Shown here one piece after another: positions 1 to 40,637 of a stretch of DNA of 40,637 nucleotides. Positions within the stretch are counted from its first letter, which is position 1, and every line of letters starts with the position of its first letter. The position numbers were made by a program, and so were the translations under genes. The notes beneath the pieces are model-generated. The model was not told where the DNA came from. It worked only from the letters and a program-made list of their open reading frames with translations, and did not search any database. The DNA is from a virus (Duplodnaviria; Caudoviricetes): positions 1-40,637 of the IMG/VR virus record IMGVR_UViG_3300020045_008796; one strand, 5' to 3'.

Positions 1-121
1 GGAGTTAGAAATGACTGAAGAAGCGAAGACCGAAGCCGTCGAGAAGGCACCCAAAGTTGAACAAAACGGCGTGTCCCGTCCGAAGGTTGGCACTGCCACC
101 GAACGCGTCTGGGCGATTGCC
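1..121. repeat. Exact terminal direct repeat (copy 1); circular-assembly overlap
   Basis: Bases 1-121 are identical to 40517-40637 and the repeat cuts through a CDS. Confidence 0.95.
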
Positions 122-373
122 GATGCCTTGTCCACCGCTGCCGGCAAAGCCGTGGAGCGCAAGCCGGTCCTCGACGCAGCTGTTGCCGAAGGCATCAACC
201 CTGCCACCGCTGCCACCCAGTATGGCCGCTGGTGCAAGTTCTTCGGTGTCGTGAAGACGCCAGTCGAAAAGGCTGTCAAAGAGCCCAAGGCTCCCAAGGC
301 ACCGAAGGCTGCTAAGGCCAAGGCCGCAGCTGAAGCTGACGTCTCCGTCGAGGAAGAACAAGCAGCGGCTTAA
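11..373 (+). CDS. Early protein, putative DNA-binding (VWxIAD...TQY domain plus Lys/Ala/Pro-rich basic tail)
   Basis: RBS GGAG at 1-4; promoter at 40447-40475 across the junction; followed by a terminator; domain shared with 39259..39759 and 39890..40435; tail KAPKAPKAAKAKAAA. Confidence 0.8.
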   Translation: MTEEAKTEAVEKAPKVEQNGVSRPKVGTATERVWAIADALSTAAGKAVERKPVLDAAVAEGINPATAATQYGRWCKFFGVVKTPVEKAVKEPKAPKAPKAAKAKAAAEADVSVEEEQAAA

Positions 374-395
374 CTCCTTCTGGCTGTTGGGGTTC

Positions 396-419
396 AGGGG
401 CACTTCGGTGCCCCTTTTT
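396..419 (+). terminator. Rho-independent terminator
   Basis: AGGGGCAC-TTCG-GTGCCCCT stem with UUCG loop followed by a T run. Confidence 0.9.
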
Positions 420-443
420 GTTGAGGATTGTTCAAAAGGAGAG

Positions 444-472
444 TTGTGTAGCCTGGCAGTCGGGCTTATAAT
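444..472 (+). promoter_or_regulatory. Sigma70-like promoter for the que/dpdA/clamp/pol operon
   Basis: TTGTGT-N17-TATAAT upstream of the AGGAG RBS of queE. Confidence 0.65.
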
Positions 473-497
473 TGGAATTCCTTATCAGGAGTACCCA

Positions 498-1202
498 ATG
501 AACCAACAGCCAATTGAAAAGCGGATCTCTCGGGATGATGGCATCCTTAGCGTCCACAGTATCTTTCACACCATCCAAGGCGAAGGCCCGTTCTGCGGAA
601 CGCCGGCAGTCTTCATTCGCCTCGCGGGGTGCAACCTCCAATGCCCGGCATGCGACACGGACTACACCTCCAGCCGCTGGGACTCCGGGCCGCTCGGAAT
701 CCTTGACAGCGTCCGCGAGCAATCAGCCTATGGACTTGTGGTCATTACAGGCGGAGAACCTTTCCGGCAAGACCTTGCCAGGCTCCTCAACGTCCTGACA
801 GATGCTGGATACTACGTCCAGATCGAAACCAATGGCACGCTCGAGCCAGCCGATGTCCCGTACTCGCTGGTGACTGACATTCGCACCGGGGTATACGTCG
901 TCTGCAGCCCGAAGGCTGGCAAGGTGCATCCTCGCATCGCTGAGGTGGCCTGCTGCTACAAATACGTGCTCTCCCAGGACAGCATCCACGCCGATGGGCT
1001 ACCCTTGCGCGCCCTCGAGCATACTGCCAGCCCGTTCGTGGCTCGGCCTCCAAAGAATTGGCATCGCCCGATCTACGTCCAGCCGGTGGACTCGAAGGAC
1101 GAGACAACCAATGGGCAGCATCTTAAGGCTGCCATCAACTCCTGCATGAAGAATGGTTACATCCTTCAGCTGCAGATCCACAAACTTATCGACATGGAGT
1201 AA
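498..1202 (+). CDS. queE: 7-carboxy-7-deazaguanine synthase (radical SAM)
   Basis: IFHTIQGEG, FIRLAGCNLQCPACDTDY (CxxxCxxC), ITGGEP, IETNG, SPK, LQIHK; ATG at 498 follows AGGAG. Confidence 0.95.
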   Translation: MNQQPIEKRISRDDGILSVHSIFHTIQGEGPFCGTPAVFIRLAGCNLQCPACDTDYTSSRWDSGPLGILDSVREQSAYGLVVITGGEPFRQDLARLLNVLTDAGYYVQIETNGTLEPADVPYSLVTDIRTGVYVVCSPKAGKVHPRIAEVACCYKYVLSQDSIHADGLPLRALEHTASPFVARPPKNWHRPIYVQPVDSKDETTNGQHLKAAINSCMKNGYILQLQIHKLIDME

Positions 1203-1205
1203 GAC

Positions 1206-1970
1206 ATGAAAAAAGCCTTGGTAATTCTTTCCGGTGGGCAAGACTCGACCACCACCTTGTTCTGGGCAAAGGAGCGTTTCGACGAGGTCCACGCCATTAC
1301 CTTCGACTACGGCCAGCGCCACAGAATCGAGCTGGACGCCGCAGTTAAGGTGGCGGCAATGGCAGAGGTCGCCAGCCATGAGATCGTCGCGCTGCCGGGC
1401 GTTTTGCGCTCGACAAGCCCCCTTACCAGCGACGCCGAGCTGGAGCAGTACGAGGACGCCAACCAGATGGAAGCGGTCATCGGCAATCGGGTGGAGCTGA
1501 CCTTCGTCCCCATGCGAAATACCTTCTTCTTTACAGTGGCCATGAACCGTGCTGTCGCCCTGGGCGCCAACCACTTGGTGACCGGCATCTGCCAAGAAGA
1601 CAACGCCAACTACCCCGACTGCACGGAGAAGTTTCGCAACGCCTTCGAGCGCATGGCGAACCTGTCCCTGGGCACCGAGCGCTTCTTCATTCATGCTCCG
1701 CTGATGTATCTCAGCAAAGCCGAGACCGTGATGATGGCTAAGGCCATGCCGGAGTGCTGGGAGGCGCTGGCATATTCGCACACCAGCTACGACGGCAAGT
1801 ATCCCCCGACCGACAAGAACCATTCCAATGTGCTGCGCGCCTACGGCTTCGAAGTTGCTGGCTTGCCCGACCCGCTGGTGCTGCGTGCTCACCGCGAAGG
1901 CTTGATGGAGTTGCCGGATACTCCGAACTACCGTAACATTCAACTCTCACTGTTCAACGAGGAAAACTGA
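1206..1970 (+). CDS. queC: 7-cyano-7-deazaguanine synthase QueC (variant lacking Zn-binding cysteines)
   Basis: PP-loop LSGGQDS, FDYGQRH, FVPMRN, YPDC, PLMYLSKAE. Confidence 0.92.
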   Translation: MKKALVILSGGQDSTTTLFWAKERFDEVHAITFDYGQRHRIELDAAVKVAAMAEVASHEIVALPGVLRSTSPLTSDAELEQYEDANQMEAVIGNRVELTFVPMRNTFFFTVAMNRAVALGANHLVTGICQEDNANYPDCTEKFRNAFERMANLSLGTERFFIHAPLMYLSKAETVMMAKAMPECWEALAYSHTSYDGKYPPTDKNHSNVLRAYGFEVAGLPDPLVLRAHREGLMELPDTPNYRNIQLSLFNEEN

Positions 1971-1971
1971 A

Positions 1972-2409
1972 ATGCCCATCCAAGCCCACCGCTACCACGA
2001 CATCTCCGTAGGCCACCGCGTCTATAACCAAGGCTCCAAGTGCGAGATGCTTCATGGCCATAACTACCGAATCCACTTCAACGTCGAAGCCCAGGAGCTG
2101 AACGAAATCGGCATGGTGCTGGACTTCGGCATCATCAAGTCGACGCTCTGCATGTGGATCGAAAACAACTGGGACCATAAGTTCTTGATCTGGGAGCAAG
2201 ACCCATGGTCGCGCTACTTGCTCGAGATCGACCCGACTGTTGTGTGGACATCCTTCAACCCGACCGCCGAGAACATGGCCAAGTTCCTCGTCGAAGTCGT
2301 CGGCCCTGAGCTGCTGGCTGGCCATGCCTGCAAGCTGGTCTCCGTGGCCGTCGAAGAGACGCGCAAGTGCTCCGCCTCCTTCAACCTTCCACAAGGCTAC
2401 AAAGAATGA
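1972..2409 (+). CDS. queD: 6-carboxy-5,6,7,8-tetrahydropterin synthase
   Basis: GHR...KCEMLHGHNY, GMVLDFG, WDHKFL, NPTAENMA, EET. Confidence 0.93.
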   Translation: MPIQAHRYHDISVGHRVYNQGSKCEMLHGHNYRIHFNVEAQELNEIGMVLDFGIIKSTLCMWIENNWDHKFLIWEQDPWSRYLLEIDPTVVWTSFNPTAENMAKFLVEVVGPELLAGHACKLVSVAVEETRKCSASFNLPQGYKE

Positions 2410-3419
2410 AAGTCCTAACTAATCAAGATGTCCGTGCTCTTGCAATCGATCTTGCCTCACGTGCCTCTGTTCTTGGCCTGGGCGCGAAGCTATTTCCTAT
2501 CCCGCGCGGAGGCATCCCGGCAGCCTATGCGATGCAGGCTATCGAGTACCGCTTTGAGATCGTGGAAGATCCAGAAGATGCAGACTTCTTCCTCGACGAC
2601 ATCATCGACTCCGGCTCAACCATGCAGCAATGGTGTGATGAATACCCCGGCAAGCCCTTCGTTGCCCTTATCGATAAGACTGATCCCGAGTGCCCCTACC
2701 GCGACGAATGGGTGCGCTTCCCCTGGGAGGGCACAGAGCGCTCGGAAGACGATACCATCGTCGGAACGCTGACCAATCGTATCACCGAGGCTGGTGCGCC
2801 CTTCCTTGCCAACGACAACATTGCTGCCTTCTTGCAAGGCGGCGAGCTGGACTTGCTGCAGGAGGAGGTGGCCCGTCGAGCAGAGCACTTCCTTCGTGGG
2901 CTTGTGATCGATGTCGATAATGACCACAATACCGTCGGGACGGCCAAGCGCATCGCCAAGATGTACCTCCGCGAGGTGTTCAAAGGTCGTTACCTCCAGC
3001 CGCCAGCCATCACGGACTTCCCCAATGCCAAGGGGCTGGACGAGATGTACATGACCGGGCCGATTACGGTGCGCTCTGCTTGCAGCCACCACTTTGTCCC
3101 GATCGTCGGACGCTGCTGGATTGGCATCATCCCAGGCGAGCGGGTCATCGGGCTGTCCAAGTTCAACCGCATCGTCGAATGGGTTGCCAGCCGTCCGCAG
3201 ATTCAGGAAGAATTGGTCATGCAGATCGCCGATTTCATTGAACAGCAGATCCAGCCGAAAGGCTTGGCGGTCGTCGTGGAAGCCACCCACCTCTGCATGA
3301 CGTGGCGCGGCGTGCGCGAGCCAATGGAAGCCAAGATGACGACCAACGTAATGCGCGGTGCCTTTCGCGATAAGCCGGAGGCCCGAGCAGAGTTCATGAC
3401 CTTAGTTGCCAAGGGATGA
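2406..3419 (+). CDS. folE: Fusion: N-terminal type I phosphoribosyltransferase (Gpt-like) plus GTP cyclohydrolase I
   Basis: ATGA overlap with queD. N-domain IPRGG, LDDIIDSGST, WVRFPWE; C-domain SACSHHFVP, IGLSKFNR, QIQEEL, HLCMTWRG. Confidence 0.92.
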   Translation: MKVLTNQDVRALAIDLASRASVLGLGAKLFPIPRGGIPAAYAMQAIEYRFEIVEDPEDADFFLDDIIDSGSTMQQWCDEYPGKPFVALIDKTDPECPYRDEWVRFPWEGTERSEDDTIVGTLTNRITEAGAPFLANDNIAAFLQGGELDLLQEEVARRAEHFLRGLVIDVDNDHNTVGTAKRIAKMYLREVFKGRYLQPPAITDFPNAKGLDEMYMTGPITVRSACSHHFVPIVGRCWIGIIPGERVIGLSKFNRIVEWVASRPQIQEELVMQIADFIEQQIQPKGLAVVVEATHLCMTWRGVREPMEAKMTTNVMRGAFRDKPEARAEFMTLVAKG

Positions 3420-4336
3420 AACTATACCTAGCCGGTATCTATACAGCGAACTTCAAGATAGGGGGTTCGCTGTATAACCGCCTCACCGAGAACGAAAAGA
3501 GGCAACGCGAGAGCGCGACCAACTTGCTTGAGTCGTTCCACTACATCCACCGCCAGTCCTTTGTGGATAGCATCCGCGGGGACGGCCGAAAGGTCTTTCT
3601 CGACTCCGGAGCTTTCTCCGCCTTTACCAAGGGGGTGTCTGTTGACATCCCCAAGTATTGCGACTACATTAAGCGCAATAAAGACATCATCGAGCATGTC
3701 GACGGAACCATTCTGGCATCTGTGCTGGACGGCATCGGCGACCCGCTCAAGACCTACCAGAACCAGCTTGAGATGGAGCGCCTCGGCGTGCGTCCGCTGC
3801 CTTGCTTCCACTATGGCGAAGACGAGCGGTACCTCGAGTGGTACATTGCCAACTACGACTACATCACTATCGGCGGAATGGTGCCCATCTCTACACCACA
3901 GCTCAAGATATGGCTTGACCGGATCTGGGAGAAGTATCTCACCGATGGTTCCGGCAGGCCCAGGGTCAAGGTTCACGGCTTCGGTTTGACGACCGTGTCT
4001 CTGATGGAGCGATACCCTTGGTATTCGGTTGACTCCTCGTCCTGGGTGCAGATTGCTCGGGTCGGCGGCATGATGCTTATGCCAGAGGCGCGCGTCATCA
4101 ACGTCTCTGACCAGAGCCCGCAGCGCCGCGTAGAAGGCCAGCATATCGATACGCTGACGCCTCCCCTGCGGAAAGCCGTCGAAGACAAGCTGCGCGCCTG
4201 CGGTGTTGATACGGATCGGATGCGGGAGACTTACCTCTCGCGGTGGTGCTACAATATCTGGGCATTCGACCAGCTCGGCATTCAACACTTCGAGGCCGAC
4301 CCAAAGTTCGTGCCCGATCAAATAGGACTATTCTGA
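3416..4336 (+). CDS. dpdA: TGT-fold DNA guanine transglycosylase (DpdA-like)
   Basis: FLDSGAFS, LDGIGD, IGGMV, VHGFG, SVDSSSW match TGT catalytic/substrate motifs; no C-terminal CxCxxC Zn motif of tRNA TGTs; embedded in the que cluster. Confidence 0.85.
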   Translation: MKLYLAGIYTANFKIGGSLYNRLTENEKRQRESATNLLESFHYIHRQSFVDSIRGDGRKVFLDSGAFSAFTKGVSVDIPKYCDYIKRNKDIIEHVDGTILASVLDGIGDPLKTYQNQLEMERLGVRPLPCFHYGEDERYLEWYIANYDYITIGGMVPISTPQLKIWLDRIWEKYLTDGSGRPRVKVHGFGLTTVSLMERYPWYSVDSSSWVQIARVGGMMLMPEARVINVSDQSPQRRVEGQHIDTLTPPLRKAVEDKLRACGVDTDRMRETYLSRWCYNIWAFDQLGIQHFEADPKFVPDQIGLF

Positions 4337-5286
4337 TGCTTGACTCCCTCCGCTTTGTGCAGGGGGCGGTCGCGAAGAAAGACTTCGTGCCGTCTCTCAC
4401 CCATTTCCGAATCCAAGGCGGTACCATTCGCGGGTTCAATGGCATGCTGGCGCTCTGCTGCCCAATCGGTGTCAACCTCGACTGCAGTCCGAAGGCGCTG
4501 CCCTTTGTCAAGGCCATCCAAACGTGCAAGGATACGATCCAGCTTCACTTGACCCAGGCCGGGCGGCTGTCCGTCAAGTCTGGGAAGTTCAAGGCGCTGA
4601 TCGATTGCATCCCGGACGAATACCCAAGCGTGGAGCCCGAAGGTGTGGTCATGCCACTCAACGGGGAGCTGCTGAAGGTGCTCAAGCTCCTGACTCCATT
4701 CATCGCAGACGATGCCTCTCGCCCCTGGGCGCGCGGTATCCTTCTTCGTGGGCAGTCTGCCTTCGCGACAAACAACATCGTGCTGATTGAGCGCTGGCTT
4801 GGATACACATTCCCGGTCGAACTCAACATCCCGAGGTCAGCCGTGGTTGAGATGATCCGCATCGGGGAAGAGCCCGAGCGCCTCCAGATTTGCGAGAACA
4901 GTGTGACCTTCCACTTCTCCGGCAACCGCTGGCTGCGGACGCAGACCTACTCTACCCAATGGCCGGACGTTGGACGCATCCTCGACAAGCCTGCCAACCC
5001 TCTCGCGATTCCTGATGGCTTGTGGGAGGCAGCTGCTGACCTCGCCCCGTTCGTCGACGAGCTTGGGCGCCTCTTCCTTTCGAACGGTATGGTGACCACA
5101 GGGCATGGCGAGGGTGCCGGAGCTTCCATCGAAGTGCCGGGAATCCTTGATAATGGGTGTTTCAACGTTCAGCAGGTGATGCTCCTCAAAGGCGTCGCCA
5201 AGACAATCGATATGACTGGTTACCCTGGGCCGTGCGCCTTCTTCGGTGATAAGATTCGCGGAGCCCTTGTCGGGATGCGCGTATGA
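4336..5286 (+). CDS. DNA polymerase III beta-clamp (DnaN)-like sliding clamp
   Basis: TGATG overlap with dpdA. Segments recall DnaN: KKDFVPSLTHFRI, LSVKSGKFK, EYPSV, ASRPWARGILL...ATNN, WPDV, C-terminal ALVGMRV; 316 aa. Confidence 0.75.
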   Translation: MLDSLRFVQGAVAKKDFVPSLTHFRIQGGTIRGFNGMLALCCPIGVNLDCSPKALPFVKAIQTCKDTIQLHLTQAGRLSVKSGKFKALIDCIPDEYPSVEPEGVVMPLNGELLKVLKLLTPFIADDASRPWARGILLRGQSAFATNNIVLIERWLGYTFPVELNIPRSAVVEMIRIGEEPERLQICENSVTFHFSGNRWLRTQTYSTQWPDVGRILDKPANPLAIPDGLWEAAADLAPFVDELGRLFLSNGMVTTGHGEGAGASIEVPGILDNGCFNVQQVMLLKGVAKTIDMTGYPGPCAFFGDKIRGALVGMRV

Positions 5287-7271
5287 GAGTTGATAGCATC
5301 GGGATGTTCTGGGAAGACGTGGCCAGCGGTGGCAGAGGTGCCAAGGCGATCCGCGTCATGCCACCCATCCCGGAGACCGGATGGCTTCCGCCCACCTACT
5401 TACCCGACCTCTCTCGGGCGAAGGTCATCTCCATCGACTGCGAAACCAAAGACCCTGAGCTGCTGGAGCATGGCCCAGGCTGGGCGCGCGGCAAGGGGCA
5501 TATCGTCGGCGTCTCAGTCGGAGCCGATGGTGGAGGCCGGTGGTACTTCCCGCTTCGTCATGAGGTTGAGCCGGAGCATAACTGGCCGCCTGAGATGGTG
5601 CTTTCCTGGCTGCGCGACACCCTCGCTAACCCCGCACAACCCAAGGTCGGGGCCAACCTAATGTACGACGTTGGATGGCTGCGCCACGAGGGCGTAACCG
5701 TGGCTGGCGAGCTGGTGGATGTGCAGTACGCGGAGGCTTTGCTGGACGAACGGGCGGAGGTAGCGTTGGAAGTGCTGGCGCAGAAGTACCTCGGCGAAGG
5801 CAAAGAGTCCAGCCTGCTCTACCGCTGGTGCGCTGACTTCTATGGCGGCAAACCGAACGGCGCGCAGCGCGCGAATATCTACCGCTCCCCTCCCAGGCTG
5901 GTCGGCCCATACGCGGAGAGCGATGCTGACCTACCGCTGCGCGTTGCCATCGCCATGTATCCGCACCTCGTCCGCGAAGGAATGATGGATCTCTTCCGCA
6001 TGGAATGCGACCTCATCCCTATGCTGATCGATATGCGCTTCGCAGGGGTGACAGTCAATATCCCACGCGCCGAGGAGCTACGTGATACCTTGGCGGCCCG
6101 AGAGAAGATCGAAGAAGCCAAGCTGAGTAGCCTAATCGGATTCCATGTGGACATCAACTCCGCCGATACGCTGGCTAAGGCGTTCGACAAGGTCGGCCTC
6201 AATTACAACAAGACAGCCAAGGGCAAACCGAGCTTCACAAAGGACTTCCTCAAGTCCGTTCAACATCCGGTGGCAGACCATATTCGCGAGATTCGGAAGC
6301 TCTCCAAGCTGCGCGGTACCTTTGTCGAGTCCTATATTCTCAACTCGCATGTCAACGGACGGGTCTTCGGCCAGTTCCATCCGCTGCGAGGCGACGAGGG
6401 CGGCACGCGCTCGGGTCGCTTTAGCAGCTCAACGCCCAACCTGCAGAACCTGCCAAGCCGGGACGACGAGCTAGCTCCACTGGTGCGAGGCCTCTTTATT
6501 CCCGACCCTGGGCACCAGCAGTGGCGCAAGTACGACTATAGCCAGATCGAATACCGCTTTCTCGCCCACTTTGCTGTCGGGCCTATGTCGGACGAAATCC
6601 GCGCCATCTTCAATGCCGATCCGGATACCGACTACCACGTCATGACTCAGGAGCTAGTGCATCGGCAGACTGGGCAGCTCCTTGATCGCAAGCCAATCAA
6701 GAACATTAACTTCGGACTGATCTACGGCATGGGCGTTGATAAGCTGGCCGGAGGGCTTGGCCTATCTGTCAAGGCCGGCAAGGAGCTGTTCGCCGCTTAC
6801 CACAAGGGGGCTCCGTTCGCCAAGGCAACGATGGAAGCCTGCTCGGAGGAAGCTCGGGATACTGGCATCATCAAGACCATCCTTGGCCGCAAGTCGCGTT
6901 TCGATCTTTGGGAGCCTCAGTCCTGGGGAAGCGAGGGGATTGCCCTGCCCTACGAGAAGGCGATCCTCCAGTATGGCCAGATCCGGAGAGCCTACACGCA
7001 CAAAGCTTTGAACCGCCGGTTGCAGGGCAGCGCCGCTGATATGATGAAGATGGCCATGTGGAAGTGCTACAAAGATGGCATCTTCAACGAGACCGGCATT
7101 CCCCGCTTGACCGTGCACGACGAGCTGGACTTCAGCGACCCAGGGGGCAAAGCAGCTGCCTTCAGAGAGATGAAGCATATCCTCGAGAATGCCATGCCCT
7201 TGCGCATCCCAATCAAGGCAGACTGCGACGTCGGGCCAGACTGGGGACACGTGGAAGAACTAAAAGAGTAG
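5283..7271 (+). CDS. polA: Family A DNA polymerase with 3'-5' exonuclease domain
   Basis: Exo IDCET, NLMYD, YAESD; GRFSSSTPNLQN; motif A DYSQIEYR; motif B KNINFGLIYG; LQGSAAD; motif C VHDE. Confidence 0.96.
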   Translation: MRVDSIGMFWEDVASGGRGAKAIRVMPPIPETGWLPPTYLPDLSRAKVISIDCETKDPELLEHGPGWARGKGHIVGVSVGADGGGRWYFPLRHEVEPEHNWPPEMVLSWLRDTLANPAQPKVGANLMYDVGWLRHEGVTVAGELVDVQYAEALLDERAEVALEVLAQKYLGEGKESSLLYRWCADFYGGKPNGAQRANIYRSPPRLVGPYAESDADLPLRVAIAMYPHLVREGMMDLFRMECDLIPMLIDMRFAGVTVNIPRAEELRDTLAAREKIEEAKLSSLIGFHVDINSADTLAKAFDKVGLNYNKTAKGKPSFTKDFLKSVQHPVADHIREIRKLSKLRGTFVESYILNSHVNGRVFGQFHPLRGDEGGTRSGRFSSSTPNLQNLPSRDDELAPLVRGLFIPDPGHQQWRKYDYSQIEYRFLAHFAVGPMSDEIRAIFNADPDTDYHVMTQELVHRQTGQLLDRKPIKNINFGLIYGMGVDKLAGGLGLSVKAGKELFAAYHKGAPFAKATMEACSEEARDTGIIKTILGRKSRFDLWEPQSWGSEGIALPYEKAILQYGQIRRAYTHKALNRRLQGSAADMMKMAMWKCYKDGIFNETGIPRLTVHDELDFSDPGGKAAAFREMKHILENAMPLRIPIKADCDVGPDWGHVEELKE

Positions 7272-7297
7272 CCAAGGCAAATCAAGCTCGGTATAAT
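7269..7297 (+). promoter_or_regulatory. Sigma70-like promoter
   Basis: TAGCCA-N17-TATAAT upstream of AGGAG RBS. Confidence 0.45.
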
Positions 7298-7323
7298 CTA
7301 CTCATGTTTAACAGGAGCTTGAT

Positions 7324-7674
7324 ATGAGAATGTGGATGGTAGACCCGAAGATTATGTGCCGCCAGCATCTGCTTGGTGAGCATGTAGAGCATCATATGTT
7401 TGTTGGCACGATCAATAAAGGCATCTCCATCGATGGGTATCTTCGCGATAACCTGCTGGAGCCTTTGAGCTTGCTGACTCGCCATGTCGAGCTGGTGCGG
7501 GAGATGGAGTCCCGCGGTTACAATCACAAGTCGGAGCTCCTCTCTGTTGATCTGTCGCGCATGGACGAGAAGCAATTCTTTACCAAGATCGATCGCGAGA
7601 AGTCTCTTTCCGAATTAACCCGTCGCTGTCCAGAATGCGCAGCTCGCCATAAGGAGATGCAAAATGCAAGCTAA
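7324..7674 (+). CDS. Pyrimidine-dimer DNA glycosylase / endonuclease V (DenV-like) family protein
   Basis: MRMWMVDP..MCRQHLLGEH.E.H N-terminus and RH.ELV.EM.SRGYNH motif. Confidence 0.7.
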   Translation: MRMWMVDPKIMCRQHLLGEHVEHHMFVGTINKGISIDGYLRDNLLEPLSLLTRHVELVREMESRGYNHKSELLSVDLSRMDEKQFFTKIDREKSLSELTRRCPECAARHKEMQNAS

Positions 7675-7858
7675 TGATTCATTCTGGAAGGTCGCTGCGG
7701 TCTTTGCCCTGCTGCTGATTGCCATGGGCATTGTCGGCAATGGCGATGTCGAGGAGGCTGAGCGCCAAGAAGCCCAATACTGCTCGATGGTGAAGTCTGG
7801 CCACTGGCCCGATTACAACGGCAATTACAAAGAACTCTGCCGCCAACCCAGAAAATAA
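7664..7858 (+). CDS. Small membrane-anchored hypothetical protein
   Basis: AAGGAG RBS; hydrophobic segment VAAVFALLLIAMGIV. Confidence 0.7.
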   Translation: MQANDSFWKVAAVFALLLIAMGIVGNGDVEEAERQEAQYCSMVKSGHWPDYNGNYKELCRQPRK

Positions 7859-7900
7859 GCCCTCCCACGAGCGCCATACGCGACGATCTCGGGGAGGGGC
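7859..7900. terminator. Imperfect GC hairpin between the two convergent transcription units
   Basis: GCCCTCCCACGAG pairs imperfectly with CTCGGGGAGGGGC; no clear U tract. Confidence 0.4.
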
Positions 7901-7917
7901 AGGGGGAAGGTAGGGAA

Positions 7918-8337
7918 TTACTTTGTCGCGCCCCTAACCTTCTCCCAGCTACGGCCAGCAACGTAGCCAGTCATGACCACACCAAACAGGGTTAGCACCG
8001 GTTCAGGGATGGCGCTCATCCAGGCTTTGAAGCCCAGGGTGAAGGCAGCCGCAGCTTCCGGGTGGAAGATGGTCAAGACGCCCATCGGAATCGACCAAAG
8101 CAGGAGCACGTAGACAACATACAGGAAGCTCGGACGTGCTCGACTCGTCCATGGATCAGTGCTCTGCGCCTCGGCGATGATGGCGCTGAGCTGGACTTTG
8201 ATCTCGTCCAAGTCACCGGCCTGCTGCATCTTCAAGAGCTCGAGCCGCGCCTGTGCCTTCTGTGCCGGGTCGGGAAACAGCTTGTCGATGATCTTTGACC
8301 CGATACCAAAGATGCTGCTGAGTGTGATTGGGTCCAT
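7918..8337 (-). CDS. Putative holin (GTA-type 3TM holin family)
   Basis: Start at MDPITL (TAATG overlap); IIDKLFPDP, WTSRARP, hydrophobic helices, GYVAGRSWEK. Confidence 0.7.
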   Translation of the reverse strand: MDPITLSSIFGIGSKIIDKLFPDPAQKAQARLELLKMQQAGDLDEIKVQLSAIIAEAQSTDPWTSRARPSFLYVVYVLLLWSIPMGVLTIFHPEAAAAFTLGFKAWMSAIPEPVLTLFGVVMTGYVAGRSWEKVRGATK

Positions 8338-8525
8338 TATTTTGTCAGTGCCTGCGTAGTCACGACACGAAGAACTGCGTTGACCAGCGGGAGGCCAACA
8401 GCCACCAGAGTGTAAAAGTTCGCAGGCAAGAACGGTTGAAGCAGCCCCGTACTTGCTTCGAGTGTTGCAAGAGCTGCGACAATGGCATTGACCCAAAGAG
8501 TCTTCGATAGATACCAGGCTTTCAT
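8337..8525 (-). CDS. Small 2-TM lysis-cassette membrane protein
   Basis: MKAWYLSKTLWVN...; two hydrophobic segments; ATGA overlap with endolysin. Confidence 0.7.
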   Translation of the reverse strand: MKAWYLSKTLWVNAIVAALATLEASTGLLQPFLPANFYTLVAVGLPLVNAVLRVVTTQALTK

Positions 8526-8905
8526 GGATAGTCCTTCCAGGGTAGTTGAAAATGCGGTCCATCCTTCAGCTTGGTCCAATCGCCGCCCCATTCAAGGGGA
8601 ACCTTCAATTCTGCTGATGCCTTCTTCATGGCAGTAGCAAGCTGGTTATACAATGGCCAGTCCCAGCGGACGGAGCCGTTAACATAGGCGCCAATATCCA
8701 CAGCATGTCCAGTCAGATGCCGGCTCTTCATGGTCTGACTGGCTCCGGCTTTGACAAGCTGTTCTTGCCGAGCCTGGGAGCGAACCCCTTCCAGCACAGC
8801 AAAATCACATGTGGTTATCTCGATGGCACGGTTCACGACTTTCACGAGGTCCGGATGGACCCCGCTTAAGCGATCCTTCGACTTTTGGCTAAGGGAGAAA
8901 GTCAT
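8522..8905 (-). CDS. Endolysin, peptidase M15 (L-Ala-D-Glu peptidase)
   Basis: EGVRS..RQ, SRHLTGHAVD, WGGDW, DGPHFQL. Confidence 0.92.
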   Translation of the reverse strand: MTFSLSQKSKDRLSGVHPDLVKVVNRAIEITTCDFAVLEGVRSQARQEQLVKAGASQTMKSRHLTGHAVDIGAYVNGSVRWDWPLYNQLATAMKKASAELKVPLEWGGDWTKLKDGPHFQLPWKDYP

Positions 8906-9257
8906 GCTAACCTCTTCAATTTATACAGCGCGCGCATGTAGGAACCTTCCAATCCCTGCAACAGATTATCGACGGCAGGAAGACCGGAAGTGATGGCCTT
9001 GCGGTTCTTGTTGATCCAGACCAGGTCTTCCTCGAGCCGCGAGATGATGTCCGGCACCTTCGGCTGCTTGGGCAGGATGTCATCTCGATCAATTCGAATA
9101 TGCCTTGGTGTGCTTCAATAATAGGATCGATGCCATCGATTAGAGAGTCATACAACTCCCCCAGCGCGGTATGAGCAGCAAAGGACTTCGTGCGCCAGTG
9201 CTCAAGGTGCACCGCATTGCGTGTCGCGAAGACCAGGACAACCAGTTCTTCAATCAT
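8902..9257 (-). pseudogene. Ferritin/Dps-like four-helix protein (DUF5856-like), frameshifted by one base near 9080
   Basis: N-part HLEHW.TKSFAAH.ALGELYD...EAHQG; shifted frame continues ILPKQPK...YMRALYKLKRLA* ending in an ATGA overlap with the endolysin start. Confidence 0.7.
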
Positions 9258-9508
9258 GGCTTGTCCACCTTTCCGTCGAGCTTGTCTTCAATCCGATCGA
9301 GCTTTGCAAATATGGCATTGCTCAGCTTTTCTAGGTCATCCTTCTTCACGTAGGCACCAGCTACTAGAACTTCGATCTCGGCCACCTTGGCCGTGAGGTC
9401 TTTATCCGCTTTCTGGAGGTCTTTGACCGCCTGCCAGACGGCGTTAAGTAAAAAGCCTATCAGGCCTCCAAAGCCAGCAAGTAGCCAGTTGATAATTGCT
9501 TGATCCAT
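9254..9508 (-). CDS. Single-TM coiled-coil protein of lysis cassette (holin/antiholin-like)
   Basis: Start MDQAII after AGGA; N-terminal hydrophobic helix then charged coiled coil. Confidence 0.7.
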   Translation of the reverse strand: MDQAIINWLLAGFGGLIGFLLNAVWQAVKDLQKADKDLTAKVAEIEVLVAGAYVKKDDLEKLSNAIFAKLDRIEDKLDGKVDKP

Positions 9509-9518
9509 ATTGTTTTTC

Positions 9519-11426
9519 CTAGAGGCGAGTGAATGAAACTGGGTTGCCGCCGGTGTAGCGGATTTCATAGGCGGCTTGGATGCTCGCAAGCGTTGTTGGA
9601 GCCGAACCAGCACCGTTGTACTGCAATTTGAACGTGATCAGACTTCCTACGACAGTTGCTGACAAGGTCATTGCACCGATGGCGGCAAAAGCAGGGCTGA
9701 TGCCTGTATCGACGCCACCAGCCAATGTGGTGATAAACACTTGAGGATTGCCACTCGTGTTGTTGGTGATAAACACGTGGAACCGTTCCATGCGTGCGCA
9801 GTACCCGACGGCCGATGTTGCCGCCTCATCATTGACTGCTTGCACAACAACTTCAAAGGCTGAGTATCTGGCTGGGAGACTTGCAAAAGTTTCCTGTGTA
9901 AGGGCAAACAGATTCGTGGCAACGGTGCGAAGGATGTTCCCCTTGAACCCGTACTCATGACCTGCAACCAAAGGCACGCCAGTGTTGGGATCTGCCTGAC
10001 CAGTTGTGATGAGCAGGTTATCCTTACGCACATAGCGGGTGGATGTGTCTTCAATGTTTAAGCGGGTAGGTGCGGCATGAGCAAGACCTGAGACATCCGG
10101 GTCAAAGTTGTTTCCAATCCAAGTCAGTGATGCAATGTCTCCATTGCCTGCTGGGTGATTAAACGTGACTGATGGCGCGCTACCATAAGACGTGTTGCCA
10201 AAGAACCGATGGTCATAGCAGTGAGTTGTGTAGATGGTGCCAGGCAGGAAGATGTTCCCAGTGAAGACATTGCCAGAAGTCACGCCCATATGAACATCGC
10301 GAGAGTTGGCCTCAAAGTAGTTGCCCGCAAAGTAGTTGGTATTGGTACCAAAGCCAGTTGCATCAGGCAAGAGCACCAATGCGCCAAGGCCGCCAGCCAC
10401 AGTGGCTTGGAAGTTGCAACCAATGACACGGTTTCCAACACCACCCTTGATGACCAGTCCATTCTTATTGACTTGAAATTTGCAGCGTATGAACGTGTTC
10501 TCATTTGCAGCCTCTGAATCTGTGTTCGAATCCAGTGAACAACCTGCCGATGCCGCTCCAGATACGTTTGCACCAAATGAGCAGCTGTAGAACTCGTTGT
10601 ACTGGCCATAGAAGCTGTAGAAGCCAGCATTGATACCGTACTGGAATGAACAGTCGTAGAACGTTGCCCAAGACGATAGCAGTTGGACACAAGAACTGAT
10701 GCGGCCATATTGAGGATCAACATCGCCCTTTGAGCGGCCAGTAAACGCGATGCCTCTGAAGATGATGCCGATACCGGACCCAGTGCCAAGCCCAACTGAG
10801 TTATTTGCAAAGATGATGTACTCTTTGGTTGGAGCCACGAGGAATGGGCGGAACGTGACTGCGCCGTGGCCAACCCACTCAGTGAAGACGTTGGTACCAG
10901 AGACATCAAGGTTGAACGCGTAGTCGCCAGCGTCAAACAGAAGCTCACCGCCACCCGCCGCCTTCAAAGCAGTCCATGCTAGCGTGATGGCGAGAGTGTC
11001 GTCAGTTGTACCATTGCCAATAGCACCGTATTGCTTAACTCGAATGCGTGCACGGAGTTCATCCTGCACAGATTCAGTAACTGCACCAGTGCCAAGTTGG
11101 ACAAACGAGATGAGACTCGAGTCAAAGAGATTTGACGAGTTCTGAGACGAGCAGACCAGACCGCGCTTTTTGTCACGTACAGTCATGGAGAAGTTGCCAG
11201 TGGTGTAGATACGACTTGGCGCCCCATTGCGCATGGCGTAACCGCCAGAAGTTCGCAGTGGCTGAGCTGCTGGCGCAGTCATCTCAGCATCCCAATAGAT
11301 AGAGATGGGGCTTGTCTCAGGGTTCAGGTTTGGTGAACCAATATAGACGTATCCGTTATCGAGTGGCTGGCCGTCCAGCCCGGTAAATACCGGAAACGGT
11401 GTAGTGATGCTGTAGGTCGCTGTCAT
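9519..11426 (-). CDS. Tailspike: P22-like head-binding domain plus pectate-lyase-like beta-helix
   Basis: PFPVF...GQPLDNGYVYIG..NLNPE; VKQYGAIGNGTTDDT; N/G/F-rich beta-helix repeats. Confidence 0.88.
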   Translation of the reverse strand: MTATYSITTPFPVFTGLDGQPLDNGYVYIGSPNLNPETSPISIYWDAEMTAPAAQPLRTSGGYAMRNGAPSRIYTTGNFSMTVRDKKRGLVCSSQNSSNLFDSSLISFVQLGTGAVTESVQDELRARIRVKQYGAIGNGTTDDTLAITLAWTALKAAGGGELLFDAGDYAFNLDVSGTNVFTEWVGHGAVTFRPFLVAPTKEYIIFANNSVGLGTGSGIGIIFRGIAFTGRSKGDVDPQYGRISSCVQLLSSWATFYDCSFQYGINAGFYSFYGQYNEFYSCSFGANVSGAASAGCSLDSNTDSEAANENTFIRCKFQVNKNGLVIKGGVGNRVIGCNFQATVAGGLGALVLLPDATGFGTNTNYFAGNYFEANSRDVHMGVTSGNVFTGNIFLPGTIYTTHCYDHRFFGNTSYGSAPSVTFNHPAGNGDIASLTWIGNNFDPDVSGLAHAAPTRLNIEDTSTRYVRKDNLLITTGQADPNTGVPLVAGHEYGFKGNILRTVATNLFALTQETFASLPARYSAFEVVVQAVNDEAATSAVGYCARMERFHVFITNNTSGNPQVFITTLAGGVDTGISPAFAAIGAMTLSATVVGSLITFKLQYNGAGSAPTTLASIQAAYEIRYTGGNPVSFTRL

Positions 11427-11439
11427 TCGTAACTCCTTG

Positions 11440-14025
11440 TTATTTCTTACTGAGAGAATCTTGGATGCGCGCGCGGAGCTTACGATCTTTGACGTTTTTC
11501 ACAAGCATCCGGAGACCGCTCATGACGGGTAAAGGCATCCCGGCAGAACCACTGACGGCCATATCTAACGCTGCGAGTAGGACGCTGGCTGTATTGCTTG
11601 TATTCACAGCTCCGGGAGGAGTGGTGAACATAACCTTTGCGAGGTCGTTGACAGAACGCATCTGCTCTGCTCCCTTCTTGCCAAACAGATAGTCGAGCTT
11701 GCCTTCACTGTCCAGGCGCTTGATCGCTTTGTCCAGCGAGGCCGGAGAGATGATCTCGTTGCCATAGGTATCTCGAGCAACATTCTTAGTGGCCTCGTCT
11801 CGGATATACCGAACAGCTTGGCCCTGAATCTCTTTCCAAGCCTGGGCACCTTCCTCTCCACCAGTCTGGAGAACCTTTCGAGCTTGACGCATATCGTCCA
11901 GCGATCCACGAAATACGACCCGATCAAAGACATCCTCGAGGGCAACTTTGCGATCGGCCGAACCACGCTTATTGTTCAGCAGGTCAGAGATGACTGCGTG
12001 ATTCTCGTATTGGTCTGCATACTTGGCGCGGAGACCGCGCGCCTTCTGATAGAGCTCTCCGCCAGCGCCTTCGGTGGTGGAGTCGATGGCACGCTTGAGG
12101 TCTCCAGCGAATTTGATATTCGTTGGATCGGCTCCAGTGGTCTTGTTAACAAACTTTCGAAGCTGCTCAGTATTCGCCAAGGTCATGTCTTTGGCAATGA
12201 GCTGTCCATTCGCATCCTCAACTGCCCCGCCAAGTCGGATCAGCTCCTTCTTAGCAGCCCCAAGAACGGGGGCAGTGGATTCGGCGGAGACAGACTCGTT
12301 AAGGGCATCGACAACAGCCTGGGTGGAAACGGGTTGCGCAGTTTCGCCAGCCTTCTCGGCTTCTTTGTAGGAGGTACGGATCTCGACCTTGTCCCGAGCA
12401 GCTTTAGCGCGCAAGGCTTTGTCCACAGTAATACCGACTGCGCGGGTATCCGGTGCCTGCGCTCCAGTCTCATCAATCCAAGAGTCAAAGGATTGGCGCA
12501 CAGCTTGCTGTTGCTGTGCCATGCGCTCCCGGATAGGTGCACCAAGCTCCGCGTTCTTGGCAGCCTCTTGCTCGAATCGGAGTTGCCCAAAGTCGCGCGT
12601 TGCTTGGCCCTGAGTAAGCTCGACCGGGACCGGGAGCTCCTGGGCAGCAACACGGCGCATTGTGGCTACATCCGTTCCGGCCGCACCTCCGCTTGCTTTA
12701 GTTCCCAAGGTCGGTGCTGCGGTCGGCTCTTTCAGTCCAACCATGTCGGCGGCACGGCCAGGGGCATTCTTTACCGCTTGCACGGCTTTGGTAGCCCCTG
12801 TTTGCGCGATTTCTGCTGCCCTTCCTGCCCCTGCTATGACCGGGATGGCTGCAGCGCGCGTAGCGGCGTTTACCGCGGGCTGGGCGGCCTTTATGCCGGC
12901 ACCCAGGGCTGCCATTTCCCCGCCAAGCCCAGCAATGGGCATGAGCTGCTGCATTCCTTCGCCGACATTCCGAGCATACTCCTGTCCAACCTCTGTACGA
13001 GGAGCGTAGGTCAGCGCCTGGGCTCCTTCCATGGCGGAGCGCTCAACCATGTCGGCGGCTTCTTTAGTCCCGAACTGACCACTCAGGATTGCCTGTGTCA
13101 TGCCTTTGGCAGTTCCGCCAATCATGCCCACGAGCCCGCCTGTGAGGCCGGTACCAGTGGTCAAGGCAGCTTCGCCAGCACCGGTCAGCTTCTCACCGAA
13201 GGATGGCTCGCGCGGACGCTCAATGACGCCTTGCTCTGTTGGAGCTTGCCATCCTGGGCCGCCTGGGATTTGCGAGCTAGATGTCGGAGGTAATTTCACC
13301 AGACCGGCCTTGATATCGGCCTCCAGATCGGAGCGCTCTTTCTCCGTCATCTTACCGTTTACGTAGGCGTCAGTCACTTCTTTCGGAAGCATCACGGCAT
13401 CGGGCTGCCCGGTCGGGGAAGTAGCTTTCTGCCCCGCCAGAGTTGCCCCCTGCGGAAGCATCACGGCGCCAGACTTGACATCTGCCTCGAACTGGCTGGC
13501 TTCTTCGGGCGTCATCTTGCCGTCTTGGTAGGCTTGATACACCTGCGCAATGGCGTTCGGATTGACCGGTGCCTGCTTGGCAAGAGCGCGTTGAAAGGTG
13601 CTTTCGCCTTGTGGAGCGGCGGCCTTCTGGGCTTGCTGGTCAACCATAATTCGATTGACATAGGATCGGGTACGCGGACCCCAGTTTGAACGATCTGTGC
13701 CGCCGTGGTATTCGGCTACAGCGGACGCGACATCGCCCTTATTTCGAGCAAGAGAGTCTTTGAGGAGGAGACCAGCAACCTCAGCCGCGTTTTCCGGGCT
13801 GAGATAGGGATCTATGCCATACTTGTCGATTGCCGCTTTCCGGGTTGCTGGAATAATCTGGAAGGGTGTCTTAGCACCGGCCTCGGACACTTGGTCCGCG
13901 TTTGAGCGCTCACCTTTTGTCACAACAGCTGCCAGTAAGCCGCTCGGCAACCCGAGCTTTGCCTCAGTAGCTGTCGAGAGCTCCTTCCAGTATGGATCTT
14001 GGTAGCTGTTCGGAGCGGTTGCCAT
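11440..14025 (-). CDS. Large DNA ejection protein with N-terminal lytic transglycosylase-like domain
   Basis: GERSN...SEAGAKTPFQIIPAT...AVAEYHGG...TRSYV SLT-like motifs; third of three ejection genes. Confidence 0.8.
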   Translation of the reverse strand: MATAPNSYQDPYWKELSTATEAKLGLPSGLLAAVVTKGERSNADQVSEAGAKTPFQIIPATRKAAIDKYGIDPYLSPENAAEVAGLLLKDSLARNKGDVASAVAEYHGGTDRSNWGPRTRSYVNRIMVDQQAQKAAAPQGESTFQRALAKQAPVNPNAIAQVYQAYQDGKMTPEEASQFEADVKSGAVMLPQGATLAGQKATSPTGQPDAVMLPKEVTDAYVNGKMTEKERSDLEADIKAGLVKLPPTSSSQIPGGPGWQAPTEQGVIERPREPSFGEKLTGAGEAALTTGTGLTGGLVGMIGGTAKGMTQAILSGQFGTKEAADMVERSAMEGAQALTYAPRTEVGQEYARNVGEGMQQLMPIAGLGGEMAALGAGIKAAQPAVNAATRAAAIPVIAGAGRAAEIAQTGATKAVQAVKNAPGRAADMVGLKEPTAAPTLGTKASGGAAGTDVATMRRVAAQELPVPVELTQGQATRDFGQLRFEQEAAKNAELGAPIRERMAQQQQAVRQSFDSWIDETGAQAPDTRAVGITVDKALRAKAARDKVEIRTSYKEAEKAGETAQPVSTQAVVDALNESVSAESTAPVLGAAKKELIRLGGAVEDANGQLIAKDMTLANTEQLRKFVNKTTGADPTNIKFAGDLKRAIDSTTEGAGGELYQKARGLRAKYADQYENHAVISDLLNNKRGSADRKVALEDVFDRVVFRGSLDDMRQARKVLQTGGEEGAQAWKEIQGQAVRYIRDEATKNVARDTYGNEIISPASLDKAIKRLDSEGKLDYLFGKKGAEQMRSVNDLAKVMFTTPPGAVNTSNTASVLLAALDMAVSGSAGMPLPVMSGLRMLVKNVKDRKLRARIQDSLSKK

Positions 14026-15398
14026 TACTTAGCTCCTTGAGCATGGCGCATGTAGCTGCGGGTCGGTACAGCCGCTTGCTCCTGCTGCGCAGAGACAGCT
14101 TTCACCTTCTGTGGTACATAGGTGTCCACAAATTGCTTAAAGGTTGTTCCGGCAGGGACTGCGACGCCATCGATCTCGACATCACGCTTTGCCTTGCCCA
14201 GGCTTTGCACGGAGCCAAGCCACTCGGCTTTCGCGTTGTTCAATACTGAATCATACGTTTGCAGCTTAGCGGCACCGCGAAGGAAGGATGCCATGCGCTC
14301 TGGACTAGCCGTGTCGCTAGGGACACCAGTCATAGCGGTCTCGATGTCCTTGTCGGAGGTGGAGCCGGCTGCCACCTGCTTGTATGCAGCCATGGCTGCC
14401 GGAGTCACAATGCGAGCATACTCAGAGCGGATGCGCGTCAGCTCGTTCTGGTCACCGAAGGTCTTCTTCCAGAACTCTCCGACCTTGGCAGTAACTCCAC
14501 CGCCAAGCTCGCCGGCTGCCTTGTCGATCTGTCCAGCAAGGTCATTCATGCGTGCCGCTGACTGCTGGGCAGAGATGGATTCGGTGGTCGCTGCTGAGAG
14601 ATCTTTATTGATGAATTCGGGGAGCGTACCGTTTTTCTGGTTCAGCTCATACAACTTCATCTCAACTTCAGACTGCAGCTTGTCGCGGTCAAGGCCAAGG
14701 CGCGAAGAGCGCTCGCCAATCTGGCTATCCAAGTTGCGGATCTCAGCCCCTTTGAAGCGCTGCTCGATGTCCAAGCGTGCCGGGGTAGCGGCCGCCTCAT
14801 AGCCGAGTTTAGTAGCCTCCGCTTCGCCCTTGCGAACCTCCCCTGGGAGCTTAGCCAAGGTAGAGAAGGTAGTCGCGAACTTGTCAGGACCGAGGACAGA
14901 CGAAAGCATTAAGCCGGCAGAATTCAAGGCGACTTGCGGGTGTAGGTCTACCATCTGGAGCATGGTACTGGCTGCCTGAGCATCTTGCTCATTTCCGGAG
15001 TTCTTGGCAGCTTCGACTTGCTTGGTCAACAGGTCTTTGGCAATCTCCGGCTTACCGGATTGCAGCGCGGCATAGACCTGCGTGGCCTGCCCGAGCCGAG
15101 CCTGCTGCTGATCGGTGTTGAGCATGCTCCAGGTATTCTTGAAGTGCTCAGCCAATTGAGGATATTTTGTGGTAATCTGCGCAAAGTCCTGAGCCGACGG
15201 GTTGGCCTTCTGTGCCAGAGCGCCAAGGTCGGTCTGCATCTGCTTCTGTTGCTCGAAAGCTGCTTGCTTCTGTTGCAACGCCAGTTGCTGCGCCTGGGAT
15301 TGATCCATGGCATTGCTGATATTGAATCCAGCCTGCACTCCTTGCAGCGCCCCTTCGAATGGACTCTTTACATCCAGAGTATAGTTCATCGGCTGCAT
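14025..15398 (-). CDS. DNA ejection protein (P22 gp20 position)
   Basis: Start MQPMNY in TAATG overlap; Q/A-rich helical; synteny. Confidence 0.7.
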   Translation of the reverse strand: MQPMNYTLDVKSPFEGALQGVQAGFNISNAMDQSQAQQLALQQKQAAFEQQKQMQTDLGALAQKANPSAQDFAQITTKYPQLAEHFKNTWSMLNTDQQQARLGQATQVYAALQSGKPEIAKDLLTKQVEAAKNSGNEQDAQAASTMLQMVDLHPQVALNSAGLMLSSVLGPDKFATTFSTLAKLPGEVRKGEAEATKLGYEAAATPARLDIEQRFKGAEIRNLDSQIGERSSRLGLDRDKLQSEVEMKLYELNQKNGTLPEFINKDLSAATTESISAQQSAARMNDLAGQIDKAAGELGGGVTAKVGEFWKKTFGDQNELTRIRSEYARIVTPAAMAAYKQVAAGSTSDKDIETAMTGVPSDTASPERMASFLRGAAKLQTYDSVLNNAKAEWLGSVQSLGKAKRDVEIDGVAVPAGTTFKQFVDTYVPQKVKAVSAQQEQAAVPTRSYMRHAQGAK

Positions 15399-16042
15399 TA
15401 GAATTTCCCCAAGAGTTTCATAGTGCCCAGCATCGAGGCGGTATTGCTGATTCCGCCCCACATGTTCGACTGAGCTTGGCCTTGCGCCAGGGCCGAGCCG
15501 GCTTGGGCAGCACCTTGCTGTTGAAGAGCATTAATAATTTGATTCGACGAGTTCTGCCCGGCATTACCAACGCCGGCAGCAGCATTCTGGCCGATGCTTG
15601 TTAGTCCACCTAAATTGCCGTACTGCTGCTGAATCAGCTGGTTCAGTAATTGCGGTCGGAATTGAGCGAGCGCCCCCTGGGTATTGCCACCGCGGAGACC
15701 ACCGGTGGCAGAAGCATTTTGAAGAATGGCGTTCTCCCCTTGCTGCTGCATAGCCTGCATCTGTGGACCCTGGGCAATAGCATCGATCGCGCTCTGCTGA
15801 GCAGGCTGGCCACTAAGGCCGATCAATGCCTGCTGCTGCCCGAGAGCAGAGGTTCCGGCGGAGGTGTATGGCTTCAACAGCTCCTGAATTGCGTTGAATT
15901 GCCGTTGCGATTCGGCAATGCTTTTGTCGCTGGCCTGCCCTTGCGCCTGGGCAGCGGAGGATGCTGCATCGGAGGCTGAAGAACTTGCCATATAACCGCC
16001 GACGACCGTTGCGCCGGCAACTGCTACTAGTCCCCAAGTCAT
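15398..16042 (-). CDS. DNA ejection protein (P22 gp7-like)
   Basis: G/A/Q-rich; LQNASATGGLRGGN motif typical of gp7-like proteins. Confidence 0.8.
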   Translation of the reverse strand: MTWGLVAVAGATVVGGYMASSSASDAASSAAQAQGQASDKSIAESQRQFNAIQELLKPYTSAGTSALGQQQALIGLSGQPAQQSAIDAIAQGPQMQAMQQQGENAILQNASATGGLRGGNTQGALAQFRPQLLNQLIQQQYGNLGGLTSIGQNAAAGVGNAGQNSSNQIINALQQQGAAQAGSALAQGQAQSNMWGGISNTASMLGTMKLLGKF

Positions 16043-16476
16043 TGGAGTTCTCCTTGTACGGGAGAGGCACCGAGTTCCAGAACCTCCGGTTCAATATGCT
16101 CAGCTTCCACCACCGTGAGGTCTTGAGTGTCGGAAGGGTTGAGGTGGACAGTGATGAATTGGGTGTCTTCGAGGGCTAGTACAACGCGCTTGACCCCAGC
16201 TTGCGAGACGGAGACGTGCCCGGGCTCGACGACAGTCCGTCCGAACTCGCTGATGACCTCAGCGCGGCCTTTTGTCACGACCAAGAAATGAGCATGCCGG
16301 TGAGTCTTTCCAACTAAAAGCATACCGGCTGGTACGGTCAATTCTCGCAGATACATTCCGGGCGCGAAGAAGTGGGTTGGTTCTGGCTGTTTGGTTTGAT
16401 GCGGAAGCATCGCTTCCTGCAAGCGAACGATCTGCTCCCGGGTTGGGGCAGTCTCTACGGTTAGCTCAGAGCTCAC
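16039..16476 (-). CDS. Cupin-like hypothetical protein
   Basis: HFFAPGMYLRELTVPAG...GKTHRHAH...ITVH; GTG start after AAGGAG. Confidence 0.75.
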   Translation of the reverse strand: MSSELTVETAPTREQIVRLQEAMLPHQTKQPEPTHFFAPGMYLRELTVPAGMLLVGKTHRHAHFLVVTKGRAEVISEFGRTVVEPGHVSVSQAGVKRVVLALEDTQFITVHLNPSDTQDLTVVEAEHIEPEVLELGASPVQGELQ

Positions 16477-16552
16477 GGCATCTCCTTTTCAGGGTATGAG
16501 CTGCTGGCTGCTCTGAAGGCTCAGCTAGGGATGCTTGGCATCACATGGGGCA

Positions 16553-16592
16553 ATTATAAGCCTGAGGCAAATACGATCGCCACAGGCTTATA
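16553..16592 (-). promoter_or_regulatory. Inverted repeat enclosing a TATAAT box; candidate late promoter or terminator
   Basis: 14-bp inverted repeat with one mismatch (16555-16568 / 16579-16592); minus-strand TATAAT at 16553-16558. Confidence 0.5.
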
Positions 16593-16598
16593 GATCCT

Positions 16599-16934
16599 CT
16601 ACGTAATCTCTCTTCCTGATGCGGAAAGTGTTAAGGACGCGCCGCTTCCTGCCAAGGTGGAAATAATACCGCCCGGTTCAAGTACTTGTCCGACGAGTTG
16701 CGGACAAGTATAAGTTTCTCCGGGCGCTATAGAGCGCGCAGATAAGACAAGATTAGCAGCAGAAGCAACTCCTCCAGATGGGAGAAGATTTACGCTAAAG
16801 GGTACATTCAAAGCAGTAGTGTTAGTAACTGTGAATTTATCTATAACACACGTGCAATTGAGTGCCGTGTATTGAGCAGTTTGTGCGTTTTCGGCTTGCT
16901 TTCGAGGGATAATGTTTTTAACTGTGACGGTCAT
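16599..16934 (-). CDS. Hypothetical virion protein
   Basis: AGGAG RBS; beta-rich; within tail module. Confidence 0.75.
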   Translation of the reverse strand: MTVTVKNIIPRKQAENAQTAQYTALNCTCVIDKFTVTNTTALNVPFSVNLLPSGGVASAANLVLSARSIAPGETYTCPQLVGQVLEPGGIISTLAGSGASLTLSASGREIT

Positions 16935-16949
16935 GACTCGCTCCTAAAA

Positions 16950-18539
16950 TTATGCGACGGCGGATCCGATAAAGCATCCATTGATATATCCAGTTGCCGA
17001 TGCTCCAAGCGTCAGCGTCAGCACGAGACCTGCGGAAGTAGGAGTCACTGTTACCCAACCGTTTTGGTATATTACAGAGGCCGTTATAACACCAGCTCCA
17101 TCGGCTCGAACAAAGATCATTCCCCCAGCTGTGTTTGAAGCCGTGTTTGAATCCGTAACACCGAAGATGATCAGGCCCGACTGACGCACCAATGTCAGTT
17201 GAATTGAATTTGCCGCTCCGTTTGACTTGAACGATGACACATTGAAAACCTTGTTCAGGTCAAAGACCCCGCCCGTCACGCTGCGGAGAAGTTCATTCGT
17301 GGCCAAGGCCTGATTTCCGACAGTAGTTGCTGGACCAAGTGACTTGCTCGTCAGTGTCTGGGTGTCAGTTGTACCAACCACCGATCCAGTAACACCGTGA
17401 ACACCGGATGACGCTCCGGTGTGAGTTGTCAATGTTGTTAGATTGTCGCTGATCTGCTTCTGCAATTTGCCAAGTGCCGAAAGGACCGTATCTGCGGCCG
17501 TGATGACAGCATTGGTTATTGTGGACAAGCCGGTTAGTGTCGCCGCTCGAACTTGCGTAAATAAATCCTGCCAAGTCTTATCACCTCTCCAGTATTGGGC
17601 AGTGGTTCCTGCCGATATGGGAGCTTCGGCTATACTCGAAGCGGCTACATTCTTCCAATACCCCACAGCGCTATCGTACTGAATAAGCTGCTTGTCTGCC
17701 AGAGCTCCAAGTTGCACATTGGAGTCAGTTCCACCAAGAGTCGATCCATGAAGAACCTCAACCTGTAAAGACCCAGAGCCACCACTCCCCGCGTTGATCA
17801 CGATAGCAACCTGGGTCTTCATGTTCGGTGCTGATGGCTTAACCTTGGTCATTGCACCAACAAAAGAGGGATTATACCAGAGCACATCTCCATCCGCCCA
17901 GGTTTCTCCGACAGACGCGCCAGTCGTGTTAATCCCGTGGACAATCCCGATGATGGTTACGCGCCCAAAGGCATTGACAGCTAAGTTTTCGGTGGCCACA
18001 CCTAGTATAGCGTTGGGATCAGTCAGTCCTGTTGTAGTCGGGGCAAAGGTCAAGACGCCGGAAGCCCCGATGGAGCCGGTAACCATAATCAGCTGGCCTT
18101 CTGTAATCGCGCCTGAGGCTTTTCCGTAGACGAAAATCTCCTCCCCGACCTGCTGGATAATATTTCCTCCGCCCATGCTAACTTCAAGTGTCCCGGTTGG
18201 CCCCCATTTCAGGCGGCCAACTTTTTCCCCTGCTGGTGAACCTGGGAGAAGGTCTAGATAATCCGTCTCCGTTGCGTTATGGGCGTTATCAGAACGCCCA
18301 GTAAGAAGCTCGAGGCTGTGAGCAATACTTTCGAGTGAATCAATCGCCTGCTGCGCCTTTGCTGAGGCCGTCGCTCCTTCGATGGAGGACTCCTGAATTA
18401 GACGGTTTAACGTAGCAACATCGGAGGGGAGAAGTTCTCCTACGGATTTCAGAAGCTGCTCGAAAGCTCGAACTGCCCGAGCATTCGGAAGAAATTCCGC
18501 GAGCTGGTTGCGCGTGAGATTGCGTGGTGTGTTAGACAT
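16950..18539 (-). CDS. Tail needle/fibre-like protein
   Basis: Follows gp10-like gene; N-terminal coiled coil (LTRNQLAEFLP..RAVRAFE); T/G/S-rich body with QYWRGDKTW fibre motif. Confidence 0.7.
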   Translation of the reverse strand: MSNTPRNLTRNQLAEFLPNARAVRAFEQLLKSVGELLPSDVATLNRLIQESSIEGATASAKAQQAIDSLESIAHSLELLTGRSDNAHNATETDYLDLLPGSPAGEKVGRLKWGPTGTLEVSMGGGNIIQQVGEEIFVYGKASGAITEGQLIMVTGSIGASGVLTFAPTTTGLTDPNAILGVATENLAVNAFGRVTIIGIVHGINTTGASVGETWADGDVLWYNPSFVGAMTKVKPSAPNMKTQVAIVINAGSGGSGSLQVEVLHGSTLGGTDSNVQLGALADKQLIQYDSAVGYWKNVAASSIAEAPISAGTTAQYWRGDKTWQDLFTQVRAATLTGLSTITNAVITAADTVLSALGKLQKQISDNLTTLTTHTGASSGVHGVTGSVVGTTDTQTLTSKSLGPATTVGNQALATNELLRSVTGGVFDLNKVFNVSSFKSNGAANSIQLTLVRQSGLIIFGVTDSNTASNTAGGMIFVRADGAGVITASVIYQNGWVTVTPTSAGLVLTLTLGASATGYINGCFIGSAVA

Positions 18540-19932
18540 TCAATCCCTCGACTCTGGCCTCTAGCCGCGCGATAGCAAGATGCGCATCACTGGTCCCGCG
18601 AAACCTTTGAGCTCTCCAATGGCGCATGAACCCTTGCTGTAGCCAGTTAAGGCGCTTCAGCCTCTCTCCCTGCTTTCCGGCAGACCGAGGACGCTCCTGG
18701 CCCCATGTTTCACCATCTATTGTGTAGCTAGTCCAAATAGTCGGGTCAGCACCAAGAGCGACTCTCCCCGTTAGGCAAACAAGTTCGAGTTCGTGAAATA
18801 TGGCCCCACGTCCTTCATTGTAGATGATGACTGTTCCGAAGTCCCAGCCATTCAAAGAGCCATAATGTGAGGATACCTCATTTGTAAAGTACCCGTGTTC
18901 GGCAGAGGTAGGGTCTCCGCAGAGCCATTTTCCATAGCACCAAACGAAATTTCTAGCGCGGTATTGGCCAAGACCGACGATGCTCGAAGTTAACACGTAC
19001 CACACCGGCTCTTGAACTGCTTGGGATCCAGCCCCATCGTATACCAGAGTTTGGTCAGGAAGATGTATGTATAAAAGCTGGTGCCCAGAATTAACTCGCC
19101 CTTCTAGAACTGCCGTCGACAGCTCTTCCTCGGTATACTCCGAAAGAATTTGATCGATCTCTCGAGTCGATATTTTAGTCGTCGAACTGTTGCTTCCGAT
19201 CCATACAGCAGGTGCTTCGTTTCGGCCGCCTCCGAGAAAAGCGATAGATTCCAATAGAATAGCTGCAGCATATGTTCCAACGACTCCCCGCATCATTTGA
19301 GCACCTTCGATGCGCTCGAAGGGAAAGAGGTCCCCTCCAACGTTCTGGAAAACTTCAATAGTATACCGGTTGAGCGCATAGACCTCATTGCGAAGTTTAA
19401 GCAGACCTTTGATAGGATCTGGGTCTGCTTCAGAGCTCCCATATTTCAATGGATTCACAGACATTGGGTCGTTCAGTTCGGTGACAACCAGATTCGTCCC
19501 ATCAGTAGTCATGAAGTATCCATCAACCCAGACGAAGTCAACGACGTAACCGAGATCCGTATCAGTCACTTGGGTCAGCGTACCACCATCAAAATAAAAC
19601 AACCTGCCAGAAGAAGCGATTGCCAGCTTATCGAAGGAGTAATCTAACGTAGCCTGCCCGGTTCCACCTATTTCTCCAAGAGTGTTAGTTTCCCCTCCGT
19701 CACTAATGCAAACTAACTTGCTCCCCATTACGCGGTAGCACTTATCGCGCCAATTGATACCTCCTCGGTCTACCCCTGCTCCCACACCAAAAGAGACTAT
19801 CCCATCTGCCGGGCGTAAATACCCTTGTGAGATTCCCTGTTGCTTTGGCACAGGAACCATGTTACGCGGATAGGACGTCCGAAAATCGGACACCCCATCG
19901 GTGTAGATTCCGTTGAGGATTGGAATCTGCAT
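18532..19932 (-). CDS. P22 gp10-like DNA stabilization / tail hub protein
   Basis: MQIPILNGIY..., SSEADPDPI, beta-propeller-like composition; size and synteny. Confidence 0.82.
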   Translation of the reverse strand: MQIPILNGIYTDGVSDFRTSYPRNMVPVPKQQGISQGYLRPADGIVSFGVGAGVDRGGINWRDKCYRVMGSKLVCISDGGETNTLGEIGGTGQATLDYSFDKLAIASSGRLFYFDGGTLTQVTDTDLGYVVDFVWVDGYFMTTDGTNLVVTELNDPMSVNPLKYGSSEADPDPIKGLLKLRNEVYALNRYTIEVFQNVGGDLFPFERIEGAQMMRGVVGTYAAAILLESIAFLGGGRNEAPAVWIGSNSSTTKISTREIDQILSEYTEEELSTAVLEGRVNSGHQLLYIHLPDQTLVYDGAGSQAVQEPVWYVLTSSIVGLGQYRARNFVWCYGKWLCGDPTSAEHGYFTNEVSSHYGSLNGWDFGTVIIYNEGRGAIFHELELVCLTGRVALGADPTIWTSYTIDGETWGQERPRSAGKQGERLKRLNWLQQGFMRHWRAQRFRGTSDAHLAIARLEARVEGLNV

Positions 19933-19934
19933 GA

Positions 19935-20246
19935 TTAGAAGCCGCCTTCACCGCTCATCACGCTAGCAGTGGTTCCAGCAGCGCTAATCGTGGCCACGGT
20001 ATCATCGTCCTGCGGCTTTTCGATGTAGACGGTCTCCCCTGGGTAGACAGGCATATCGGCAGTCGTGGCGGTTACCGTACCATTAGAGGCTTGGCCAGTG
20101 CGGAAATACAGCGCGTTGGTAGCACCGGTATTCCGGACACGAAGCGTCTTATCGCCGCGCCCGATGGTGATGGTGGCAGATGCTGCGGCCGGAGCAGGTT
20201 CTTGGTTCGAACCGAAGTGCGGCCGAAAAGGTGAACGAATAGTCAT
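19935..20246 (-). CDS. Hypothetical virion protein
   Basis: AGGAG RBS; in morphogenesis operon. Confidence 0.7.
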   Translation of the reverse strand: MTIRSPFRPHFGSNQEPAPAAASATITIGRGDKTLRVRNTGATNALYFRTGQASNGTVTATTADMPVYPGETVYIEKPQDDDTVATISAAGTTASVMSGEGGF

Positions 20247-20271
20247 TACGAATCTCCTGTTTGGTTAATGG

Positions 20272-20727
20272 TTAGCCGACGCGGTACCAAGTCTTCATGA
20301 CAGCATCCCAACGCAGGCGGAAGAAGCCGTTGGCAGTAAGCGCTGTCGGTGCTCCGATGACAGTAGAGCCGTTTGCGTCGATGGTCAATGCCGTGACAAT
20401 CTGGGTCGAGCTAACAAGGATCTCTTGGCGGTCGACACAGTTAGCGGCTAGCGGCAACTTGAGGGTAGCCGCAGCCAAGGTGCCGGCAGGGGTCAGGATT
20501 AACCACAGGCTGTTCTGGTCGTCGCGCAAAAGCGTAGTCGAGCCGGTCAGCGGTGCGGCGTACTGAGTGACCTTGTTATCCTGGGTTGCCAGCTGCTGGG
20601 ACTCCAACCAGTTCATCAGGTTGGTAAGCGATATCTTTCGAGCGTCGCCGTTAGCCTGCGAATACAGGGCAAGCAGATCGCTCCCGGAGAGCTGGTCTGC
20701 TGCATTGAGTTGATTAATTGATGGCAT
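20272..20727 (-). CDS. Hypothetical virion protein
   Basis: GGAGAG RBS; ILTPAGTLAA.TLKLP...WYRVG. Confidence 0.72.
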   Translation of the reverse strand: MPSINQLNAADQLSGSDLLALYSQANGDARKISLTNLMNWLESQQLATQDNKVTQYAAPLTGSTTLLRDDQNSLWLILTPAGTLAAATLKLPLAANCVDRQEILVSSTQIVTALTIDANGSTVIGAPTALTANGFFRLRWDAVMKTWYRVG

Positions 20728-20736
20728 GGAGCTCTC

Positions 20737-21225
20737 CTAGTCTAGGTCGATTGGGCCGTCTGAGCCTGCATCCACAGCCGATTGGTCGGGGGCATACACG
20801 AACGGGTTATTGAAGTTGCGCCATGGCTTGGTGCCCTGACCGCGGGGCATGGTTTGCGGAAGCTGCCGTTCGTGCGTTGGAATGCTAGCTTGGTTAAGCA
20901 GATTGCTATACGCTATGTCTGCGAATGCCCGAGTCTCAGGAGACGCAGTCTTCCCGAAGCCCGGTGCCAACCGGAGAGCCAACCCTAGGTAGATCGCCTC
21001 ATTGCACCAATCAGGGGTTCCCGTATCAGCGTCGATGTTGCTGTTCTGCGGAGAGGATGGAATCGGGTAAGCGATCCGAATACCGTTGGCAGCCCAGCCG
21101 GCGACCATAGCATCCAAGCGGCGAAGCGCGCTGTCGAGCTGCTCCGGAGTCAAGTCGAAGACATAAGCGGCAAGGCCGATCTCTTCGAAAGCCTGTACGA
21201 TGAATTGCCGCTTAGTCCAGCTCAT
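20737..21225 (-). CDS. P22 gp4-like head-tail adaptor
   Basis: TKRQFIVQAFEEIG, ALRRLDAMVAGW, LALRLAP.FG, MPRGQG. Confidence 0.82.
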   Translation of the reverse strand: MSWTKRQFIVQAFEEIGLAAYVFDLTPEQLDSALRRLDAMVAGWAANGIRIAYPIPSSPQNSNIDADTGTPDWCNEAIYLGLALRLAPGFGKTASPETRAFADIAYSNLLNQASIPTHERQLPQTMPRGQGTKPWRNFNNPFVYAPDQSAVDAGSDGPIDLD

Positions 21226-21227
21226 GA

Positions 21228-21497
21228 TTAACCCTTAGCCCAGGGCTGCGCAGGGGCGATCTTTGCGTTACCCTTAGCAGGGGTTGCCTTGGCGGCTGTC
21301 GGCTCAGTGGGGGCCGTTGTGGGGGCAGTGGGGGCCGTTTCTGCGGCAATGGCTTCGGGCAGGCTTGCAGCCCAGCCGGCAGCCAAGGCACCCTCGAAGG
21401 ATTCTTGATCCTCGACGAGCTTGTGGTCATAGCTTCCACCGGCGCGTTGATGCGGGCCTTTGTCCTTGTAGACGAGGCGAGGGAATTCGTTGTCCAT
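21228..21497 (-). CDS. Hypothetical protein with Ala/Pro/Thr-rich tail
   Basis: Start MDNEFP after GGAG. Confidence 0.65.
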   Translation of the reverse strand: MDNEFPRLVYKDKGPHQRAGGSYDHKLVEDQESFEGALAAGWAASLPEAIAAETAPTAPTTAPTEPTAAKATPAKGNAKIAPAQPWAKG

Positions 21498-21562
21498 AGT
21501 GTTCTCCGAAGTTGTAAAGACCGGGCCGAGCAGCACTTGTGACGCCACCCAGCCCGAGAGCG

Positions 21563-22162
21563 TTAGCCCATGCGATAGGTGACGTAGGTCGCCGCGGCAG
21601 TCTTGGTGGTACGGAAGTGACCGGAGGTTACGGTGGCCACGACGGCGGTGCCGACGATCGTGTGGCCGGCAGCGGCGGCGATCGTGAAGGCATTAGCGCC
21701 AGTTGCAATCACAGACCAGTCGAACGAATCTCCGATCTGAAAGTTGGCAGCAGCGTCCAGAACAGTACCAGTGGGCATAGTGCCGGTCACAGCAGCAGCA
21801 GTCGTCGAAGTAACGATACCGCCCAGCATTGCAGCAGCAGTCAGAGCACCGGTGGCATTCAAGGCAACCGGCGTGGTCTGCACTTGCCAAGCCAGAACAT
21901 CTTCGACCAGAGGAGCAGCTCCGACTTCATACAGCGTCGGCAGAGCGCCACCGTCGATGACGATGCGGGCACCAGAAGCATACGGACCGAAGACCGTCTG
22001 GCCATTAGACACGGTGCCCAGCAGACTGAGGGTGTCAGGGTGGTTGGGATAGCCGACGATCTGGGACACCTGGGCACTGCCCTTAGCGTACACAGCGATG
22101 CTGCCGGCAGCGGGGACGACAACGGTAACGTTGCCGAGGGGACCTACGACGAGAGAAGACAT
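21563..22162 (-). CDS. Putative capsid decoration / minor virion protein
   Basis: Directly after coat gene; AGGAG RBS; T/A/G/V-rich. Confidence 0.7.
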   Translation of the reverse strand: MSSLVVGPLGNVTVVVPAAGSIAVYAKGSAQVSQIVGYPNHPDTLSLLGTVSNGQTVFGPYASGARIVIDGGALPTLYEVGAAPLVEDVLAWQVQTTPVALNATGALTAAAMLGGIVTSTTAAAVTGTMPTGTVLDAAANFQIGDSFDWSVIATGANAFTIAAAAGHTIVGTAVVATVTSGHFRTTKTAAATYVTYRMG

Positions 22163-22189
22163 GTTGAACTCCTAAATTGATTGCGAAGA

Positions 22190-22207
22190 GGGAGGCCGAA
22201 GCCTCCC
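22190..22207 (-). terminator. Hairpin after the coat gene (probably leaky terminator)
   Basis: GGGAGGC-TTCG-GCCTCCC followed by a weak TCTTC tract. Confidence 0.7.
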
Positions 22208-22221
22208 ACTGTTTCAGACGC

Positions 22222-23490
22222 TTAGGTCTGGCTGAACAAGATGATGCCGGACATCTCGGGCTGTTTGTTCACCACCCCGAAGAGGGTATCGAGACGATAC
22301 TTGATCTTCATGGTGTTGATGTCGTACCACTTCTGCATCACCAGCTCGATGCCTTGATCGGTGGAGGCGCGCATCACCGCGGTACCAGCATCGGTCGGCA
22401 CGGCATAGCGGCCGGGCAGGAGTTCAAGAGCATCCTTCTGCCAGAACGGGTTGGCATAGCCAGCGACGGTGTTCAAGAACACGATGGCGCTGTTGGCGGC
22501 CTTGGTGTTCACGATACAGTTCTGGTATTCGGCCGAAGCGTCGTTGGCAACTTGGTTGCTGATGATCGGAGGGCTGATCGTCATGGTCGTAGCGGAGTCC
22601 ACCGAGATGACGCGGAAGGTCTTCAGCTGGCCGGTGTCCTGCTTGGTGATGTGGTGCACCGCGTTGACGGCAGCAATCGTGAAGCAGTCGCCGGCAACCA
22701 CGTTGGTGGTCGAGGAGACGGTTACCGATTGGAAGCGGTTGTCAACGTTGCCCACTTCGCCGGTGGAGGCAGTGGTTGTAGCCTTCGGGGTGTAGACGTT
22801 GCCTCCTGCGTCCAGAGTGCTGATTGTCAGACCAGCGCCACCAGCAGCGGCGGCAAGACGGTTGGCGTAGTCAAGCTTGTAGGTCTCGAACGATGCCACC
22901 GTGCCGACGTAGGCCTTCTCGTAGGCGGTGACCGGCTTGCCTTGCATGGTCTGACGACCTGCAAGGTTGCTGGCCATGCCGTTGTAGTCGCGGGTGCTCA
23001 GCGCCATGTAACGATCGAAGGCTTGGACGCCCTGCTCGTTCATGATTGCTTCGGCCTGCGCCACGTCGTCAAAGCCGGAGGCGGCAGTCGAACGTTTGAC
23101 CACAAGGGTACCCTGTAGGGCAGCAACGCGCATCACGGCAACGTTGATGTCGGAAGCCAGCTTCTGCTTGGCAGCTTCGCCGAGGCGTTGCTCTTGCAGG
23201 GCATCGCGGAGCTCTTTCGTGGTCAGCACCCAGGGCACAGACTTGCTGTAGCCGATGCGGGCCGGCACGGCGAGCTGCGTGTAGTCCTTGAAGTTGGAGG
23301 TCTGGTCAGTACCGTCGAAGGACTGACTGATGTAGGGCTGCGGACGCCAGATGGTGTCGCTCGTACGTTCCATCGTCACCTGATCGGTGTTGTAGATGGA
23401 AACGTTGCGAGACAGCACCAAGGCATCTTGGAAGCCCTCGAGCAGGAGTTCGAATGCGACTCGCTCTTCTTTACTAAACAGGTTGGACAT
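22222..23490 (-). CDS. Major capsid protein, P22 coat family
   Basis: FSKEERVAFE..LEGF.D.LVLS, AAKQKLASDIN, KYRLDTLFGV...QPEMSG; position after scaffold. Confidence 0.9.
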   Translation of the reverse strand: MSNLFSKEERVAFELLLEGFQDALVLSRNVSIYNTDQVTMERTSDTIWRPQPYISQSFDGTDQTSNFKDYTQLAVPARIGYSKSVPWVLTTKELRDALQEQRLGEAAKQKLASDINVAVMRVAALQGTLVVKRSTAASGFDDVAQAEAIMNEQGVQAFDRYMALSTRDYNGMASNLAGRQTMQGKPVTAYEKAYVGTVASFETYKLDYANRLAAAAGGAGLTISTLDAGGNVYTPKATTTASTGEVGNVDNRFQSVTVSSTTNVVAGDCFTIAAVNAVHHITKQDTGQLKTFRVISVDSATTMTISPPIISNQVANDASAEYQNCIVNTKAANSAIVFLNTVAGYANPFWQKDALELLPGRYAVPTDAGTAVMRASTDQGIELVMQKWYDINTMKIKYRLDTLFGVVNKQPEMSGIILFSQT

Positions 23491-23516
23491 GATTTGATCC
23501 TATCGGTTGGAATGGG

Positions 23517-24389
23517 TTAACTTGCTTTCTTCGACCGTTTGTAGGCAACCACTTTAGAGTAGTCGCCAGTCTTTTCGGCCTCAGCGCGCAAGCGTTCAAG
23601 GCTTGAGTCCACCGCACCAGATGTCGAGCCGGTTCCCCGGACAGAGCCTTCAGGAGGCGGCGGTGCTTTGCGATTTGTAACTTTCAATTGTGTCTCCAGT
23701 TTGGCTACCGCGAAAGCATATTTCACGGGATCAGTAATTGCTGCCAGCTCTTTGGCCTTCTTCGGATTCTTCCCGAGCGCGTAGATCACCAGCGCAGGAT
23801 TCTCGGCACCTTGCAGAATGATCCCTTGCTGCGTTGAGGAGAAAGACTCCTGCACCGTAGCTTCAGCATCATCGAAGTCTTTCACCTTCAGCTCGGTCTT
23901 AGCCTTGCCGTAGGAGGTCAACTTCGCCTGCCATGCCTGTTCAGCGGCGGTAGCTTCTGCTTTCGCTTTGGCTGCCTGCTCATCGGCAAGGCGCTTCTGG
24001 TCGTACCAATTTGCCAGCGCGTTCTCGTACTTCTCCGCGTCGTAATCGTGGCCTTCGAGAGTTGGCTTCTGTCCCAGAGTAGCAGGCTTGGTCTCTGCGC
24101 CGCTGACGGCTTTCAGCTTTTCTTCCAGTTCACGCTTCTCGCGTTGGAGTTCACGATAGTTCTTACGCAGCCCACGAACCCACTCAGGCGCATGTGCCAG
24201 CTCTTCTTCGGGAGGCGGCGACTCCTCCCCAATGGTCACGACAACATCATCAGCCTCCGCTTCGCTTCCGGACTCTTCGCCTTCAGTACCGTCGGCGTTC
24301 TCTTGCGCGCCTTCAGTACCTTGTTGCTCTTCATCCAGAACGATCTCGTCGTCTGTCTCTGCTGCCGTACCGTCTGCCTTTGTGCTCAT
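23517..24389 (-). CDS. Scaffolding protein
   Basis: Acidic N-terminus, coiled coil, basic C-terminal helix; between portal and coat. Confidence 0.8.
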   Translation of the reverse strand: MSTKADGTAAETDDEIVLDEEQQGTEGAQENADGTEGEESGSEAEADDVVVTIGEESPPPEEELAHAPEWVRGLRKNYRELQREKRELEEKLKAVSGAETKPATLGQKPTLEGHDYDAEKYENALANWYDQKRLADEQAAKAKAEATAAEQAWQAKLTSYGKAKTELKVKDFDDAEATVQESFSSTQQGIILQGAENPALVIYALGKNPKKAKELAAITDPVKYAFAVAKLETQLKVTNRKAPPPPEGSVRGTGSTSGAVDSSLERLRAEAEKTGDYSKVVAYKRSKKAS

Positions 24390-24455
24390 ATCTGATCCCA
24401 CGTTAACTCACCCATTACAGGCCGGGTGGATGCCATAGCTGCGATTGTGGCCCAG

Positions 24456-26540
24456 TTAGGAACCATTGGCAACAGGCGCCGCTGGTTGTTGTAGATCCTG
24501 TTGGGCACTGAAGGCCTCCCCCATAGTTTTGGCAACTTCGAGGGCATGCTGCTGCTCTGCCAGATCAATGCCGGCCAAGGTCTCCAACGTCTGCGCCTGG
24601 GTCTGCTTAGACTTGGCCACCGTCAGCACGGTATCAGCCCGAGCCTTGACAGCAGCGGCAGCAGCTTGGTCGGCAGAGGCCATCAAGAACTGTGTGTTAG
24701 CATCCGGCGGCTGGTTCTGAGCATTCTGCGCTTCCTGGGCAAGCTGCTGGGCCTCCTCGGGAGACGGTTTGACCACACCAAGTCGGATCAGCTTCTGCCG
24801 ATAGTAGTCGCGGACGTCTGCAATACCCTCACCTTCCATATTCATCATGGCCATCGCTCCGAGCACTTGGATGGTCTCGGGGTCCTGGGTAATGGTCATC
24901 ATACCGGTCAGAGCGCGCACGGTGCTCTGCCGCTTGCTGGCGGAGGAAGGACCGACATCCACGGCCACGTCGAAGTCTGCTTCAGCGAGGTCGTTCTCGT
25001 ATTCCGTCTCGCCGCTCTCGCCGGCAACCGGACGCAGGAGCTCGATGGTAGAGACGTCGCCGGAGGTACCCATGCCCTTCATCTTGCGGCCTTCATCCAC
25101 GAGGATGTCGCGTGCCATGCTCAACCAGATTTCCCCGCAGCGCTTGACAGCCTTGCTCATGTTGCTCATGTAGATGAAGGTCTGCATGTCGAGTTTGTTC
25201 TGCACCAGCTCCACCGCCTTGCCGGATAGGTTGGGCTGTAGCTGCTCGCCGGCCTGCTGGTTGCCAAGCACGTCTTGCATGTCCTGCTCGGTCAGCTGTA
25301 GCAGTGCAGCCATGGCAGGAGGGATCTCTGGTGCCTTGGTGTAGCTCTGCGGGCCGATAGCAATCGGGTTGCCATCCGGGCCTGTCAAGGCATTGATCAG
25401 CAGGTACGGATAGTTTTTGATATTATCTTCAGCCCACATCAGCTGGTGGCCAGCCACTTGCTCCGGGGTGAAGATTGGCTTCTCGACCGAGCCATAGGCG
25501 CTGATTTCGCCCAGCTTGCTGAGCTGCATGTTCTTGAGTCGTTGGCTGTCCTTGGCGAGGCGCACATGCCCCATGCAGCGCTCAACATTGTCGACGAACC
25601 AGCGCTTGCCATACATAGGCACGATCGGGATGCACTTACCAGCGAGGTATCCGCAGTCCTCGAGCACACCCTTTCCAGAGAGGATGTACTTGTGGACTTT
25701 GCGGCGCTTCACCTTCTTCTGACGGATCTCACGGAAGCCGGTGGCTGCCAGGGTCTCTTCGAGGCTGTCGTCGTCATTCAGCTCCTTGTCGGAGACCTTG
25801 CGCTCGGTTCCGTCTAGGCCGCGGTAGACGTGGATCAGCTCGCTGACTTCCTCGACGCAGTAGTACTCCGCGATATAGACGACGTCCGGAGTCAACCAGT
25901 CGAACATGCGTTGGTGGATCTGCTTGGGCCAGCTCGCCGGGTCATCGTTGTATTCTTGACGATAGGCATCCCGAGTCATGGCCGTCAGCACGAAGCACTT
26001 CTTGGCATCGGCCTTGTCTTGGCGCTTGGCATTCAGATCGAAGAAGACGGAGCTGTCGGCATCGAAGATCGGTTCAATGCGGATGCGTTGGTACTCGTTG
26101 TCCTCGTCTTCTTCATCCTCGTAGCAGGCGCGCAGACGCCAAGCACCGAAGCCACCGCCCACTGCTTCCTCGAAGGCGTTGTCGTAGGCTTCCTCAGCGG
26201 TGGAGTCCTGCTCGTCCGAGCGGTAGAGCGCGGCGCAGGTCTCGGCCAACTTATCGTTGTCCTTACCTTCCTTGCTGACGAAGTTGACAGTAATGCGGTT
26301 GTTGCGATACTCATTGAAGATGCGGATCACTGCTAGGTGGATCTTGTTGACTTCAAAGCGCGGTTTGTTCTCGAACTGCACACCGAGCGGACCTTCCCAC
26401 TGCGCGCCAGCAATGGAGTAAAAGCGTCGGTCTTGCAGGCACTGCAACCGCTCGTCGCGGAGCGCAGTCTGGATCTTAGCGAACTCCGCCATGGCATCCT
26501 CGTGTAGGTTGCTGTGACGCTCTGCTTTGGTTTTGGCCAT
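24456..26540 (-). CDS. Portal protein, P22-like
   Basis: GAQWEG, PRFEVNK, AFEEAVGGGFGAWR, DVGPS; long Q/A-rich C-terminal barrel; 694 aa after TerL. Confidence 0.92.
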   Translation of the reverse strand: MAKTKAERHSNLHEDAMAEFAKIQTALRDERLQCLQDRRFYSIAGAQWEGPLGVQFENKPRFEVNKIHLAVIRIFNEYRNNRITVNFVSKEGKDNDKLAETCAALYRSDEQDSTAEEAYDNAFEEAVGGGFGAWRLRACYEDEEDEDNEYQRIRIEPIFDADSSVFFDLNAKRQDKADAKKCFVLTAMTRDAYRQEYNDDPASWPKQIHQRMFDWLTPDVVYIAEYYCVEEVSELIHVYRGLDGTERKVSDKELNDDDSLEETLAATGFREIRQKKVKRRKVHKYILSGKGVLEDCGYLAGKCIPIVPMYGKRWFVDNVERCMGHVRLAKDSQRLKNMQLSKLGEISAYGSVEKPIFTPEQVAGHQLMWAEDNIKNYPYLLINALTGPDGNPIAIGPQSYTKAPEIPPAMAALLQLTEQDMQDVLGNQQAGEQLQPNLSGKAVELVQNKLDMQTFIYMSNMSKAVKRCGEIWLSMARDILVDEGRKMKGMGTSGDVSTIELLRPVAGESGETEYENDLAEADFDVAVDVGPSSASKRQSTVRALTGMMTITQDPETIQVLGAMAMMNMEGEGIADVRDYYRQKLIRLGVVKPSPEEAQQLAQEAQNAQNQPPDANTQFLMASADQAAAAAVKARADTVLTVAKSKQTQAQTLETLAGIDLAEQQHALEVAKTMGEAFSAQQDLQQPAAPVANGS

Positions 26541-26542
26541 GG

Positions 26543-27892
26543 TTATCTCCTAAAGTGATTAATGGTGGGCATTGCGCTGACCACAGGGGGTTTGGCGGCA
26601 TTCTTCACAATGCCAGGGAATAGAGCAGTCAGCGCCCAGACGAGCGCGTCGGCGCGGTTGGGGCTGGTGTCACCCAAGTATCCCACGGTCGAGAAGGCAG
26701 TCAGCTCGTCCTCTAGCTCGCGGAAGTTTCCGACGTGGCGGACTTTGCCTTCCTCGTAGAGCGCGGAGATAGGCTCGGCGCGGACAGCCTTACCACGGCT
26801 CGCAGTCACGGCCAGGAAGGGCGTGCGGGCGCGCGACGTCTGTATGACCTGCCGTACCATTGCCCCGCCGTAGTTAACCTCGCCTACAACGATGTCAGCT
26901 TCGTGGCGGTCGAATGCGCTGGTGACAACCCTGCCCCAGGTGGACGGGCCAGCCTTGACTGTGCAGTCCTCAAGGAGGTAGGCATTGCCGTCTGTGCCCA
27001 GGCCAGCCACTACAATACCGATGGCATCATTGTCTGCGTTGTCGGAGTCGTCCGCGCCGGACGGGTCGACAGCCACCACGATGCGAACCATGTCAGGCAC
27101 TACACCATCGAGCACGCGCCACTTATCGATGTTCTCGTCTGTGAAGAGGGCATTCGGATTGGCGTCGGCGAAGTTGCCATCCAAGAAGCGCTTGCGCAGG
27201 CGAGGGCTCAGGGACTGCAGGGTGTCGAGGTAGCCATCGCTCAGGTTCTCCACGTTGTCTTGTGGGTTCATCTGGAAAGATGCGAAGTCGTCTGGCTTGG
27301 GCAGCGGCAGCTTGGACTCCGGGTCGACCTTCTTGACGAAGACAAGGTACGTCCAGTGCGACTTATTCGGTGGGTTGCAGTCGTAGAACATCCGCGGCTT
27401 GAGCTGCACGGAGTCCCTTCCTTTGATCAGCGTCATGGCAAGCTGAGCCAGTCGGGTGACCACCATGTTGCGACCGTTCCATGGGATCTGGCTGCACTCA
27501 TTCAGGTAGATGGTTGCGTACTCATTGCCGAGAATCTTCTCAGTGCGTTCCTTATCGTCCAGGCCGCCGAACCATATCTCTGAAGCCTGATCGGTGTCGG
27601 GGTTGATGGTGACGAACCAGTCGGACTTGTTCAGCTTCCACTTGACCTCGGGAAAGGCCACCTCCATCACCTTCGGAAAGGTGTCGAAGATGATAGACGA
27701 TTTGATATGGTTGAATCGGAAGCGCAGGATGCAATGCCGGCTGCGCGGAGCCTTGAGTGCTCGGAAGACTACGTTGCGCACGTGGAGGAAGGTCTTCCCA
27801 GAGCGCGAACCACCGAACAGCATCACATGCGTGGCCATGCCAGCGACGTAGGCCATCGCCTCCTTCTGCTTGGCGGTTAGCTTGAAGCTCAC
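26543..27892 (-). CDS. terL: Terminase large subunit
   Basis: Walker A GGSRSGKT, Walker B IYLNE, DCNP, nuclease VAVDPS...SPNRADALVWA. Confidence 0.93.
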   Translation of the reverse strand: MSFKLTAKQKEAMAYVAGMATHVMLFGGSRSGKTFLHVRNVVFRALKAPRSRHCILRFRFNHIKSSIIFDTFPKVMEVAFPEVKWKLNKSDWFVTINPDTDQASEIWFGGLDDKERTEKILGNEYATIYLNECSQIPWNGRNMVVTRLAQLAMTLIKGRDSVQLKPRMFYDCNPPNKSHWTYLVFVKKVDPESKLPLPKPDDFASFQMNPQDNVENLSDGYLDTLQSLSPRLRKRFLDGNFADANPNALFTDENIDKWRVLDGVVPDMVRIVVAVDPSGADDSDNADNDAIGIVVAGLGTDGNAYLLEDCTVKAGPSTWGRVVTSAFDRHEADIVVGEVNYGGAMVRQVIQTSRARTPFLAVTASRGKAVRAEPISALYEEGKVRHVGNFRELEDELTAFSTVGYLGDTSPNRADALVWALTALFPGIVKNAAKPPVVSAMPTINHFRR

Positions 27893-28425
27893 AGTTGCTC
27901 GTCCAGCGGCGACGCTTGAATGGTGACCACATAGGGCTTGTTGCCGTCCGGATTGGTTGGTGCAATCTTGGTCGGTGCGTCAAGGCCCAGGAGACGAGCG
28001 CGACGCTCCATGAGCTTGATGGCGCGGTCGATGGCTGCCAGCTTCGGGCCGTTGTCTTGCAGGCGCACGGTTACGATGTTGCCAGTGGTCGGGTTCACAG
28101 TTGGGTTGCCGTCAGCATCTTCGACCACATCACGAACGACTTGGCCACTGCTGATGAACGGATGGAAGCCTTGCAGCACGCGCATGACCTCCTGCTCCAG
28201 AGACTCCAGCTTGGCGAGCTCCAGCTTGCGAAGGTCATCGACTTCCTCGACTATGATCTCTCGGAGCGCCTTCTTGTACACCTTGTAGATGTACCCTTGC
28301 GTCATGTCCAGCTCTTCAGCGATGTCGGGGAAGCTAACCCCTTCGCGGCGGAGCTGGAGCACTCGCTTCTGCACGTAGCGCGTTCGCTCCGTTACAGTGG
28401 AGCTCTTGTTGGGAATGTAGGCCAT
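27889..28425 (-). CDS. terS: Terminase small subunit
   Basis: HTH LRREGVSFPDIAEEL, ERRARLLGLDAP; overlaps terL start. Confidence 0.78.
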   Translation of the reverse strand: MAYIPNKSSTVTERTRYVQKRVLQLRREGVSFPDIAEELDMTQGYIYKVYKKALREIIVEEVDDLRKLELAKLESLEQEVMRVLQGFHPFISSGQVVRDVVEDADGNPTVNPTTGNIVTVRLQDNGPKLAAIDRAIKLMERRARLLGLDAPTKIAPTNPDGNKPYVVTIQASPLDEQL

Positions 28426-28454
28426 TGGTTTGATCCAAACGATTAGTTGCCTCG

Positions 28455-28484
28455 ATGATAGCCTAGAGGCATACATCAAAGCAA
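28455..28484 (-). promoter_or_regulatory. Candidate late promoter for packaging/structural operon
   Basis: TTGCTT-N18-TATCAT; TGCCTC/GAGGCA inverted repeat flanks the -10. Confidence 0.45.
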
Positions 28485-28500
28485 CCAGCTCGGCAACCAA

Positions 28501-28611
28501 TTAGAGATCCTGAAGCAGCTTCCAGTTGGCGACCACCAACCACAGCACCACGGAGAGTACTGGAGATACCGGAGCGATGCAGATGGCAGCTAGCAACAGG
28601 ATTGTCTTCAT
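28501..28611 (-). CDS. Small hydrophobic protein (36 aa)
   Basis: MKTILLLAAI... after GGAG, immediately downstream of the deaminase stop. Confidence 0.5.
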   Translation of the reverse strand: MKTILLLAAICIAPVSPVLSVVLWLVVANWKLLQDL

Positions 28612-28612
28612 A

Positions 28613-29047
28613 CTAGTCTCCGAGCACCACGACAGGCAGCAGCACCTCACTGTAGATGGCCATTGCCTCGGCCATCTCATGCTGCCAGCGTTCGGTGAAG
28701 TCAATGGGAGGCAGCCGATACACCACCTTGGCAATGCCGGCCTGTACAACCTTCGCTGCGCACCGCGCGCAAGGCGGACGGGTCACATACATAGTCATGC
28801 CGGTGACGTCTCGCCTTGCGAAGAGCAGGGCATTATCTTCGGCATGGATGGTTCGCAGCAGCTTGCGCTCGCGGTCGCCCAGGGTCTCGGCATGGTCGAG
28901 GCAGCCACGAGGGAAGCCATTGAAGCCGGTCGACACAATGCGGTTATCGATGTCCACAATCACGGCTCCGACCTGGGTCGATGGATCTTTGCTCCAGCTA
29001 CCGACCAGTTCAGCCAGCTCAAGGAAGCGGCGGTCCCACTTGCTCAT
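28613..29047 (-). CDS. dCMP deaminase
   Basis: SKDPSTQVGAVIV, GFNGFPRG, HAEDNA, PCARC; start MSKWD after GAGGAG. Confidence 0.92.
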   Translation of the reverse strand: MSKWDRRFLELAELVGSWSKDPSTQVGAVIVDIDNRIVSTGFNGFPRGCLDHAETLGDRERKLLRTIHAEDNALLFARRDVTGMTMYVTRPPCARCAAKVVQAGIAKVVYRLPPIDFTERWQHEMAEAMAIYSEVLLPVVVLGD

Positions 29048-29130
29048 GAGCAGCTCCTCACGACAGCGATCACAACCACCGCCCAGAACATTGCAAGGTA
29101 GGCGAGGACTCGAAGGAGCGGCCAGTTCAC
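29044..29130 (-). CDS. 28-aa single-TM peptide (below ORF-track cutoff)
   Basis: GTG-NWPLLRVLAYLAMFWAVVVIAVVRSCS*; GTGA and ATGA overlaps with both neighbours; GAGGTG RBS. Confidence 0.55.
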   Translation of the reverse strand: MNWPLLRVLAYLAMFWAVVVIAVVRSCS

Positions 29131-29285
29131 AATGGCACCTCGGCGATCTCATACTGCTGGGTGCTCTTGTTCTTGAACACTGCGAGGCTGGCCGGAGCTT
29201 GGTAGCCATAGATACGCGCCAAGACGATTGGAAGCATCTTCGGCACGAGGTAGGCCACCAGAACATTATCCTTATTTCGCATCAT
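29127..29285 (-). CDS. Hypothetical protein (52 aa)
   Basis: AAGGA RBS; fills gap in the operon. Confidence 0.55.
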   Translation of the reverse strand: MMRNKDNVLVAYLVPKMLPIVLARIYGYQAPASLAVFKNKSTQQYEIAEVPL

Positions 29286-29568
29286 TGATCCTTTTGATTG
29301 CTGCTTCAACATAGACTGCCGCGTCGAGCATCTCCTCTTGAAGATGCCGAAGCCAGTCCACCAATTCTAAGTCAGTACGCTCCGTCGTGACACCGTACTT
29401 CTTGAAGCCGACCTTGCTGCGCTCGAGCAGGCTAGACCGGATGGTCTCGACGTTCTTGTCTGGTGACTGGGCAGCCTCCAGCATCTCGATGCGAGCAATG
29501 GCTCGCTCGATGTACGGTGACTTCTGCTGGTCGGCGAGCCGGCGCAGGTTGCTCATCAGATCGCTCAT
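29272..29568 (-). CDS. Small all-alpha NTP pyrophosphohydrolase (MazG-superfamily)-like protein
   Basis: GFKKYG...WLRHLQEEMLDAAVY (EExxD); GGAGG RBS, ATGA overlap. Confidence 0.55.
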   Translation of the reverse strand: MSDLMSNLRRLADQQKSPYIERAIARIEMLEAAQSPDKNVETIRSSLLERSKVGFKKYGVTTERTDLELVDWLRHLQEEMLDAAVYVEAAIKRINDAK

Positions 29569-29987
29569 GCTTGTACCTCCATACGCAGGCGTGTCTCGAA
29601 CCAAACCAAGAAGGCCTCCAAGCTGATGTCCACAGGGCAGCGCACTCGGCGCTTTCCGGCCGGCAGGTACCCGAACATGACTACCCTCCACTTGACGCGG
29701 TTCGACTTGTACAGCAGCACCGGTTCGCGAGTACTCCCCGCTTGCTGTTTGCATTGTTCCCAGAAACTACTCATGTTCGGATTCTCATGGTGCTTCACCT
29801 CTAAAGCAAGCCAATCTAATCCGACTATGTCATGACCTCCCTTATGACTCTGCATCAAGTTCCGCTCGAGCGAGGGCACCTCTCGATACGCATCCAAGTA
29901 GACCTTGGTAACCACTGGCTGCAACATCTTGACAACCTCTCGCTCAGCCCTCTGGCCTTTATCACGACTGAAACTTCCACTTGCCAT
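29565..29987 (-). CDS. PD-(D/E)XK Holliday junction resolvase-like nuclease
   Basis: SRDKGQRAEREV...GGHDI...LEVK...WEQ. Confidence 0.8.
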   Translation of the reverse strand: MASGSFSRDKGQRAEREVVKMLQPVVTKVYLDAYREVPSLERNLMQSHKGGHDIVGLDWLALEVKHHENPNMSSFWEQCKQQAGSTREPVLLYKSNRVKWRVVMFGYLPAGKRRVRCPVDISLEAFLVWFETRLRMEVQA

Positions 29988-30009
29988 CTTACTCTCCTTC
30001 TCCCAGTTA

Positions 30010-30238
30010 AGGGTGGTTATTACTCTACAAAAAGAAAATCTCCAATGACTTCAATAGGTTATATATATATTTAATATTTTTAATAAGTTTAAGGGGGATA
30101 TATAGACCATCTTATTATCTACTCTACTCAGCCCCTTTCCACTTAAAGCCACCCCCTAAAACCCAAAATCCCAAAAAACCTAATGACTTCAATAGGTTAG
30201 GGCCAAAAACGGCCCTTTTCGCTATAAAAAGGTTAACC
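30010..30238. other. Putative replication origin
   Basis: Largest AT-rich non-coding gap; exact 18-bp direct repeat AATGACTTCAATAGGTTA at 30044-30061 and 30182-30199; directly downstream of the primase gene. Confidence 0.6.
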
Positions 30239-32485
30239 CCAGTTAGAGCTGATTCCGTACGCCACTCCGGAGAATTTATACTTCTCGAGTAGTTGCGGGC
30301 GTGCAATCTCGACCAGCATACCGGAGTCCAACATTACTTGAAGCGTCCGCTTGAGTGCATTGGTCGAGCCAATCTTATCGTGACGGAAGCTGGCCACCGC
30401 GGCTGTGCGCTGGGCGAGGTGGGCATACGGAATAATCTTTGCTTTGAGCAGCGCACCGAATCTGTCTTTCGCCGCTTTCGGTGGATGATTGAAGTAGCCT
30501 TCGATTGCACGCTTCAGATCGTGGTATTGCTTGCTGTCTCCCTGGCCCACGTCACCCTCCTTGAAACGGGCCGCAACGAGCTCGACGTCGCGCGTCACAA
30601 AGTCAATAGCCCACTGGGCCATATCGGCAGTGACGACGGGCTGGTGGGGGTTACAGCCGACGGCTAGCAGGGCGGAGAGCTTGAGGGCTTTCAAGTGGGC
30701 ACGGTTCCAGACCTGCATTTCAACGTCCATCTTGCTGGCATTCATAATGCCGTCCGCCCGGGTGTCGAAGTCATCGAGCAGGGCTACACTGTGGCTATCA
30801 AGTTGCACCGGCGCGCAGGCGTTATTGTTCGAGGTGGTCAGGCTTATGGCCACCAAGTCGATAAAGCGTTGGGCGAGACCCTGGGAGGGTGGCACGTTGG
30901 CATTACGATTGCGCGGCACGCGGTCGCCTGAATACTCGATGACCGAGAAGCGCGGGATAAGCCCCTCGGCAATGTGCGAGGCGTCCAGCCCGTCGAAGAA
31001 GGTCTCGGGAGTGGACTCTCCCAGGATGGTAACGTTCGGGGCTTGGATGATCTTGGTATTCTTGTCGGTGTCCGAGTAGACCGAAGAGCGCAGCATGCGG
31101 TTCCATCCAGACTTGGCATACAGGTCGAGAAGCACCTTGCGGAGCATCAGCTGCGCGGAGTTGGCGCGCTGGTCGGACAGCTGCTGAAGCGTGAGGCCGA
31201 ACTCGCCGAGCACGGATACAAAGCAAGGCTTGTCATTGAGCACCTTGACTAGCGCTTGACCGGATGCGAATGCGGCAGGGCCGATGAATTGGTCCACCAT
31301 CGGAATCTGCGCACGCACGGCGGAGATCAGATTCTCGATGCCGCTAAGTGCTCCTTCCTTGCCTGAGCCGGTCTTTGCCAGCAAGATCAGATATTGGTTG
31401 AGGCCGGAGCCTGAGATGTTGTATGAGCGTCCGCAGACACCGGCTGTCAAAGCGAGCGCCGCCGCGAGAGCAATCTCTGGCACTGGGCGGATGGCCGTCT
31501 GATAGAAATAGCTAGCCAGCTCCCCAACCAACCCAGGGGGAAGCGTTATGCCCGGAACTGACGGAGGTCTACTGGGGTCTACGGTGATCGAGGTAGAACT
31601 GGGTATACCAAGGTTACCTGAGTTATTGGGTGATGGGGTAACCTGCGGTAACTTCGCTATAAGTGCCTCAGCATTAGCAGCGATGGCCGTCATGTCCACA
31701 GGTGCTGGCTGCTGAGCACGTATCTTGCTGAGCGCGAAGTTCAGATACGTGTCATTGCGGATAGCCTTCTCTCGCTTGCCTAGGGCGCTCATGCGGAAGA
31801 GCCTGCGCACCTGTTCGTTGTCTGGCGTGTAGTACGCGATGATGGAGAGCAGGGCGAAGTCGGCCTCGCTTTGGCTTGGATAGCCTGTCATGTCGCCAGC
31901 GCAAAGCGCGTTGAACTTCTCGGCATTGCTGGCGCGCATGGCCATGGCAATGACTTCCTCGTCTTCTTGAATGGCCTCACGGTCATTGAGCTCGACGGTG
32001 GCTGCCGGCTTCATCTCTCCGTAGAGCACGTCAAGCAGTTGCTGGTAGTCGCTGATTGGGGTATTGCGCACCACGTCGCCGGTACAGATCATATAGCGCG
32101 CTGAGCTGTAGACCTCCACATTGTCGCGGTGCACCCCGGACGGGAGCTTGCCCTTGACGATGATATGGTATCCGCGGCCGCTGGCAGAGCGCTCAGTATA
32201 GCTATCGAAGGCAGTCAGGATCTTCTGATGCCTTGCCCACTCTTCCTCGCTAAGCGGCTTGTCGGGCTTGTTGTCCAGATCGATGATGCAATATGGGTCC
32301 CAGGTGGCCAGCACGAAGCCGACATACTTGAAGCCAGTGCGGCAGGCTTCTTCAAAGGTTCCCCAGGTGGCAGGATCGGTTACGCTGGCGGCTTGGCCGG
32401 TGCGTGGGCTGACTGGAATCTTATCGACACCAGCACACACCCACTGCGGCAAAGCTCGCAGTTCGGTTGGAATGTTTTGTCTCAT
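30233..32485 (-). CDS. NrS-1-type primase-polymerase fused to a P-loop (DUF3987-like) helicase domain
   Basis: LPQWV, DPATWGTF, IIDLD, ERSASGRGYHII, YPSQSEAD helical bundle; AKTGSGKE Walker A. Confidence 0.85.
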   Translation of the reverse strand: MRQNIPTELRALPQWVCAGVDKIPVSPRTGQAASVTDPATWGTFEEACRTGFKYVGFVLATWDPYCIIDLDNKPDKPLSEEEWARHQKILTAFDSYTERSASGRGYHIIVKGKLPSGVHRDNVEVYSSARYMICTGDVVRNTPISDYQQLLDVLYGEMKPAATVELNDREAIQEDEEVIAMAMRASNAEKFNALCAGDMTGYPSQSEADFALLSIIAYYTPDNEQVRRLFRMSALGKREKAIRNDTYLNFALSKIRAQQPAPVDMTAIAANAEALIAKLPQVTPSPNNSGNLGIPSSTSITVDPSRPPSVPGITLPPGLVGELASYFYQTAIRPVPEIALAAALALTAGVCGRSYNISGSGLNQYLILLAKTGSGKEGALSGIENLISAVRAQIPMVDQFIGPAAFASGQALVKVLNDKPCFVSVLGEFGLTLQQLSDQRANSAQLMLRKVLLDLYAKSGWNRMLRSSVYSDTDKNTKIIQAPNVTILGESTPETFFDGLDASHIAEGLIPRFSVIEYSGDRVPRNRNANVPPSQGLAQRFIDLVAISLTTSNNNACAPVQLDSHSVALLDDFDTRADGIMNASKMDVEMQVWNRAHLKALKLSALLAVGCNPHQPVVTADMAQWAIDFVTRDVELVAARFKEGDVGQGDSKQYHDLKRAIEGYFNHPPKAAKDRFGALLKAKIIPYAHLAQRTAAVASFRHDKIGSTNALKRTLQVMLDSGMLVEIARPQLLEKYKFSGVAYGISSNWG

Positions 32486-32694
32486 ACCAGATGACTGCCG
32501 GAGAGGTGCTCATACAGATACTGCACGCGGTTGACAGATGGATTTTTATATGAGCCGGACACGAACTTGCGCAGCCAGTAGAAAGATATCTTGGTCTCTG
32601 AATAGACCTCAAGTAGATCACGCCCTTTGAGCAGATCAATAGTCTTTAGCATCAGACTGTTGGGCTGGTCATAGGGCTCATGTTTTTGGGACAT
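32482..32694 (-). CDS. Small HTH (Cro/XRE-like) regulator
   Basis: 70 aa; ISFYWLRKF...NPSVNRVQ.LYE; first gene of leftward unit. Confidence 0.65.
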   Translation of the reverse strand: MSQKHEPYDQPNSLMLKTIDLLKGRDLLEVYSETKISFYWLRKFVSGSYKNPSVNRVQYLYEHLSGSHLV

Positions 32695-32728
32695 AGCTAT
32701 AGACTCCGTTGTGGGGATGGACCGGCCC

Positions 32729-32758
32729 ATTATAGGGAAAGCTAACCTTATCGGGCAA
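32729..32758 (-). promoter_or_regulatory. Leftward sigma70-like promoter
   Basis: TTGCCC-N18-TATAAT. Confidence 0.65.
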
Positions 32759-32784
32759 GCCTTTTTCGGGGAACCAAATAACAC

Positions 32785-32813
32785 TTGGAGATGCTCGAGT
32801 ACCTCTTTATAAT
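32785..32813 (+). promoter_or_regulatory. Rightward sigma70-like promoter
   Basis: TTGGAG-N17-TATAAT. Confidence 0.6.
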
Positions 32814-32841
32814 GGGCCTTCGTTCAACAAAAGGAGTTAGC

Positions 32842-33213
32842 ATGCAAGACCCCGCGTATGTGAACATGGTTCAAAGCCTGTTCAAGACCAAAGACTTTAA
32901 TGTGGCAGCAGATGGCATGATGCATGCTGCCATCGGTGTAGCTGGTGAAGCCGGTGAGCTTCTGGATGCCGTGAAAAAGGTCTGGGCCTACGGTAAGCCG
33001 CTTGACCTCGAGAATGCCATCGAAGAGCTGGGCGACCTCGAGTTCTATATGGAAGCCCTGCGCCAGCAGATCGGCGTCAGCCGCGAGCAAGTCCTCCAAG
33101 CTAATCAAGAAAAGCTTGCCAAACGTTATCCAGGTCTCCGATACTCCGACTCACTGGCCCAGCAGCGTCTCGACAAAGAGAGCACCGTCGGCCGGGATCG
33201 TTTTCAACCCTAA
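32842..33213 (+). CDS. MazG-like nucleotide pyrophosphohydrolase
   Basis: GVAGEAGELLDAVKK...EELGDLEFY...NQEKL.KRYP; AAGGAG RBS. Confidence 0.88.
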   Translation: MQDPAYVNMVQSLFKTKDFNVAADGMMHAAIGVAGEAGELLDAVKKVWAYGKPLDLENAIEELGDLEFYMEALRQQIGVSREQVLQANQEKLAKRYPGLRYSDSLAQQRLDKESTVGRDRFQP

Positions 33214-33223
33214 GGAGATCAGA

Positions 33224-33640
33224 ATGGAACTCGCGCAACAGATTAAACTGCAGGAGTGGAATGAAGCACTCGTCGCAGCTACCGAAGCCAAGAAGGCTAT
33301 CGAGAAGGAGCAGGCGCTCCGCAAGGAAATCATGGCCCTGTTCTTCCCCGCTCCGGAAGAAGGCACCAACAAAGTGGACCTCGGCGCTGGCTGGACTCTC
33401 AAGGCCACCCATAAGATCGACCGCAAGATCGACGAGGCAGCATTGCCGGCAGTCTTCCAGCAGCTTCGCGAGATGGGTGTCAACCCTGACCCGCTGGTGC
33501 GCGCAGTGCCTGCCCTCGAGACCAAGGCATACAAGTCCCTGGCCCAAATCAACCCCGACGCTTCGCGCGTCTTCGAGCAGGCTTTGACCATCAAGCCGGG
33601 CTCTCCCACTCTGGAGCTCATCCCTCCGAAGGCGGCGTAA
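33224..33640 (+). CDS. Hypothetical protein of the Sak4/SSB module
   Basis: AAGGAG RBS; coiled-coil N-terminus; PEEGTN, KPGSPTL; TAATG overlap with ATPase. Confidence 0.75.
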   Translation: MELAQQIKLQEWNEALVAATEAKKAIEKEQALRKEIMALFFPAPEEGTNKVDLGAGWTLKATHKIDRKIDEAALPAVFQQLREMGVNPDPLVRAVPALETKAYKSLAQINPDASRVFEQALTIKPGSPTLELIPPKAA

Positions 33641-34323
33641 TGGCCGTCCATATAACCACAACCCAGCAGGCTGCCCAGTTGCACGGCATTAAGTGCCTTG
33701 TCTATGGCAAGTCGGGTGCGGGCAAGACAAAGCTCGCGGCGACTGCCCCTGCCCCGATCATCCTGTCGGCCGAGTCCGGTATCCTGTCTCTTCGGGAGTT
33801 CCAGATCCCGATGATTCAGATCAAGACAGTGGCCGACCTGACCGAGGTGCACCAATGGGCTTTGAACTCGGCCGAGGCCAAGCAGTTCGCCACCATCTAT
33901 ATCGACTCCATCTCGGAGATCGGAGAGGTAGTTCTGGCGAATGCCAAGGCCCAAGTTAAAGACCCGCGTCAAGCCTACGGCGAGCTCATCGAAAAGATGA
34001 TGGCGACCATCAAAGCATTCCGTGACCTGCCCGGCAAGAATGTGGTCATGGCTGCAAAGCAAGAGCCCATCAAAGATGAGATGACCGGAATCGTGCAGTA
34101 CGGCCCAAGCATGCCGGGTTCGAAGCTCGGCCCGCAGCTTCCATATTTATTCGATGAAGTGTTCCGGCTCGGTGTCGGAAAGACTCCGCAAGGAGTAGAA
34201 TACAGGTTCTTGCAGACCGGACCCGATCTGCAGTACGACGCTAAAGACCGGTCGGGGTCTTTGGATCCCGTTGAACGTCCCGACCTTTCGTTTGTTTTCG
34301 GTAAAATCCTAGGAGTTAAATAA
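33640..34323 (+). CDS. AAA_24 / Sak4-like ATPase (recombinase-type)
   Basis: YGKSGAGKT, IYIDSISE, AKDRSG. Confidence 0.85.
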   Translation: MAVHITTTQQAAQLHGIKCLVYGKSGAGKTKLAATAPAPIILSAESGILSLREFQIPMIQIKTVADLTEVHQWALNSAEAKQFATIYIDSISEIGEVVLANAKAQVKDPRQAYGELIEKMMATIKAFRDLPGKNVVMAAKQEPIKDEMTGIVQYGPSMPGSKLGPQLPYLFDEVFRLGVGKTPQGVEYRFLQTGPDLQYDAKDRSGSLDPVERPDLSFVFGKILGVK

Positions 34324-35096
34324 TGGCCAAATTGAATTTCGATGCATCGCAAGTCGCCCCGAGTGAAGCTCTCGAGGCAATCCCCGCAGGTTGGTACAAC
34401 GCGCAGATGACCGCTTCAGAGATGAAGCCCACCTCTGACGGCACTGGTGCCTACCTGCAAGCCGAGTTCACCGTGCTCAGTGGTGACTATGCTGGCCGCA
34501 AGCTGTTCGATCGCATCAACCTGCAGAACAAGAACCCAGTGGCAGTGGAGATCGGCTACAAGACGCTGTCGGCTATCTGCCACGCTGTCGGCGTGATCCA
34601 AGTGCAAGATAGCCAACAGCTCCACGGTCGTCCGTTGCAGCTGAAGGTCTCCTTGCGTGCTGCTGGCCCAGGTGCCGACGGCAAGCATTACGAGGCCAGC
34701 AATGAGGTCAAGGGCTACAAAGGCATGGACGGTGCCGGCGTGCCGATGGCTGGTGCCCCTGCCGGTGGTGCTCCGAGCTGGGCTCCGCAAGCTCCTGCCC
34801 AGCAGGCCGCCCCTCAGTATGCACCGCCTCCAGCAGCGGCTCCGCAACAGTGGGCGCCGCCTGCCCAACCCGCTGCGGCAGCCCCTCAGCAATGGCAGCA
34901 ACCGGCTCCCCAAGCGCCGCAAGCCCCTGCCCCTCAGCAATGGGCACCCCCTGCCCAGCAGGCCACCCCTGCGCCCCAGCAAGCGGCTCCCACGCCTCCA
35001 TGGCAAGGTCAGCCGGCTGCTCAGGCACCTGCCGTCGGCCAGCCTGTCGCGCAAAGCAACGCACCGGTACCGCCCTGGGCTCAGCCAGCTAAGTAA
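34323..35096 (+). CDS. DUF669-type single-stranded DNA-binding protein with P/Q/A-rich tail
   Basis: IPAGWY, G.YAGRKLFDRINL, LSAICHAVG, NEVKGY; follows Sak4-like gene. Confidence 0.8.
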   Translation: MAKLNFDASQVAPSEALEAIPAGWYNAQMTASEMKPTSDGTGAYLQAEFTVLSGDYAGRKLFDRINLQNKNPVAVEIGYKTLSAICHAVGVIQVQDSQQLHGRPLQLKVSLRAAGPGADGKHYEASNEVKGYKGMDGAGVPMAGAPAGGAPSWAPQAPAQQAAPQYAPPPAAAPQQWAPPAQPAAAAPQQWQQPAPQAPQAPAPQQWAPPAQQATPAPQQAAPTPPWQGQPAAQAPAVGQPVAQSNAPVPPWAQPAK

Positions 35097-35106
35097 CCCA
35101 AGCACG

Positions 35107-35143
35107 AGGCCCGTTCCGAAAGGTTCGGGCCTTTCTTCTCTTT
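35107..35143 (+). terminator. Rho-independent terminator
   Basis: AGGCCCG..CC-GAAA-GG..CGGGCCT followed by TTCTTCTCTTT. Confidence 0.75.
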
Positions 35144-35152
35144 GGAGTACTT

Positions 35153-35389
35153 ATGCAATCTAAAGTCGGATCCTTTATCGAAAGCCTGATCAACATCTTG
35201 ATCGGATTCGGGATTGCCTTTGGAAGCCAGATTCTGATCTTCCCTCTGTATGGCGTCCATATTCCAATCCACGACAACATTATGATCACTGTCTGGTTCA
35301 CGCTAATCTCCATCGTTCGGAGTTATACTCTGCGCAGGGTGTTTAACCGAATCACAACTTGGAGAATAACCAATGCTACTCGCAACTAA
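35153..35389 (+). CDS. Small 2-TM membrane protein
   Basis: QSK..SFIESLINI.IG...SIVRSY.LRRVFN; GGAG RBS. Confidence 0.75.
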   Translation: MQSKVGSFIESLINILIGFGIAFGSQILIFPLYGVHIPIHDNIMITVWFTLISIVRSYTLRRVFNRITTWRITNATRN

Positions 35390-36284
35390 GACTCTGCAGG
35401 CTATCGAAGAAGCCTTGCAGAAAGACCAGGGCGCCAAGTTCCGCGGCCACCTGGGTGAGCTCATGCCGCTGGCCGGCGACGCCTACAGCACCAAGGAAGA
35501 CGACTGGCGCGACCACCTGGGCGCTTCTCTGATCGGCCGAGAGTGCGCACGTGAGGTCTGGTACGGCTTTCGATGGACGACTCTGAAGAAGTTCGATGGT
35601 CGCATGCTTCGCCTATTCAATCGAGGGCATCTCGAGGAGCCTCGCTTCATTGCCCTGCTGCTCATGATTGGGTGCCAAGTCTGGCAGATCGATGCCAACG
35701 GCAAGCAGTTTCGAATTAGTGGCCACATGGGACACTTCGGCGGTTCGCTGGACGGCGTCGCCCAGGGCATTCCCGACATCCCGGGCATCCCGGTGCTGAC
35801 AGAGTTCAAGACCCACGGGGAGAAGTCTTTCATCAAGCTCAAGACCGACGGCGTGATGTCTGCCAAGTGGGAGCACTTTGTCCAGATGCAAATCTACATG
35901 GGCAAGAATTCCTTGACCTGGGCTCTCTACGCGGCAGTCAACAAGAACACGGATGAGATCCATCTCGAGCTGGTGCAATTCGACCAGCAGCAGTATCAGC
36001 GCTACCTTGACCGCTCGGCTATGATCATCGAGGCCAAGGAACCGCCGCCAAAGATCAACCAAAGCCCTGGGTGGTTCAAATGCAAGTTCTGCGACCATTC
36101 AGATGTCTGCCATGGTGCTGGTGTCCCTGCTCGCAACTGCCGAACCTGCGTCTACTGTCATCCGGTCGATGGAGCGAAGTGGGTCTGCACCCTCAAGTTC
36201 GAAACCGAAGAATTGTCGAGTGCTAAGCAACGCGTCGGCTGCGATAATTACTCCTTGAACCAGACTTTCAAAAACAAGGTGTAA
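35373..36284 (+). CDS. Cas4-like / YqaJ-like PD-(D/E)XK exonuclease
   Basis: LGASLIG.ECAR, GSLDG, EFKT, QMQIYM, CKFC...C plus extra C-terminal Cys cluster. Confidence 0.85.
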   Translation: MLLATKTLQAIEEALQKDQGAKFRGHLGELMPLAGDAYSTKEDDWRDHLGASLIGRECAREVWYGFRWTTLKKFDGRMLRLFNRGHLEEPRFIALLLMIGCQVWQIDANGKQFRISGHMGHFGGSLDGVAQGIPDIPGIPVLTEFKTHGEKSFIKLKTDGVMSAKWEHFVQMQIYMGKNSLTWALYAAVNKNTDEIHLELVQFDQQQYQRYLDRSAMIIEAKEPPPKINQSPGWFKCKFCDHSDVCHGAGVPARNCRTCVYCHPVDGAKWVCTLKFETEELSSAKQRVGCDNYSLNQTFKNKV

Positions 36285-36285
36285 C

Positions 36286-36994
36286 ATGAAAATTGCTGTG
36301 CTCTTCGATGGGGCTGGATTGGCAAGGCTTGGCCTCGAACAGGCTGGGCATACTTGCGTCGGGGTAGAGCTTGACCCGCATAAGCATCATCTGTCTGCCT
36401 TTGTCGGAGAGGGTGACTGCCGCCTAGCCGACGTCCGCTCCTTTGACCTCACCGGCTTTGATGCGGTGTGGGCCTCCCCGCCTTGCCAGAAAAGGAGCCA
36501 AGCCAGAACGCAAGGAGCACCCCGCAGCATCTACGCGGATGACCTTGTCGACTGGGCGCTGGCTTTAGATACGGCCGTCTTGTGGGTGGAGAATGTTGTT
36601 ACCCCCGGCGAGCAATTTGGTGCCCTCTATAATGCCGCTCAATTCCATGAGCCCCCCCCTGCAGATCAGGAATCGTGTAATCGGAGGACACTACCAAGCA
36701 CCAGAAGTTCTTCGCCCCTACACCAGAGCAATCAAGGGAGTCTGCCCAGCGATTACTGCAACAGAATACCGGGGATGCGCAAGCGACCGGAGGCGCGCTT
36801 CTCGCTTTTATGGGCGTCGCCTGACACTAGAAGAATGCGCCTATCACCAAGGCTTCTCCATCCCGGAAGAGTGGGCTACCCCTCCAGAGTGGTTCACTGG
36901 GTCTCTGGTAGCTTGGCGCAATCAGCAGTACGAGGCTATCGGAAATGGCGTCCCTGTTTACATGGCGCGTGCGTTTGGGGAGGCCTATAAATGA
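36286..36994 (+). pseudogene. C5 cytosine DNA methyltransferase, frameshifted at a C8 tract (36652-36659)
   Basis: Motif I LFDGAG, IV SPPCQ, VI ENV in first frame; VIII QIRNR and X IGNGVP in the shifted frame, whose stop overlaps the helicase ATG. Confidence 0.85.
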
Positions 36995-38655
36995 AGCTCC
37001 GCGATTACCAAGACGCTGCGGTCGATAGCATCTTCCAATACTTCGCCAACGGCGGACAGGGTAACCCGATCGTGGCGCTGCCCACCGGTACCGGCAAGTC
37101 TGTGGTCATCGGGGCGTTCATTCGGCGCGCCATGGAGCTCTACCCTGGGACGCGCGTTATGAAGCTGACCCACGTCAAAGAGCTGATCGAACAGAACCTT
37201 GAGAAGCTGCTGGCCATCTGGCCGACTGCCCCTGCCGGTGTTTACTCTTCTGGCCTCAAGCGCAAGGATATCGGGCAGCCGATCATTTTCGGCGGCGTTG
37301 GCACTGTGGCACGCGGCACGCCAGACCTCTTCGGGCGGATTGATTTGCTCTTGATTGACGAATGCCATCTGGTCTCTCCCAAAGAGGACACGATGTACCA
37401 GATCGTTATCCAAGGGCTGAAGGAGATCAATCCGCACCTCAAGGTCATCGGCTTCACGGCCACGCATTACCGGCTCGGTCATGGCATGCTGACAGAGGAG
37501 GGCGGACTCTTTACAGATGTCTGTTTCGACATGACGCGCCTTGAGGCTTTCAACTGGCTGCTGTCAGAAGGCTACTTGTCGCGGCTGGTGCCAAAGCCCA
37601 CTTCCGTCCAGCTCGATGTCAGCGATGTCCACATCCATGGCGGTGAGTTCAAGCAGAACGAGCTTCAGGCTGCCGTCGACAAGGACGAGGTCACCTACGC
37701 CGCGGTTCAGGAGATGCTGGCTTATGGCCATGATCGCGCGCATTGGTTGATCTTCGCCTCCGGTATCGAGCATGCCGTTCACGTAGCTGCCATGCTGGAC
37801 AGCCTGGGTGTCTCTGCCACCTATGTCCATTCGAAGATGCCCGACAACCAGCGCGATGCCGCCATCCTTGACTTCAAACGCGGCAAGTTCCGGGCCATGG
37901 TCAACAACGGCATCTTGACCACTGGCTTCGACTTCCCAGGCATCGACCTCATCGGCATGCTACGCCCGACGCAATCCCCTGGTCTATGGGTTCAGATGCT
38001 TGGACGAGGTACGCGCCCTGTCTATGCCCTGGGCTATGATCTCAGCACTGCCTCCGGTCGCATGGATGCCATCTATTACGGCGGCAAGCAGAATTGCCTC
38101 GTGCTGGACTTCGCTGGCAATACAAAACGCCTAGGGCCGATTAACGACCCCGTCCTGCCCAGACGTAAGGGCAAGGGCGGCGGAGTCGCCCCTGTGCGGT
38201 TATGCGAGGTCTGCGGAACCTATAACCATGCCAGCGTCCGCTTCTGTGTTGAGTGCGGTGCCGAGTTCCCGCGCGAGGTCAAGATCCGCCAGCATGCGGG
38301 GACTGACGAGCTCATCTCGGATGGCGCCCCGAAGACAGAAGTCTTCAAGGTTGACCGAGTCATCTATGGCGAGCATCGAAAGGAGGGAAGACCCCCGACA
38401 ATTCAAGTAAGCTACTTCTGTGGTCTGCGCATGTTCAAAGAATGGGTCTGCCTCGAGCATGAAGGCTACGCCGGCAAGAAGTCTCGCGATTGGTGGCGCG
38501 AGCGCGCTTTAGATGAGCCACCTGAAACAACCGCCGAGGCTTTGGCCGGTCTCGATGTCCTTCGCACGCCAACCCATATCCGAGTCTGGTTGAAGCCCAA
38601 GTACGATGAAGTGCTGGCCTACGACTATACCGGAACATCCTTTGGAGAATCATAA
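36991..38655 (+). CDS. Superfamily 2 helicase, RadD/YejH-like, with Zn finger
   Basis: LRDYQ, PTGTGKS, DECH, TAT, LTTGFD, QMLGRGTR, LDFAGN, CxxC...CxxC. Confidence 0.92.
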   Translation: MKLRDYQDAAVDSIFQYFANGGQGNPIVALPTGTGKSVVIGAFIRRAMELYPGTRVMKLTHVKELIEQNLEKLLAIWPTAPAGVYSSGLKRKDIGQPIIFGGVGTVARGTPDLFGRIDLLLIDECHLVSPKEDTMYQIVIQGLKEINPHLKVIGFTATHYRLGHGMLTEEGGLFTDVCFDMTRLEAFNWLLSEGYLSRLVPKPTSVQLDVSDVHIHGGEFKQNELQAAVDKDEVTYAAVQEMLAYGHDRAHWLIFASGIEHAVHVAAMLDSLGVSATYVHSKMPDNQRDAAILDFKRGKFRAMVNNGILTTGFDFPGIDLIGMLRPTQSPGLWVQMLGRGTRPVYALGYDLSTASGRMDAIYYGGKQNCLVLDFAGNTKRLGPINDPVLPRRKGKGGGVAPVRLCEVCGTYNHASVRFCVECGAEFPREVKIRQHAGTDELISDGAPKTEVFKVDRVIYGEHRKEGRPPTIQVSYFCGLRMFKEWVCLEHEGYAGKKSRDWWRERALDEPPETTAEALAGLDVLRTPTHIRVWLKPKYDEVLAYDYTGTSFGES

Positions 38656-38846
38656 TGACCAAGCTAGCCGAAACCCGAGACCTCTTGCACGCCGATCTGA
38701 TCCGAAACCAAATTGTCCGGAGCTGCCTCAACTGCGAGTGCTTCGACAAACAGAAAGGCGAATGCCTTGAATTCAAGATGCGCCCACCGGCCGAGGTGAT
38801 CGTCTTCTCTTGCAAAGAGAACTGGATTGGCGAGATCCCTTTCTAG
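38655..38846 (+). CDS. Small Cys-rich protein ending in EIPF
   Basis: TAATG overlap with helicase; CLNC...C...PP.EVIV..C. Confidence 0.75.
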   Translation: MTKLAETRDLLHADLIRNQIVRSCLNCECFDKQKGECLEFKMRPPAEVIVFSCKENWIGEIPF

Positions 38847-38847
38847 A

Positions 38848-39138
38848 ATGAGAGCCTGTAAGCTCTGCGGAGCAGACATCAGCAACACCTACTATTCACG
38901 CCTGTATTGCGCGCCCTGCCAGCCGCATGCCCAGGTGGTGAAGGGAGCGCGCCTTGCGAGGGCGAAGGTTGCCAAGGCTGTTCGAAACGGCCTCCTCCCA
39001 GATGCCAAAACACTCCGATGCCGTGATTGTGGGAAGCCGGCTACCCAGTGGGAGCACCGTGACTATGCGAAAGCCTTGGAGGTCGAACCGGTCTGCGGAA
39101 GCTGCAACTGTTGGCGAGGTGAGGGTAAGCCCTTATGA
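38848..39138 (+). CDS. Zn-finger / HNH-like protein
   Basis: CKLC, CAPC, AVRNGLL, CRDCG...EHRDY...VCGSCN. Confidence 0.6.
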   Translation: MRACKLCGADISNTYYSRLYCAPCQPHAQVVKGARLARAKVAKAVRNGLLPDAKTLRCRDCGKPATQWEHRDYAKALEVEPVCGSCNCWRGEGKPL

Positions 39139-39171
39139 GGGTTTTTAGGATCATCTTCTTTGAAAAAGGTG

Positions 39172-39200
39172 TTGCACCCCTATCAGGTTGCCCCTATAAT
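39172..39200 (+). promoter_or_regulatory. Strong sigma70-like early promoter
   Basis: TTGCAC-N17-TATAAT with upstream A tract; internal direct repeat GTTGC(A)CCCCTAT x2. Confidence 0.8.
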
Positions 39201-39258
39201 TCATTCATGGATCAGAAGAACAGATCCTAAACCTCAACAGCCAACCTAGGAGTTTCTC

Positions 39259-39759
39259 ATGTACTACATCACCACCAAAGCAAACGTTCTCCCCTTCGCC
39301 CTCCTGGGCGAGCACGCCAGCCGCGCAGATGCACGCCAGATGGCAAAGGAGCTCGGAGGCACTTGCCGCACCCAAGCTGAATACGACGAGCTGGTTGCCC
39401 TCCACGCTGCCGAAGTCCCTGCCGAAGTGGATCAAGCCACCTTCGAAGAAGTCCAAGAGACCGGCGACCTCGAAGAACGCCTTGAAGTTGCTTTGGCAGT
39501 GGCCGATCAAGAAGAAAAGAAAGCTCCTGTCGTCAAGGCCGACGTTGTCCATGAGTCCACAGCTGAGCGTCCTTGCAAGCTGGTGTGGCACATCGCCGAC
39601 GAGATGGTGGCCGCTAACCCAGCAGTGCGCCGCAAAGATGTCTTGGCAGCTTGCGTCGCCCGTGGGGTGGCCTTCTACACTGCTCGCACCCAGTACCAGC
39701 AATGGCTTGGTATCCAGAAAGAGATGGCCGCTCGTGAAGCAGCTCAAGCAACCAAATAA
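39259..39759 (+). CDS. Early protein with C-terminal VWxIAD...TQY domain
   Basis: CCTAGGAGTT RBS; acidic linker; LVWHIADEM...RKDVLAAC...TARTQYQQW. Confidence 0.8.
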   Translation: MYYITTKANVLPFALLGEHASRADARQMAKELGGTCRTQAEYDELVALHAAEVPAEVDQATFEEVQETGDLEERLEVALAVADQEEKKAPVVKADVVHESTAERPCKLVWHIADEMVAANPAVRRKDVLAACVARGVAFYTARTQYQQWLGIQKEMAAREAAQATK

Positions 39760-39889
39760 AGACGCCTGCTACTGCGACCAATGCCAAGGCGCCCTCCGCG
39801 AGTGGGGGCGTCACCCAGCGGACCCGACCGGAGAAAGGTTCGGGGACCACCACTGGCCGATTCCTTTACCCCATGAACGCGGAGCCTCT

Positions 39890-40435
39890 ATGAAATACAT
39901 GCTTATTGACGTCACCAACGTCGAAAGTACGGCAGTTATTGCCATCGCCACGCAACGTCCGGTTGTCCTGCTGGGCAAAGTCCATGCCGCCCAGGGTCGC
40001 AAGGTTATAGCCCCGCCTCTTGAGGGCAGGAGCTTTGCCAAGCTCGACAAGCTGGCCTTGCAGTACCTCTACTGGAACATCAGCAAGGAGACACCTCCTG
40101 ATGAATACGGAGACCTTGTTCGCAACTGCCTCGCCAAGCTGAATGCCATACCGGAGGATGCTACCCCGATCGAAGACCTCGAGCGCGAGGTGGCCAGACT
40201 CTACCCGGAGACCCCGACCACCAGCAGCGAAGAGAAAGCGCCTAGGGAGCCCGGAGCACCTGCGCCCAGGCCGAAGGCTACTTCAACGACTGGGCGTGTG
40301 TGGGAGATTGCTGACCGCATGCTGGCTGCCGGATCGACCGATCGGAAGGCAGTCATCGCAGCCTGCGAAGCCGAAGGCATTAACCCGTCCACGGCATCGA
40401 CGCAATACGGAAAATGGAAGGCATCTAAATTGTAG
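39890..40435 (+). CDS. Early protein with C-terminal VWxIAD...TQY domain
   Basis: ATG after GGAG; RVWEIADRM...RKAVIAAC..EGINPSTASTQYGKW. Confidence 0.78.
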   Translation: MKYMLIDVTNVESTAVIAIATQRPVVLLGKVHAAQGRKVIAPPLEGRSFAKLDKLALQYLYWNISKETPPDEYGDLVRNCLAKLNAIPEDATPIEDLEREVARLYPETPTTSSEEKAPREPGAPAPRPKATSTTGRVWEIADRMLAAGSTDRKAVIAACEAEGINPSTASTQYGKWKASKL

Positions 40436-40446
40436 GACTAAAGGGC

Positions 40447-40475
40447 TTGACCTAGTCAGGCCTCCCGGATATTAT
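40447..40475 (+). promoter_or_regulatory. Strong sigma70-like promoter for the junction-spanning gene
   Basis: TTGACC-N17-TATTAT, followed by CCTAGGAGTT RBS. Confidence 0.78.
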
Positions 40476-40516
40476 TCAGGTCATGGGAAGCACCCATATC
40501 AACCACTTACCACCTA

Positions 40517-40637
40517 GGAGTTAGAAATGACTGAAGAAGCGAAGACCGAAGCCGTCGAGAAGGCACCCAAAGTTGAACAAAACGGCGTGTCCCGTCCGAA
40601 GGTTGGCACTGCCACCGAACGCGTCTGGGCGATTGCC
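40517..40637. repeat. Exact terminal direct repeat (copy 2), containing the first 37 codons of the 11..373 gene
   Basis: Identical to 1-121; ATG at 40527 corresponds to ATG at 11. Confidence 0.95.

Follow-up and report, generated by a model that had tools for sequence, protein, structure and literature searches.

Gene content of the locus

The window, the whole 40,637-nucleotide stretch of viral DNA that we analysed (IMG/VR record IMGVR_UViG_3300020045_008796), carries genes in the order queE-queC-queD-folE-dpdA-clamp-polA along the strand, so that dpdA is clustered with folE, queD, queE and queC (Table 1). FolE, QueD, QueE and QueC produce free preQ0, and its insertion into DNA by DpdA comes after replication. 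From this gene content, dPreQ0 is predicted in the virion DNA. A preliminary description of the sequence had noted that dpdA, a DnaN-like gene and polA overlap stop-to-start. The junctions bear this out: dpdA and the clamp gene, which starts at the ATG at 4336, meet in TGATG, and the clamp gene and polA meet in ATGA, as do folE and dpdA. C-terminal zinc-binding cysteines are a known feature of the QueC family and are visible in other QueC sequences. The C-terminal zinc-binding Cys is missing in the window QueC, which has PPTDKNHSNVLR at that site, and a CxxC after residue 150 was found in none of its 120 nearest homologs.

Table 1 Features of the locus discussed in the text
Feature	Position	Strand	Basis
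queE (radical SAM CDG synthase)	498..1202	+	phrog_2076 E 9e-61
queC, preQ0 synthase, variant without CxxC zinc ligands	1206..1970	+	PF06508 E 2e-50; TIGR00364 167.4 bits (cut-off 150.3)
QueC C-terminal QLSLF, exact match to the bacterial clamp-binding consensus, present in a minority of the family	1941..1955	+	homolog comparison
queD	1972..2409	+	PF01242 E 1e-26
folE, with N-terminal phosphoribosyltransferase-like domain	2406..3419	+	PF01227 E 2e-48; phrog_8995 E 2e-5
dpdA, DNA 7-deazaguanine transglycosylase (phage DpdA type)	3416..4336	+	phrog_887 E 2e-79
DpdA C-terminal QIGLF, candidate clamp-binding motif, end of 16-residue coil	4319..4333	+	homolog conservation, model
AGGA, likely ribosome-binding site of clamp gene, over Ile-Gly codons of DpdA tail	4324..4327	+	sequence
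Phage protein of 316 aa with three-domain beta-clamp fold and altered peptide pocket	4336..5286	+	phrog_947 E 3e-70
polA, family A DNA polymerase with 3'-5' exonuclease	5283..7271	+	PF00476 E 4e-65; PF01612 E 4e-11
Polymerase N-terminal DSIGMFW, non-canonical candidate clamp-docking motif	5292..5312	+	G[LMFI][FW]W conservation

The preliminary description had also read QueC, DpdA and the polymerase as carrying clamp-binding peptides, and all three are present at the positions in Table 1. QueC ends in NYRNIQLSLFNEEN, DpdA ends in VPDQIGLF (DQIGLF at 4316-4333, stop codon at 4334-4336) and PolA starts with MRVDSIGMFWED. Scanning the ends of the open reading frames in the window revealed no further such peptides, save GLF in one antisense frame, and the protein ends of QueE, QueD and FolE contained no clamp-type motif. 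For a motif within 15 residues of any of approximately 110 protein ends, the exact QL[SD]LF is expected by chance 0.0016 times and a looser canonical pentamer 0.27 times. The QueC motif alone therefore beats chance, and the DpdA and polymerase peptides needed conservation among homologs, which was present for both.

A divergent clamp beside dpdA

The gene between dpdA and polA, described as DnaN-like from the letters alone, does model as a beta clamp. Its AlphaFold2 model (pLDDT 92.5) matched the beta clamp 8xla with a TM-score of 0.83 (E 8e-20) in Foldseek, and all of the matches listed were beta clamps. Profile comparison with beta clamps in the PDB gave E 6.5e-6, and hhalign against four DnaN sequences gave a probability of 96.6 over 312 columns. 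The protein scored above the cut-off of no Pfam or NCBIfam family, TIGR00663 included, which identifies it as a divergent beta-fold homolog (phrog_947) and not a DnaN equivalog. Among the pocket residues listed in PMC11139829, the window clamp retains R129, T145, L150, P210, M314 and R315. The equivalents of R152, T172, L177, P242, M364 and R365 are kept in 59, 61, 48, 58, 43 and 46 of 61 clamp homologs, respectively, and the N320 equivalent is N or Q in 48 of them. Three E. coli pocket positions are changed: His175 to Val/Ile, Gly174 to Asn and Pro363 to Gly. These data support a beta-clamp fold, in which most of the peptide pocket appears to be retained. Clamp loader genes were found in none of the window genome, 9g, PA73 and BP63; this loader-less phage clamp family is widespread (366 isolate records), and the clamp gene beside dpdA in 9g had been annotated already.

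The DpdA tail accompanies the clamp gene

The window DpdA is 53-54% identical to the DpdA of Queuovirinae, and the best Foldseek matches of its model, a TGT barrel, were arcTGT and DpdA 7ui4 (E 3e-5). The putative catalytic aspartates D63 and D206 are invariant in 54 homologs and probably correspond to Asp95 and Asp256 of PMC10164549. The protein falls under the curated cut-off of the bacterial DpdA family NF041059 (20.9 versus 200 bits). In the model, residues 291-306 form a coil whose last residues are unpacked, with a pLDDT of 58 over the final six. Among the 54 homologs, L305 is kept in 51 and F306 in 53; in the linker (columns 285-301), 15 of the 17 columns have no residue above 25/54.

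The tail follows the clamp gene across loci, as the preliminary description would predict. With DpdA sequences clustered at 90% identity, [LI]F was found no more than four residues before the stop in 92 of the 100 clusters adjoining a window-type clamp, versus 9 of 865 other reading frames from the same loci and none of the 46 clusters adjoining a ParB-like gene without a clamp. Ten clusters with less than 3 kb downstream and no ParB (tail in 7) were set aside as uninformative. For the tail-less kinds, no clamp was found in any of 22 viral records and 5 isolates. One locus (L107) has a tail and no clamp within 10 kb, yet encodes a clamp elsewhere in its genome; the exceptions in the other direction, with a clamp and a tail-less DpdA, are L144, L041 and phiSM, and a viral scan using phiSM DpdA as query yielded no matches. 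In phage loci, a ParB-like neighbour and the combination of clamp and tail thus exclude one another almost fully. On a quick DpdA tree the clamp label changed only four times, one change being the miscoded L107, which leaves two or three independent events behind the co-occurrence. A DpdA profile search of 50% representatives, which lack genomic context and were left out of these counts, returned among its best 150 matches 139 proteins of 240-440 aa; the C-terminus is [LI]F in 52 of these and a hydrophobic pair or F-x-L in 92.

Both QIGLF of the window DpdA and QLSLF of QueC satisfy the canonical clamp-binding motif as defined in PMC11139829. QIGLF is one conservative change from QLGLF, the end of an E. 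coli Pol II peptide that binds beta at 1.7 uM (PMC11139829), and the DpdA of one locus (L002) ends exactly in QLGLF. Across the window clamp clade, 29 of 100 DpdA tails fit the strict canonical forms (Q-phi-x-[LM]-[FL]) and 42 have the shorter QxLF spacing. More distant DpdA proteins, at the level of approximately 27% identity and from genomes with their own DnaN and loader genes, end in QRRLF (Dp-1), QGKLF (Flasso) and QKTLFTF (L171). In a loader-bearing clamp clade, 45 of 87 DpdA proteins have G-F type tails, and GFF lies near the start of 13 of 16 UDG-family proteins. The dialect of the motif therefore changes from one clamp clade to another.

Polymerase and QueC peptides

DSIGMFW departs from the canonical consensus, having no Gln and a conserved core of G[LMFI][FW]W. 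Such heads were found in 35 of 37 family A and 73 of 76 family B polymerases of clamp loci, and are thus common to two unrelated polymerase families. All four clampless PolA relatives lack the head, in keeping with the expected link to the clamp gene, and two of them begin with QPPLF or QAPLF instead. The start of the phage polymerase thus probably also hooks onto the sliding clamp. Together, these comparisons support conservation of the DpdA tail and the polymerase head at the amino-acid level, in company with the phage clamp gene. We rejected D-x-I-G-[LM]-F as a shared motif tuned to the phage clamp, which had been suggested as a possibility, because they do not support it: the Asp is kept in only 12 of 54 DpdA homologs, the Gly/Glu position tracks a ribosome-binding site (see below), and the polymerase peptide carries a conserved Trp without any Gln.

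The QueC tail, although beyond chance in the window, is not supported as a general part of the system. A pentamer or hexamer tail was present in 17 of the 120 nearest QueC homologs and absent from 103, and we rejected a QueC tether as a family trait. Only 6 of 97 QueC clusters in clamp loci have the tail. One homolog carries QLELDF, the top sequence from phage display with E. coli beta (PMC11139829), and the alternation of tails between pentamer and hexamer forms points to selection.

Predicted complex of clamp and tail

Complex modelling, which the preliminary description had proposed for the clamp with each peptide, was run for the clamp and DpdA residues 275-306. It gave a weak pass, 0.48 versus 0.01 for the best control, and no interface. 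Of 157 solved pairs, 116 reached the mark, and of 215 mismatched pairs, 2 did; only 18 of the 157 did so with a score of 0.60 or below, a range in which both mismatches lay. Contact agreement between runs was at least 88% and partner pLDDT at least 39. The prediction lends weak support to a contact between the clamp and the DpdA tail, and the pass could reflect resemblance to clamp-peptide complexes of known structure.

A probable clamp tether for DpdA and its alternatives

We consider it probable that the DpdA tail docks in a beta-type clamp pocket, most likely that of the phage's own clamp, with the polymerase head on the same clamp and QueC as an optional participant. DpdA, the predicted enzyme for replacing guanine in DNA by preQ0, would insert its floppy QIGLF into the pocket and so be concentrated on freshly copied phage DNA, along which it could scan. 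The polymerase would be attached to the same clamp by the peptide R-x-D-x-x-G-[LMFI]-F-W at its N-terminus, which sits on a Pro/Lys-rich linker. A beta clamp dimer has two peptide pockets; DpdA may occupy the second pocket of the ring, or may use clamps left behind. Because the window genome encodes no loader, loading of the ring would fall to the host loader or proceed unaided. QLSLF of QueC would probably be an extra tether in a few lineages, bringing more preQ0 near DpdA. A tether of this kind would bring gains in speed and selectivity, and the chemistry would not need it. In E. coli with no phage clamp present, 18 +/- 10% of plasmid Gs were modified by 9g DpdA with Gat-QueC, which goes against any need for such a clamp; approximately 28% of Gs are modified in clampless Rosebush and only approximately 1.7% in tail-bearing Dp-1 (PMC6884629). 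The earlier interpretation is thus upheld in part: the clamp fold, the DpdA tail and the polymerase head are supported, but the shared motif, a general role for QueC and the need for a phage clamp are not.

Alternatively, the end of DpdA might reflect constraints from the ribosome-binding site and the stop-start junction that overlap it, or its Leu-Phe might pack on DpdA or an oligomer, with no clamp bound. Gly or Glu at position -3 of the tail is indeed tied to translational coupling (56 of 62 coupled versus 3 of 16 uncoupled tails; Fisher p 5e-8), and the CAG-GAG codons for Gln-Glu in DpdA tails spell AGGAG; this residue thus appears to follow the Shine-Dalgarno sequence of the next gene. 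F298 is conserved as well (38/54), which may mean that some of the tail packs against the core. However, the Leu and Phe codons vary freely, all six and both being used, and LF/IF is retained where no gene overlaps the stop, in uncoupled tails that shift towards the canonical form (QVSIF, QISLF, QITLF and QMSLF). Downstream of Dp-1 QRRLF lies a terminator and no gene, and the last DpdA residues are unpacked in the model. We therefore rejected the entire tail as a Shine-Dalgarno artefact, which explains the -3 position alone and probably the QELF spacing too, and regard an end of DpdA that binds no clamp as quite unlikely.

If a clamp is bound, it could be mainly the beta clamp of the host, with the phage clamp serving only the polymerase through its non-canonical head. 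The near-identity of QIGLF to the Pol II peptide and its exact occurrence at L002, the fit of QueC tails (QLELDF included) to the bacterial pentamer/hexamer consensus, the lack of a phage loader and the activity of 9g DpdA in uninfected E. coli (PMC6884629) are all consistent with this. Clampless phages also have a host clamp, yet none of their 46 DpdA clusters has the tail; moreover, the tail dialect tracks the phage clamp clade, and 71 of 100 tails of the window clade fall outside the host consensus. We therefore think the host clamp unlikely as the main partner. A full assembly line would place all three proteins (polymerase, DpdA and QueC) on the phage clamp at the fork, with channelling of preQ0 to the newly made DNA; this appears very unlikely to us. 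The window genome has all three peptides, the switching of QueC tails suggests selection and channelling from Gat-QueC to DpdA has been suggested for 9g (PMC6884629), but most of the nearest QueC homologs are tail-less, QueE, QueD and FolE have no such motif, three ligands would compete for two pockets, and preQ0 is a free base.

Relation to known systems

DNMT1 on PCNA is a case of post-replicative DNA modification with a sliding-clamp tether through a short motif; unlike the phage case, it concerns eukaryotic maintenance methylation and a PIP box, not anti-restriction base exchange. The bacterial beta-clamp clients described in PMC11139829 (E. coli Pol II with QLGLF, Pol IV, Pol III alpha and Hda) resemble the window DpdA in having Q-phi-x-L-F at a flexible end and a beta-fold partner with most subsite I residues kept. 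Here, by contrast, the client is a base-exchange enzyme, and the clamp is phage-encoded, 50 residues shorter and without a loader gene, with His175 and Gly174 replaced; many DpdA tails are QxLF-spaced, and Gln is missing from the polymerase motif, whose last residue is Trp.

In the bacterial DpdA-DpdB system, DpdA likewise works with a protein that encircles DNA. This partner, DpdB, is a ParB-like ATPase; insertion of preQ0 requires it, and a role in helping movement along DNA has been proposed (PMC10164549). The window dpdA adjoins a beta clamp, encodes a putative docking tail and has no ParB-like neighbour. DpdA enzymes might in general depend on a DNA-encircling partner, for which phages would have two mutually exclusive solutions: some would use a ParB-like analogue of DpdB, others a peptide at the end of DpdA that reaches into their own replication clamp. 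Clade dialects would be common to DpdA and replication proteins, and some lineages, the window phage included, would add QueC, coupling base synthesis and exchange to replication. We hold this broader idea only tentatively and think it somewhat doubtful. A clamp tether would offer a possible mechanism by which phage DpdA might locate phage DNA and modify as much as approximately a third of guanines per infection, and altering five residues in CAjan or 9g, both tractable phages, could test it. If true, base-exchange enzymes would join the known clamp clients, the widespread, unstudied loader-less phage clamp family would gain its first ligands, and a link would be drawn between phage DpdA and the need of its bacterial counterpart for ParB-like DpdB.

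The idea of a phage clamp holding a DNA-modifying enzyme during replication has a parallel in T4 alpha-glucosyltransferase and gp45, where both the enzyme and clamp families differ. That contact was reported once, and pull-downs with C-terminally tagged enzymes failed to reproduce it (bioRxiv 10.64898/2025.12.06.692756). In a literature search of main texts, with few subscription journals, no paper found described the DpdA tail, and the word 'clamp' is absent from the main text of the reports on the 9g, CAjan, iggy and Dp-1 7-deazaguanine clusters (PMC6884629, PMC10484667, bioRxiv 2023.04.13.536721). These clusters contain the same preQ0 genes and DpdA as the window genome, which differs from them in its podovirus-like head and injection genes and in having PolA in place of PolB.

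Genome setting and gene order

The genome is complete (100%) with direct terminal repeats, has podovirus-like portal, head and injection genes, and is nearest to Pseudomonas, Variovorax and Stenotrophomonas phage isolates of about 42 kb. Phage 9g already has dpdA, clamp and polymerase annotated in this order, so that the claim made here concerns the terminal peptides and not the arrangement of the genes. Inspection of the sequence confirmed the three peptides, in QueC, DpdA and the polymerase, where the preliminary description had placed them. The extra domain of FolE might, speculatively, recycle guanine released by DpdA. The split C5 methyltransferase, present in one frame in L001, L130 and L014 (L-numbers denote loci gathered for comparison), may reflect an assembly error, inactivation or phase variation. 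Loci L003-L087 are otherwise syntenic, but the polymerase behind the clamp belongs to family A in some and to family B in others.

Features of the window and of compared loci
Feature	Coordinates	Observation
queE, queC, queD, folE, dpdA, clamp-like gene, polA	498–7271	all on the same strand
queC	1206–1970	QLSLF tail; C-terminal CxxC zinc ligands absent, a variant common to all 120 nearest homologues
folE	2406–3419	N-terminal phosphoribosyltransferase-like domain
dpdA	3416–4336	QIGLF tail
clamp-like gene	4336–5286	
polA	5283–7271	DSIGMFW head
C5 methyltransferase gene	36286–36994	broken across two frames at an eight-C run near 36652
63-residue Cys-rich protein	38655–38846	C-terminal EIPF
terminal redundancy of complete genome	40519–40637	duplicates sequence from base 1 onward
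PA73 clamp	L179:4863–6005	C-terminal DDIPF
phiSM CxxCxxCC protein	L161:2466–3119	ends QVNLF
phiSM ParB-like protein	L161:3839–4303	ends SVNLF
phi_M6 polymerase	L397:1519–3513	starts with QPPLF
Sonora polymerase	L402:1471–3462	starts with QAPLF

A predicted phage clamp and its peptide pocket

The protein encoded between dpdA and polA matched no Pfam or NCBIfam family and was assigned to phrog_947. A profile built from 61 of its homologues matched PDB beta clamps at E 6.5e-6, and its AF2 model (pLDDT 92.5) matched beta clamps at TM 0.83, bearing out the earlier expectation that it would model as a clamp. Alignment to E. coli DnaN, with pocket residues listed from the available text of PMC11139829, indicated that the peptide pocket is mostly retained in the 61 homologues: R129 (59/61), T145 (61/61), L150 (48/61), P210 (58/61), M314 (43/61), R315 (46/61) and N277 (N or Q in 48/61). 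The E. coli pocket residues His175 and Gly174 are replaced in the phage clamp family by Val/Ile and an invariant Asn, respectively. No clamp loader was found in this genome or at loci of its clamp type (0/100), nor did searches of the full 9g, PA73 and BP63 records reveal one; Dp-1 and R26L do carry one.

The DpdA tail co-occurs with a clamp gene

In the DpdA model, the last helix stops at residue 290 and is followed by coil, the final six residues having a pLDDT of 58. This end is conserved among 54 aligned homologues at L305 (51/54) and F306 (53/54), with Gln at 302 in 24/54 and at 303 in 25/54. Complete DpdA reading frames, 375 in all, were collected from isolates, viral contigs and MAGs and formed 258 clusters at 90% identity; ten clusters with short flanks were left out of the co-occurrence counts. 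An [LI]F end, no more than four residues from the stop, was present in 92/100 clusters adjoining the window's clamp type, against 9/865 other frames, and a terminal hydrophobic pair in 97/100, against 103/865. Of the clusters next to another clamp type, one that mostly comes with a loader, 74/87 had the pair or an F-x-L end (background 163/895), and only 20/87 an [LI]F end. The tail was found in 0/46 clusters adjoining a ParB-like gene without a clamp and in two of the 14 with neither neighbour: L107, which has a clamp elsewhere in its genome, and L233, a fragment of 5 kb that includes a loader gene. Whole-record searches, which detected 3/3 positive controls, found no clamp gene in 22/22 tail-less viral records (9 of them at least 90% complete) or in 5/5 tail-less isolates. 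The exceptions with a clamp and a tail-less DpdA were L144, L041 and Cellulophaga phage phiSM, where two neighbours, a CxxCxxCC protein that is likely DpdM and a ParB-like protein, end in NLF motifs.

Kinship tempers these counts. On a DpdA tree of 116 rows, with tails left out, the clamp label switches only four times, once via the miscoded L107. The association is strong, yet no more than two or three events underlie it. With that proviso, the predicted conservation of the motif and its co-occurrence with the clamp hold for DpdA.

The tail could instead reflect the ribosome-binding site of the next gene, since the Gly codon of QIGLF overlaps an AGGA that precedes the clamp start codon. For Phe-ending tails, position −3 was Gly/Glu in 56/62 whose stop adjoins the following start codon and in 3/16 without such a junction (counts that omit 22 tails with non-terminal Phe). 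The uncoupled tails (QVSIF, QISLF, QITLF, QMSLF) are nearer to QL[SD]LF, and DpdA tails use all six Leu codons and both Phe codons. Because codons vary, −3 Gly/Glu follows coupling and uncoupled tails approach QL[SD]LF, selection acts on the LF at the protein level and on the Gly mainly through its role as an RNA signal. QIGLF also differs by a single conservative substitution from QLGLF, the Pol II motif that binds E. coli beta at 1.7 uM (PMC11139829, available text); given both points, the resemblance of QIGLF to the polymerase IGMF is partly coincidence. The proposed phage-tuned motif D-x-I-G-[LM]-F, shared by DpdA and the polymerase, was accordingly not upheld: D301 occurs in only 12/54 homologues, and the DpdA Gly/Glu follows coupling.

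Predicted complexes of the clamp with DpdA 275-306 scored 0.48, against 0.01 for the best control, with at least 88% contact agreement between runs and partner pLDDT of at least 39. This was a weak pass for the proposed pairing, classed as weak with no interface given: the score mark was reached by 116/157 solved and 2/215 mismatched pairs, yet both of these mismatches and only 18 of the 157 solved pairs reached it with scores no higher than 0.60. Because solved clamp-peptide complexes exist, likeness to them may contribute to the score. We found no description of the DpdA tail in the literature searched, in which coverage of subscription papers was partial, and the word 'clamp' is absent from the available main text (supplements aside) of the DNA-deazaguanine papers PMC6884629, PMC10484667, bioRxiv 2023.04.13.536721 and PMC10164549. 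DpdA would thus be a candidate new client class for an already known docking mechanism.

A clamp may be one of two routes

When 9g DpdA was overexpressed with Gat-QueC in E. coli, 18 +/- 10% of the guanines in plasmid DNA became modified (PMC6884629, available text) with no phage clamp, yet with the host clamp present. The same text gives ~28% modification for Rosebush, which lacks both clamp and tail, and ~1.7% for Dp-1, which has both. These observations count against a requirement for a phage clamp. The precedent of a T4 alpha-glucosyltransferase/gp45 interaction was not reproduced (bioRxiv 10.64898/2025.12.06.692756, available text). Bacterial DpdA requires the ParB-like ATPase DpdB, a model of which encircles DNA (PMC10164549, available text). 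Clampless phage dpdA mostly adjoins a ParB-like gene (L160, L183, L184, L296-L372), recalling bacterial DpdB; several of these loci hold two or three dpdA paralogues. Of the ParB-like neighbours scanned, 9/13 matched ParB_N and one more GmrSD_N. Because bacterial DpdA needs DpdB and phage loci divide between clamp and ParB-like gene, we suggest that either may hold DpdA on DNA.

QueC and polymerase peptides

For an exact terminal QL[SD]LF the number expected by chance is 0.0016, so the QueC motif exceeds chance; conservation of the proposed QueC tether fared worse, with a Q-led tail in only 17/120 nearest homologues (69–98% identity) and in 6/97 clusters within clamp loci. Both canonical forms occur among the tails, pentamers (QLSLF, QLELF, QLDLF) as well as hexamers (QLELDL, QLNLEL, QLELDF, QMEMLF), and this suggests that clamp binding has been selected for. 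Their distribution needs seven changes on a tree and is still compatible with a single origin. QueE, QueD and FolE of the window carry no clamp-type terminal motif. That this QueC binds a clamp is, in our estimate, slightly less likely than not, and an effect of its tail on modification less likely still.

The polymerase peptide proved conserved and co-occurs with the clamp gene, as proposed, but its motif is non-canonical. G[LMFI][FW]W occurs close to the N-terminus of 35/37 family A and 73/76 family B polymerases in clamp loci (distinct, unclustered sequences, family B being assigned by weak matches) and is absent from 4/4 PolA relatives (30–38% identity) in clampless genomes. Because it outlasts exchange of the whole enzyme, this head behaves like a candidate docking module. 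The five polymerases without it belong to distant clamp phages; three begin MFFD or MSFLFD, and two of those three, together with PA73, have QAVMFF, QDLF-like or ALSFF stretches at the end. In the loader-bearing clade, G-F types make up 45/87 DpdA tails and GFF starts 13/16 UDG-family proteins; the motif dialect is shifted on both sides. The polymerase starts of clampless phi_M6 and Sonora look like candidate host-clamp motifs. The end of the window's Cys-rich protein and the DDIPF shared by the PA73 and L043 clamps resemble the bacterial SSB tail.
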